64,000 nucleotides of DNA from Malacoraja senta (Eukaryota): positions 2,108,001 to 2,172,000 of the forward strand of contig CM075998.1 of assembly GCA_038087875.1 (NCBI GenBank). The letters are read 5' to 3'. Positions 1 to 64,000 of the stretch are shown here, one piece after another (the first letter of the stretch is position 1; each line of letters starts with the position of its first letter). Made by a program: the position numbers and the translations under genes. The notes beneath the pieces were generated by a model. That model was given only the letters and a program-made list of their open reading frames with translations, did no database searches and had not been told where the DNA came from.

Positions 1-737
1 AAATGATTTTAGGATTGACAAATGTGCTGTAACCCTGAAGATTGTGAATGCTGCAATCCACTGTAATTCAAGCTTTCTTCCACCAGATGGTGTGATCAAC
101 CAACTGGGTGTTGTCTGTTCTCAGAGTCAACTGTCCTTCATGTTATTGTACTTAAGTTGGGACAATAAAATCTAAATAAACGAGATGTATTCTTTTCGTA
201 TTGCGCAATGCTGTTTCAAAGTTATGCGGCTATAGAAAACGCATCAGTCTATTTGCATGCAAATGCTTTTCATGAGGTATGTGTTGCACCTATCCTGCTG
301 AAAGTTGTACATCTGACATAATGTACATCTTTCTCCTTTCCCACTCCTTTCAACCTACTTCTGTAATTTGCTGCTCGTGGCATACGCCCCTTTGCAGTTT
401 ATGGACTTACTGCGGATTGGGTCAAACAGATCTGTTTCTGCCAATTGGACCCTGTTCTTGCACCCCCCTCTTTCTCCCACCCCTTCTCCCCATTCCCACG
501 CTGACCCACCAATTGTGCCTCCACACTGTTCCAACCGAAACAGTGGTAACTTCAGACCTTGGTTGTGGCTTTTATTTTCCCATCACTTTCTGCTCCCGCC
601 ACTTTGTTTTAAAACTGTTCCCACATCTCTCATCTTCAGCTGGGATCGAAGTTGGGAGGAGTCTCATTGGAACAGCATCCCATGTGGTGATAGGTATAAC
701 TCTGCACCTCACTCGGCCTGCGAATGAGCGCACTTGT

Positions 738-762
738 ACACACACACACACACACACACACA
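738..762. repeat. (CA)12 microsatellite
   Basis: Direct reading of the sequence; it produces the THTHTH / CVCVCV runs in the ORF track. Confidence 0.95.
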
Positions 763-877
763 GTGAAGCAATGGGCCTAACGTGCTTGGATCCTTGTATT
801 GGTTTAAATTGTTGGATGCAAGTTCCTTTCTTGAAATGGGTAACATCCATACAGGAATATAAAAGTCACGTGCCACC

Positions 878-1440
878 TGTTACAAGGGAACCAGTTCAAG
901 GATCTGACTAGTAGAACAGAAAAAGGCTCACTCGTCTGTTACAAATCAGATTTATTGGCAAGAGAGAGAAAACAATACTTGTCTCGGTATGGGCTTTACA
1001 GCTGCCTATCTCTCTGCCTCTGTCCGCGGCGCTGATCGCGGCTCAGCCCGTCGGTGAACCCCTCTCGTACACGAACTAACTTATGTCTTACAGGCAGAAA
1101 TCAGCTGTTGAAGTAAGTCCTGGCCAATAACGCTGCTCCCAAATTCAAACTGTACCGAATGGCTGGGGACTGCGTCTGAGCAAGGCCCCCCCCCCATCGG
1201 AAACAAAGCGCTACCGGCCGCAGACTGGCGCATAAAGCAATACACACAGCGCTACAGACTTGGCGCGTAAAGGTAGTACACACAGTGCTGCTGGTTTGGT
1301 GAGCAAAGATTTAAACTGCTGTCGAATTAGCGTGTGGGTATTTAAACAAAGCGCTGTTGGCTACAGCGCTATGGGCTTTAAACATAGTGCTATGGCCACA
1401 GCGCTATGGGTCACAGACTTTGGGCAAAATTCTCATAACC
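878..1440 (-). mobile_element. Solo LTR (~563 bp) of an LTR retroelement/ERV
   Basis: Starts TGTTA and ends TAACC (one change from TAACA). Flanked by a 5-bp direct repeat CCACC (873-877, 1441-1445). AATAAA on the minus strand at 951-956. Internal short repeats (CAGCGCTA.. units) at 1200-1410; CpG-rich. Confidence 0.7.
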
Positions 1441-2289
1441 CCACCCCATTTTCTAAAGCAGCCTTACTTGTTGCAAGATGGAACTACAACAGAGGAGCCA
1501 ACATTCCACGGTGCAAGTGTATATTTCTCCTGGAGAGAGCAGACAGCAGGGTTTGGGATTACAATTGTCGATAAAGTAACAGCAAAGGTACCGATACAAT
1601 CGAGTGTGCCTTACTGTCTAAACTGGACTATTAACCAGTGGCAAATTATTAAATTTTATTTAATCATCTACATTATTCTTGGAGTCTTCAGGAATGCACA
1701 TAGTTTTCCTGGGCCCTGTTTGCTGGCAAGCCAGAAGAACAAAAACTTGCATTCCTGAAACTTGCTCTCCCCGACCAGCAGCATATTGACTTTGTGAGTT
1801 GTATAGACATCGCTCGTCTTCTAATTTTTTCCCCTGGCAAAAATAGAGTAAGGCAAAACTGGACAAGCATAATTAACAAATCCACTTGTGATGTCATTGG
1901 ATTTTCAGGGTTTTCCCATTACTTAGTATTTAAGTCCCATTTTAGTTTCTGCTGTGAGAACAGACTGGGTTTCGGTTCAATTTTGGAGATAAGCAACAAA
2001 AATTTTGGAGGCTTCCCTTTTAATTATGGGTGATTGAGAGCTGTCTGTTTTAAAAGATAATCCATTCCCTTTGCACTTCCTACCAAATTAGTAACATTGT
2101 GACTTTTCATTAACACTTCAGTGGCCCTGTTATTGGCTGTGGAGTACTTCTAATAGTTGCCCTTATTTTTAAAAACACGTTTTGCATGCACCAGTGAGCT
2201 GAAAACACAAGTTGAAAACGCAGAACAGCAGCTGAGAACTTTGAATTCAAGATTATTGAACTGAATTTAATAATTGGCATCTAGTAACA

Positions 2290-2495
2290 GTGAAAATGAA
2301 ATTGCTGGTGCCATAAAAAAACAACCTTGTTTACTACAGTGCTTTAAATTTAAGGAAATAAATTTACTGTTTCTAAGTTCCTGTCCTATTTGTGAATTCC
2401 ATACCCCAGCAATCCTTAATTGCTCTCTGCAATAAGTCGCAAATCACTCCGCTCAAGGGAAGTTATAGTGACACCCACATTCCATGAATGAGTAA
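2290..2495 (+). mobile_element. Degenerate Meta-domain (SlmI-like) SINE
   Basis: Resembles the copy at 6860-7035 and ends in ...ctcaaggga...gacacccacattccatgaatga. Family recognised from memory. Confidence 0.45.
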
Positions 2496-3194
2496 CGCAC
2501 AATGTTTGTTTCATATCAATTTAATGGGGCACGGACTATTCTCAGCTATTTAAAGTATAAAAGAACCTTCTCGAAGTCTGGGAACCTGACCAAAACTTTT
2601 TCTTTGTCTGCTTTCTGTTGTGGCATTCTAATGATTTTTATGAGGAACATGCTTACAATATGTCCACAAACAATGAACAGTGGACAATGAATCCCTGTCC
2701 CAAAGCTAAGGTCATGTGATCAGTATTCACCTGTTGTCTCCAGGTGGTTGTGTTTGAAAGGCTCAGATTAATCAAAAATGATGATCAGATAAACAAGGTG
2801 AGCTCATTGAATGTTTGAATGCCTTATCTTTTTGTTCAGTCTTTTATTAATAAACTGCATTTTTTTTAAATGTATCCATGCCTTTGTTAGCTCTTAGAAT
2901 TAACTATCCCAAGCCACTCCTAGCTCAATTAAGCATCAAGACCTTATCCAGACGAACATTGCTCTCATCCCTCCCTATCTGTTATCTCGTCTGGCCCAGA
3001 TGCCTCTCATGTGTCACCTATTTTTATTTTGCCACCATTGGAGGCCATGCTTGATGTCATAAGATAGGGATTCCTCCCACAATTTCATCTTTCTTTGTGT
3101 AAAATGGTCTTCTATGAACTTTGCATGACTGAAGTTGCACTGCGTACTGCGTACAATCGCGGTCTGGTTTACCAAGAATAACTGGTAAATTATC

Positions 3195-3600
3195 GCCTAC
3201 GTTTCTACTTCCTCAGACGTTTGAGGAGATTTGGCATGTTGCCATATATGCAATTGAACTTCTGCAGCTGGAGAGTGCACTGACTGGTTGCATCACTGCT
3301 CGGTTTGGTAATTTGAATTTGAATGCCCAAGAACAAAGGAGGTTGCAGGAAGTGGTGAACATTTCTACCAGTGCATCAGTGGTATTAACCTCCCCACCAG
3401 TGAAGGGATCTACAGGGATTGCTGCCTCAGGAAAGCAGCTAAAATGATCAAAAACCCACACCACCCTGGCCGCGCTCTAACCTCACTGCTACTATTGGGA
3501 AGAAGGAACAGGAGCTTGAGAACTGACCTCTGGTTTCAAGAACAGCTGCTTTCCAACAACCATCAGGTTCTTGAACCACCCGATACAGCACCAGACTACT
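3195..3600 (+). mobile_element. Rex1/Babar LINE 3' fragment (degenerate)
   Basis: Frameshifted translation gives RFYFLRRLRRFGM..ESALTGCITARFGN..RRLQEVVN..CLRKAAKMIKNPHHPGRAL..GRRNRSL..FKNSCFPTTIRFLN, the typical Rex1 RT C-terminus. Confidence 0.8.
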
Positions 3601-4169
3601 TTATACATTGCACAAACTACTTTAGCCTGCACAATCTGCAATTGCAAAGATTAATTCTGAAATCCACATTTACCTTGAATGAGGGGGAAAAGAGCTATTC
3701 TTTGTTTGTGCAATTCTTTAAGAACAAAAATTCTGGAAACACTTAGGCAGCACTGGTAAACAAAACAAGTACATTTACATTTTGGGTGTGGAGTCTTAAC
3801 CAGAAGCTGCGTTGATAAACAGGTTGACGCATAAATACAGATTACTCTTTACAGTCACCCCTGGACCTATTGAGTGCTTCCAGTGTTTTTTGGTCTTTTC
3901 CAGGTTTGCCGTATCTGCAAATTCTGCCCACTCCTTTTTAATTATGCAACTCCACCCAGAACAAACTGCATTGAACATTTGTGATAATCGTAAATGTTTA
4001 CCCTAATCTTTTCCGTATCAACAATGTTATGAACAAGATTTTTATAATTTGACTGCGGTTATTTCCTATGCAAACTCATCCACGACTGAAGCCCTCAATC
4101 ACATCTTTTGTTACCACGAGATCCAACTACTTCTGGCCAGCTACGAGCAGGTAAAATGTTCACTTTCCA

Positions 4170-4510
4170 ATACCTTAAGGTAATCCAAAATACTGCTGCT
4201 TAACCTACACCGTCCCATTCGCCCTTGGCTCCTTGTTCAGTGAAGAAGTAGCCAACCTCTCTTCTTCCCCTTCTCTGATATCTCCCCCAGTGTAACCCTT
4301 AGAGTGATCTGCACTCCTGCAGTTTTGGCTGTTGCTTAGTCCTGATATTAATTGTTCCAATGTTGGTGTCTGTACTTTCATTTTGGAAAGATCCCAACTT
4401 CTATAATCTATTCCTTAAATTTCTGTCCCTCTTTCAAGTTTGTGGGCAGAACGTATTTTGATAATGCTCCTACGATGCATCTTAGGATGTTTTTTCAAAG
4501 ATGCAAGTTG
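4170..4510 (+). mobile_element. Old L2-type LINE 3' fragment
   Basis: atccaaaatactgctgc (IQNxAA) motif followed by a pyrimidine-rich 3' region; highly decayed. Confidence 0.4.
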
Positions 4511-6040
4511 TGGTAGTGAGGTTGCTGTTATGTTTTGATCCCTGAGTTACAATTGAAGTATCCAAAATGTTCCAGTCAAATTTAGAATTTGCTGATAATT
4601 TTACTTCATTCTCATTTGCTTTGCTTTTATTTTTATCTTTCGGTCTTCTTCATTTGCTAATGTGACTTCTGTAGGTCAAATTGAGTCTGTGACAAATAAT
4701 AACGGATCAACTTGAAACCGTAAACTAGCCGAGAATGGCTTATGAAAATGCTGTACGTTGAGCTCTTGTGATAGACAGCATGATCAACCTCTGGTTTATA
4801 AGGGAAGGGTCAACAATGAAGGAAAGAACTGGCAGTGGCTAAGTGTGAGGTGCTGGATGTGAATGGGATAATTTAAGAGCAGAATCATGGAGGGGGAAAG
4901 TAATACAAATTTCAAGGAAATAATTATATACTAAAAGACAATAACATTCTTGTGAAGTTATTGCAGGTAGAAAAAGAATATCCATGAAAGACACTAATTG
5001 AAACTACGGCTTTTGTTGGAATACAATTTAATCTTTCAGTTAAGTCATTAAAATATTGTTTTTGTTCATTCCATGCTGAAAGGTAAGTAAATTAAATGAG
5101 GCAATTCTACAGGATTTCTCCTTGCTGTTGCAGCTTATCTGTGAAAGAATTTTGTTAAGCATTGATCAGCTTTCAATTGCAATCGAATGGTTGCTTTCTT
5201 TCTTCCCATTCTAATGCTGTTCTTCAGACGCTGAGTCATGATGGAGAAGAGCTCGATGATTTCCAGGGAGAGCTCTGGCACTTTGCAGACAGCCATTCAT
5301 CAGAAGAGCATTTTGACACTCAGCATTGGCTGGCTGCCCAGCTGCGGCAATGCCATCGTCAAAGCCCGATTCCTCTTCACTGAGCATCCATGCCAATTTT
5401 GGAAAATAATCTTTAGATAGTGATCAAGTGCAGCAGCCACATTGATTTTCCTGAACATGTCAAAACAAATGCTTTGTGGGAAAGCTCACTAAGTTCAGGA
5501 TTCTGAAGTAAATGGGAGTTCTAAATTACTGACAACTCTTTCCCAGTTAACGATTAAACACAACAAGTTAATAATGTATGGTTTAAGAGTATTAGTTTGC
5601 TATGTTTTTTTTAGCATTTAACATTTTTAAATGTCAGTGACATTCACAGCTTGCGAAAGTTTTGACAGCTCCTGGTTCTTTCTTGGGCATTTTGTTGGCA
5701 GGACTGCGTTGTCCCACTCAACCTCCAAACCATACAGGATGAACACCTGCAGAGTCTTGCCATCACTCAGCCTGTATCATTAGGGATGAGCCCAACATTT
5801 TGAATCAAAGTGACACAAGGGTCACAGCAAAGGATAAATCTATGGAGTAGAAGTGATTGCGGGTGGTTCACTGTTGGCAGGAAATTCTAGACCTATGCTT
5901 TTCAGCTTAGTATTCTGAACATTACATTTCACATACGGAGAGCTCTTCCATGCCTTGCACAAGACTTCACTATTCTGGAACACAGCTGGTTGGCCTCCCT
6001 CTGTATGCTTGCCATCTAACAGGGGTCAGATGACATAGTA

Positions 6041-6135
6041 GGTACACAAAAATGCTGGAGAAACTCAGCGGGTGCAGCAGCATCTATGGAGCGAAGGAAA
6101 TAGGCAATGTTTCGGGCCGAAACCCTTCTTCAGAC
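6041..6135 (-). mobile_element. Short Penelope-derived hammerhead-bearing element with 10-bp TSD
   Basis: TGACATAGTA is duplicated at 6031-6040 and 6136-6145. The minus strand reads CTGAAGA-A-GGGT-TTCG-GCCC-GAAA-CATT. Confidence 0.75.
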
Positions 6136-6639
6136 TGACATAGTACTTGCATTCCAGAGACAAGACAAAGGATCTGGAAGCCAGATCATGTTCCATTGTG
6201 GTAGTTTGGAACTTAAAATCAGTTGGACAAATCTGCAGGGGAAAAATATCTTCAATCTGATATTGTCATTATGAAACTACTGCATTGTTGAAAGAAAACC
6301 TGCCTGGTTCATTTGTGTCCTTCTGCCACCCTTTTCACACCTTGTCTCGGAGCTCTGACCTGATCCTCATTATAGTCACAAGACCCCACATATGTGAATA
6401 CCCTCGGGTTTGGAAGTGGGGTGGGGGCAGCATAGGTTCTACCAACAAAATATCCCAGAAAGAAACTGATAACTAACCAATTTACCACCCCCTTATGTAG
6501 CTGGCTGCTAGTCTAATCAGAAACTTAGAATGTTTGTGAATGTTTCCCAGGATCAAAAACATGTAAAAGCTAAATAAATTCAAATTATTTCCATTTTCAA
6601 GAAAAAAACCTGTAACTTATAAACATATAACAAAACTCA

Positions 6640-6832
6640 TTTGGAGTCGTGCTGCATGGAAACAAGCCCTTTGGCCCAACTTGTCCATACCATCCAGAAT
6701 GCCCCATCTAAGCTCGTCCCATTTGGCCCATATACCTCTAAACCTTTCCGATGCGTGTACCTGTCCTAGTATCTTTTAAATGCTATTATATAATCTGTCT
6801 CAACTACCTCCTCTGGCAACCCATTCCATTAA
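6640..6832 (-). mobile_element. CR1 (HER1-like) LINE 3' tail
   Basis: ggaaacaagccctttggcccaacttgtcc... tail shared with the copy at 17253-17460 and with the HE1-type SINE 3' end. Confidence 0.7.
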
Positions 6833-6859
6833 GTGAAAACTTAACAAAAAAATAGAAGT

Positions 6860-7035
6860 TACATAAAACCCAGCTGGTTCACTCGGGTCCATCAGGGGAG
6901 GTATTCTTAAAAATATGTGGCTCTCGACTCACAGTAACTGACTCTTAACTGCCCTTTGAAATGGCCTTGTGAGAAATTCAGTTCAAGGGTAATTGAGTAA
7001 TTGCTGGCCCTGCTGATGATGTCCACATCCAGTGG
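6860..7035 (+). mobile_element. Meta-domain (SlmI-like) SINE fragment
   Basis: aaaacccagctggttcact...gactcttaactgccctttgaaatggcc...cagttcaagggtaatt...gctggccctgc..ccacatcc matches the remembered Meta-SINE core and tail. Confidence 0.55.
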
Positions 7036-7824
7036 TGGGATTTTTAAAAATGGTGTCTTAAAGGATACACCCCCTAAAAAGAATCAATGTACTTTAAATA
7101 CCTATTTGAAAGAGAGATTTTCTGAGGTAGGCTTATTATTTGTTGATTTTATTTACAGTTTGGACTCTGATATTTATTTTCATGTTCATAAGGTAGTTGT
7201 CATAAGCAAACTGATCTTTATAACTGAGCAAACCTTACAAACTGAAACTTGTCCATGTTAAAGCTAAGAGTAGGCTAGCATGGCCAGGCTTAATAATTAA
7301 CCTCTTATTAATGCCAACCCTCTTTATTGGGAATCTGTATAATTGCTGACAGCAAAACATAATCTGAGACCAATGCATTTAGATTTTATCTAATTCATCA
7401 AATATAAGCACAGTTAAAGAACAAGGGGATGCAAAACCAAATAACAGCTTAATATAGCAAACATTACCATAATCACACTTGGATAATCTATGAACTTAAT
7501 GAATAAAACATTTTTTTCAATGGTATCCAAGTAAATGCCTGACATTTAGATGAAGACTGAAGACCTACAGGCGCTCTATTAGTTCCCTCATATGGTGAAA
7601 CATGAAAATGAAGATCCCCAAAAAATGTCTCTGGATTTTAAAAGCATTTTTTCCTTTGAACAGTGTCTTTCAAAAACACACATGACAGTGAACTATGTTA
7701 TTGATCCAGAAAATGAATCTGATTTCAGGGAGGCTTAATGCTTTCCCAGTTTTCAAAACCCAATAAAAGCCACGATTGTCTTTGAAGAACAAGAGATAAA
7801 CACATTGAATAGTATTGAAAACTG

Positions 7825-8160
7825 CATGACCTCAGGACATCGCAAAGCACAAATGAAGTAGGAAATACGCCAGTCAATTTGAAAACAGCAAAGCAACGTG
7901 GTAATAACCAGGTAAATTGTTCTTAAGGTGTTAAGTGGTAAGTATTGGCTGGAACACGGCAGAATAACTCATCAGCGTTTCCCTAAAACAGTTCTATGGA
8001 AGATTTGATGTCCACTTTGAAGGTCAGACAAAGCTTCAGTACAATGTTTCCGTTGAAAGAACCCACTACCTTCAGATTCCATGGCAAGTATGCTACACAT
8101 TGCAGTACCGCTGCCCTGCAGAATAATTTTGCTAAGGAATCCCACAACCACAAACTAGGG
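7825..8160 (-). mobile_element. Deu-domain SINE (SacSINE1/AmnSINE1-like), degenerate
   Basis: Collinear similarity to the remembered Deu core. Related decayed copies lie at ~10050-10220(+), 11360-11660(+), 12100-12385(-), 15550-15740(-) and 54640-55060(-). Confidence 0.55.
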
Positions 8161-8892
8161 ACCATATTTTGCGTAGTGTGCTTTGAGCCAATAAAGGAAA
8201 TTCATGTTAGGAAATAGTTGCAATGCTCTGTTTGGACTCTCTGTGATAAAGTATGGTTTTCATTTTAAGACACAAACATGTACATTAAAGATTAGTTTCT
8301 CGTTTGTTATCATTTGGCACTGATGAAGTTTGTTTCCTTTGAATGATAAATATGCAAGTTCAATATCTCTGTTACCATATTGCAGCTGTCGGAAGAGATA
8401 GCATGTATTTCGATTAGAGACTCCTTCATAAACATAACATCATGATTTACTTTATCTATTAACAGTTAATGCCTTCACTTCTGCTTTATTTTCCCCACAT
8501 TCTTTTGGTAATGCTATTTTTTTTCTGATTGCTGGAACCGACCTTTATCAGTGAGGTCCAGGTCATGACTGTTGCGCAGAGTTAAGGAGAACTCTGCTGC
8601 CCCTGAAACTATCATGGGGACCCTGCAGCAAAATTGGGATCGCAACCTGCAGATTTTCTCTTAAATACGCTTTTCTTGTCTGTTGTAGTTGAGTGTTACA
8701 TCTCAAAAAATGTACAAAATACAAACGGATTCCCCAGGAATATAGAATATTCTTGCTTGGATACGCTCACTCTCTGAAACAACCTCTGTTTTGAAACCGA
8801 TGTTAAAGTTTACCTCTTTAAGGAAATGCTTTGCCTGTTATTCTTAATGTATGAGAGATTTGCTTCTATTATCAGTAATTAACTTGGGTGAT

Positions 8893-9505
8893 GCAAGATA
8901 CATTTATTTGTCACATGTGCCAGTTGGCACAGTGAAATGTGATCACCATACAGCCATACAATAAAAATAAAGAACACAACACACGATAGAGTTCAACATA
9001 AAACATCCCCACACAGCAGAATCAAAGTTTCCCACTGTGGGGGAAGGCACCAAAGTCAGTCCTCTTCCTCTAATGTTCCCCAATGTTCACCCGTGGTCGG
9101 GGCCTCCCCGAGCCCTCCGCAGTCGCAGCTACGGGCGGCCCGATGTTCAGGCACACTCGCCGGGGTGATGCAAGTCCGACGTCGGGGCTGGGGGACCTCC
9201 TCAGCGGCCTGGACATCAGAGTCGGCCACCTCTTACCGGAGTCCGCGACTCCCAAAGTCCGCAGGCCGCGCTGGGCGGAGATGCAACGCTGGCGGCCCTC
9301 GGCAAAGGGCCCCAGGACTCCGCGATGACGGTCAGCGCCGCCCGCGTTGGAAGCTCTCTCAAACTGCAGCTCCACGATGTTGGAGCAGCGGCCCAACGCT
9401 CTGGAGCTCCAAACGGCGATCCAGGTAGGCATCGCCCGCTCCGCGGTGAATCCTGCGCTGCGCCGCCGCTGTTGTAGTTCTGGTCCGGTGAGGTACTAAA
9501 CTAAG
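8893..9505 (-). mobile_element. Young GC/CpG-rich non-autonomous retroposon with Rex1-like 3' stem-loop tail
   Basis: The minus strand ends TCACTGTGCCA-AC-TGGCACATGTGA-caAATAAA. It shares CGCGGCCTGCGGACTTT and AACATCGTG(G/C)AGCTG with the element at 63441-64000. Confidence 0.65.
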
Positions 9506-9604
9506 GTGCAATCTGTTTACATAGGTGGATATTGCCACCCCCCCCCCCCCCCCGATGCCCAAGCCAATATTTATTCTACATCCATCATCCATAAAACATT
9601 TATT

Positions 9605-9860
9605 GATTTAATTCTCCAATCCATTCCCACTCTGAACTCTGTATCTTTGGTATCTTGCATCTTTCCAGTAAATCCCAATGTTATCTCAATCTTCTGTTAC
9701 AGCTTTTGGGATTTCATACCGTCTTCAACAATTTCAGATAACCAACCTTTCCAGTTTGTGTCACAACAGGCCAGTTCTGATGCAAGGTCAACAAATTTTT
9801 CTCAAATCATTGCCTAACCTGCTGTGTTTACAGCAAATGTTTTCATTTCAGATTGCCAGC
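9605..9860 (+). mobile_element. Penelope-like element 3' remnant (GIY-YIG C-terminus plus pLTR remnant)
   Basis: FNSPIHSHSELCIFGILH...FNNFR* parallels the better-preserved copies at 23345-24040 and 36755-37010. Confidence 0.55.
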
Positions 9861-10506
9861 AAAGTTTCGTATCTCAAGGTAGTTACTGTGCTACAGTTTC
9901 TGTATCTCTCTCTCCTCCAACCTCATTCATCTCCTTTTTACAGCACTTCCCAACAAGTCTTCGTTACCCTCTCAACCAGCTCCACCACATTTGTGTAGTT
10001 TTGTTTCCCTTTGTCTCCATTTTTTTCAGTATTTTGTTTTTATATCACTATAACAGACCAGTCTGATTGTCATCACGTTACTTTGTGAAATTTTGCTCTA
10101 TGCAAATTGCCAACAATGTCATATATCTTTTAACAGGAACTACATTCAAAATATTTCATTGGCTGCAAATATTTTCAGATATCCTGGTCTTGAAAAACAC
10201 AGTATTAATAACATGTTTTTCATCAAATAAATAGGTTAAGATGAAACATTAAATCGGCAGTCATGTCTCAACCCAACACTTCCATGCTCTGATCGTCGCA
10301 TAAAATCTCTCAGAAAAACTATAACCTATTGTAATCCCAAACCAATATCATTATCAAATGGTAAGGACAATCTATTGCAAGTGGTGAGTTACAGTAAACT
10401 AGGGTGGAAAAATGACACATCAACTCCACTACCATTTGCAGATTAAAGAGAAAATTTGGAGTGCAGATCTTTTATCAGGATAGTTTTAAGTTGTTTGATT
10501 CTTTAC

Positions 10507-10597
10507 TTGGTCTCAAGGATTGCTGTAGTGCCCTTCTGCACACCTTCTCGATCTTCGGGTGTTTTCTTGCTAAACAACACTGAACATTGTATTCAAA
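10507..10597 (-). CDS. Candidate internal exon of the unidentified minus-strand gene (FEYNVQCCLARKHPKIEKVCRRALQQSLRP)
   Basis: Pyrimidine tract plus cgcAG acceptor and CAA|GTAAAG donor. Phase 0 start is compatible with exon 11823-11888. No homology recognised. Confidence 0.25.
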
Positions 10598-10935
10598 CTG
10601 CGACCGGAACAGAGTTGCAAAGGAAAATAAAAAGTGAAGCTTGCTACCTATACGGATAGGGCTCATGCCTGTAACATGGTTTGTCACATCCATTAACATG
10701 GTTAGTGCATGCATCCATTTGGAAATTGGGCATGCTTCTCTGTCTGCCAGACTGGGGCTGAATCAAAGATCATCGAGCGGAGCTGAATAAGCAAGTTAGT
10801 GATGCCGAGAAGTGTGTTCAGCTCTGGCTGAACTACTTCTAATCTTGTGTGTGGACTCGATAAGAAGAAGCAGCAAGTTAGTATCCAGACATGATACTGC
10901 ACAACTGGGATTTATAGGTCGAGACATAAGAGAAT

Positions 10936-11071
10936 CTTCTTCTTTCGTGCGGCGTGCACAGCCTAAAGTTGTTGGACAACTTGTTCTATTTGATCTTCCG
11001 TTTGTGCACGTCAAGTTGATTGCATTAGTTGAAACAGAGCGGACCACGTGAAGGTTGCAATCTCCCACCCC
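10936..11071 (-). mobile_element. 136-bp ribozyme-capped short retroposon, copy 1
   Basis: 12-bp TSD ACATAAGAGAAT (10924-10935, 11072-11083), (GAA)n 3' tail, and the same 5' end as the copy at 31479-31623. Confidence 0.9.
11018..11071 (-). ncRNA. Minimal HDV-like (CPEB3-type) self-cleaving ribozyme motif
   Basis: GGGGUGG-GA-GAUUGCA-ACC-UUCACGU-GGU-CCGCUCU-GU-UUCAA-CUAA-UGCAAUC gives P1 7 bp, P2 7 bp, P3 3 bp, L3 and P1.1, and J4/2 with the catalytic C. Confidence 0.8.
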
Positions 11072-11822
11072 ACATAAGAGAATGAACATGCTGAAATCTC
11101 GAGCAAAAAAAAAAACAGCTACTGGAGGAACTCCACAGGTCAGGCAGCATCTAGAAATGGACAGTCGATGTTTTGGATCGGGACACTTTGTCTTGACCGG
11201 ATACTCGGCATCTTCACATTAGTGCATAAACTTAGGTCAAAGTGTTTCTTTACAAGGAGTGAAATAACACATGATTTTTTTTGTGCAGGTAGTTGAGGAT
11301 TGAAAGTGTATATCAAAGTACTTATTTTCTAACAAACTCATGTCAACCTTGGTTTTGCAATTATAACTTGGCTTCTCACTCTAAAATTTGTCAATTCAAG
11401 CCCTAAATCAAAGAATCGAGTACATGACCTAGTCTAACATTATAGTGCAGCATTGTCTGAGGTGCCACCCTTTGTGAGGTCCTGATCAGGTGGATATTAA
11501 ATATCCTCTGGCACCACTAGAAGAAGAAATAGGTGCTTCTCTCAGTGCCTTGGTGAATATTTGAACCTAAAGTGAAAAGTACAGATTACCTGTTTATTTG
11601 TCTAATTTGTCCTTTGTTCAGTACAAATTGCTTGACTGCTGAACACAAATTCATTCTCTGAAACCTGTTCTCAGTTACCCAGGCAGGTGCCATACAAAGA
11701 AGGCAAATCTGTCAAACATTTATTTTCAGATTCGTGGAATATTGAGGCTGTTACTTAGTATGAAAAAAAAAATCAGGAACAGATTGCTCGATGGTCAAAT
11801 ACTTTTACAGAGAGGTACTTAC

Positions 11823-11888
11823 CAATATTGCAACAATTGTGGAAAAGATCTTGGTGAAAATTCCTTTATTCATCTTAACACAATCAGG
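11823..11888 (-). CDS. Exon 2 of unidentified minus-strand transcript (PDCVKMNKGIFTKIFSTIVAIL)
   Basis: Strong acceptor cttttgtttcaacCAG and consensus donor TTG|GTAAGT; 66 nt. Only one frame is open and it is in frame with exon 14815-14892. Coding status unproven. Confidence 0.5.
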
Positions 11889-12385
11889 CTGGTTGAAACA
11901 AAAGGTTTATAGGACAACTCTATTGTTAAAATGTAGCCTAACTCCATCGCAGTGCTTTCACAATGGAACTGAATGTTGCTTGGTAGTTTTTTAACTCTTC
12001 TCGGACCACAAAATTTGCAGAAAATATGATTAAATCTTTTTTAACAAAGCACATTTTTTTAATGAGATAAAATGTAATGATGCTGGTATGGTCTTATTGA
12101 TCGAGCCCCATACCTCAAACGCTGAGTATGTTCCAAGATGGTTTGCAATCAATAAATTGCTTTCAAGTGCTCTCGTTAATTTGTGAAGAGCAAACAATAA
12201 ATGAACAAATATCTCTTTTTGATGTCTTAGTTAAAGGTGAACACTCTGTTCTACCCCAAATGATACAATGTGAGATCCTTCACTTTCAGCTGAACAGGTA
12301 AATAAACATTTGGCCCATCACAACAGCGTGGCATTTTGTCGACGATGCAAGGAACTGTGGATTATGTGCTGAAATTCTGGAACTT

Positions 12386-12730
12386 GAGTTTGTGTGCAGT
12401 TCTGATCGCTCCATTATAGGAAGGATGCGGAGGCTTTGGAGAGGGTGCAGATGACGTTTTCCCAGAATTAGAGGATTTCTGCTACAAGGAGTGGTTGGAT
12501 AAATTTAATTATATTCTCTGGAATGTTGGAGGCTGAAAGGAGACTTGATAGAAGTATATAAAATTATGAGGGGCATAGATGGGGTAGACAGTCTGTTTCT
12601 GGTAGATCGACTGATTTCAGTTGGGGTAGTACCTGGACATAAATCTCAGTGCTTCTGAACTGGTAGATGGGTAAGGTCTGCATGGACAATTGGGCAAAAG
12701 GGCTGTTTCCACGCTGTATGACTCTATGAT
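12386..12730 (+). mobile_element. CR1 LINE 3' fragment
   Basis: CVQF*SLHYRKDAEALERVQ...RLKGDLIEVYKIMRGID, then a HER1-like tail (gggcaaaagggctgtttccacgctgtatgactctatga). Confidence 0.85.
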
Positions 12731-13004
12731 CCTCTGTGAACTGATAATATTTGTAGGAAGTATGCTGCTTGAAGGTAAGACTGGCATAATTTGGACAGGT
12801 GAGGTACTGAAGCTGACCAGTGACTATACAACAATATTCCAGCATAAATCAAGAACCACAGGCAGAGTTGGAAAAGAGAAAATGAATTGAAAATTCTGTG
12901 TTTTATTAAGTAGCAATTGCTTGAAACCTGAACTGAAATCCCTGGCATTTGCCCGTTTGACTAAGCTAATACAAAAAAAGTTAATGATTGGCAATATTAA
13001 TCAG

Positions 13005-13565
13005 CTTTAGTTTAATTTGGTTTATTGTACGTGTACCAAGTTACAGTGAAAAGCTTTTAGTTGCGTGCTAACCAGTTATTGGAATGACTATAAATGATTA
13101 CACAATGTACAGATACATGACGAAGGGAATAACATTTAGTGCAAGGTAAATTCCGATTAAAGATAGTCCGAGGGTCTCCAATGAGGTACATAGTAGCTCA
13201 AGGCCAATCTCTAGTCATTGATAAGGATGGTTCAGTTGCCTGATAACAGGTGGGAAGGAACTATTTGTTCCTGAATCTGGAAGTGTTTTCAAACGTCTGT
13301 ACCACTTGCCTGATGGGAGAGGGGAGAAGACGATGTGACCGGATTGAGACTGGTCCTTGATTATGCTGGTGCCCTTGCTGAGGTAGCGTGAAGTGTAGAT
13401 GGAGACAATTGAAGGGAGGTTGGTTTGTGAGACGGTCTGAGCTGTGTCCACAATTCTCTGCAATTTCTTGCGGTCTTGGATGGAGTTGTTCCCATGCTGT
13501 GATGTATCCCGATAAAAAAAATTCTATGGCGCATCTATAAAAGTTGGTGAGAGTTGCTGGGGACT
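13005..13565 (-). mobile_element. Rex1/Babar LINE 3' end
   Basis: ORF-track peptide QRIVDTAQTVSQTNLPSIVSIYTSR..IIKD...FSPLPSGK..SSFPPVIRQLN, a 3' stem-loop plus caataaa, and a (taaac)n-like tail. Confidence 0.85.
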
Positions 13566-13599
13566 ATGAAAAAGAAAAGGACTATGCATAAAAACAAGA

Positions 13600-14110
13600 T
13601 ATGAGTACAAAATACTCAATGGTAGTGCAAGAGGTTGGCTGTAGTAATCCACTGAGGTCGGATTAGGGTTGTGCAAGTTGATTCAAGAACTCTATGGTTG
13701 TAGGAAAGTAGCTGTTCCTGAACCTGATGGTGTGCAACTTCAGGCTTCTGTCCTCCTGATGGTAGCAGTGAGAAGAGGGCATGGATGGTGGGGATCCCTG
13801 AAGATAGCCTGCCTCCTTGTAGATTCTTGGATGGTGGGGAGGGTTGTGCCTGTGATGGACCAGGTTGACTCTGTGGCATTTTACATTCTTGTGCGTTGGA
13901 ATAACTGTACCAGGTCATGATACAACCTGTCAGGATAATTTCTACATTGGATGTGTGGAGGTTTGTCAGAGCATTTGGTCACATGCTGAATCTCTTTAAA
14001 CTTTAAGAAAGTAGAGGTGTGCCATGCCTATTTTGTGATTACATATATGTATGTGCTAGGCCCAGTCCAGGACACGTCATTCGAGAAACCTAACACCTAG
14101 GAAATTGGAA
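13600..14110 (-). mobile_element. Second Rex1/Babar fragment
   Basis: HALFSLLPSG..RFRNSYFPTTI..LN-like motifs on the minus strand, frameshifted. Confidence 0.7.
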
Positions 14111-14814
14111 CGCTCCAATGGAGCCATCCAAACGCAGAACAACTGTCAAAGACCTTCTCGCTGTCAAAGTAAACTTTACTGAGGGTAAACTTCATTCTTC
14201 CTTGTTTTGAATACTTAAACAAACCACCGAAGGATGTGAACATTCCAAAACAAGTTGCTTGTCAAAAAAACACAACTAAAAAACAGTGTTTCTTTAATGC
14301 TGCAGACATAAGAAATTGTGCCTGAAAGCAGTTTTTTTTAAATGTCTCATTGAATTTATCTTAGGCTTTAATATTATAGTTTGAGTTGTAAATCGTTGGA
14401 AACGTCTACTGCAGTCATTGAGGCTGATAGACATTTGGACAATATGAGAATTAAAAGAATATGAGGATGAAGGAATACAGGGATGGGGCAAAACTAAACT
14501 GCAGATGCTGGATGCCTGAAATTAATTTAAAAAAACAGAAAATGCTGGGAACCCTCAGCAAGTCAGGTCATATCTGTGGAGTGAGGAAGTTAACGATTCG
14601 GGTCCGGGGCCCTTCATTGGAACAGGGCTGACAAAGGGGTCTCAGACCCAAAACATTCACTTTGTTTCTCTCATTGCACCTGCTGCCTGACCTGATGAGT
14701 AATGTATGTTTTGATAGATAGTGTTTGGACAGCGTGGATCAGCCATGATCTGGCTGACAGGAGAGCAGCCCTCAGGGCCGAATGGACTACTGCTGCTGCC
14801 ATTTATTGTGTTAC

Positions 14815-14892
14815 CTCAGTCACAAATACTTCAGTGTAAAAGCCCGCATCCGCCATCTCGCCGCGGGACCCTGTCGAGTTCACAGTTTCCAT
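14815..14892 (-). CDS. Putative first coding exon of unidentified gene head-to-head with SUOX (METVNSTGSRGEMADAGFYTEVFVTE)
   Basis: Lies in the CpG island. ATGs at 14892 and 14856 (gagATGGCGG, YY1-like). Donor GAG|GTAACA at 14814; phase 0 splices in frame to 11823-11888. Confidence 0.45.
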
Positions 14893-15200
14893 ATGTGCCC
14901 TGAGGCTTGGCGCGATGGAAGACGCTGCTCGCCACCGCCGCCACCGCCGCCATAAGAGCTCGTCACCCGCGGGAACGGCTCGCAGACCACGCTTGCGCAG
15001 AGCGCTCGAGTGAGCTGGTGATGGGAATGCGAAGTGAGGCGAAGAGAAAGAATTTTCCAGCCGGCGAAGATTTGGAGGAGAATTTCTGTCGGCGTTTTGA
15101 CTAAATGTGAGTGGAATGTCATTTAATGGCTTTGAGTGGATGGAGACCGAGGGCAGCGGAGTAACGCCTGATTTAAAACGGCGGGCGACGTGGTAATTAT
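14840..15200. promoter_or_regulatory. CpG-island promoter, probably bidirectional
   Basis: Non-repetitive CpG-dense patch in a CpG-poor background. YY1-like CCGCCAT at ~14850 and ~14947, NRF1-like GCTTGCGCAGAGCGC at 14991-15005, and outward-facing splice donors on both strands (14814 minus, 15107 plus). Confidence 0.75.
15000..15106 (+). other. SUOX: SUOX non-coding exon 1 (5' boundary approximate)
   Basis: Donor AAT|GTGAGT at 15107 at the edge of the CpG island nearest upstream of the SUOX ATG exon. Confidence 0.6.
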
Positions 15201-15908
15201 TGTATCGGCACCATAAACCGAACCCTCTTGAGATTAATATGTAAGACCTATGGGGGGGATGTTAACACCAAGGGCCGCTGCCCAGTCCGTCCTCCACACA
15301 CTTTGAGGGATATCTTCTCAACAATCACCGATTCGAACCTTTCAGTTACACGGTTAATCCTGTCGTCAGATGCCTTCCTGAGGGTTGAGAAAATGTGGAT
15401 AATTTCTGGGGGAGAAAAGTTTTTTTCTCGTCTTAATTGGTATTGGAAGGGAAAGAAAATATTGCTTGAATCCTCCACACTTTCTATTCCCCTATCCCAC
15501 CCCCAAAAAGTGACACATTCACTTAACACATAGCGGAAGCGGTCAGAGAATAGTTTCTATAACGCAAGGGGTCTCAAAGCATTTCGGAGTTGTGGAGTGT
15601 AATAATCACTGTTGGATTCGCCTTCAGAGCAAGTTCCCACAAACGCTGTCAGAAATGATGGCCAGCTAATCAGTTTTCAGTGTTATTTGTTATATTATGA
15701 ATAGATATTGACCTGGGCTGAATTATGAGATGTCTTCACACAAAGTACGGTGAATCTTTGGAATTCACTGGTTGCTTTTCTGCACTCCAGTGTTTCTCAC
15801 AAATTAATAGACAATCAAATAAATGTGATGGTGCAATAGAAATCTAAAATAGTTCCCCTTCTCGGGCATTTTTTTTTCAATCTTCTGCCTGTATTTTAAA
15901 AAAAAACA

Positions 15909-16088
15909 GAAGATAGACACAAAACGCTGGAGTAACTCAGCTGAACAGGCAACTTCTCTGGAGTCTTCTTCGGTCTCGAAATGTCACCAATTCCTTCACT
16001 CCAGAGACGCTGCCTGTCCCGCTGAGTTACTCCAGCATTTTGTGTCTATCTTCGGTTTAAATCAGCATCTGCAGTTCCTTGCTACACA
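15909..16088. mobile_element. Fold-back (inverted) Penelope-derived element
   Basis: Arms 15909-15964 and 15998-16053 are near-perfect reverse complements; same family as 6041-6135. Confidence 0.8.
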
Positions 16089-16149
16089 TTAAAAACAACA
16101 GGTTGTTCTTTTCAAGTTATTTTAATCAAGACAAGGTGAAGAAGGTAAA

Positions 16150-16860
16150 TGGATGAGCCTTAGTCTGTGTATCTGGTTCCTTTTGTGTGAACTTTGAGAT
16201 GTATCCAATAGATGAGAGGGAGCCATTGAATGTGGGGTATTTTGATTTATAAAAAGGCTTTTGATAAGAAGGATGTTGGTCAATGGGATTAGAACACATG
16301 GAATTGGAAGTTATAAACTAGCATGGAATTTGAGAGTTAACTAACAGACAAAATAAAGAGTACATACAAAAATAGCAAAGGTAGGATTAAATGGTTTTTC
16401 TCAAGTTGTGAATAGAGGAGGCCTCAAGCATTGATGCTTGAGGCCCCAACTATTCACAATTGCCAACATCAGAGTTGAGAGGTTCAAATTAAAGGTCAGG
16501 TTCTGTAGACAAAACTTATATTACTTTTATGACTGCAGAACATTTGAGGTCTAATCTAATCTGTGTATTTCAGATAACTAAAAGGGTTGATTAAGACTTT
16601 TTTAATTGCAGTGGAAGAATCAGGAACAAGATGGTGTAACCTTCTGAGTAGACCAACACCCTTCAGTAGGGATGTCACCACTTAAAGGATAGTGCAAATC
16701 TAAAACTTTCCCACCCCCACTTTAAACAAAACATGGGGTCAGCTGAAAATTTCTAATTTAATTATTCTCCTGCCACGTATTTTTCTGAGGCAAGGGCATT
16801 ATTACAGAACCGAGTTGCATAAATGTAATGACAATTAAGATCAACTGTGATTTTTGTTGG
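16150..16860 (+). mobile_element. Decayed CR1 RT and 3' fragments
   Basis: Remnants of the VY.D..KAFDK, HGIG....AW, LTDK.K and LGPQLFTI-like RT motifs. Confidence 0.6.
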
Positions 16861-17252
16861 GTGGAGAACTCCAATTCCTATTCTTTCCTCAAAAATCTCT
16901 GTTGCCCTCGATCATTGGCCCGTGGTGGGTATGTTTTGGCTCAAATTGATAGCCATCTTTATAGAGCAAACTGCCTACTTTGCTTGTTTTGATTGAACTT
17001 TTTTCCCCCATGTCTACAACTCTGTATTTTTCTGGAGCCTTTTTTCATCTGGGTTACCATGATCCATTGCCACTTGTCTTGGTTGCTATGGCTGCTCTGC
17101 CATTCTATAGCAACCAGTTTTAATGCAAACTGTGTTGAACATCTTCAGGGTTGATCTGCAAGGTTTTATTATTGTATTCCAGCACAATAAAGCTGAGAAG
17201 GCAACATAAGGAATATAAACTAGAATAGACCATTCAGCCCATATACCTGTTT

Positions 17253-17660
17253 TCATAGAGTCATACAGTGTGGAAACAGGCCCTTTGGCCCAACTTGTCC
17301 ATGCCAACCAAGGAGCCTAGCTGAGCTAGTCCCATTTGCCTGTGTTTGGACCATATCCCCCTAAACTTTCCTATTGTGTACCTGTCCAAATGTCTTTTAA
17401 ACTTTGTTAATTTCCCCATCTCTAGCACTTCCTCTGGCAACTTGTTCAAGATACCCACCACTATTCAGTTGTTCAGTACAATTGTGGCTGATCTTTTTCC
17501 TCGGTGCCACTTTCCTGCACTAACTCCACATCCTTTGATTCCATATATTGAAACATCTCCTGGTTTTTTGACTCGTGATTCCTGGTTCTAGATGCATCAG
17601 CCAGGGAAATCATTATCCTCAAGTCTACTTTGTCAAGCCCGATAAGAATCTTACATGTTT
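17253..17660 (-). mobile_element. CR1 3' ends (two adjacent fragments)
   Basis: ORF-track peptide ILNKLPEEVLEMGKLTKFKRHLDRY plus a HER1-like tail. Confidence 0.75.
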
Positions 17661-17908
17661 TGGATATGCTAGTTTGCACTATTAATACTGCAATTGCCGA
17701 TCTCTGCGACTCATGGCTGGTTCTCCATTTTTCACTGGGTAAAAGGAGCCTCCATTGTTGCTCGGGCACCAGATACTTTCAGAAGGATGGTCTTGTTCCA
17801 TAACTGGCCTTGAAACTGCTGACTCCAGTGAGTCAACCTCCTCCCCCTCTGACCACAGGATTTTGTACTTTGACTTTGGACTCCAATGTTGACTTTATTT
17901 TTGACCAG

Positions 17909-18002
17909 GGTATGTCTGGCCTAACCTTTGCGGCAAAGTATTACACAAATGCAAGTTTTTGTGGGGCTACAACATTTCACTGGTGGAAATAAATCTACTG
18001 TG
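17909..18002 (+). other. SUOX: Candidate SUOX 5'-UTR cassette exon containing a uORF (17912-17992)
   Basis: Acceptor tttatttttgacCAG and consensus donor GTG|GTAAGT in unique sequence of intron 1. Confidence 0.4.
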
Positions 18003-18805
18003 GTAAGTAAATGTGTCTACTTGCCAAGAGAAATGGACAGCTTTCCATTTTTATTGATGTTTTGAAAAGATGATCCTTTGTGAATTTGAGTATAAAAAAA
18101 CTCTGTTTTATTGAAGCATTGGGTATTTGAGAGTCAAGTGAGAATCTCATTTTATTTGAGATATTTTACACTTCAGGAAATTCTATACTTTAGCTTTGTT
18201 CCAGTGTACTAACTTGGAAGTCTTACCCATTGACCTCATGCCACTTGTTAATCATGTATGGGTTTAAATATTTTGCATAGTTTTACAGGGCTTAATATGC
18301 AAATCAAATTGTTTAAAATAGGGCATTACCTCAGAAGTCTGCAGCAATGGTTTTTGAGTTGGGTAACTTTTTAACTGACAGTCCAAGTGCTGTTTTGTGT
18401 GCGACTTAGTACTGGTGACAGTTAGATTTAACATGAGCTATTGTCGTTAGTGAGCAATGCACTCTGCTGGCGAAAGGGACAGCAAACACGTTGTTTCCAT
18501 ATCTGTTCCCTCTGACTACTCGCATGCATTAACTATTCTCCATTTGTTACAAATGTTTCATGTTTGAAGCACTGATACAAGTTACTGTTTGAGAACTGTA
18601 AATATATTCACTATATTGACTTCCAGCCTGAAGTTGTTCCTCTAATACATTTTAAATTCCAAGAATTAACAAACTGGCCGATCAAGTCCTCCTATTCCAT
18701 TGGTTTTCTGATTGCAACCCCTCATTGAAGTAGGTAGTTAAAATACAATAGATTAAAATATAATCAACTGATTAAAATTGAAATGTTATTCTGTCTCTAG
18801 GTACT

Positions 18806-18864
18806 ATGATGTCGTTCCTTAAGTGTACACGGTCTGCTCTGGGCATCTGGCAGATACAAAGCAG
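18806..18864 (+). CDS. SUOX: Sulfite oxidase coding exon 1 (MMSFLKCTRSALGIWQIQSR; mitochondrial presequence start)
   Basis: Acceptor ttattctgtctcTAG at 18800, ATG at 18806, donor AG|GTAATT. Phase 2 matches the next exon and the known short first coding exon of vertebrate SUOX. Confidence 0.8.
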
Positions 18865-21800
18865 GTAATTTTTATCTTGTTGAGGAGAACAACTCTAATT
18901 CATTTTGTAGATCTGAAACAGCCAGTTAATGAGGCCCTTTTTCCCAAGTGTAACTGAGAAACTAATGTCAGCCTTGACTCAGTTGGGAGCAACTCTGGGT
19001 TGGAGGTTTGTGGATTCAAGTCCTGCCCCAGATGACAGTGGGTTCTGGTGGAGTGCTGTAATAATGGATGTGCCAGCGCTTCCACTGAACATCACCTTCT
19101 TGTGCAGTTCCTTAGGATTGTGGATGCCTTGCCCTTCAAAATACGACTGTTTGATCTTGATCTTTGTAGGTAATTTTCAATACATATTACTTCTGCTGTA
19201 AACTTTGCACAATATTTGACAGTATTTGATCACATTTGATGTTATAATAACAAGGAATCAGCTAACCACCACACATTTATGCTGTATAAGTAACAAGTGT
19301 GAACAGATTACTTCAAGATAGTCTAGATAGTGGAGAGATGTCAATTTGAGTTGCTCTTCAAATGGCATTTAATGGCAAGTTCATGATTTAACGGGAAAAT
19401 TAAATAATTTGTAAACACTTGGCCGGATTCCCAAAATGAAATTGGTAGTGTAGTTATTGCTGCTTGTTTTATAATCTTGAATATTATTTCCTTTTGTTCA
19501 GCTGGAACAAAAAAAGATAAAAGAATAATAAAGCTGATGTGAAATAAGATTGCACCGTAATAAATTATATGGTTATGTAGATTTGCATGTGCTCTGTGAA
19601 CAAGATAGTTATAATGGAATGCTATTTATTGTCATTCAAACCTAGGTTTGAACAAAATATCATTTACTACAGTTTTTTACATTACAAAAAAACCCGAGAC
19701 CCACACTTAACACAGTTTACATAAACATCCATCACAGTGAATCTCCAACACCTCCTCACTGTGATGGGAGGCAAAGTCTTATCTCTTCCCTTTGTTCTTC
19801 TCCCGCGGTCCAGCAGTCCAACTGCAGTGTCGAGGCGAACTGGGGCTCCGATGTTAAAGCCCCCGGCATATTGCAGCATTTAACTTGCTTTTGCTGCTTC
19901 CTGCAAATTATTTTTTGTCAGTTAAATATTGTCAGCAAGTAGTGCCATAAAAAAATGTCTGTATGAAGTCTCTCTTTTGTGGGATACTTTTTTTAATGTT
20001 GTATTTGGAAATGTTTTGTTTCAACACAAATCAAAAGCACTCTATCCATTCAGCCCACCAAAGCTATTAACATTATTATTACGTTCTAATGGTTTTAGTG
20101 GTAGGAAGCAATTCTATTTGGTGGACAATGTATAATCTTGTTGGCTTTTAAACCATTCTTATGCCCTTATGTACACGGAAGAGTCAACTGAACTTATAGA
20201 TGTACAAGGTATCTCATTCATGAAGCTAGGTAGCTCAAAAGAACTGGTTGGTGTAATTGGCTTTTGCATTTCGACATTGTGCTTCAGCTACGGGCAGAAA
20301 AAATGTTCAGTTCATTTGTGTGCATGCTATTGAAAACCAATTAATTTACAGTGCTTTTATAAGATGGTCCCTAAAGTTTGCTTTTCACTTTTAAAAGTTC
20401 CTTTCTGTTCTGCATGCTTATTCTAAATCGGGATGTGCGTAAATGGGTAATTGCTATGTACACTGAGTGAAACCTGGTTAGAAATCAAGATTTGGGATTT
20501 CTGCTTCATTTATAGGTTGCTTATGGAGGAATGAGTAATGTTTTCAATCTTCACGGGTGATCTTTTATGTGTTAATTATTTTGCTGAATATTTGTATATG
20601 TAATCTTTTACAATCGGTTGAATTGCCTCACTTTTCATGAAGATCTTGTTTGTTGCGTGTTGGATTTGGGTGTAGAGGAGGGCACTTGGAAAGCAGCAAG
20701 AGGTGCAAGTTAATGTTTCTGGTTGAGACCCTGCATCAGGATATGATGCTGGGTCTTGACCCAAAACATAGATTTGGACCCACTTGCCCCACGGATGCTG
20801 TTTGACCCACTAAGTTATTCCAAAGTTCTGCATTTTGTTCCAGTTCCCATCTTCTGCAATCTCTTTTGTCATCTTGCAGAAATGGTCTTGATTTAATAGC
20901 ATTTTAAGTGCAGAATTACGAATAGGTGAGACAGTGTGATCACAGTATGCCAAGGATATATACACACACACACACCTAGAATGTTATGGTATGAGACCTA
21001 GACAATTAATCTAGACTGTCAATTGAAATCCTACCATTTCAGTTGGTTTAAGTTTGATTTTTCGTGGGGGGGGGAGGGATTAGTTGTATAGATAAAACTA
21101 ACTATATAACTTTTCAACTGAAAAAAAAAAGAAGACTTTGTCAACGTCCTTTCTTTGGGGAGAAAAGAGCACCATTTTCCTTGCCTGTTTGATTTGTGTA
21201 ACACCGTTCCACAACAACATATTTGACTGAAATGGCTGCACGCTTCCTCACGAAAGAACATGAAATAATTCAAGGAATATTGAACTTTTTTTTTTCCCCC
21301 CCTGTCTGAATGTTATGTCGTGCAAGGGTAGCAAGTAGATGACCAAGAATAGGAAAAGTAAGAATGGGACCAGAGAATGGGGTAAGAAGCTGTGATTGGA
21401 AAACTTGTGCTCAGATAGTTTAAATTGAAACCAAGACCAGTCATATTGAGTAGGTTGATGGTGAAGAATTATTGGAAGGAGAATGGAGAGCTGACCAGGT
21501 CAAAGACTGCAGAGAACAAGAGAAAAGTTCTGCCAATGTCACGACACTTGTGAATGTGCAAGTTCCTGGTTACAAATCAATCTGGCTTTCCGGCTAGCTT
21601 AGTTTTGCATGTTTTATTCCAAGCACCACGGTCTCAAGAACTGCAGCAGCTCAATTGCCAAGCACCACCCACAGAGGCGACTGATCCAGTTTGCAATATC
21701 TAAGTACATTTTGAAAAGATTATCAAAATATCTCTATCATTACCACCTCACCCCAAAACTTGTCATAGCATTGTCCTTTGAAGTTTTCCCAGCAGTATTT

Positions 21801-22631
21801 AATTGTTCGGGATATTTAAATAGTAACATGTATTTGGAACGACAACTTAAGCCTGAGTATCTTTAGTGTGTGGGTTATTGCAGTGTTACAAATATACCAA
21901 TAAGGGGGATAATTTTTGGAACAGAATGCAGTTCACTGTCAGTACAAGACCTGACAAGCACATGATTAAGATGTTGCAATAACAAATGAGTTTGCAATCT
22001 TTAGATGTTTTTTTTCCATAATTGCTAGTTGAATCTCTGATGGTCTTTAGAACTATAGACTAGTACAACATGAATGGAGCTGGAGCAAAAAGAAAGAGCT
22101 GCAGGAGGCAACTGAATTTTTCAAAGTTGATGTAGAGTAATTTAGTTTACTGATAATTGGAAGGCAAAGTACAGTAATGCTGGGATTCTAGTAACAGCGC
22201 AGCATCTTAGTTATTTGAATGAGTCTTTTGGTTAATTGGTCCGCTCGTCTTGAGGTATTTTGAAATAGCATAGCCTCAGCAACAAGTTGTTAGTACATAT
22301 GGAGTGATGGGTAGTAAAATGAAGAATTGTCACCAACTTCTTTATAGTTTGCCCGTCAATGTAGATAAAGAACTGACCCTGAACTGACAACTGATTTTAA
22401 CCTCTCTGTGCACTTATAAACTGAAAAGTTTCAATGATCTGGATTCTTGATTTTCATCGTGTTAATGAGTACTAGTGATCATGACAATATGTGTGGAGGC
22501 AGGAACCTGCAGTTCATTCCAAAGACTGGTCCAGCAGAGCATGGAAGCTATCTATGATGCTTATTGTGATGAAAAATTGTTTTAAAATGTGTGCTATGTA
22601 GGTGTGCATTACTTCATACTTCCTTTTTTAG

Positions 22632-22824
22632 AGTGTGGCTGGAAACCACTGCGGTCCTCCCACATGCATGCTCAGTTTGCAACTCAGTACGATGGAAGAA
22701 CACCGCTGCTAACCAGAAGAAAGAAGCAAACTATCAGTTCAGTAATGCACGTTGGAGGCAAATGGTCCTCGGGGTCATCACTGGTACAGGCGCTATCCTA
22801 GCTTATGGCTTATACAGAAAACAG
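22632..22824 (+). CDS. SUOX: Sulfite oxidase coding exon 2 (presequence and hydrophobic IMS-sorting segment WRQMVLGVITGTGAILAYGLY)
   Basis: Acceptor cttccttttTTAG, donor CAG|GTATGT, phase 2 to 0. The peptide resembles the human WRVMGTLLGLGAVLAY segment. An alternative in-frame acceptor lies at 22602. Confidence 0.85.
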
Positions 22825-23159
22825 GTATGTAGGAAAAGATGTATTGTTGATTTACTAACATGTTTGCTTCATTAATATCCTTACCAATATTTTTAAAGAA
22901 TGATTAAGTACCATATTCCCAATGAAAGAGTCATATGGATATCTGCTCCTGCCACTTCCACGTGATTTTTTTTCCTCTGCTGGAGATACACGATGCTTAG
23001 GATACATTTTTCTGTGAGAATGATAAACGCTTTGGTTTATGGCAAAGTAACCATTATTTATGGATGGTGCGTGATACATAGAGGTGGTGAATGTGGTTGA
23101 GGTCAATTCTGCACCGCACCTCAATGGACTTCAGCCATTGATGTATGGATCATTTTGGT

Positions 23160-23320
23160 CATAGAACATATAACACAGGAACTGGCCCTTTGGCCCACAG
23201 TGACTGTGTGAACGTGATGTCAAATTAAACTAATCACTATACATGATCCATTCCCTGTATATTCATGTGCCTATCTAAAAGTCTCTTAAATACCACTATA
23301 TATCTGCTTCCACCACTGTT
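23160..23320 (-). mobile_element. CR1 3' tail in SUOX intron
   Basis: cacaggaactggccctttggcccaca...tail family. Confidence 0.6.
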
Positions 23321-23344
23321 GCTGCAGTGCAGCAGCTGTAATGG

Positions 23345-24040
23345 AAGCAGGTACAATAGGGGTTTGCATGCACGTCCTCCAACCTCATCTGCAGCATCCG
23401 GTATCCTGATGTGGCCTCCAGTACATTAGTGAAACCAAGCATAGACTCAGCAACCATTTCGCTGAACACTTGCACTCTGTCTGCCAAGGCCTACCAGATC
23501 TCCTGGTTACTAACCATTTAAATTCCTATTCCCTTACTGACCTTTCTGTCCTGGGCTGCCTTCATTGCCAGAGTGAGGCCACACAGAAACTGAGGAGCAG
23601 CACCTCATATTCTGCATTGGTAGCTTAAAACCAAATGATCTAAACATTTAATTCTCCAATTTTAGGTAATCTCTAACAACCCCCCTCCCTGTGCCCCACC
23701 TGGACTCTTGCCTATTTCTTCTCTTTTCCTCCACCTACATTCCTTCTTCTGGTTTCACAATCAGTAATTCTTCAATCTTTTTGTCTCATACCCTCTGTTT
23801 TAGTTTCTGGCCATTATTCCAACTATCTGCCTATCAAAAGGCCATCTCCCCCCCCCCCCCCCCCTGCCCATGTCCACCTGACACACTTTGTCCTGTCTCT
23901 CCTCGCAGATTTCTTTCCTCTTTCTTCCCCCCACCCCCCCACAATCAGTCTGAACATGGGTCCTGACCCAAAACGTCACCTATCCGTGTTCTGCAGAGTT
24001 GCTGCCTGACCCGCTGAGTTACTCCACACCTTGGTGTTTA
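23345..24040 (+). mobile_element. Penelope-like element remnant: GIY-YIG endonuclease plus pLTR with dead hammerhead
   Basis: CTSSNLIC.I....CGLQYISETKHRLSNHFAEHL.SV..GLPDLLVTNHLNS...LSVLGCLHCQSEATQKL.EQHLIF, followed by cagtCTGAACAtgggtcctgacccAAAAcgtc. Confidence 0.85.
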
Positions 24041-24252
24041 AAAAAAACCACAGCCTGCACATCTTCTTTAAACTTGTATTAAATGGTTCCAAAATGGAAC
24101 CAATCAAAAAAGGAGCTGGCTGACTGCTCTCTTTTCTACATCTAAATGCTGTGAAACATTGCTCCAGTTGCCATACTAGGACAGAAGGTTGAGTTACATT
24201 ATCTTATCTCTTCATGAAAGATAAATTACTTTTCTTTTGTCTTTTGGTAAAG

Positions 24253-25695
24253 GAAGCGGAGCCAAAACCAGAAACATCGGTTGACAATGAGGCTCAACAA
24301 TCTTATCCTGTTTACACCAGGCAAGATGTGGCCAAGCATAAAACTATGGAAAGTGGAATATGGGTCACCTACAAATCTGACGTGTATGATATTACAAACT
24401 TTGTGGAACTGCATCCTGGGGGTGATAAGATATTGCTTGCTGCAGGAGGTGCCCTTGAACCATTTTGGTCAATGTATGCCGTCCATAAACAAGAACATGT
24501 TTACAAGATTCTTGAAGAGTACAAAGTAGGAGAATTGAGCCTAGAAGCTGCGCAGGAGGCCTCTGATGTGACTGACCCTTATGAGAAAGACCCATTGAGA
24601 CATCCGGTTTTGAAGGTGAATAGTTTAAAGCCATTTAATGCAGAAACGCCAGCAGAGATTCTAACTGAAAATTATCTTACCCCAAATGACTTGTTCTTCA
24701 TACGAAACCACCTGCCTGTCCCAGAAGTTGATCCAAAAAAATTCAGTTTGGAGATTAAGGGAGAGGGGCTGAAGTCCATCCAACTGTCCCTCCGTGACCT
24801 TCAAACCAAGTTCCCAAAGCACACAATAACTGCTACATTGCAATGTGCTGGCAATCGTCGCTCGGACATGAATGCAGTGCGTGAGGTGAAGGGACTAAAT
24901 TGGGGGTCAGCAGCGATTGGTAATGCAAAATGGACTGGGGTTAAACTCTCTGATGTCCTTGAGTATGCAAGGCTGCCAGCGAACACAGATGCTAAACATG
25001 TCCAATTTGAGGGACTTGATAAGGATACAAGTGGGACTCCCTACGGAGCCTCTATTCCTATTCGTAAGGCGCTTGCCAAAGATGGTGACGTGCTTCTTGC
25101 CTTTGAAATGAATGATGAAATTTTATCCAGAGATCATGGCTTTCCACTACGTCTCGTTGTCCCAGGAGTGGTAGGAGCACGTAATGTGAAGTGGTTGAGC
25201 AAGATCATCGTAAGTAAAGAAGAAAGCAAGAGCCATTGGCAAGTGAATGACTATAAGGGATTTTCTCCTTCTGTGGATTGGGATACCGTTGACTTCAACA
25301 CTGCTCCAGCAATCCAAGAACTATCTATCCAATCTGCCATCATGTCGCCTTCCAAAGATGAACGTCTCAGCTCGGACTTGGATGAGATGACAGTGAAAGG
25401 CTATGCGTGGAGTGGAGGTGGGCGAGAAGTGATCCGGGTGGATGTCTCAGTGGATGGTGGACAGACATGGCACGTGGCTGACTTAAGTGAGATGAAGCAA
25501 AATGAGGGGCAGGCCTGGGCCTGGAAACTGTGGCAACTCACTGTGCCTATGCCGAAGGACGAGGAAAGCCTGGAGATAATTTCCAAAGCTGTGGATAACC
25601 AGTACAATGTGCAGCCGGACACTGTTGCGCCCATTTGGAATTTACGAGGGGTCCTCAATAATTCTTGGAGTCGAGTGAACGTTACAATCAAATAG
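24253..25695 (+). CDS. SUOX: Sulfite oxidase coding exon 3 (cytochrome b5, Moco and dimerisation domains)
   Basis: HPGG heme motif, FFIRNH, LQCAGNRR (Mo-ligating Cys), DHGFPLR..PG..GARNVKWL, DYKGFSP and WNLRG. Acceptor ttttcttttgtcttttggtaAAG at 24252; stop TAG at 25693-25695. Confidence 0.98.
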   Translation, partial: EAEPKPETSVDNEAQQSYPVYTRQDVAKHKTMESGIWVTYKSDVYDITNFVELHPGGDKILLAAGGALEPFWSMYAVHKQEHVYKILEEYKVGELSLEAAQEASDVTDPYEKDPLRHPVLKVNSLKPFNAETPAEILTENYLTPNDLFFIRNHLPVPEVDPKKFSLEIKGEGLKSIQLSLRDLQTKFPKHTITATLQCAGNRRSDMNAVREVKGLNWGSAAIGNAKWTGVKLSDVLEYARLPANTDAKHVQFEGLDKDTSGTPYGASIPIRKALAKDGDVLLAFEMNDEILSRDHGFPLRLVVPGVVGARNVKWLSKIIVSKEESKSHWQVNDYKGFSPSVDWDTVDFNTAPAIQELSIQSAIMSPSKDERLSSDLDEMTVKGYAWSGGGREVIRVDVSVDGGQTWHVADLSEMKQNEGQAWAWKLWQLTVPMPKDEESLEIISKAVDNQYNVQPDTVAPIWNLRGVLNNSWSRVNVTIK

Positions 25696-25891
25696 AAATG
25701 ATTAGAAACTGTTGCTGATTCCATAACATTGAGAGACTTGGGCACAATTATAGCTGGCTAGTAATTTAGTCTTAATTGTCAGTGTGGATTATTTGGTAAC
25801 ACTCTTGCCTCTGAAAATTGTAAGAAAATTGTTCCATTCCAGAGGCTAGTACTTAGTTCAGGTTGGCACTTCAGTGCAGTGTTGACTTAAA

Positions 25892-25974
25892 GGTAGACAC
25901 AAAATGCTGGAGTAACTCAGCGGGACAGGCAGCATCTTTGGAGAAAAGGAATGGGCGATGTTTCGGGTCGAGAC
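25892..25974 (-). mobile_element. Penelope-derived short element truncated by the gap
   Basis: gtagacacaaaatgctggagtaactcagcgggacaggcagc...tttcgggtcgagac, nearly identical to 53898-54003. Confidence 0.8.
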
Positions 25975-26174
25975 NNNNNNNNNNNNNNNNNNNNNNNNNN
26001 NNNNNNNNNNNNNNNNNNNNNNNNNNNNNNNNNNNNNNNNNNNNNNNNNNNNNNNNNNNNNNNNNNNNNNNNNNNNNNNNNNNNNNNNNNNNNNNNNNNN
26101 NNNNNNNNNNNNNNNNNNNNNNNNNNNNNNNNNNNNNNNNNNNNNNNNNNNNNNNNNNNNNNNNNNNNNNNNNN
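25975..26174. other. Assembly gap (exactly 200 N)
   Basis: Run of N of round length, with different repeat families on the two sides. Confidence 0.99.
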
Positions 26175-26519
26175 GGATATAGACCAAACGCAGGCAGGTG
26201 GGACTAGTGTAGCTGGGACATGTTGGCCGGTGTGGGCAAGTTGGGCCGAAGGGCCTGTTTCCACAACTGTGTGACTATGACCTGTGTAATATGCATTTAC
26301 CAACTTTTTTTCCTGTTTGTACTTTCACAATCTAGCATTAAAATGTTACAGTAAATTATATTATTCCTTTATTTTTGAATTCTTCTCTTATGTTATCAAA
26401 GAATGCTTTTGAACTTAAATTGTTTATTTGACATCCTCAAAATGAAGTAGACCACACCTGCATGCAGCTAAACAACATTCAGAGCTTGGTCTTATAAATG
26501 ATGAGTAGCATTTGTGTTG

Positions 26520-27200
26520 TGCCAGAACCATCTCAAACAAGGAAGCCTAAACACTACCCTTGATGTTCAATGGCATTTACCATTGCCGGGATGCTTATCA
26601 TCAACATCCTGGATGACCTTTTAACCAGATACTCATTTCGATCAGCCATAAGTAGTGTGGCTACACAAGCAAGTCGGAGAGAGATATCCTGTGACATGTG
26701 CGTCAACTCCTGATGCCCCAAATCATTTCAATCTGCAAGAAACAAATCAAGAGTCTGATGTGATATTCACTTGCTTAACTAAGTGCAATATCAACACTGT
26801 CCAGGACAAAGCAGCTCTTTCCACAATGCTAGATACTCCCTCCACAATCGGTATAGTGTGTGCCATCAAAAAAAAAGCATGCATTACCCACCTATGCCAT
26901 TCCAACAGTATCCCAAATCCAGTGCCTTCTGATCTTGTCCTCCTTGCTGATAGAAGTTGATTAAGGCACCACCTTGTGGAAACTCTGTCTCTGTGTTCCT
27001 AATTCTGATCTGGAAGCACACCACTGTTACTCTGTGTCAGGGCAAACTTGGGATTCCATACTGAAACAACATGGTAAAGTACCTTCACCAAAAGAACCCC
27101 AATAGTTTGAGGTACTGGCTCAGCTTCACCTTCTCAAGAACAATTTTGAGATGGTCAATGACTGATGGCCTTGGCAGTGATTTTCCCGCATGTCCTGAAC
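26520..27200 (+). mobile_element. Old CR1-group LINE 3' fragment
   Basis: Decayed motifs resembling INILG....L...HI..VA..A, YK.Q..S.M.YSLA and TVQDKAA; the tail is related to the Meta-SINE 3' end. Confidence 0.5.
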
Positions 27201-27973
27201 AATGATGAAACAAAAAGTTGTTTCTGTCTCTAAGCTAAGAATATTAAATGTATATTTCATAATCTACCTCTAAGAAACCTTGCCTCCCACCACTCTTCCC
27301 AGTACACAGTCAGTATATTAAATTTCTATTTTTGTACAACTGAGCTTTTGGTTTTGTGAACATTATTATAAATACAATATTCTTGTAACATATTTCCCCC
27401 TGCCCAAAGCTCTCCTTAGTTGGATTTTGAAGCATCCTAATATTCATAAGACATGGAAAATCCTAGCATCAAAGAAGCTCAAATGAAATTTCCAACGATC
27501 TGCAGCAAAACCCTACCTGAAGCCTTTGAGGGGAATTAAATGAAAGATCCAGCAGATTATTAATATAAATGTTTTTTCTGAAATCCTTCAAGGAGAGCTA
27601 GGACAAGGATCTGCATCAAATAAAAGGTAAGTGGACAACATACACTGAGTCCCACAGTTCTGGACAGCCTGGAGACAATGCAGGAACATTTTAAATATCC
27701 ACCACCCCAGCTTTTTATTGTTTTCAACTGGCCTACCAAATGATACATGTGCCGAAGAGCCTGTTTCTATTTTGTATGACATGTTCAAAGTGATCCTGTC
27801 CCACACTGAAACGAGACAAAAATCACAAGTGCATGAGCATCTCAGCAGATCAGGCAGCATCTCTGGAGAACATGGAAAGGTGACATTTTGTTTGGGACCC
27901 TTCCTCAGACTCCCTGATTGCATTCAACAGCTGAACTAGTTGCTAAAACTTTTGATTAAAAAAAAAACATTCT

Positions 27974-28612
27974 TGTGATAAATGTCACTTTCAAGAAGCC
28001 ACCCTAACTCACACTTTTGTATCCTGTATAAAAATACAAAACTTCTGGACGGAAATATTCAATATTATTTATAAAACACTTAAAACTCCATTGGAGCCAG
28101 ATCCAAAACTAATAATATTAGGAATGTCAGAGGGCTGCGCTAATCTAACGATATTTCAAAGACGCTTCCTTGACTACGGTTTAATGACTGCGAAAAAACT
28201 TATACTTAAATTCTGGAAAAAGATAACAGTCCCCACAGTGAAGATGTGGATCACAGAAATGACTGAGACACTACATCGAGAAAAAATCAGGTTCGTCTTG
28301 ACTGACAAACCAGATCAATTCTCAAAAATATGGTCTTCTTTTATTGAATTTCTTCAACAACATAATGGTTGAACACAAACTCAAAACCGATGGTAGGGCT
28401 GGGTGAGCGGGCGTACGGAAGGGTAGTTGGATATATCTCCGCTTCTTTTTCACTTCTAGTTCTGTGTTTTTCTTTGCTTTTCTTTTCTTCTTCTTTCTTT
28501 TTTCCTATCTAGTTAATAGTTTATAAATTGTTAAAATTGAAGCTGTACGAAAATTGTATAACTGCTATGTCGATCATTTTTTTGTACAATTGCTTCTAAC
28601 AAAAATAAAAAT
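27974..28612 (+). mobile_element. 5'-truncated L1-clade LINE (ORF2 C-terminus intact, 3' UTR, A-rich tail)
   Basis: Open frame CDKCHFQEATLTHTFVSC (CX2CX8HX4C) ..FWTEIF..AKKLILKFWK..PTVKMW..EKIRF..FSKIW to the stop at 28372, then a T-rich UTR and aataaaaa. Confidence 0.85.
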
Positions 28613-31478
28613 ATATATTTTTTAAATTCTCAAATTATATTTTCTATGCAATTTCAAATTGAAAAATTCAACGCTCTGTACAATTTACACCATTAAAAGT
28701 ATGTCCCTCTTCCTGGTAACTCTTAACAGCATTTTTTCTATATGTGCTTTAGAAAAGCAATCTTAACAGTTGATGACTTGAGTCTACCTATTTAAATTAA
28801 AAGTTCTCTTTCTTTCCAATCTTTTTTTCCATCCAGCAAGGTCAATCCACAATTTCTAAAGCACACTTTTCGTAGGCAGTCATTCTTTGTGGTATAATGC
28901 ATATTCCATGTTGCATTAGATGGATATGCTATTTTCAGTCCTCCTTTTGTATGGGATTATCAGGGAGACAATGGATAAATGAAATCCTATCTCGATTGCA
29001 TCTATGAGCTGTTTCTTTCAGCAGCACGTGCATACCAGCCCATTTATTTTCTATTTTTCCCCAAGTTTGAGGAGAGGATGTTTAATTCTTACCCATGAGT
29101 GATATGAAACTGGCTGTACTTAAATAAGAAAGGAAGGTTTGCATGTGAAACTGGAAAAAATAATTGACTTTATCATCTTTAGGTTATTTAGGATGGGGGT
29201 TCCTTAAGGATGAAAATGTAAAGATACAATTACTTACATGTTATATTTATTTGCTTTTGGCCTTTTCTCCTCTGGTTATTTTGTTGGGATTCTTAAGTGT
29301 GCCAAATCCAGGCACTATTCACCTTTCCATAATTTTAATCGGGACTAACCTTGTACTTTATATTAAATATCACTGAATCTTGCAACCAAGTCAATAAGAT
29401 TGAAATTATGCAAATATTCATGTCAGGCCCCATTTGTGGCAAGAGAAGAGAAACTATTAAAGTTTCATTTTGATGACCTTTATCAGAATTGGAAGAGAAA
29501 ACAAGTTGTAAAATGGTCACGACCCTTCCCGAAATGTCACCCATTCCTTCTGTCCAGAGACGCTGCCTGTCATGCTGAATTACTCCAGCATTTTGTGTCT
29601 ACCTTTGGTGTAAACCAGCATCTGCAGTTCCTTCCTACACCTCACTGTCTACCTTTCTAATTGCTGGTTATGACCTACGCCGTAACGTTATTTCATTGAG
29701 CAAACTAATGTTTCTCACTGTTCCAAGAGGAAATTAATTTTCTGTTCCTACCATAATTAACACTAATTAAGATAGAATGCATTGATCCATTCAACACCTC
29801 AATGCTGAGAACAGATCGTTGATTGCATGGTTGTATTCTGTGGGCTGCAGATGCTTTTCACACAGAACATTGGCAATATTTCCTTTGCAGCTTGCTGCTG
29901 TCCTCATTTTAGATCAATGTTTTTTTTTAGAAAAGCTCATCATTCATTTTAAAAAGATGAAAGCAGCAATCTTTTTCTAAACGCAGACCTTTTTTTAACT
30001 TGTGCCTTGTGACAGCAGTCGACCATAAGGTTCACAGGAGGGATTTTACAGGTTCGTGATCTCATTACCGCAGGTTTATGGGGAAATAACGCTTGCGTTG
30101 TCCTATGATCTGGTGTCTATGATAAGATCACAGGTACGTATTTTACTATCATACTTAAGTTTCTCAGTTTTGGTTCTACATGGGTTTTTGATCAAGAAAG
30201 TGGACAAACATTTGCTGCCAGTTGTATGCCAATGCCCATACTCTGCCAGCAAATTTAAGTTGCCAATTGCGCACTTGCACTATAGTATGGAAATATCCAA
30301 CTTCCATTCAGTGACTCTCCTGTGACAGAAGTGCTGACCCCAGGAATTTAACAATGAAAATAAATTTTGGAAGCAGGCGTATATTGTACTTCTGTTGCTG
30401 CATAAATTATTCCCTGTGTCTCTGCAGCACTTTTTTTTTGCAAAATACAACGATCTCTTTTGTTTTTAGAAAAGCAACTTATGTAAGCGGGTAACCTCCA
30501 TCTTTGACATGGAGATTACAGAGAAATTTTACAAGGGCAAAGTACCGCAGATGCTGAAAGTCTGAAATGAAACCAGACAATGCAAGAAAGGCTCAGGAGA
30601 GCAAGTCAGAGAACAGAAGTGTAAATGGGTGGGTATGGTCATTGTAGACTTGGTGGGCTCAAAAGCTGGTTTCCATGCTATAACACTGACTCTGAGGAGA
30701 GACCTGTGATAGAGTTAATGTATGGGGAGATTGAAAGGGGTTGGCGATAGGAAAAAAAGCCTAAAGGAGCTGCAAATGCAGTATAATTATTTAGTCTATT
30801 ATGTGAAAAGCTTGATCTGCATGCTATTTTTTTTGCATTTGGAAGAATATTGTTATTCTTATTCCATTTCTGGATCGATTGTCATGCTTCAGTATTGAGA
30901 AGCTGGTCACAGTAGGCAAGTTGATTTCTGTTTTTTAAACTTATTAGAACACTGTGGTTGGATTTACACGTCTATTTTCTAATCTTGATCAGACTCTTCC
31001 TCTGTAAACCCCTTAATTAATGATTTCACTGGAAATATTGTGAATTGAAAAAGGTCAGACATGGAGTATACGATGCTGACATTTACTGTGCTAATTTATG
31101 TCTTCCTGTTTGCGTTTTGACTCTACAGAACTTAATCTGTTTACAGTAAAGTCAAATGCATGGTTTGCCTAAATATGAAGGGTATACACAGCCATTGGGG
31201 AAATCTATGGAAGCTTCATGAAGCTCAAGCTGAAAATTAACTCGTTTTACATGACATGGTGCACATTTTTGAGCAATATATTACCTTAGGATAGTAACTT
31301 GAGCTTAATTTAAATGGATGTCTATGATCCCATACTTAATCAGAGCTTCTAGATGAAACTTCACCCATTCTTTGTGTGTAAGTTTGGATGGTGAGTCCGG
31401 CCAAATATAATTTGGAGTGAGAAGCCAACCTGTTGCTCCCCGTCCAAGCACATTGACACTGAAGTTGATTGTAACACT

Positions 31479-31623
31479 CCTTCTTCTTCTTCTTGTGTAT
31501 GGCGTGCACAGCCTAAAGTTGTAGGACAACTTGTTCTATTTGATCTTATTTGATTGTGCACGCCGGGTTGATTGCATTCGTCGAAACAGGGCGGACCACG
31601 TGAAGGTTGCAATCTTCCACCCC
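31479..31623 (-). mobile_element. 145-bp ribozyme-capped short retroposon, copy 2
   Basis: 11-bp TSD ATTGTAACACT (31468-31478, 31624-31634), (GAA)n tail, identical 5' start to copy 1. Confidence 0.9.
31570..31623 (-). ncRNA. Minimal HDV-like (CPEB3-type) self-cleaving ribozyme motif
   Basis: GGGGUGG-AA-GAUUGCA-ACC-UUCACGU-GGU-CCGCCCU-GU-UUCGA-CGAA-UGCAAUC gives the complete nested pseudoknot pairing with G1.U wobble and catalytic C. Confidence 0.85.
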
Positions 31624-33629
31624 ATTGTAACACTTAGCTGAGGTGGACACAGAGATCTTGATCTTATTATACACCTGAGGCACTGTTTTAGGAGAAGGAA
31701 TGATTTTGCTATTAGCAAGCACATACATTGGAGTAATGACATATTGGAGATATGAAATTAATTGTGGTTCAAACCTGAGAAGTATGCATAAGGCCACTCA
31801 GCCACGCAATGTGGAGTTAGCGTTACAATCAAATTAACAGCGATCTTCTGCCATTCAATAAGATCATAGCTAATATCGACTCCACATTCCCTTCTGCCCA
31901 TAATCGCCTTTCACTCCTTGCTTATCTGCCTCAAATACATTCAAACACTTCTTCCACTGATCTTTTGAGGAAGAAAGTTTTGAGGGAAAGATTTTCACCT
32001 CATCTCAACTAAAATTGGCAACTCGTACTGTATATAGTAAATATTATTAAAAATGTTCTTCCTTAGCAATAAGTTAAACTGAGAAGCAAAGATGGACTAG
32101 GGTATACATTTCAGATGCTAATTAGCTAGATGTTTTATGAGCAGAGTAAACTGTTCCTTTGACATTAATTTTTGTCAATTTTGGCTTTTGGTATCTCCCA
32201 ACAGCTTGGTAGCAACCATTTGAGCCAATCTTTTATTGGCACTATAACACTGAGATATGGAACCCAATATAATGGAGTGCAGGAATGAAAGATTAGACCC
32301 AGGAACCACTGACAGTCTGGGTCCTTCATGCAGTCATTGGTGCCTAAGAACCACACTGGGAGAAATGCATTGTACTGTTTCCTATTGAACCACATAGAGC
32401 GACAATGACTCAATTTCTATTCCATGTCTGAGTGCAGTTTGCAGAGTGCCAATGTGGTGGCAGCTCTGCCTACGATAAACCTCGGCTGGAAAGGAAACAA
32501 TGTACAGGTTTTCTATTCCCAACTGCTATCCCAGCGACTTCTACAAGAATGATCAGGATAGGATTGGACATAGAGTTGTGACTCTTGAAAATAGACAATT
32601 TGCTCTTGGTTTCTGCTTGAATCGTGGCCATTCTGCTAAGGGACTTGTGGGACATTGGCTGTGACACAACTTGTATGTTACTGTTGGCAGGAGAGGAAAG
32701 GGGGAAAGTTGAGAAAAGTGGCCATGGAGCGACCTGGTTGATTGGTAAGATTTATGCCATTTCTATCCAGTAATATACGTTTACAAAAGAGAAATCAACT
32801 GGGAATGCGTTCATTGCAAAGATACATATTTGGGTATGTGTATTGTGAAACATAGATGAATGTTAACTAAACAGAAATAATTCTAGTATTTCTAAATGCA
32901 TGACAAAGCACATGGTACAATAATCATCTTGCTAAAGAAATATTTAAAAATTCATTTTCTAGTTTTGTTGTGGTGTCGTTTAAATGTCCAATCAATACCA
33001 GTCACAAGAATATCTAGAATTGTCCTTGTTCAACAGCCTTGAGACTAACCATTTGCATCAAACTTTGCCCCCCCCCCCCCTCCGCCCCCCGCTTTGAACA
33101 ATGTCTTCACTCTTTTCCACACTGTGACAAAGGTGGGGTTTGCAAACAGCCAGTGCTGCCACGTGCTTTTTGTTTAAAGGCCGATCATTTTGGAGAGAGT
33201 GAGTGCAGCTGAATACGGCTATTACAATGCTCACAGCTGCTGCTTTACAAATCATTTCTGAAAAGAGAACTTTTCAGTTTCTACATGTGCACCTAATTTT
33301 GAGCTGTTCTGTTTTCTGCTTGTTTTAATTTATTAAGCCTGCAGCTGTCACAGCTTTTGAGGAGTAGAAAATGGCTCTGCCACAACCATTTAAAGTAATT
33401 GGGTTGCTCTGAGGAGTCAAATTGGAAAGTCTGGTCCATTAAATCTTCTCAGGATATAATTTCCATTTATTCTTAGCTTTTTCAATACAAATGTAAGTAC
33501 TTCATTGCACACACTTTCCTATGAAAACATTCATTATAACAACAAATACAAAAGCAATATGTTACATAATTACAACTGATGCATTTGTGCGTTACAGTCA
33601 AATGTCAAGTCATTTCATCATTGATCATG

Positions 33630-34060
33630 CCACATCAGGTATGTTTGTGCACTTCTTCCAACGTGCACGGAGCCTCAGCTGCCCTCGAGGCTACAGCAGG
33701 AACAAGTTCCTCACCCCCCCTCCTGCTGGAGACTCCCTTCGTCCGGAAGGTGTGGGGAGATATGTACAGTATCTGCTCTGGTTCATCCTCAACAACTGCA
33801 TAACACAGCATTCTCTGCTCTGTTCCCACTGAAAGACACGAACTGCGGCTGGAAGATCACCAGCAATGAAAGAGGTTCCCTGGTCCAGAACCAACTGGTC
33901 TTCCAGCTGAAATAACTGTCTATGACCGAGTCTTAACAACTGTGTTGGACTTTTGTTCCTCATAGCTCACGTGGTGTGCTCGGTGTCTGAGCATGATGTA
34001 AGAAGGCATTGGCTATATCCATGTAAAATGTGCTGGTATCTGTCTGAAATGTATCTTCAC
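33630..34060 (+). mobile_element. Tx1-type LINE ORF2 3' remnant
   Basis: Frameshifted CPRG...LLLETPFVRKVWGDM..FILNNCITQHSLL..CGWKI..NQLVFQLK*LSMTE. Confidence 0.7.
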
Positions 34061-35019
34061 ATTTTCTATGAAGTACTTTCATGCCTTTTTTTTTTCTTTC
34101 TTAGTCCTCTTCATAGGCTGTACAAGGAAGCACACAGCTGACCTGCTCCTGTACACTCACTCATCTCTTCACAAAAGCTTGAGGAGAACAAGCCTCGATG
34201 GAACATTGAACAAGACAGCACAGGAACAGGTCCTTCGGCCCATAATGTCCATATTCCTATTTGGCATCACCACACTGCTTTTGTTCAGTTACAACAGTTC
34301 CCAAAGTTTACCTTCATAAGTTCATAAGATCATACATGATAGGAGCAGAATTAGACCTTGTGGCCCATTAGGTCTACTCCACCTATGTAATTTGTGCAGA
34401 ATGCCTACCGTGTTCTACCTTGGTCCACACTGTAAAGACTAAAACTACTTGCCCAGACTTTCTAGATAAAATGATGGTATCTATGCTGTAACCAGACTTG
34501 ACAGGAGCCAACATAGTTCTTGCAGCTCTTTTCATAAAGTTCTTCCAAACACAGAATCTTGCAATATATTTTTTGGGACTTGTATAGCTCTCAGTATTTC
34601 TTCATGAAGGCAGCTGAAATCATTTATTAAAAAGAAGCCTTTTTATTTGAAGATCAAATTATATCTTTCCTCTCCTCATTCGGTCAACAAAGAACAGCAG
34701 GCACCAGTTGCATTTCCTCAGCTTGGTGGTGTAAAGCCATGATTTTCCACTTGCTGCATTGCTCTAAGGAGATTTAAGTGTTGGATTTGATGTGAGTCAG
34801 AGCATATGTTTCTGAATATCAGGACCTTTTGTTCAAGCAGACAATTTGACCGTTTGGGAATTGTTGTAAGACTGGAATATTTGACCGAATGGATCTATTC
34901 ACATCATTTATGAATTCTGGTTATTTGTTGACTGGATTAAAGCAAACCTGTGCTTAAACCAATGTTTCTTAAAAAACGTTATCTTCCCCCAGCGTTGAGC
35001 TTTTGTTTATTTTTTTTTC

Positions 35020-35540
35020 ATTTTGGGATGTGGGCATCACTGGTAAGGCCAGCATTTATTGCCTATCCCTAATTAGATTTCACGAGTAATTTGCTGAGCC
35101 ATTATAGATCCCAGTAAAGAATCAAGCACATTAGTGGATCTGGGTTGCATATACTTTAGAATGGATAAATCAGCAGATTCCCTTCTCTTAAAGCCTTGAG
35201 TAAACCAGATGACATTTTAATGAAGAAGGGTCTGAAGAAAGGTCCTGACCTGAAACGTCACTTATTCATGTTCTCCAGAGATGGTGCCTGACCGACTAGT
35301 TAGTCCAGCACTTTGTGTCTTTAAAAAAAATTAAACTGGCATCTACAGTTCCTTGTTTCTACATCTCAAAAGTGTAATGACAATGTGTTAGTGTTATGAT
35401 TGCTGAGATTCGCCCTTCATTCCAGATGTATTTCTAACTACATTAAAGTCTCCAGTTGCCGTGCCATGCTTTGAATTCAATGCCACCACATAGTTCTTAG
35501 TTTTCTGGTTACTAGTCCAGTAACCAAACTGCTGGCTACA
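35020..35540 (-). mobile_element. Meta-type SINE interrupted by a Penelope-derived element (35221-35365)
   Basis: gggatgtgggcatcactggtaaggccagcatttattgcctatccctaatt...cagattcccttctcttaaag..taaaccagatg resumes after the insert. Another copy lies at 35985-36260. Confidence 0.6.
35228..35263 (+). ncRNA. Minimal type I hammerhead ribozyme motif
   Basis: GGGU-CUGAAGA-A-AGGU-CCUG-ACCU-GAAA-CGUC^ACUU: full core, helix II, palindromic ACGU helix III and a 4-bp helix I. Confidence 0.65.
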
Positions 35541-36754
35541 TGAAGCTGACAGCTTCTTGCTTTGAAATAATTTTTAAACATCCTCGGGGGTGTCAGAAAG
35601 GACTTTACAATTAGTTAATTAATTACATTTGAAATGCTCTCGCTGTTGCAATTATAACCAAACAGCTGTGTCCCTGAGGCTTCCAGAATTCTGCTGCTGA
35701 AGCTACAGTGGATGGTCAAGAGAGCCTTGTCAGAAATTCCAAATGATTAAGGACTGCTGCTGGAAAAATATATTATTTATATCACCATGTTGCAGGTTTG
35801 GTATCGCATTTCAGGCATTCTATCGACACGTAGGCAAATTTGTAATTATAAAAAAGAGCAAAATAACAATTGAACGGGCAGATGTAAATTACAAATGAGT
35901 TCCTTCATTGAACCTGTAACTTCCCAGAACTACTGTGGGCACATTTTTGGTACGCATCTTCTTGAAAGATGGGTGATAAATGGTGGTCATCGTTGGCAAG
36001 GCCAGTATTTATTACTCGCCTCATTTCCCTTGAAATGGGTGTATTGTTGGCCATTAAGAGCCGAGCCCATTGTTGTGTGTCTGGAATCAACTATTGGCCA
36101 GACTAGATGGATGGGGCAGATTTCCTTCCCTCAGGACATTAGTGAAGCAGATGAGTTATTGGAAGTTTCCTGGTCACCAGTATTGATGCAAGCCTTTTAT
36201 TCCAGATTTATTTGATTAATTGGCCACCTGAATCTGATCTAGTAACTTAACAAACAATAGCATCATACCATAGAAAGAAAGGAGACAAACCAACTAATGA
36301 ATATATAACTATCCTATAGTTTCTGCATTGCTCTGTAATTTCCTCTGCATATTTGGCCTTTCACATCTCTACCATTCATCGGTGACCTATAAGAGTACAC
36401 TCAGCAATGTTTGGCTCTAACCAAACAGATTCTATATTTGATCCCTTTTCATATACTGTCTCCATCACTCTCTTTAATTAATACTGCTACCCCTCCTCCT
36501 TTCTTATCCTTATCCTTCTTAAACACTGAAACCATGAATACTTCATGCAAATTCCCTCACAGTCCCATTTCATCAAGAAGATGAATCCTTTCTTCTTGCA
36601 TCATCTCTCCAGCTACACATTGATCTGTTCTATCCTCTTATTTCCATTGGAAATTACTCCCTTTGAGGTCCTGCTTTGTAACCCCTGTCCTAGCTACCTC
36701 ATGTGCTCAAATATAAGTTTCTCAAATGTAGAGGAGGCTACATTATGAACAGTA

Positions 36755-37010
36755 ACGATACATTGGAGAAACCAAACACTGACTGGGTGATCACTTTGCA
36801 GAGCACCTGGACTTGGGCCACAAAGTGGTCCTGAGCTCCCTGTTGCATGCCACTTTAATTCTCAATCCCACTCTCATTCTGCCCTGTCTGTCTGTGGTTT
36901 CCTCCACTGCTGTAGTGAGGCCCAATATAAATTGGAGGCAAATATCTTATCTTCCATCTTGTGCCTTTGCAACTTTCTGGAATGAGCATCAAATTCTCCA
37001 ACTTCAGGGA
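36755..37010 (+). mobile_element. Penelope GIY-YIG remnant
   Basis: YIGETKH*LGDHFAEHL...PELPVACHFNSQSHSHSALSVCGFLHCCSEAQYKLE...GMSIKFSNFR. Confidence 0.8.
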
Positions 37011-37389
37011 AACTGCTCTCTCATCATTTTCCATTCCCATGCTTATGTTCCTTTCTCATCTCCAACATTATTACCTGGTGTCATGTTGACAACCACAGAT
37101 ATGCCTGTTGCCCCTCTAACAATTGAATCCCTAATCACAATTTCTCCCTCTGGTTTCTTCTTCCCTTCCTGTACAACTGAGCTGTTCATAGTGCCAAGTT
37201 CCTAACTCTGCACTCTCTCATCACCATCACCAGTATCGAAAAAGATACAACATATTTTTCATGCCCAAACTTCATAAATATGTGAACAAATAGAAAGGTA
37301 ATAAATAAAGTGTTTTTTCATGCAAAGAGAGGTTGTGCAGACTTGAATAGTTTTCCAAGCAATGCTGGAGGTTGCGGGGAGAACGGATG

Positions 37390-37750
37390 GAAGTGTATAA
37401 AATTATGAGTAGCATAGATAGCGAAGGCAGACTGAACTTTCTTCCCCCAGGGTGGAAAAATCAATACTTTATGGTGCAGCTTTAATGTGAGAGGGGCAAA
37501 TTATGAAGGAGTTGTGCAGGGCAAGTACATTTTTCACACAGGTGGTGAGTGCCTGGAACATGTTGCCAGGGGTGGTGGTTGAGGCAGATTTGTGGCATTT
37601 AAGAGACTTTCCGATAGGCATATGGATATGCAGGGAATGGAGAGATGTGGATTATGTGCAGGCAGATAAGATTTGGTCTTTCATTATGTTTGGCACAGGC
37701 ATAGTGGGCCAGAGGGCCTGTTCTTGAGCCATACCGCTCTATGTTCTAAT
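37390..37750 (+). mobile_element. CR1 3' end
   Basis: EVYKIMSSID..FFTQVVSAWNMLPGVVVEAD plus tail gtgggccagagggcctgttc. Confidence 0.8.
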
Positions 37751-38199
37751 CCTGGATTTGAGTGATGGATGTTTGCAGAACAACCTATATGGCAGTTGAT
37801 TGATATAGAGGTCATTCCACATCAATCCTGGAGCCAGATTAGTGTTGCATATTGTCCATTTCCCAGTCAATCGTCTCCTGATCTTAATACAATTATTTCT
37901 CTCTTTGAATCTCTGGCTGGGCGATAATATTTTAAATGTACAGGTTGGAACTGCAGATGCTATTTTAAACTGAAGATAGACACAAAATGCTGGAGTAACT
38001 CAGCAGGTCAGACAGCTTCCCCGGAGAATAGGAATAGGTGCCGTTTTTAATATATTTTAAATATTGACCGTGAATGATTCCGTATTGATGGACGTATAAA
38101 GGAAAAAAAAAGAGATTTTGGACTTTCGGTTCCAGGTCAGTTGGTAACAATGTGTTTCTTGCGTTGAAACAAGATCCAATGTGGTGTCTTTCAGGGGTT

Positions 38200-38870
38200 C
38201 AATGATTGGCGTTGGTTCCCATAATTATCCTTGTTTCCGCAATCTGCTCGCTGCCCTTGTTCCCGGAATGAATGGATGCGGCGGCGTTCGACCGTGTGGC
38301 CTGGCGCTGCTATGAATCGGTTTTTGGTCTCTCCGCTCGCTGCCCTGGCGCTCGGAAGTTATGGCGGAAGTTGTTCGCTGACTGGAATTCAATCGCTCGA
38401 AGCTGAGCGGAGGGAATGCTGCTCTACCCGTAAACGCTAATTCCTGAGGTAAAAACGGTGTGTTAATCCGTCAGAAAGGCGATGTTTCCTTCCTAAAGCC
38501 GGCGGCCCATAAAATGTCGGCGTGCGTCGCGCTGTCAAGCGAACGAACCTGGGGCCTAAGGTTTATTCCACTATTATCTCTTCGAGGGAGCGAGGGATGA
38601 TTCCATTTGGATGTGAACCTGCTCTCATAACAAATCCGGTTACCTTGTTTGCATTGGATTCTCTGTTTGCTTAAAAAACTGAAGTGCAATTTAAAATTGG
38701 TTTTGGAGGCATTTGTCTGCTTTTCTTAGTCAACCGCACCTGCTACCGGAGGTCCCGCCTTTCCTTTGTGGTCATTGGCGCCTCTGGGGAATGTTCGCTC
38801 AGTGGTTGCACGGCGGAGCTGTCAGTTCTTGGAATAGGGGCGGGATGTCTGGCGCAATTAGTGTGAGTTT
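38200..38870 (+). promoter_or_regulatory. CpG-island promoter of an unidentified downstream gene, with two candidate first exons
   Basis: Tandem ETS/GABP sites CGGAAGT (38353, 38365) around a YY1-like ATGGCGG, ATTGG boxes and GC box GGGGCGGGA (38837). Donors GAG|GTAAAA (38449) and AGT|GTGAGT (38863). Confidence 0.75.
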
Positions 38871-40064
38871 ACAATGGGTTCATAATAAAAGGAATGTGTG
38901 TCTAATTTAGTTGAAAGTGTGGTTCTGTTGTGGTGGGATTATAGGTTTTGTAGCAAGCTAATTTCCCCCTTTCTCCCTCGAGGAATCCGATGATGGCCCA
39001 TAATGGCTCTGAGACCTGTAGCTATTGAGTGCTGCAGGTGTGTTGTCAGTCATGAAGATCTCCCTCAGAAGTTAAAATCAGCTGCAATGCACGGCGTTTT
39101 ATCCACGGCCATTATTCAAGATTGATATCAGATCCATTTGGAAAGATTATTTTGATGATTCACGTATGTATTGTATTTCTCCCCCGTTGCTCAGTTGTCC
39201 AGAGTGAGGCCTTTTGTGTAACAGCAAACCCTCGCCTGTTCGCAAAACAACCATTGTTGAACGGGATCAAAGTTTTACACGGTGAAGGTTCCGAAATCAA
39301 GATCTAAATACGGTATTGTTAAGAAGATCAACACATCTTTGGAAGTCTGATGTATTGATCACACAAATGTAATGGGTGAATTCACTTAGTCTAGAAGGCA
39401 TTTCCGAATAAATTGAGTGAAGGTGAAACTCGTATTGCAATTGAATGAAACAATAAAGTACTGTCCAAAATTTGTATGCGGTTTCAGTAATTGATTGCTA
39501 AAATATAGTGTTTAAACACAAATAATGGAATGTGGCATGTTAGCCCATTGATCATTATTTTAATTAAGTTTCAAGTTTAATTACTGTTATTTTTACAGGT
39601 AATAGTATAAGAGAACAAGAATAAGGATTAAAAGTTCTGTCCATTCTTATGATATTGACATCTAAATTATAGCAACTATCATTGGGTGCGTTTGCATTGA
39701 TATGTATCCACATCATAAGTGGCTTATATTTTGAAGTGTTTAGAAATTCTTTCTTTCACCACACATTATTTCAGTTGTGAGAATGAGATTTATTTATTTT
39801 AAAATTTTCTAAAAAATGTCCGTTACGTCTCTATCATTTCACATGTCTTAAGGCAGGTGCCAAAATTGCCTCCAGATTCTGCCAATGTCAATATATAACT
39901 TACTTAGGCGATGTGATAAAGACCTGAGTTTGATTTTACTTTTGTTAAGTTACTTTTCCACGTCTGTGTCTCCAGCCAATGCAATTCACCTTCAGTTACC
40001 TGACTTAGATCAGATATGACAAATGTCAGTGGTGAAAGTGGCACAACCAGCAAGTTTGCATACT

Positions 40065-40310
40065 GGCAGAACAGTGCAGCTCGTAGAGTCACTGCTACGC
40101 AGCGCCAGAGACCCAGGTTCAATCCTGACCTTGGGCTCTGTCTGTGTGGCGTTTACACGTTCTCTCTGTGACTGCTTGGGTTTTTCCCCTGGAGCTCTGG
40201 TTTCATCCCACATCACAAAGATGTGCAGATTGCCAGGCTAATTAGCCTCTGTAAATTACCCCAAGCTTGTCGGGGGAGTGACAGAACCTGGGAATAACTG
40301 ATGGGAATAT
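40065..40310 (+). mobile_element. HE1/V-type tRNA-derived SINE
   Basis: tRNA-like head (B box ggttcaatcc) plus V-domain cgttctctctgtgactgcttgggtttt...ggtttcatcccaca. Confidence 0.8.
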
Positions 40311-43190
40311 GGGGAAATTTTGAATTAAACATTACAGCACAGGAATGGGCCCCAAGTTAATAATGATAAGTTAAACTAGTCTCATTTGCCTGCACATAAT
40401 CCATATCCTTCCATTCACTGCATATCCATGTGCGTATCAAAAAGATTATTGAATGGCACTGTTGTATCCACTTCCATTACCACCCCTGGCAGCACATTTA
40501 AGGCACCCACCTTGCCCTGCACATCTTTTAAACTTTTCCTCTCTTCCCTTAACGCTAAAATACACTTCTGGTGGGATCAGAAATGCATTTTCTGCTGGCA
40601 AACACAGCAAAGCTATTAAATGGAACTAGGTGTCTTGTTCTTTTGAGTGGCTGCTATAAATTTGAACATAAATTGCAAAGTTTTACTAAGCTTACAGTAT
40701 TCTACGGATGAAAGCAGCAATTAGCAATAGCATTGTTTCATGCCCTTAGAAGCGACATACTGCAGTGTTATGTAACTTACGATAATTTCCCAAGATGGCA
40801 ACTTGTGGATTGCTGGGTTAAATTCTCTACAGCAGCTTGTGTTGGTATGTTGTGTCACGCTAAGATCTTTGATGATATCAGTGCTGAAAATGTCACTAAT
40901 ATTTGGAGTTACTGTTGTTGTACGAATGTTTTCATATTCCTGAAATATTTTGCTGCTTTGAAAAGCATATTCACTGTATTCTGAACTCTGAACAGTTTGC
41001 CTAGTGGTGGGGATGAAAGTAAATGATGATTGAAGTTGGCAGGAGTGGGAAAGATTTTTCACAGTGGTGGTTATAGCGGATTTCCATTTGGTTAAGATCA
41101 AGGACTGATGACCAGTTTATATTAGCATTCAATCAGTTAGTTCTGGGTAATGGGCATCTCTATTCTGTGCAGGAGCAGCAATTTGATGACCATCTACCAC
41201 ATTGTATTCCTGTTGCCAAGGAACACGGCACTGCATTTCAACTAAGTCTAGACTTACGGGGGGGGGCGGGCTGTGTGCATATGATTATAAATGCTGATGT
41301 AAGACTGAAAGGTGTATAGTCTGCTTTTGTAAATACCTTGGTGTTTGTGCTGCCTGGAACAAAAACTAACTGCTTAACTATCTTTTATTTTCCTTGTCTT
41401 CTAACTAGTTCTGTTTGTTCCTATCATTCTGATTTTTAGATATATATATAAATCTGTAAGTCAAACCAATATTCCATTGTGCGTGCAGTTGAAACCATGT
41501 ACATTCATTAGGTGGAGAGAATAGTGGAGTGAATTGTAATTTGACCATGGTGTGCAGGTGTGATTTCCTATTCACTTTTAAAAGTTATTCATTCTTACTG
41601 ACATTCCCTCATTTGGATAAACTTGTCGCATTGAAGGTATGCATTTCTGCCAGTGTTACACTGGAATGCCGCCATTGGTGATGAGATGGAATTGCATTGT
41701 GATGCTTACATCAAAAATTTCCATTTTGTCAATTTAACCATAGAAATTTTTAATGGAAAAGATCAACATGACGTGCACTGATATGATTTTTAGTCTTTCC
41801 ATTAAAATCAAATTTTTGCCCATGAAAGAGGTTCAATGTATTAAAAATGCTGATGTAATAGTAAAATTACATTATTAATGTTGTGAAGTCGTTACCGAAA
41901 ATAGTAATTGATAATTTCCATGTTTGTTCTATGGTATTTGTTTTACTTTAATTGTCTAATACATTGCCATTTCCACTCAAATACCCATCCAGCAGAGGTT
42001 CTGCAAATCCCTGGAGTCTTCCCCTTTCATCTTCCCTGTATTTCCCCCTTCGCTCTCCCTATTGTACTTGAGTTTGAACAATATATTTATGTACAGTATT
42101 ATCTGATCTGTTTGGATAGCATGCAAAACAAAGCCATTCACGTACCTCGGTGCACGTAACAATAATAAACCTAAAGTTTTGTCCCCGTCTTGCCTTAAGC
42201 GCCTGCCCCGTGGGCCGTGCGTTCAGCCTCGCCTTCCAGCCGCCTCAAGCACATGCCTGCCCACCGTCTCGCCTGTCTGCTGTCTCGCCCTCTTGCCCAG
42301 CTGATACCCCTCTTGCCCGGCTAGTGCCGCTGGCTCATGCCCACTCGTGCCTGTGGTGCCTCACCTGCATACCCATTCTCCACCCCCACCCCTTCCCCGA
42401 GTCAAGATCTCTTGCTCGTGTGATGTACTCTCTCGCCTGATGTCTGTCTGTCTCTATCTATCACTTAATGTCTCTTTCTCTTTGCTGTTTACATCGCTCG
42501 TGCTTCTATCATTTTCTGTATTTGTATATTTTTTTCGTTTCTTTGCTTTTTATAATCAAAGCCAGTTCTCCAGATTGTCTGGGTGGAAGACTGTTGTGAT
42601 ATTCACAGTTGCCCCAAAAAACCAACACCTTCAATGTGCCATCTGGATGACTCCATCCGAGTGAAATTTGATCAAACCATATCATTCCAATAGAGCAAAG
42701 CACTTGCCTTGCACTCCCACTCCAAAGAATTCAAATAGACAAAACATTCCCTATTCATTATCTTTGTATAGATCTCCTTCCTGATCTATGCATAAAATAT
42801 TCCTTCCCAACAATGCCTCCATCTGTCCCCTCCCCCAAACTGTCACTCGACCTATTTTTCTGATTCCGAAAACTCTGTACTGCTGCACTTTACCCGAATC
42901 AACAACGGCATGTGTGGAAGCTTAGTCAGTTTTGGTGTCGAAGATTGCTTTTGTGTGATATTTTTGTTTGACTTGTTCAATAAATAAAAAATAAGCTGTA
43001 CAGCAGAGTTGCATTATTATCCTTATTTTATCTGGAATTTCTGATCAAAATGTAACATTTTTCAAACTGGTCATATGCTAAAGGATTTGTTTTGTAACAA
43101 GGATATTTAATTCCATGCATACTTCCTTTTAAGCTGTTTTTGTTTTTCAACAACGTTGTGCTATCTGTATGGCTAAGCAGGGAACTTAAA

Positions 43191-43491
43191 TTTAGTTTAA
43201 TTTAGAGATACAGTGTGGAAACAGGCCCTTCGGGTCCGTGCCGACCAGCGATCCCCATGCATTAACACTATCATACACCCACGAGGGACAATTTTTACAT
43301 TTACCAAGCCAATCAACCTACAAATCTGTACGTCTTGAGTGTGGGAGGAAACCGAAGATCTCAGAGGAAATCCACGCAGGTCACGGGGAGAACGTACAAA
43401 CTGTACAGACGGCACCCGTAGTCGGGATCGAACCCGGGTCTCTGGTGCTGCATTTGCTGTAAGGCAGCAACTCTACCGCTGTGCCACAGTG
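43191..43491 (-). mobile_element. Full-length HE1/V-type SINE
   Basis: Minus strand: gtggcacagcggtagag (A box), ggttcgatccc (B box), V-domain, and CR1-shared tail gggcctgtttccacactgtatctctaaattaaactaaa. Older copies lie at 48190-48470 and 56290-56540. Confidence 0.9.
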
Positions 43492-43524
43492 AATGAACCT
43501 ATAAGTTCACTAACAACATCTAAC

Positions 43525-44830
43525 TTGTATTTGTGGAGGCGTTTAACATAATAGAATGCTGCAAAGTGCTTCTCAAAGGGGCAAATAGATTAGAAATGGA
43601 AAGCTGAGCCAAAGAGTCTGACTAAAGTATTGGGAGGAGGAATCAAATGTCTTGAATGGGAGGAGTCGTGAGGACTTAGGAAGAAAATTGCAGAGTGCAG
43701 TGCCAATACAGTTGAAGGCAGAAGTGGAAGTCTTGGTGATGGACAAGATGCAGTTGAAAACTCAATTGACTTGAATAGTATCCTGAGGTTGCAACCCAAG
43801 ATTGTGACCAGGAGATGGCTGATAGTTGCTGTCAAGGGAATAGCATTTATGTTGACAGAAATTGTAACCATGGCTTTGGTCTTTTCGATATTTAACTGTA
43901 GGCAATTGAGGTATTTTCAAAACTTACTCAGAAGATGTTGGTAAGAGACAACAATGTCGATAGAGCAGGTCAAGGGGGTAAGGGGAAAACAAGAACAAAT
44001 GACAAAGCATAAGTGGCAAGAGAAGTCTTGGCTAACATGATCTGACTGATTTCATGGACAAGAGTAGAAACCAGTGAGAGAATTCCCAATAATCTGCATC
44101 GTAGAAGAGAGGGCTTGGAAATGCATGGGACAGTCAAGCTTTGATAGGAAATGTACACCCTTTGTGATATGGGGTACTGTTTGAGACTGATTGCAGCTAT
44201 TTCAGCATTTTGGAATCTTATTGGAGAAACACCGGCATAGATTTTTTTTGGGGAAAGGCAGACATGTATTCAGGAGATGACGTATTTGGTCTTTGGATAG
44301 GAAAAAGAGGTTGGTTGTCAGGTGGATGTTTATGAAAGAGGAAATGGAGGATAGGCTTGTTGGTGGGAATGATGAGACTGGCTGTGAATGGGATGCGGTG
44401 CAGTACCTGAAACAAGGGGAATCATTTGTGTTAATGGTTAGAATGGGGCCAGAAAAGAAAGGTGAGCACCTGGTAGTTTAATTAAAGAGAGATATGATTC
44501 TTGTACAATATTTGGAGAGTTGGAAGGGAAGCACAAACGTGGATACAGGAAGAGAGCAAGGACAAGACCGATTAGAAGAACATTTGACAGTTTGCAGTGG
44601 ATAACTGGATTTGTAGTGAGATAACCGAAGTGATGGTCTCGGTGTTGGTGATTTAGAAAAAAATGTATGGAGTTTCGTGAGCAGGTTTGGGAAGGGAGCA
44701 AGTTATTTTAGGAAATTATTGGTTATGTAGAAAAGACCTCCCTCCAAGATGCTGGGTTGTATTGGATTGTTTTGGTAGAGGGCATGTGGTTGGAAAGGGT
44801 ATTTAAGTAGCGAGTGCGAAAAGGAAGTTC
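43525..44830 (-). mobile_element. Old L2-type LINE remnant (antisense; purine-rich plus strand)
   Basis: Strong G/A skew over 1.3 kb and an L2-like 3' end near 43530-43700. Confidence 0.5.
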
Positions 44831-45270
44831 TCAGAAGTGAACGATGCGAGTTCTTTGAAGTGAAGTCTGTTGGGTCACCAGCCTGAAATGTTCATTTTTT
44901 TCTTTCCACAAATGCTGCCTAACCTGCTGAGTATTTCCAAGGTTTTCTGGTGTTTTAACACATTTCCAGAATTTATTTTTGGTTTATATTGATATTGGAC
45001 AGAAGCAACAAATGATATTAGCACAGGGGATGGACTGGTCTTGTCAATTGGACCCAAATAGAATGAAGTGAAGTTAGCAGATCGATACAGCTCTCTGGTG
45101 AATCTCACTAAAAATTCTCACGAAAGACCTTCCCCTGGTCAGTGTGGTTCGAAGAGTAAAGTTCAGGAAGTCTGGACCTTGCTGATGCTAACTTACAAAG
45201 ATTTGGTTCTTGTTCTTGGCTGATTGGTGAGATTCCTTTGTTTTTGCACAACGCAAGGATGGTGGTAACA

Positions 45271-45371
45271 TGTAGGATGAAGGATCTGGACCCGAAACGT
45301 CATCTATTTCTTTTCTCCAGAGATGCTGTCTGACCCGCTGAGTTACTCCAGCTTTTTGTGTCTATGTTCGG
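45271..45371 (+). mobile_element. Penelope-derived short element with 11-bp TSD
   Basis: TGGTGGTAACA at 45260-45270 and 45372-45382; gacccGAAAcgtc is retained but the CUGA is lost. Confidence 0.75.
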
Positions 45372-46907
45372 TGGTGGTAACACGCTTAGCTTTAAAAAAC
45401 CCTTGTGAGCCACTAAAAGTCTCAATGTTTCCTGAAATCAAGGCCTGTGTTATGAATTCTGAAGATGGTTTCTGACGAGGGAAAGAACAGCACTATATAT
45501 TCTGTTGTGCTGAAGCAAAGCAAGAATTTCATTGTCCTATCTGGGACACATGACAATAAACTCCCTTGACTTGACTCTTGACTCTATTAGAAACTGGCAC
45601 CATCGCTTTCTTGGCCAGCAAATGAGCTGTTTCTGCTTGGAGGTTTTTACTATTTACTAATATAATTTTCCCTTTTGATCTGTTCACCAGAGAGTAAGAG
45701 GAATTGTACCATGGCTTGGAGAACCTATACTGGGAACAGGATATAGTCAGTAGCAGGCAGGCACAGTGACCGAGAAAGCTGACTGAGTTTTCCGGATCAC
45801 TAGAAGCGAAACACAGACACCCTTGAGTCCCCTCCTGATATTTCTTTCTGAGATTTAAAAAAAATGATGCAGGATCCTTGACAGAACTATTAGCTGTACA
45901 GTTGTGTATGGTTAGCAATTCCTTTTAAAGTTTGCCAGCTGGAGCACCTATTTTCACAAAAGCATGCAAAACTACTTGTAAAAATACACTTATCCAAATC
46001 CTCTCTATGGTGTAAAAAAGTCTTGCAATGAAAAACAGAACATCTCTCAAATTATGTAGCTCCTGAATTCATTTTCTTTAACCTCAATTGTTCTTTGGTT
46101 GCACTATGCTCAAAATTAATTTTATGAAACACACACGAGAACCTGAAAAAAATGGCTTGTGGGAAACCCTGGAATCTTTTGAGGGAATATTAGCATTGAG
46201 ACGTCTCAACAAATATTTACTGTTACCACCACTCCATGTGAATTACTGCAGTGGGGAAAAACATGAAAGTTGTTGCACCTTCCTCCTTTCTGTGACAATT
46301 TCTCCATGATCCCACCCATGTGAATGGCAGCATCTCGGCTATTTTCCTTCAATTCCTAGGCATCATTAGCTCGGTATAGAGCAATGGAAGTACCAGATTT
46401 GCGATGTGAGGGTTTGGGGCAAAGCTCAATTGTTAAATCTTGGTATTGCACAATTCACAGGTGTTGCACATTATTTCTGGTGCTGTGGACTGAGGGCATC
46501 AAGCACAATCTATGATATTCAGCAACACAGCAAAATAAAGACAAATTAATTACCACACAAAAGAAATGGAAGTGGATGCCTGGCTTTGACTTTTTCTACT
46601 CTTTCTGAGACAGTGAACATTTTGTAACCTTGACTCGCAGTTTCCCTCCAAAAAATGATAAAATTGCAGCATTGTTTGATATGATGTAGAAAAGGTACTT
46701 TCATCTCATTGGGTGAAGCAGCACAGTTACATTTGCATTGAAAAAAATTCATAGATCAATTTATTGGATTATTGCTCCTTTTAACACAATATGCTTTGTT
46801 GTGAAGCTTGTGTTGTGTTACTGACACATAATATTCCAATCTGTCCAGCTATAATAATTTTAATCGTTATTTTTTGTGTTACTTTTTGTGCTTTTTGCCT
46901 CTTTCAG

Positions 46908-47051
46908 TACTCTTCTGGTCTTATCTGCACCCCATGATTTTAAAATGGCTGCTGAAATTCTTGAGAGAAAGTATTGAGGCAGATCGATCTAATGGAAAGT
47001 TAACGGCTCAGTCCAGCGGCGCTTGCTTTCTGAATTAGTATTTGCTTTGAG
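46908..47051 (+). other. Probable 5'-UTR exon (144 nt) of the downstream gene, with uORFs
   Basis: Long pyrimidine tract plus tttCAG and donor GAG|GTATGT. Three ATGs, each closed by a stop inside the exon. Confidence 0.5.
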
Positions 47052-49869
47052 GTATGTTATTCACAGTCATTCTTAAGATCGGAGTGACTGTCGTGAGATT
47101 TTGGCCCTCTTCCTAAAGGAATTTTATTTGAGACTTGAAATTCCTGCATCTATTCCCAGAAGACTGTTTAGTTTAGCAGAAAACAAAACTAAGCAGAAAA
47201 TCATTATTGATGTAAACAAATAGTGTATGTTGTTTAATAACAATTTATGCTTTAGCAAATTTGAAAGGTCAATTAAAAAGACGATGCCTACTTGTGCATG
47301 TGCAGTGACTTGAAAACAAATAGACTTGAAATAATCGGGAGCAGATATGACGATCACTTGCTGAATCATAGCATTGAATCATATTTAATTAGCAGATTCG
47401 TATTGTCAAAGTTGATGTAAATGAAAAGGCACTTTTATATTACAATTCCAGGTGAATTGCTCACCCCTTTATCTGAGCAATCACTATTTCAACTTCGTCT
47501 CTTGGGGGTAGAAGCATATAATTTACGATCAATGGTGTTGCTTAATGTGAAAGACTAATAACTGCGCATTGCCAATTAGCAATCTTACTTTCTTGTTTAG
47601 TTTTGCTACACATGCTTGGCACTGAACCTTACTCTCCCGTCGTGTTACTTATTGATTCATACTGACTTCCAAGCTCCCAATATGTTTACAAAACATGGCC
47701 TTTAAAATTTAATTATGCCTGTACTCATTTTCCTCTCTGTTCACTTTTCCATAAGTTCCCCTGACTTTGTCATTTTGTGCATGCCTTCATTTATTTTATT
47801 GTTTTTTTACTATAAGCTTGGTCCATTCCTACCATGCACCCTTCTGTTTATCTATTCTTAAAACTTGTCTGTTTCACCAAGCTTTCCTAACTTTGCTTAA
47901 TTTTAATTTAATTCTTAAGTTCATTCTTGATTTGAATTCATTTGTAGCTGAGCATCTTGCTTGCCATAGACTGGTAATGTAACAAATTGAGAATTAAATC
48001 TGTTACTTCCTGGTAAATATATTGCTTAGTACAAGTGGGATGTCTTCTGTTGATATAACCGATCTTAACTTTCTATCAGTGAGAATACAAGAGTTTTGAC
48101 TCCCAACTGTATTTTGTTGCTGGAAAGTGCTCATTCATATACCATATGCCTTCTTTCCCACTCTCAATAGGGTGGGAATCGCCTCTTGCAATTCAGAAAG
48201 AGGCCATTCAGCTCATCAGGTCTGTGCTGGCTCCCTCCAGCAAACACGTCAGTTCCATTCTCTTGCGTTCACCAACTACTCCTTGACTTTCCTGCTGCAT
48301 ACCTACGCTAGGGGTGGTCAATTAAACTACCAGCTGGCATGTCTTTGGGATGCGAGGGAATTATCCGTGAGGTCTCATGGAGAATGTACAAACACCATGT
48401 AGATGTCACTAAAGGCGATGATCGAATTGAGTTGCTGGAGCTGTGAGACAGCGGCATTAACTGCTGCACCTATGTCGATCACCTCCAGTCAGGTGTGGCT
48501 GCTGCTCTTGCGTTTAATCCTTAGTTTGTTGTGAATCAGTTGATTTTGGCTATGGTGTTGCAGTTAGCCTCAGCATATTGATGCAAATGTAACTACCTCC
48601 TGATAGGTGCAGCCTATCATTGACATTCCTTCTTCTCTCTATCTCTCCCCCCCCCCCCCCCTCCTCTGCAACTCAATACATGTGTTTATTCTTTTCCAAA
48701 ATGTGGACTCTTTCCGATGCTGCTCCAAACACTCTAGTTTATGTTTCAACTTTCCGACAACAGTGGGGGGTTTTTGCTCCAATTGCTGATTATTACTCTT
48801 TTGTTCCTGAAAGAAAGCTAAGTATCTGAGGAAGATAGAATTGGACTGTGTTGTGATGTTGGCAGGAGTTGTATATCTTGTTGTTTTGAAGTGTTTATGA
48901 AAAAATATTGTGCACGCGAGGTAGCCTTGATGTCATTTTTTTTTAAATGCGACAAATTATCTTGCCTTTTGGGAATGGAAGGGTCAAGGTTGATAAGAGT
49001 GTTTTGCACATAATTCCTTATATTTAGCACATTGCAGCAACTGATTCCAGTGGCTTGATCACAAGTCCCCTACTTGCTCATTCTTACTACACAGTTTCGT
49101 TATTTCTGGCAACAAAATGCTTTTAAACCCCACGCAGGCACTGGCTTAACTACCACTTTCGGATTTCCCTTGTTATCTTTCATTCTCCACAGCCTTTATA
49201 TTTTGCTCTGTAGATTCTTGGTTAAAACACTTTTTGCAATGTATAATGTAGGTGTATACAAAAATATAATTTAATTGCAATATCCAAGTGAAATAAATAA
49301 TTTTTTCTGTTTATTATTTTTTTTAAAGTGTCATTTTGAGAAGTAACTGGTGCGCTGAATATTCAGTATTTTGCACTACAAACACATGGATCTAGTTACT
49401 GGGAATACTTGATGCTCGGATTAGGAATTCAAATGACAGAAGTGATTTTGAAAGATTTAGCCCAGTGGCATTCACTTGCAGGACTAATGAATGGATCCAT
49501 TTGATCCTTTGGAATTTGCTTATAGTTGAAGAATTTGAGTGAATGGAAATGATTTGGTCCTTTGGAATTCAATGTCAGTGGGTGTACATGGGAAGGGATT
49601 TGGTCGTTAGAGTTTGTCAAATAATGGAACTGAATGGAAAATAATGTAACCCTCTCAGCTCCATTGGACCAAACTATCCTTCGATCAAGGAATGGGTATA
49701 TTTATTTGGTGTTTATCAGGTTATGAGATGTTTTAGCAACATGTTTTGTAGTGCAGCCAATCATTTGTTAGAAGCATTAACTGCTTCGCCTTAATTTTAC
49801 TCTGCGTTGTAGGGAAAAAATGTTCACCCAAGAAGCTATTCATGACCGACATTTTGGTTTTTGAATGTC

Positions 49870-50440
49870 TAGTATGCATTTTTAAACATTGCACTTCACT
49901 AGTGGAAAGATATTGCCAACATTGTCTCTGCAAGATCTCCCAAATACACTGGAAAGATAAGTGAGCTAACATATGTGGTCTCTGTCAGGCCAGTGTCCCC
50001 AGCATTGAGTCCCTAATTACACTGGGTCAGCTTCATGGAGTGTGACACATCATTCACATGCCCAAAACAGAAGCACTCTTCCAATCTCTGTCGTGGAGAA
50101 AAAACTACCGGGTAGACAGAAAAAGATTTCAAGATATGCTCAAAGCTGTCTTGAAATGCAGCAAAGTACTTCTCTGACTCTTGAGAATCCCTGGGCTCTC
50201 AAAATAGAGAAAGAGCATTCAGGGTAATGTTGAGAGTGCATGCAATGGAGCCCACACAAACTCTGCGTAAACGGTGGAATGAGTGAACCACCTGGCAAAC
50301 TATCCACCCATCTGCCTTGTCAGGCACCTCCTGTCCCATCTGAGGAAGAGCCTGCAGGTCCCGTCCTTTCCTTGTCTAGCTACAGCAATGTAGTTGACAT
50401 ACTTCATAGCAGCACAATTGAGATGGCTGTGTGCTGAAGG
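49870..50440 (+). mobile_element. RTE-clade LINE 3' remnant
   Basis: ERYCQHCLCKISQIHWKDK*AN..PSIESLITLGQL..HIIHMP..PGRQKK.FQDMLKA.L. Confidence 0.75.
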
Positions 50441-50649
50441 AAAAAGTTCCCAGTATGCGTTTCCACATGGTGGTGGAACCAACGTGATGAGCAGTGATGC
50501 CTGTGTCACAGCCATATAAGATACATTTTTATATCACGACAGGAGTGAATGTGGTAAAACCCTGTATTCTCACAAAGTTCACCCTGCATGTTGTGTGGCA
50601 CTGCCGTCATGCTAAAGGAATAGATTCAGAACCTGGAGTATAAAACTGG

Positions 50650-51090
50650 GGTTTGACGGTACTGGGCCTGTACTCGCTGGAGTTCAGAAGGTTGAGGGGG
50701 GACCTCATTGAAACTTTCCGATTAGTGAAAGGCTTGGATAGAGTGGATGTGGAGAGAATGTTTCTACTAGGACGAGAGGTCATAGCCTCAGCATTAAAGA
50801 ATGTTTCGTTAGGAAGGAGATGAGGAGGAATTTCTTTGGTCAGTGGGTGGTGAACCTGAGGAATTCTTTGCCACAAAAGGCTGTGGAGGCCAAGTCAATG
50901 GATATTTTTAAGGCAGAGAGAGATACATTCTTTATTAGTATGGGTGTCAGGGATTATGGGGATAAGGAAGGAGAATGGGGATAGGAGGGAGAGATAGATA
51001 CAAAACGATAGAACTTTATTTATCCCAGGAGGGAAATTGATCTGCCATAGTCAACTTGATGGGCTGAATGGCCTAATTCTGCACCTATTG
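50650..51090 (+). mobile_element. Young CR1 3' end
   Basis: LGLYSLEFRRLRGDLIETFRLVKGLDRVDVERMF..EMRRNFFGQWVVNL.NSLPQKAVEAKSMDIFKAE. Confidence 0.9.
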
Positions 51091-51539
51091 TGAAATTGTG
51101 CAGAAGTTCCGTCCACCTTATAACCTGTCAGATTCGTCCAACACAGAAACACATATGACCTTATAATACCTGAGGTACCGAGCAAAAGTGATGAATCAAT
51201 CATCGGCTACAACTCCTAGCCCAGCATGTCACTAACTCTGTCAGTACCATCAAACCAGGGGTCCATTGTAGACACAAAGAACTGGAGATGCTGGTTTAAA
51301 AAAAAACAAACGCTAAGTGCCGGAAAAAACGGGTTCGACCCTGGTTCATTAAGTAGTGTAGAAGTGTATGTCGGGAGGAGCGTCAGGCACACTTTTTAAA
51401 ATGTGCCCATGTGCTGAATTTACCACAAAGGACAATGTGGGTGAAACAGTGAAAGCAACATAACAGTACAATCAATGGGTCAAATCAAACCTGTCCGGCC
51501 AAGCTATGTATGGTTATAAATAGTTGCATACAATTAAAT

Positions 51540-52520
51540 GGCTCAAGAGGAGGCGGTCAAAAAAGGCAACCCCATTCTTCAGAGCCCAGCATGTGTGCCA
51601 AAGAGAACACTAAAAGAATTTACAGCAATCTTCTGCCAGAAGTACCAAGGGCATGATTCAACTCTGCCTCCTCCTGAAGTCTCCACTGTTATAGAAGCCT
51701 GTCCTGAGCCAACTCATTTAATTCCATGTGATATCAGAGAGGGTTGAAAAACAGCCAAGGCTTTGAGCTTTTTTGAAGTCTCAGTTGTAGTGGGGGAGGT
51801 TTGGGCTTCAGAACTAACTGTGCCTCCAGCCACGTTTTAACAGTACAACTACAGTGCTTGGCATAGACCCATCAATGTGGAAAATTGCCCAGGTACGTCC
51901 TGTCTGTGAAAAGCAGGACAAATATAATCCAGCCAATTACCAGTTGATCAATCTGATTTAAATCATGGGAGGGATGTTATCAAGCAGCATTTCCTCGATC
52001 AATAACCTGCTTTTCACAGGACATACCTGGGCAATTTTCAGCAGAACCCAAACTAAGCATTAGTGCTGAATTTACGATATCATGACTGTCCTTGGTCAAA
52101 ATGCAATCCAATTAAGTTTGACTGAGTGTGGCAACAAACAGCTCCAGTGAAATATGAAGGTGGTGGGGTGGGACTGGATGGGGTCTGAGGGGGTAGGGGG
52201 TGGGGCAGGCACTGAGGGGGTGGGGGAGGTGCAGGGACCGAGGTGGGGGGGGCATTACAACCTGGAGGTATATCGATCACAAACAAAGATGGTTGTGGCT
52301 TAATGTTTAATGATTAATGTTTTATGTGTCATTCCTAACTCATTGTATGTCATGTTGTCACTTGCGGGTGAACCACCAAGGCAAATTCCTTGTATGTGAA
52401 TACTTGGCCAATATTCATTCATTCAGCTGTTGTGATCTCTCAATCCAAGGACGTTGCTGCAATAGTTCCTCAGGGCAGTGTCCCAAGCGAATCCTTGTTC
52501 AGCTACCTTCTAAACATCTC
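51540..52520 (+). mobile_element. CR1-group RT fragment with nested insertions
   Basis: GIDPSMWKIAQVRPVCEKQDKYNPANY...VPQGSV, interrupted by a G-rich tract (52159-52252) and a short retro-tail (52299-52425). Confidence 0.75.
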
Positions 52521-53897
52521 TTTGTGTCGCCTTCGTAATCTGTTTTTTTGCACAGAATGTATATTTTCATAAGTAAAGTTGCCCTTGAATGGTTTGGATT
52601 TGACCAGGCCATGATACATAATTGAGCACTAAACCAATCTCAGTCTCTTTTTCAAAATCCTAGATGGAGTTTTTCATAAGCTTATTGTTCTGTTTTTGTG
52701 ATGAGAAACAGATTTACTGGTGTAACTTGCTGAGTGCAATATCCGGGACTCTAAGATAAATGAGTACATTGCTAAATTGGCTAGTCGCTTCCAATAAAAT
52801 CTAAAGATAATTAAGTGATCTCTTCTGGTTGGTCATGGTTAGAAGTAACAAAGCTGTGCCGATCAGAGAAATCTTTTGCATTCATCTGAGGGCCAAATGG
52901 GGCCCAATACTCAGTTAATTTTCTGTGTGGAGAATTGTAACTTGGGTGATATGAAATGCACCTCTGAAACTATTCCTGAAAGAGGGTGTGTCTCATGGAG
53001 GTGGAGCCAGGGGAGGAAATATCAAGTGGACTTTTAACACCAAATGCACTTCAGTGTTGAGGTGGAACTTGGCTGTCAGTTGGCTTTTGGATGCTGAGCT
53101 TAAAAATTATGTAAAATTAATGCTTGAATCAAGAAATCTTTTGTTAAAATGAATGTGAAATGGTTTGGTTAAGTGGAACTCAGTTGGTATTAAATGTATT
53201 GATTTGACTGAATCCAGATTAAAACAATGCAGGTCTCTGTTACAGCAAACATAAAATGCATTATGTAAGGACACTACATTTAAACCTCAGAATATGTTTA
53301 AGAGGAATATTTTTTGGCAATTTGGTAAGCATACACAGTTGGAGCGACGAGAGAAAGTGTTCATTTATGTTGCTGAGCAAATTTGTCAAGTCAACTCTCA
53401 AGGTACGTTGAACTGTCTTTTATTTTGTCAGATCAACAGCCGAATTCAGGGCACAACCTATGCTGATTGTACTTTACTTTTAAACTAAATTAAAGAGGAA
53501 CTTGTATTCTAATTGTCGTGGAGTTTGAAGTCATTTCTTTGGCAGGCATGAGAGATCTGGAATTTTTTGGTTATAGCTTTATAAGAGGAAATGGAACTCA
53601 AAAGATAATACATGTAAACTTTGGGTACAGTTCCTGAGCTTATTTAAAGACTGGACAACCTGTTTCCCTATATTAGCATTGTATAGTAACTTAGTACATT
53701 TGCAATCTTTAACCTCATACTGTCAACAGCTATGCATTTCAGAGACTTGCTGTGTCGCTATCCTACAGCCTTGACTTATAAGCGCCCGATGCAATCAAAT
53801 CTGGGGAAAAGGTGATGCTGATCCTTGTATGGTTGTAAGACAAATTTATCTATCAGAAGGTCCAAACTACACAAAGAACAAACAGTTATTTTGCCAG

Positions 53898-54003
53898 GTA
53901 GACACAAAATGCTGGAGTAACTCAGCGGGACAGGCAGCATCTCTGGAGAGAAGGAATGGGTGACATTTCGGGTCGAGACCCTTCTTCACTGATGTCAGGG
54001 CTT
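53898..54003 (-). mobile_element. Penelope-derived short element with 9-bp TSD
   Basis: TTTTGCCAG at 53889-53897 and 54004-54012. Confidence 0.75.
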
Positions 54004-55543
54004 TTTTGCCAGCTTCTATCAGCTACGAAGGTGCCTTGAGGATCTGAGCTGATCTGGACACATTCCTGATAATGTCTGCTTCTGTAGATACTGACTTTAT
54101 ACTCTCAAAATTGTATCCCCAGCATAAAATAGCCTGAACTAAGTCCCCTCCCTCCACGTGGCTTCTCTTGGTGTTCAAGGTGAAATCTGGTTAATTTGAT
54201 AAAACTTGTGTTCTTGAACTACATATGGAGGAAATTGACAAGTGCATCTTACTTTCCAGCCTTTCTCTGTTGTCCTCTCCATTTCTGTGCTGAAATTCTT
54301 AAGTTAGACAAAGAATGGTTCTGTGCACTACCATATCAAAGCTAATTTCCCCTGACTGATGTGCATTGGGGATCAATTGATAAGAGGTGAGTGTTGTCAT
54401 TGTCTACAAGCGTGTCACTAATTGAGGCAAGAAAGTCCAATTAAGAAAATTTGGAATTTCTGCCCTGTCTGTGGCTCATCAAGGGTGGATCGTAGAAAAA
54501 TAGGTGCAGGAGTAGGCCATTCGAGCCAGCCATTCAATATGATCATGGCTGATCATCTAAAATCAGTACCTCGTTGCTGTTTTTTCCCCATATCCCTTGA
54601 TTCCTTTAGCCCTTCGAGCTAATCTCACTTTTGATGACTTTCGGGGTTGTCAGGCTATTGAGATCTTTTTGAAGTCCAATCATTGTAAGAAATGGGCAGG
54701 TAGCTTGTGCAGAACCTCACAGCAATGTGATCATGACCAAATAATGTGTTTTAGGGATGTCAATTAAGGGTCAAATTATTAAACTTGACACTGGGCGAAT
54801 GTGTCTCCTGTCTAGTGCTACAGAGTAATTTGTAACCCCCTTAGAGTGGTTAGCAAGCAACAAAATTGTACCTCGGTACACGTGACAATAAACTAAACTG
54901 AAACATCTCTGCAGACAGGATCTCCGGCACAACTTGGCAACTTAGCTTCCCACGTCCTGCACTGGATTGCTGTGTAACTTTGATTTATGTGCTCAAATCT
55001 CTTGACTGTCTTAAGCCCACAACATTCAGACTCCAGAAGTAACACTGTTACTCAATGAACCCAAAGCTAATGCGGTAACATGTACAGTTTTGCCCAGTAC
55101 ATTGTAAGGGTTGGCCCATTGCATTCTACTGTAAATAAAATCATTTGAAAATAATCAAATTGAAGCTTGGTGAGGTGAGCATCACCCTGGTTCTTCAGAG
55201 AGGCTGTATCACTCGCCCAAGCTATTGTTTTGCATCTATCGTCATTATTGTAGAGCTTCGTATCACAGTTGCCAAGGGGAACTGATTGGCATCCCAGAGT
55301 ACACGGGCCATTAGGACAAAATAGCCTATTCTGTTCATTGTTTCAGAGTGACTTGTCACTGGTCATCTGAAAGGGAGAGCGTTGCTTCCTACCAAGCACA
55401 TCTCCAACCTTAGCCACAATGCTTGCATGAAACAAAGATAAGCAAAACTTGGGTTTAAAGGCTGGTGTGTAGGTACTGGATTACCCAGGGGAATCAAAAA
55501 GCACATGAATATCTATTGTGTAGGAAGGAATGGCAGACCTTCT

Positions 55544-55579
55544 CAGTCTGAAGAAGGGTTTTGACCCGAAACGTCACCC
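55544..55579 (+). ncRNA. Minimal type I hammerhead motif within TSD-flanked element 55519-55617
   Basis: CAGU-CUGAAGA-A-GGGU-UUUG-ACCC-GAAA-CGUC^ACCC. TSD TGAATAT(C/T)TATTG at 55506-55518 and 55618-55630. Helix I is only 2 bp. Confidence 0.6.
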
Positions 55580-57278
55580 ATTCCTTTTCTCCAGAGTTAC
55601 TCCAGCATTTTGTGTCTTGAATATTTATTGATTGATTCTAAAGAGGAGTCATCAAAGTAAATGTATTTGTAATTTTGATGCAGAATGCCTTCCCATGCTT
55701 GAAGGGTGCAGTGATAGCATGGTCAATGATGTATGTTCAGAAAATAATAAAGTAAGCTCTCAACTATTTAAAGTTTGCAAAATGCTTGTGAATGATGTTC
55801 GGTAAATTGAGCTGCGGCAGCAGTCAACTTGTTGAAGTACATGAAAGGGTTCTTTCATATGATTTTCAGGATGTGTCTGGAAGCTGCTGGAATACTCTCT
55901 GTTTTCAGAGGAATGCTTTAATCTCCAGTAAAAAATGTAGTGTTCACAAATTTAAATAGTTTCAGAAATTTTCATCATCCCCCTTCACATCTCCTGTCCT
56001 GTGTAATTACACTTCTGACCTAGGAATCTAATTGCTGTATTTTGCAAGTTGAATCATTTACTTGCATTTTTTTGTTAAAAAGGAAATTGTAAAGTTCTGA
56101 CGATGGTTTGTATGTATATATTTAATTTTGTCATATTTATATTTCCTTATAACATGGTCTTGATGGGCCAAATAACCTCCAGTGTCAGCTTTCAGAACAG
56201 TCCCATCCCCCCCCCCCCCCCCCCCCCCACACACGTATTTCCTGGAAACTTATTCTCTCGCACATGGCTATCAACTTTATCCTCGCCCACTCCTCCCCAC
56301 CCCACGTGGATTCTCCTGCCATCTGGCTTCACCTGGGGTAATTCACAGTATTACACAGCCGCTTAACCTAACAAACCACATCTTCAGGATGTGGAAGGAA
56401 ACTGGAGCACGGACAGAGGGAGAGAGGTGGGTAGAAACCCATGCAGTCATTGGCCGAGTGTGTAACCTCCGCACAAACAGCAACCTTGATCTGGATCAAA
56501 CGAGGGTTGCTGGAGCTGTGCGACAGCTATACAAACTGCTGGGCCCCTGGGTCTCTTCCCCCAACCATGTGGTTAAACAAGATCAGAACATGTGCAAAAA
56601 GAAAACTGGCTTTTGAGACACGAGACATTCTTGCTGTCTGCCAGTTGAATGAAAACTGTCTTATGGCTTAATGCTGTGTGTTTTTTTTCCTGCACTTGCT
56701 TTGTATGGAAATTTGCACATTCTGGGGAATCCTTTTGCATTTGGACAGGTTGTACGGATAGGAAAGGTTTAGAGGAACATGGGGTCAACATGAGCAAATG
56801 GGACTGGCTCAGGTGGAGTAGCTTGGTCCGCATGGACGTGTTGGACAGAGGGCCCGAATCCATGCTGTGTGGGTCTGACTTGTGAAGTGAGTGTCATAAT
56901 TTGGTGAATGTGAAAGAATTTCAAATTTGGTTTTCTCGAGTGGACTGGAACATTTATGGGCATCCTTTAAGGTATTAGTTTTTGGAAAGTGAGCAAATCT
57001 CTGGATAGAAATTGTAATCAAACACAATTAATTTCCTGTGATCTTTTAAAAGGGAGAGGAATTGTTAATTTTCCATGCCGTAAAATAAGAAAATTGTGGT
57101 GGATTAGTTTGGAGGGAAAGAGAAGTGCCTTGATTATTGTTAACTGGGTGTTCATTAAAAAATAAATGGATGCCTCGTGATTGTGTATTGTGGCATTGTA
57201 GTGCGCCAAAAACGGTTTCATTTTCACGGTGTGTCAACCATTTCCATCCAAGTCAATTCCATCAAACAATGCAGATGA

Positions 57279-57457
57279 TAGACACAAAAAGCTGGAGTAA
57301 ATTACAGGCAGCATCTCTGGAGTGAAAGAATGGGTGACGTTTCGAGTTGAGACTCAGACAGTCTCTCCTTCTCTCCAGAGATGCTGCCTGTCCTGCTAAG
57401 TTACTCCAGATTTTTGTGTCTATCTTTGCTTTAAACCAGCATCTGCGGTTCCATCCT
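57279..57457. mobile_element. Fold-back Penelope-derived element with 15-bp TSD
   Basis: AAACAATGCAGATGA at 57264-57278 and 57458-57472; inverted arms at ~57277-57322 and ~57373-57424. Confidence 0.8.
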
Positions 57458-57699
57458 AAACAATGCAGATGAATGTGCCACGAAAGCCAGGCATGCAGGG
57501 ACATGTCAGGTGATTAGTGGGTGGTGGATTGTAATCGGACGTAATGTTTCTTGTTGCAGTCTCAAGAATACAGTTTTTGATATTTGAAAATATACTGGCG
57601 ATCTACCTGTATACCAGTACAAAAAGAATAGTGAGATTATTCATTTGCTGAGAAGATTAGAAAAAGGAACATTTTTTAAGTGTAAAACATTTTGTTAAT

Positions 57700-58050
57700 G
57701 TTGATATACAGAGGGATATTGGTTTCCTGGTACACAAAGGTAACTTTGAAGGTGCAGCAGGCAATTCAAAGAGCAAATAGAATGTTGTTTTCATTGCAAG
57801 GATTGAATTGCAAGATTAAGGATGTGTTTGAGATTGCACCAGGCGTGCACCTGGAGTACTATGTGCCATTTTGGCAAGATAGATCCACAAAAATGATTCC
57901 TGAATGAAGGGGTTGCCTTATTGGGGAGAGAATGAATTACAAAATGGCCCATACTGGTTTAGAGGTCAAAGAAATGATCTCTTGGCAATTTTGAGAAAGT
58001 TTGAGGGAGTAGGTTTTACGAGGCTATTTCTTCGGACTCGAGAGTCCAGA
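57700..58050 (+). mobile_element. Decayed CR1 fragment
   Basis: QVQQAI.KAN.ML- and HLEYYV.FW-like motifs. A similar fragment lies at 61545-62070. Confidence 0.65.
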
Positions 58051-58672
58051 TTTGCCAACCAAAAATGGAACTATTTGGATGATTCCCACAATCTAGCGCT
58101 CAGTCTGTGTCTTTGTGGTTATGGCAGGTACATTTTAAGTGTGCAGTTTCTGCCACAGCTATCTTTTCAAGCTGCAAAGTCCAGACTTCCACTGCTCCTT
58201 TGGGTAGAAAGGAGGAAGGTTTTCTTGACTCCCTTCTAATCTTTCTGCCAATTTTACTCTTCATTTCAATAGATATCAACCCTGCTTGCCATGGAAATAG
58301 GTCCTTGTTCTCTAATTTTGCTCATGATTTAATTTTAAACCTTTTTATGCTTTGTGGTCTATGGTCTAATAACCTTATTATTTAAGCTCTCTTGCAATTT
58401 TAAACATCAGACTTGAGTTGTGCAAAACCTATTTTTTTTGAATGAGAGTTCAGTTTTGCAATTCAGTGCACGTAATTTCGACCCTCCGAGAGTTGTTATG
58501 CTCTCTGTATTCTCCCATGCATTATTATCCTTTTCAGAATTTAGTGCTCAAAAGACATCTGGAATGTGGAGTTACATAATTTATGTTTACATTTTCTGTT
58601 CCAATTCCATTATGTCTTAGCTGACTTGTCATAGCCCGTGAGATCCAAGGAAATTGTAACGATAGTCATTTA

Positions 58673-59372
58673 AGGGCCTGTCCCACTAACGCGACCTTCA
58701 AGCTCGAGGGCACTTGCCTGAAAAACCTCGAGCTGGATCGACTGTCAGCGACGAAACCGCGAGCCAGATCGACCGTCTGCGCACACGCACGCGCGCTCAC
58801 TCACACTCACCCACCAAAGGCAGGGGCCAGGGAAAGCGGGGGAGCACTGTCTGAAATTCACACCCGCGATGAACAAGAAGGTAAAAGACGTCTGGCACAG
58901 TTATGGTAAGTCTTTTAGAGAGTTGGGGGGGGGGGGGGAGAGGAGGGAGAGGAGAGAAGTAGGCGAGAAGTAGGGGAGAAGGAGTGGAGACAGTTTTAAG
59001 AAGCCAGACAACTTTTAATAAAGTTTAGCGGGCATTTAACATTACCGGTCGGTTTATTTTTTTCTCAACAAGCTTTACCTTCGACTTCCTTCGATTACCT
59101 ACAATAGCATTACGGCCTTCCTCGACTAAATCTACGAGTAAAAAAATATTGATTTTTTCCATGGCGACCTTTTTTTACTCGCAGGCATTTTTCAGCTTGC
59201 TGAAAAAAACGACGCGACCTAACTGACGCTTCGAGTACGCGGGGACTACTCTCAAGCATGAAGGAGAGTTACAAAGACCTCCTAGGACCTCGTGTCGACC
59301 ATGCTGCGAGAATGAGTCGAGGGCAAACTCTTCTAAAGTTGCGAATTAGGTCCCCGCAGTGGGACAGGCCCA
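58673..59372. mobile_element. 700-bp non-autonomous DNA transposon, PIF/Harbinger-like
   Basis: 15-bp TIR AGGGCCTGTCCCACT / AGTGGGACAGGCCCA (14/15), TTA duplicated at 58670-58672 and 59373-59375, CpG-rich interior and no transposase ORF. Confidence 0.85.
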
Positions 59373-62300
59373 TTAATTGATGTAATACACTGTCAATATC
59401 TTTCAGTGTTTCACAGAATGTGATTAAGTTCTTAAATAGCATTTTGCTTTTGTTCTGTATATCATCACACAGGTTCAGATACATAACCAAATACATCACT
59501 TTAATAATGATGTTCCAAAAGCCTAAATTGTAATTCTGCTATCATTAATTCTGAAATTTGGACGTTATCCTCTGAAGATATAGCCGATGCAACACAGCCG
59601 GAACTTTGATGGCAATTGATGGCCAGTGGCTTTGTGTACCTGTTACGGATTCAGATTACTTTATTGCCCTATATGCCAAGGTGCAATGAAATTCTTTGTT
59701 CACATGAAGCTCGCAAACAGTAATAATAAATACAGTCGCAAGAACAAGTGTAAAACGACAAACTGTCTAATTACTTGGCTACATTTTTCATTTATTGTCG
59801 CTAGCTTCAAAAGTTGATTTCATTCACCAAAATAAATGGGGAAGTGCGCCTGGAAAATCCTTGCAATATTTTCATGATATAAATATTGATTATTTTTTAT
59901 ATATACATCCTACAATAGGGTGTCAAGTTTGGTTGATCTGAGTGAGTAAATATGCTGCTTAAAAAAACAAAACATTTTTGCAATTCCAATCCAAGTATAT
60001 ATTTTTGAATGCGCCACTTGTTTATCTGCTTTCTGTTGTGCCAGAGGTAGATAAATATTTGCTAGTCCCTTGCATCTCTCTCCAAGTGAGAATTTAAATC
60101 TTGATTAGAAATTTGAAGAGAATACTGTTTTCCTCAAAGGTTCTATAACTGATAATTCACAGGTTTTGAAGGTGACAAAGGGAATTCAGTGCCGCTTGAT
60201 AGAAAAGTCTTAATGGGTAATCAGCCAGTATTGCAATGACAACTGGCTAACTTGTTTATTCCATTTGAGTTAATTTATTTCCTTTAATGAAGAAAGTCTC
60301 CTTTTTTTCCATGTGGTGTGTGAGCAACAAACCTGAAACTTTGTGGAGGATTATTAATAGAATAATTGATATTTACATTATTTGGTTTTAAATGTGCACT
60401 CCCTATGGCAGCAGTCCAGCTTATACTGTTCATTTTCTGAGAAATGATTCTTGCTTCCCGGTGAGCTCTGTTTTCAACCCTTCAGCCCTTTGGTAATGAA
60501 ATCCATTTTTAACTGCCACCCCTATAGTATGGCATTAATATAATCAATGAAACTTTGTCTAGAAACGAACTATGCAAAGAAGTGGTCGGAGAAGAGACAA
60601 GGAAACAATTCTATTTGTAATAGAAATGCACAATACTTGGTTTAGCTGGTATTCGGGAGGAGAATAGATTTTTGAATAGACTAATTACACTTTAATTAAG
60701 CTGCTTACACATTTGCCTTTCCCATTTTGGCAGTGCTGGTAATAGACAGTATTCTTCTTTACAATCCAAAACAATTCAAGCTTTAGATATAAATTGGCAT
60801 AACTAGAAAATGATGCCCTTCAGGGTGGCTTCTTATGAATAAAATTGCACAAAAGACACGGTAGAGTTGGGCAATGAATTGAAGAACTGCTCAATTCTAG
60901 AATTTGACCAAGTGAAATTTTGTAACCTCAGTTTCAATAATAAAAATTCCATTCTTGCAAAGATTTTTTAAAATATTTCTGAGGTTGAGTCTAAAGTGTG
61001 GATTAAGTTTATAAAATATATTTAAAATATGCCTGGTGGTTGAGAGATTGGAACCAAGAGCTTCAACCGTGTGAAAAAAATCTTGTGGCTCTATTTTACA
61101 GAGCAGACTGGTTCTTTGTCATGGCCAAATTTGATTCTTTAGCCAATGTACTACAACGGTTCGAGTCATTTATCTAATTGCTGTGTGACTGTTAAATTGC
61201 TTTGCATTAGTTGGCTATCGTGTTTCTCTATGTTACAAGACATCAAAAGGATTTTAAATACGATAATAATCCTTGGACCCAGAAGTCTTGAGAACTCTGC
61301 ATTTTTTATTGGCTTTAATAATCCACTGTATTTTGCTGAAAATTTACTTGAAATAAAAACGAGGTTTTAGCCTCTATTGATGAAACTCTTTATTCAAATT
61401 TAGTTGAGGAGTTTTCTGCTATGTTGTGCACAAATGTTGTATTTGACTAACTTCTACGATTTCTATTGAAGGCTGCTGGTTAGAGACCAGCGAGTTCAGA
61501 TATACAAAGATTTGAAGGTAACAGTTTTAAAATATGAAGCTCAATGGTTCCTGGGCAATAATATGCTTTGAGATGTAAGAGTGCAAAAGTGAGGAAGTTA
61601 AACTAAACCTAAATCCTTGGTTATGCCCTAAATGGAGTGCTGTGTGCTGTTCTGGGCACCATACTTGAACAAGGATGTTGAAGCCTCTGAAAAGAGATAT
61701 GGTGGAGCAAATGAAGCAATTCAGTTGTGTACAGAAACTTGAAGTTTTGTCTTGCATTATAGAATGTTATGGGGATATTTACAATATCTTAAACTATGAA
61801 GAGTTTTTATTAGAGTAAACTGCTTTGTCAGGAAGGTTGATAACGCAAGTGTGTAGCTTTAAGATTGTTGCCAAAGGAGGCAGTGAAAATATAAGAATGC
61901 ACTGTCATTAAAAGATAGAAGATTCAATAGTAGCCTTCAAAAAGGGAGTTGGATAAATACTTGTAAATAATTGCAGGCTCTGAGGAAGTTGGTGGAATTA
62001 ATTTTGAATTCTGTCAGAGCCAGTATGTGCATGGTTAAGCCGAATGGTTTCTTTGTCTTCTGTATGATTTCCAGAATATGACAGATTTCCAGAAATCATT
62101 TTTTCTTATAGCCTGAAGTTCCCAGCAGAAATTGTACTCCTCGTTACTACTTCAATAACCCCACCTTCCCAGCTGGCTGATAAACATTATCGATCTAATT
62201 TCACTGAATCCAAAACAGCATCAAGTATGAAAACTCTGGTCTTGAGCGTGCAGAGTTGTTTTTCGTTATTAAACTTGTTTTACTTCATATTTTCTCCAAC

Positions 62301-63440
62301 CTCCGGCACAGCATGCCTTGTAGTCAATGCCTACTATGTTCTGTTGTGCTGAAGCAAAGCAAGAATTTCATTGTCCTATCAGGGACACATGACAAGAAAC
62401 TCACTTGAACTTGAGCAGAAGAAATGAATGTAATTCAAGCCTGAAGGCTGGGTTTGGACAGTTTGCTTGTGGGTGTTGAAATTTGCCCATCCTTCTGGCA
62501 CTGCTGATATTCTGACGGTTCTTTGAAGATTGTTTATTCTTACAATGCTTTAAGTGCTTAATGTTTTTCATCTATAACAGAGGCCAGATGAATTTGACAG
62601 TGTCAGTGGAGATCTATCTATTAAAAGTAAAATATTAATTTATTGCCTTCAATATTGGCCTTCTAAGTCAATATCAGAAGCCTAACATCTATAAGCTGAT
62701 CTCTATTTTATCCTGCTAAATCCGATTATGATAGACTGGCGGCAAACTTGGAGTTAAAGGTAAATCCAGGTCTACAAACCTGCCGGCAATAAGCAGAAAC
62801 TGAATGTAACAGCAGGAATGCTGCCTGACTATTTACAGGCACTGAGCTTCAAAGCTTGTAGACCAGTATGAAACTGGCTTTTAACTTGCCCCTTTTCTTT
62901 CCTGATGTGTTGACATTTTGTGGGTCTACAGAAAGTTGTTTTTGTCTCTTCTGAAGCTGGTGTAAAGTTTCACAGGTGACAAGAGCAGCAACCTTGCAGT
63001 ATCTTGCAAAGTAGCCATTAATTGGATAATCCTGGACAGTAAACATCTCAAAGCTGCCTCATTTAATGTCCATGTGTACACATTCTACAGTGTCACTGCA
63101 CATCATTTGGAGTTGTGAGAAGTTGATATGATTTCTCACCCTACTCTGGGGCATGAGGACAAGTATAATCTGCTCTAACCTGATGAAAACCGTAAGCTTT
63201 ACATTCTTGCTCAGCAATGTCTATTACGCCACTAAATTACTGGCGGAAAGGAATAGGAACTTAAATAATTTATTCAAGGAGTATAAATACAGATTTTCAT
63301 GAGAAGATGTTTTTTGGTTCCAAAATCTATCAGAAGTGTTGAGACTATTCTTAACTTGTTTTTCTTTTTTAAATCCACTATCAATCTTCAAGATGCCTCC
63401 CTTCACCTTGCTATGTGGCAATAGATTGATTTAGGGTGAA

Positions 63441-64000
63441 GAGGGTGGCGCTTCTATGGCAGCCTCGCCTACAGTCTGTCTGTTCTTTTTGTCTTTTTTT
63501 TGTTATTTTTAGTGTGTTTAAAAAGTATATGTTAATGTTCACTGGTTTATTTTATGTGGGGGGTGGGCGGTGAGGTTGGGGGTAACTTTTTTCAATCTCT
63601 TACCTTGCCGGAGATTTTTGGATCGTATCTCTGGTTGCTCTGCGGCCTAACATCGTGCAGCTGGAGGCCTTGCTCGGGACTGACTTTGAGCCCCACCGCG
63701 GGGCATGGACTTGCAATCGGAACCGATCCCTTGCCTGGGATCGACGCTCCAACCGCGGCCTGCGGACTTTAACATCAAGGAGCTCGCAGTCTCTGGTTGA
63801 GACCGACGGCGGAAGCTCCAAAAGGCGCATGACGTTCGACTAGCCCCGACCCTGGGTAGATCGCCCGGTGTGGGGGAGCTGAGACTCCCCCCCCCCCCCC
63901 CCCCCGGATGCAGGAGCTTGATCGGCCCGCCGCCGGCTACGGGAGTAAGATCGTCCCGTCAATGGAAGGTTAGTGGCCCCCGACCGCTGGAGGACAAAGA
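63441..64000 (+). mobile_element. Young GC-rich interspersed repeat (runs off the window)
   Basis: Shares motifs with 8893-9505; CpG-rich with poly-C; lacks promoter motifs and a splice donor. Confidence 0.55.

What the first reader, a model, noticed from the sequence alone, without database searches (positions are those of the whole stretch)
10936..11071. Short retroposon whose 5' end is a minimal HDV-like ribozyme (ribozyme + stem-loop + (GAA)n)
Seen: two independent insertions (here and 31479-31623) with different TSDs both start at the same G of GGGGUGG. The first 54 nt fold into the HDV double pseudoknot: P1 GGGGUGG/CCGC(U/C)CU with G1.U, P2 GAUUGCA/UGCAAUC, P3 ACC/GGU, L3 UUCACGU, single C-G P1.1, and J4/2 C(U/G)AA. 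All four differences between the copies in this part are structure-neutral (J1/2, G-C to G.U, loop, variable J4/2 base). P4 is essentially absent. The rest is a 10-bp stem G(G/A)CGUGCACA/UGUGCACGCC enclosing the hairpin AAGUUGU-CC(U/A)-ACAACUU, then (GAA)n. Established: HDV-like ribozymes cleave 5' of G1 and define the 5' ends of R2, RTE and Ingi/L1Tc elements. Inference: a ~140-nt promoter-less SINE that cuts itself out of host read-through transcripts and is copied in trans by a LINE RT, possibly Ingi/Vingi or RTE clade. This is the best candidate here for an undescribed system.
Basis: partly seen in the sequence, partly recalled or inferred. Interest (0 to 1): 0.92.

Follow-up and report, generated by a model that had tools for sequence, protein, structure and literature searches.

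The report
Ribozyme-headed mini retroposon, vertebrate genome
A 136-base jumping element, present in thousands of copies in this vertebrate and its relatives, starts exactly at the predicted cut site of a stripped-down hepatitis-delta-type self-cutting RNA, so it probably trims its own RNA out of longer transcripts instead of carrying a promoter; cutting itself has not been tested.

Summary
Window 10936-11071 and 31479-31623 (both on the minus strand) are two insertions of one short retroposon. They have different target-site duplications of 12 and 11 bp, the same first base, and a (GAA)n tail.

- **Fold:** The first 54 nt form all 18 base pairs of an HDV-type double pseudoknot in both copies. 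The G1.U36 wobble, the L3 core and the catalytic C in a 4-nt J4/2 are present. There is no P4.
- **Chance:** A strict motif scan finds only these two sites in the window. Shuffled sequence gives 0.025 sites per window.
- **Family size and ends:** Public assemblies of four related organisms hold 8,600-16,800 contigs with the element. Similarity ends sharply at the first base.
- **Empty site:** Two of those assemblies carry the empty site of copy 1.
- **Database support:** Rfam HDV models align end to end but score below threshold.
- **Not shown:** self-cleavage, and which LINE copies the element.

In kind it is a short internally deleted, ribozyme-headed non-LTR element, like R2 SIDEs and NARTc. 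It differs in being very small, dispersed, in a vertebrate, and in using a P4-less "minimal" HDV-like ribozyme. This scan has already noted and followed up the same family many times elsewhere in this genome.

The parts
10936..11071 (-). Copy 1 of the retroposon, 136 nt: ribozyme head, linker, 3' stem-loop domain and GAA-rich tail.
   Evidence: The boundaries agree with the sharp end of similarity seen in thousands of contigs.
10924..10935 (-). Target-site duplication of copy 1, 3' side (ATTCTCTTATGT on the element's strand).
   Evidence: Contigs of runs X21 and X23 join 10923 to 11072 with 12 shared letters, which is the empty site.
11072..11083 (-). Target-site duplication of copy 1, 5' side.
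11018..11071 (-). 54-nt minimal HDV-like ribozyme fold of copy 1. P1 is 11065-11071 with 11036-11042. J1/2 is 11063-11064. P2 is 11056-11062 with 11018-11024. P3 is 11053-11055 with 11043-11045. L3 is 11046-11052. The P1.1 G is at 11035. A 6-nt loop at 11029-11034 stands in place of P4. J4/2 (CUAA) is 11025-11028, with the predicted catalytic C at 11028. The predicted cut is 5' of the G at 11071.
   Evidence: The Rfam HDV-F-prausnitzii model aligns end to end at 13.8 bits, below threshold.
11013..11017 (-). Linker AACUU between the ribozyme and the 3' domain. It varies among copies.
10951..11012 (-). 3' domain. The outer stem GACGUGCACA (11003-11012) pairs with UGUGCACGCC (10951-10960), 9 of 10 pairs in copy 1. 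It encloses the hairpin AAGUUGU-CCA-ACAACUU (10966-10982). Presumed recognition module for the reverse transcriptase.
   Evidence: No variant reaches 3% in the inner stem, while its loop is hypervariable.
10936..10950 (-). 3' end GCACGAAAGAAGAAG, the GAA-repeat tail.
31479..31623 (-). Copy 2, 145 nt, of a subfamily with a 9-nt longer internal loop in the 3' domain and a full 10-bp outer stem. At the four sites where the family majority differs from copy 1, copy 2 carries the majority base.
31570..31623 (-). Ribozyme fold of copy 2. P1 3' strand is CCGCCCU and J4/2 is CGAA, with the predicted catalytic C at 31580.
   Evidence: The Rfam HDV_ribozyme model aligns end to end at 21.3 bits, E 0.34.
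31468..31478 (-). Target-site duplication of copy 2, 3' side (AGTGTTACAAT).
31624..31634 (-). Target-site duplication of copy 2, 5' side.

Best explanation
This is a non-autonomous non-LTR retroposon of about 135-145 nt with three modules: a 54-nt P4-less HDV-like self-cleaving ribozyme, a stem-loop domain, and a (GAA)n tail.

Proposed mechanism:
1. A copy is transcribed as part of a longer RNA.
2. The ribozyme folds and cuts immediately 5' of G1. This gives the element RNA its exact first base.
3. A LINE reverse transcriptase that recognises the 3' stem-loop and tail copies the RNA into AT-rich DNA by target-primed reverse transcription. This leaves 8-12 bp target-site duplications.

What is shown: the architecture, the retroposon nature, the precise shared 5' end, the abundance, and a recent insertion.

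What is inferred: the cleavage itself, the dependence on read-through transcription, and the trans-acting LINE.
For: - **Two independent insertions.** They have different TSDs and the same first base.
- **Empty site.** The empty site of copy 1 appears in runs X21 and X23: the contigs skip 148 nt, which is 136 plus the 12-bp TSD.
- **Abundance.** 8,614-16,841 DNA contigs per run carry the element in four coded organisms.
- **Sharp 5' end.** Summed depth falls about 500-fold across 11068-11083. The best-supported ends of similarity on the 5' side are at 11071/11072 in every run. The flanks there are unrelated and AT-rich (agreement 0.33-0.35). There is no 5' truncation gradient.
- **Complete fold.** The HDV descriptor is matched exactly from nt 1. 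Chance gives 0.025 sites per window, and catalytic-C control motifs give none. All 18 pairs are standard in both copies.
- **Rfam.** The HDV models align globally from G1 to the end of P2 with only P4 skipped.
- **Match to the CPEB3 core.** G1.U36, U20/G25, C22-G37 plus U21/U38, and a 4-nt J4/2 beginning with C match the CPEB3 core as described in PMC4836649.
- **Match to an active minimal ribozyme.** The module order and lengths match drz-Mtgn-1, whose class self-cleaves in vitro (PMC10879173).
- **Conserved core across copies.** No variant reaches 3% at the catalytic C, G37, C22, U20, A46, A47, either strand of P2, or the 5' strand of P1. The four variable sites in the 3' strand of P1 all keep pairing.
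- **No Pol III head.** There is no tRNA gene in or beside copy 1 and no Rfam family at gathering score anywhere in the window.
Against: - There are no cleavage data.
- Rfam scores are far below the gathering thresholds (21.3 against 50 bits, and 13.8/14.4 against 44).
- The within-family variant pattern is not statistically decisive. About 59% of all possible transitions in the head would be structure-compatible anyway, by my hand count. With a GGGGUGG 5' strand, every transition in the 3' strand of P1 keeps pairing.
- G25>A, which should kill the ribozyme, is seen at 5-8% of depth.
- Contigs from libraries guessed to be RNA bridge the cut site with long flanks, so uncut molecules or DNA carry-over exist.
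- No LINE sharing either end was found in this window.
Confidence: 0.78

Rival explanations
1. The element is an ordinary small retroposon whose defined 5' end comes from transcription initiation or some other processing. The HDV-like fold is then a coincidence, or a dead relic inherited from a LINE 5' end.
For: - No cleavage has been shown.
- Rfam hits are below threshold.
- Variant statistics within the family do not prove selection on the fold.
- Contigs from libraries guessed to be RNA bridge the cut site.
Against: - The full descriptor occurs about 2 in 10 million positions by chance (0.025 per 128,000 positions scanned), yet it starts exactly at the independently defined first base.
- There is no tRNA gene in or beside copy 1 and no Rfam family at gathering score anywhere in the window.
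- All catalytic-core positions stay invariant at the 3% level across thousands of copies in four organisms.
Confidence: 0.12
2. The ribozyme is active, but the element's main life cycle is not LINE-dependent retroposition of a linear RNA. One alternative is a retrozyme-like circular RNA made from tandem copies. Another is a host-adopted RNA-processing module.
For: A few contigs show head-to-tail or 'goes back' joints between copies.
Against: - Those joints are rare, single contigs with low depth.
- The copies in the window are solitary and have TSDs and simple-repeat tails, which are the signature of target-primed reverse transcription.
- There is only one ribozyme per unit, and nothing suggests ligation.
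Confidence: 0.04
3. The element is only a collection of dead deletion derivatives of one LINE, with no propagation of its own as a short element.
For: Internal deletion is the known origin of R2 SIDEs and NARTc (PMC3414825, PMC4035085).
Against: - Thousands of contigs share the same internal structure and the same two ends.
- The copies fall into subfamilies (copy 1 type and copy 2 type).
- A lineage-specific empty site exists.
- Together these mean the short form itself was copied many times.
Confidence: 0.04

Closest known systems
R2 SIDEs and R2/R1 hybrid SIDEs of Drosophila (PMC3414825)
   Same: - Non-autonomous non-LTR elements made of a 5' HDV-like ribozyme joined to a LINE 3' end.
- The 5' end is defined by self-cleavage of a co-transcript.
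- They are copied in trans by target-primed reverse transcription.
   Different: - SIDEs are rare, site-specific in rDNA, and carry a full-size R2 ribozyme.
- This family is dispersed in AT-rich DNA and very abundant.
- It is only about 140 nt long, sits in a vertebrate, and uses a P4-less ribozyme.
- Its LINE partner is not identified.
NARTc / RIME / SIDER elements of trypanosomatids with the Pr77 HDV-like ribozyme (PMC3185411, PMC4035085)
   Same: - Short, dispersed, non-autonomous relatives of a LINE.
- Their first nucleotides form an HDV-like ribozyme that cuts at +1.
   Different: - Pr77 is also an internal promoter, is 77 nt long and has a P4.
- The hosts are protists.
- Here nothing suggests a promoter, and P4 is missing.
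Minimal HDV-like ribozymes (drz-Mtgn) and theta ribozymes of gut phages (PMC10879173)
   Same: - Same module order and sizes as drz-Mtgn-1, as given in that paper: short J1/2, 3-bp P3, 7-nt L3 of the form UUCNCGU, a single G for P1.1, a 6-7 nt loop in place of P4, and J4/2 CUAA.
- About 50-56 nt in total.
   Different: - Those are reported almost only from Caudoviricetes phages and are often fused to tRNA 3' ends.
- This one heads a vertebrate retroposon, and no tRNA is nearby.
- The helices share no sequence.
- The refined theta descriptor is given only in a figure and could not be applied.
Mammalian CPEB3 ribozyme
   Same: - Collinear without gaps over nt 1-38.
- G1.U36 wobble.
- L3 UUCACGU is identical to the mouse sequence implied by the primer GTTCACGTCGCGGCC in PMC10919898.
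- U20/G25, and a P1.1 made of one C-G plus U/U.
- A 4-nt J4/2 that starts with the catalytic C (PMC4836649).
   Different: - CPEB3 has a P4 hairpin, different P1, P2 and P3 sequences, and is a single intronic locus in mammals.
- The Rfam CPEB3 model gave no match at E up to 10.
- The shared positions are the ones constrained in all HDV-like ribozymes. The bacterial F. prausnitzii model matches the same P3-L3 core. Common descent is therefore not shown.
HDV-like ribozymes at the 5' ends of RTE, R2 and L1Tc LINEs (Ruminski et al. 2011, cited in PMC10879173; paper not held)
   Same: Same proposed role: 5' processing of a retrotransposon RNA out of a co-transcript.
   Different: Those are full-length autonomous LINEs with larger ribozymes. 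Here the element has no coding capacity.

Membership tests
HDV-like ribozyme fold (drz) | Nested double pseudoknot: P1 (7 bp), P2, P3 (3 bp) and P1.1 in the canonical order. | tested here: met
   Descriptor scan. All 18 pairs are standard in both copies, against 25-44% when the partners are slid.
HDV-like ribozyme fold (drz) | G1.U wobble closing P1 at the cleavage site. | tested here: met
   G1.U36 in both copies. U36>C reaches at most 3% in one of four runs.
HDV-like ribozyme fold (drz) | Catalytic cytosine as the first base of J4/2 (C-N-R-A). | tested here: met
   CUAA in copy 1 and CGAA in copy 2. Control motifs with A, G or U there give 0 sites. No variant reaches 3% at this C in four runs.
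HDV-like ribozyme fold (drz) | L3 core: U20 and G25 (metal-binding reverse wobble) and C22 for P1.1. | tested here: met
   L3 is UUCACGU at nt 20-26. The roles of these bases are as described for CPEB3/HDV in PMC4836649. G25>A is seen at 5-8% of depth.
HDV-like ribozyme fold (drz) | Reaches the curated Rfam score of an HDV-type family. | tested here: not met
   No match at gathering score. In E-value mode: RF00094 at 21.3 of 50 bits, RF02682 at 13.8/14.4 of 44 bits. The alignments are global with P4 skipped. Rfam models do not score the pseudoknots.
HDV-like ribozyme fold (drz) | Mg2+-dependent self-scission 5' of G1 that is lost in the C-to-U mutant. | not testable with these tools
   This needs in vitro transcription assays.
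Minimal (P4-less) HDV-like ribozymes / theta ribozymes | P4 replaced by a short loop; total length about 50-56 nt. | tested here: met
   6 nt lie between G37 and C44, and the total is 54 nt. Compared by eye with the drz-Mtgn-1 sequence printed in PMC10879173.
Minimal (P4-less) HDV-like ribozymes / theta ribozymes | Theta context: cleavage site next to a tRNA 3' end, in a phage genome. | tested here: not met
   No tRNA in 10800-11200. The host is a vertebrate: the SUOX ORF scores 653 bits to chicken 1SOX. The 28-mer head pattern is absent from viral contigs.
Minimal (P4-less) HDV-like ribozymes / theta ribozymes | Fits the refined theta descriptor. | not testable with these tools
   The descriptor is given only in a figure of PMC10879173.
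CPEB3 ribozyme family (Rfam RF00622) | Matches the family covariance model. | tested here: not met
   Not among the matches at E up to 10 for either copy.
CPEB3 ribozyme family (Rfam RF00622) | P4 hairpin present. | tested here: not met
   There is only a 6-nt loop.
Ribozyme-headed non-autonomous non-LTR element (SIDE type) | Insertions flanked by target-site duplications, with a 3' simple-repeat tail and no coding capacity. | tested here: met
   TSDs of 12 and 11 bp, a GAA tail, and 136/145 nt. An empty site is seen in two runs.
Ribozyme-headed non-autonomous non-LTR element (SIDE type) | The 5' end of copies coincides with the ribozyme cleavage site across the family. | tested here: met
   Similarity ends at 11071/11072 in hundreds of contigs per run, and depth drops about 500-fold.
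Ribozyme-headed non-autonomous non-LTR element (SIDE type) | Shares its 5' and 3' ends with an autonomous LINE of the same genome. | not testable with these tools
   No related LINE lies in the window, and the rest of the genome is not readable here. Earlier first-reader notes propose Vingi/Ingi-like or RTE partners; these are unverified.
Classical SINE (Pol III head from tRNA, 7SL or 5S) | The 5' part derives from a Pol III-transcribed RNA with an internal promoter. | tested here: not met
   No Rfam family matches at gathering score and ARAGORN finds no tRNA.

The most novel reading that the evidence does not exclude
This retroposon lineage, or its LINE partner, may represent the ancestral vertebrate stock from which the mammalian CPEB3 ribozyme was adopted. 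The two are collinear over nt 1-38 and identical at L3, P1.1 and J4/2. If so, P4-less 'minimal' HDV-like ribozymes, so far reported almost only from gut phages, would be a native and highly amplified component of vertebrate genomes.
Probability: 0.12. Interest if true: 0.85.

Novelty: new variant of a known kind. Interest (0 to 1): 0.6.

Why it matters
If the head cleaves, this would be one of the smallest self-processing mobile elements known.
- It would put a minimal HDV-like ribozyme into a vertebrate retroposon with thousands of copies. The main survey of that ribozyme class placed about 99% of its members in phages and left their origin open (PMC10879173).
- It gives thousands of natural sequence variants of a 54-nt ribozyme for structure-function work.
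- It predicts an orientation bias of copies inside genes, because sense copies would cut host pre-mRNAs.
- It offers a concrete, though unproven, lead on where CPEB3-type ribozymes came from.

Tried and rejected
- **Rfam at gathering score:** no hit anywhere in the window. In E-value mode the whole window shows no other ribozyme candidate.
- **Public collections:** exact and degenerate head patterns found nothing in metagenome contigs or viral contigs.
- **5'-end mapping in RNA:** not possible. All runs offered are kept as assembled contigs, which break at repeat borders anyway. Contigs that end at G1 are therefore not evidence of cleavage.
- **Selection test on within-family variants:** not significant. 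I do not claim covariation. Two copies give no compensatory change.
- **LINE partner:** a blastn of the element against the window found only the two copies. No other GAA-tailed element is present.
- **Minimum-free-energy z-scores:** not significant. This is expected because pseudoknots are not modelled.
- **ESM Atlas search with the SUOX ORF:** gave no usable taxon.
- **Literature:** searches for a prior description found nothing in the held library (HDV-like with SINE, skate, shark or cartilaginous fish). Repbase and Dfam cannot be searched here. The key papers of Ruminski 2011 and Webb and Luptak 2011 are not held.

Full report
**What is there.** The element lies on the minus strand.
- Copy 1 occupies 10936-11071. 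It is flanked on both sides by ATTCTCTTATGT (10924-10935 and 11072-11083).
- Copy 2 occupies 31479-31623. It is flanked by AGTGTTACAAT (31468-31478 and 31624-31634).
- The two copies are 88% identical over 139 aligned bases. They start at the same G and end in GAA repeats.
- A 24-mer from the head and a 36-mer from the 3' domain each occur only at these two places. None is expected by chance.
- A sensitive blastn of the element against the window finds nothing else related. No other (GAA)n-tailed element is present.

**The head.** The first 54 nt have these modules, in order:

| Module | Positions | Sequence |
|---|---|---|
| P1, 5' strand | nt 1-7 | GGGGUGG |
| J1/2 | nt 8-9 | 2 nt |
| P2, 5' strand | nt 10-16 | GAUUGCA |
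| P3, 5' strand | nt 17-19 | ACC |
| L3 | nt 20-26 | UUCACGU |
| P3, 3' strand | nt 27-29 | GGU |
| P1, 3' strand | nt 30-36 | CCGC(U/C)CU |
| P1.1 partner | nt 37 | G |
| Loop in place of P4 | nt 38-43 | 6 nt |
| J4/2 | nt 44-47 | C(U/G)AA |
| P2, 3' strand | nt 48-54 | UGCAAUC |

- All 18 pairs (7 + 7 + 3 + 1) are standard pairs in both copies. With the partners slid by 1-3 columns only 25-44% pair.
- I wrote a strict descriptor with these requirements: G1; a 7-bp P1 closed by G.U; a P2 of 5-8 bp; a 3-bp P3; an L3 of 7-8 nt containing a C; a G after P1; and C-N-R-A before the P2 3' strand.
- It hits only these two sites on both strands of the window.
- Forty dinucleotide-preserving shuffles gave one hit in total, which is 0.025 per window or about 2 in 10 million positions.
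- Following the control idea of PMC10879173, I replaced the catalytic C by A, G or U. This gave no site. A relaxed descriptor (one P1 mismatch, P4 up to 100 nt) still finds only the two copies.
- The point that matters is the coincidence. A motif this rare starts exactly at the base that the target-site duplications independently define as the element's first base.

**Database view of the head.**
- At Rfam gathering thresholds nothing in the window matches.
- With permissive thresholds, copy 2 aligns end to end to HDV_ribozyme (RF00094, model 1-89 of 89, 21.3 bits, E 0.34).
- Both copies align end to end to HDV-F-prausnitzii (RF02682, 13.8 and 14.4 bits). These alignments run from G1 to the end of P2 and skip only P4.
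- These scores are far below the curated cut-offs (50 and 44 bits), so this is supporting evidence and not proof. The models do not score the pseudoknots, and they penalise the missing P4.
- The CPEB3 model was not among the matches at E up to 10.

**The family beyond this window.**
- *RNA-labelled libraries.* Contigs of four libraries guessed to be RNA, from several coded organisms, were laid on 10800-11200. Between 111 and 1,014 contigs per run were laid there, most of their depth on the element. Similarity ends at 10935/10936 and at 11071/11072, and the flanks beyond are unrelated.
- *DNA assemblies.* Four assemblies (coded organisms E, F, H, G) hold 8,614-16,841 contigs with the element.
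  - Summed depth falls about 500-fold between 11068-11075 and 11076-11083.
  - In every run the best-supported ends of similarity on the 5' side are at 11071 and 11072. There are 84-263 contigs at each, with AT-rich flanks agreeing at only 0.33-0.35.
  - The head is as deep as the tail, so there is no 5' truncation gradient.
- *Empty site.* In runs X21 and X23 one contig each joins 10923 directly to 11072 with 12 ambiguous letters. That is the empty site lacking the 136-nt element and one copy of the 12-bp duplication. Copy 1 is therefore a lineage-specific or polymorphic insertion. The contigs are single and the shorter side is only 24 nt.

**Variation among copies.** I mapped all variants that reach 3% of depth in any DNA run onto the RNA.

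In the head:
- G25>A (L3, a CpG site) at 5-8%.
- U29>C, which breaks a P3 pair, at 4% in one run only.
- C31>U, G32>A, U34/C34 and U36>C. All four are in the 3' strand of P1 and all keep pairing.
- C41>U and A42/G42, in the loop in place of P4.
- U45>G/A, the free N of J4/2.

Nothing reaches 3% at these positions:
- the 5' strand of P1,
- either strand of P2,
- the 5' strand of P3,
- U20-C24,
- G37,
- the catalytic C44,
- A46 or A47.

This is what an active ribozyme predicts, but I do not regard it as proof.
- By my hand count about 59% of all possible transitions in the head would be structure-compatible.
- With a GGGGUGG 5' strand, every transition in the opposite strand keeps pairing.
- The density of variable sites in the head (9 of 54) is no lower than in the rest of the element (12 of 82).
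- No compensatory double change can be read from two copies. The read tool gives no linkage between sites.
- One oddity is unexplained. G25>A is commoner than the mirror CpG change C24>U, although G25 should be essential (PMC4836649).

**The 3' part.**
- After a 5-nt variable linker comes an outer stem, G(A/G)CGUGCACA with UGUGCACGCC. It has 9 of 10 pairs in copy 1 and 10 of 10 in copy 2.
- The stem encloses a 7-bp hairpin, AAGUUGU-CCN-ACAACUU. Then come a few bases and the GAA repeats.
- Among copies the inner stem shows no variant at 3%, while its loop (nt 96-100) is hypervariable.
- A conserved 3' stem-loop followed by a short-repeat tail is the arrangement used by LINE/SINE pairs whose reverse transcriptase recognises a specific 3' end. 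This is established knowledge, for example the R2 3' UTR requirement restated in PMC3414825.
- Which LINE is involved could not be tested. None that shares these ends is in the window.
- Earlier first-reader notes of this scan propose a Vingi/Ingi-like or an RTE partner, without verification.
- The only literature lead is that the fish RTE-like element Rex3 ends in (GAA)2(GATG)n (PMC6274825).

**What it is not.**
- No tRNA gene is found in or beside copy 1, and no Rfam family reaches its gathering score anywhere in the window. It is therefore not a classical Pol III SINE.
- It has no terminal inverted repeats and its duplications vary in length, so it is not a DNA transposon.
- Tandem or 'goes back' joints exist only as rare single contigs. 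A circular-RNA life cycle is therefore unlikely.

**Host.** The window carries a 493-codon ORF with Cyt-b5, molybdopterin-binding and Mo-co dimerisation domains. It scores 653 bits against chicken sulfite oxidase 1SOX, against 350 bits for the plant enzyme. The genome is therefore a vertebrate. Earlier follow-up notes call it a skate. I did not verify the species, because organism names are coded in the run tools.

**Comparison with what is known.**
- *The kind is known.* R2 SIDEs and R2/R1 hybrids in Drosophila are a 5' HDV-like ribozyme joined to a LINE 3' end (PMC3414825). NARTc, RIME and SIDER elements of trypanosomatids begin with the Pr77 HDV-like ribozyme, and several of them cleave in vitro (PMC3185411, PMC4035085).
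- *The ribozyme subclass is known.* P4-less minimal HDV-like ribozymes were found in metagenomes, and the related theta ribozymes of gut phages self-cleave in vitro. About 99% of them were placed in Caudoviricetes, and their origin was called open (PMC10879173).
- *Match to drz-Mtgn-1.* The sequence printed in that paper has the same layout as this head: 6-bp P1, 2-nt J1/2, 6-bp P2, 3-bp P3, L3 UUCCCGU, a single G, a 7-nt loop, and J4/2 CUAA.
- *Match to CPEB3.* The resemblance is real at the core: G1.U36, U20/G25, C22, a P1.1 of one C-G plus U/U, a 4-nt J4/2, and L3 identical to the mouse sequence (PMC4836649, PMC10919898). These are the positions constrained in every HDV-like ribozyme. The helices differ, P4 is absent, and the Rfam CPEB3 model does not match. 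Homology remains a lead only.

**Prior description.** I found none of this element in the held literature. Repbase and Dfam cannot be queried here.

**Earlier work in this scan.** The scan has noted this same family many times elsewhere in this genome, and at least eight follow-ups reached similar conclusions. My conclusions rest on the tests above and not on those notes.

**Verdict.**
- This is a real and well-bounded feature.
- It is a new variant of a known kind: a ribozyme-headed, internally deleted non-LTR element that is unusually small, very abundant, vertebrate, and built on a minimal HDV-like ribozyme.
- I put the whole mechanism at about 0.78.
- The retroposon nature and the precise 5' end are close to certain.
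- Cleavage, read-through dependence and the LINE partner are inferred.

Noticed in passing
window 24214-25695 (+): Uninterrupted 493-codon ORF for sulfite oxidase (Cyt-b5, Oxidored_molyb and Mo-co_dimer domains). It scores 653 bits to chicken SUOX 1SOX, which marks the genome as vertebrate.
   Followed up: partly
window 39113-39355 (+): Sub-threshold Rfam match to the H/ACA-box small RNA U85 (RF01296): 24.6 bits against a gathering score of 41, E 0.014, full model length. Possibly a diverged scaRNA gene.
   Followed up: no
window 10800-10870 and 11122-11163: Two other very abundant repeat families flank copy 1. Their summed contig depth in libraries guessed to be RNA reaches the thousands to tens of thousands, while the unique DNA between them has none.
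   Followed up: no
run X29, letters between a joint at 11071/10935 (table 5c): A contig carries the head of a related second family. Read on the RNA strand it begins GGGGUGGGAGAUCGCAGCCUUCAUGUG. Compared with this family, P2 has U13>C, P3 has A17>G and L3 has C24>U. The 3' half was not visible, so compensation could not be checked.
   Followed up: partly
window 31565-31622 (-), copy 2: In the minimum-free-energy fold, G2-G5 pair with the CCC(G) of the linker (nt 56-59) instead of forming P1. This could be a competing helix that modulates cleavage, as described for the region downstream of Pr77 in L1Tc (PMC4035085).
   Followed up: no
window 11047-11048: At the CpG in L3, G25>A is seen at 5-8% of depth in four DNA runs, while the mirror change C24>U stays under 3%. 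This is unexplained.
   Followed up: partly
window 25975-26174: A run of 200 N (assembly gap or masked stretch) lies just downstream of the SUOX ORF. It was left as it is.
   Followed up: no
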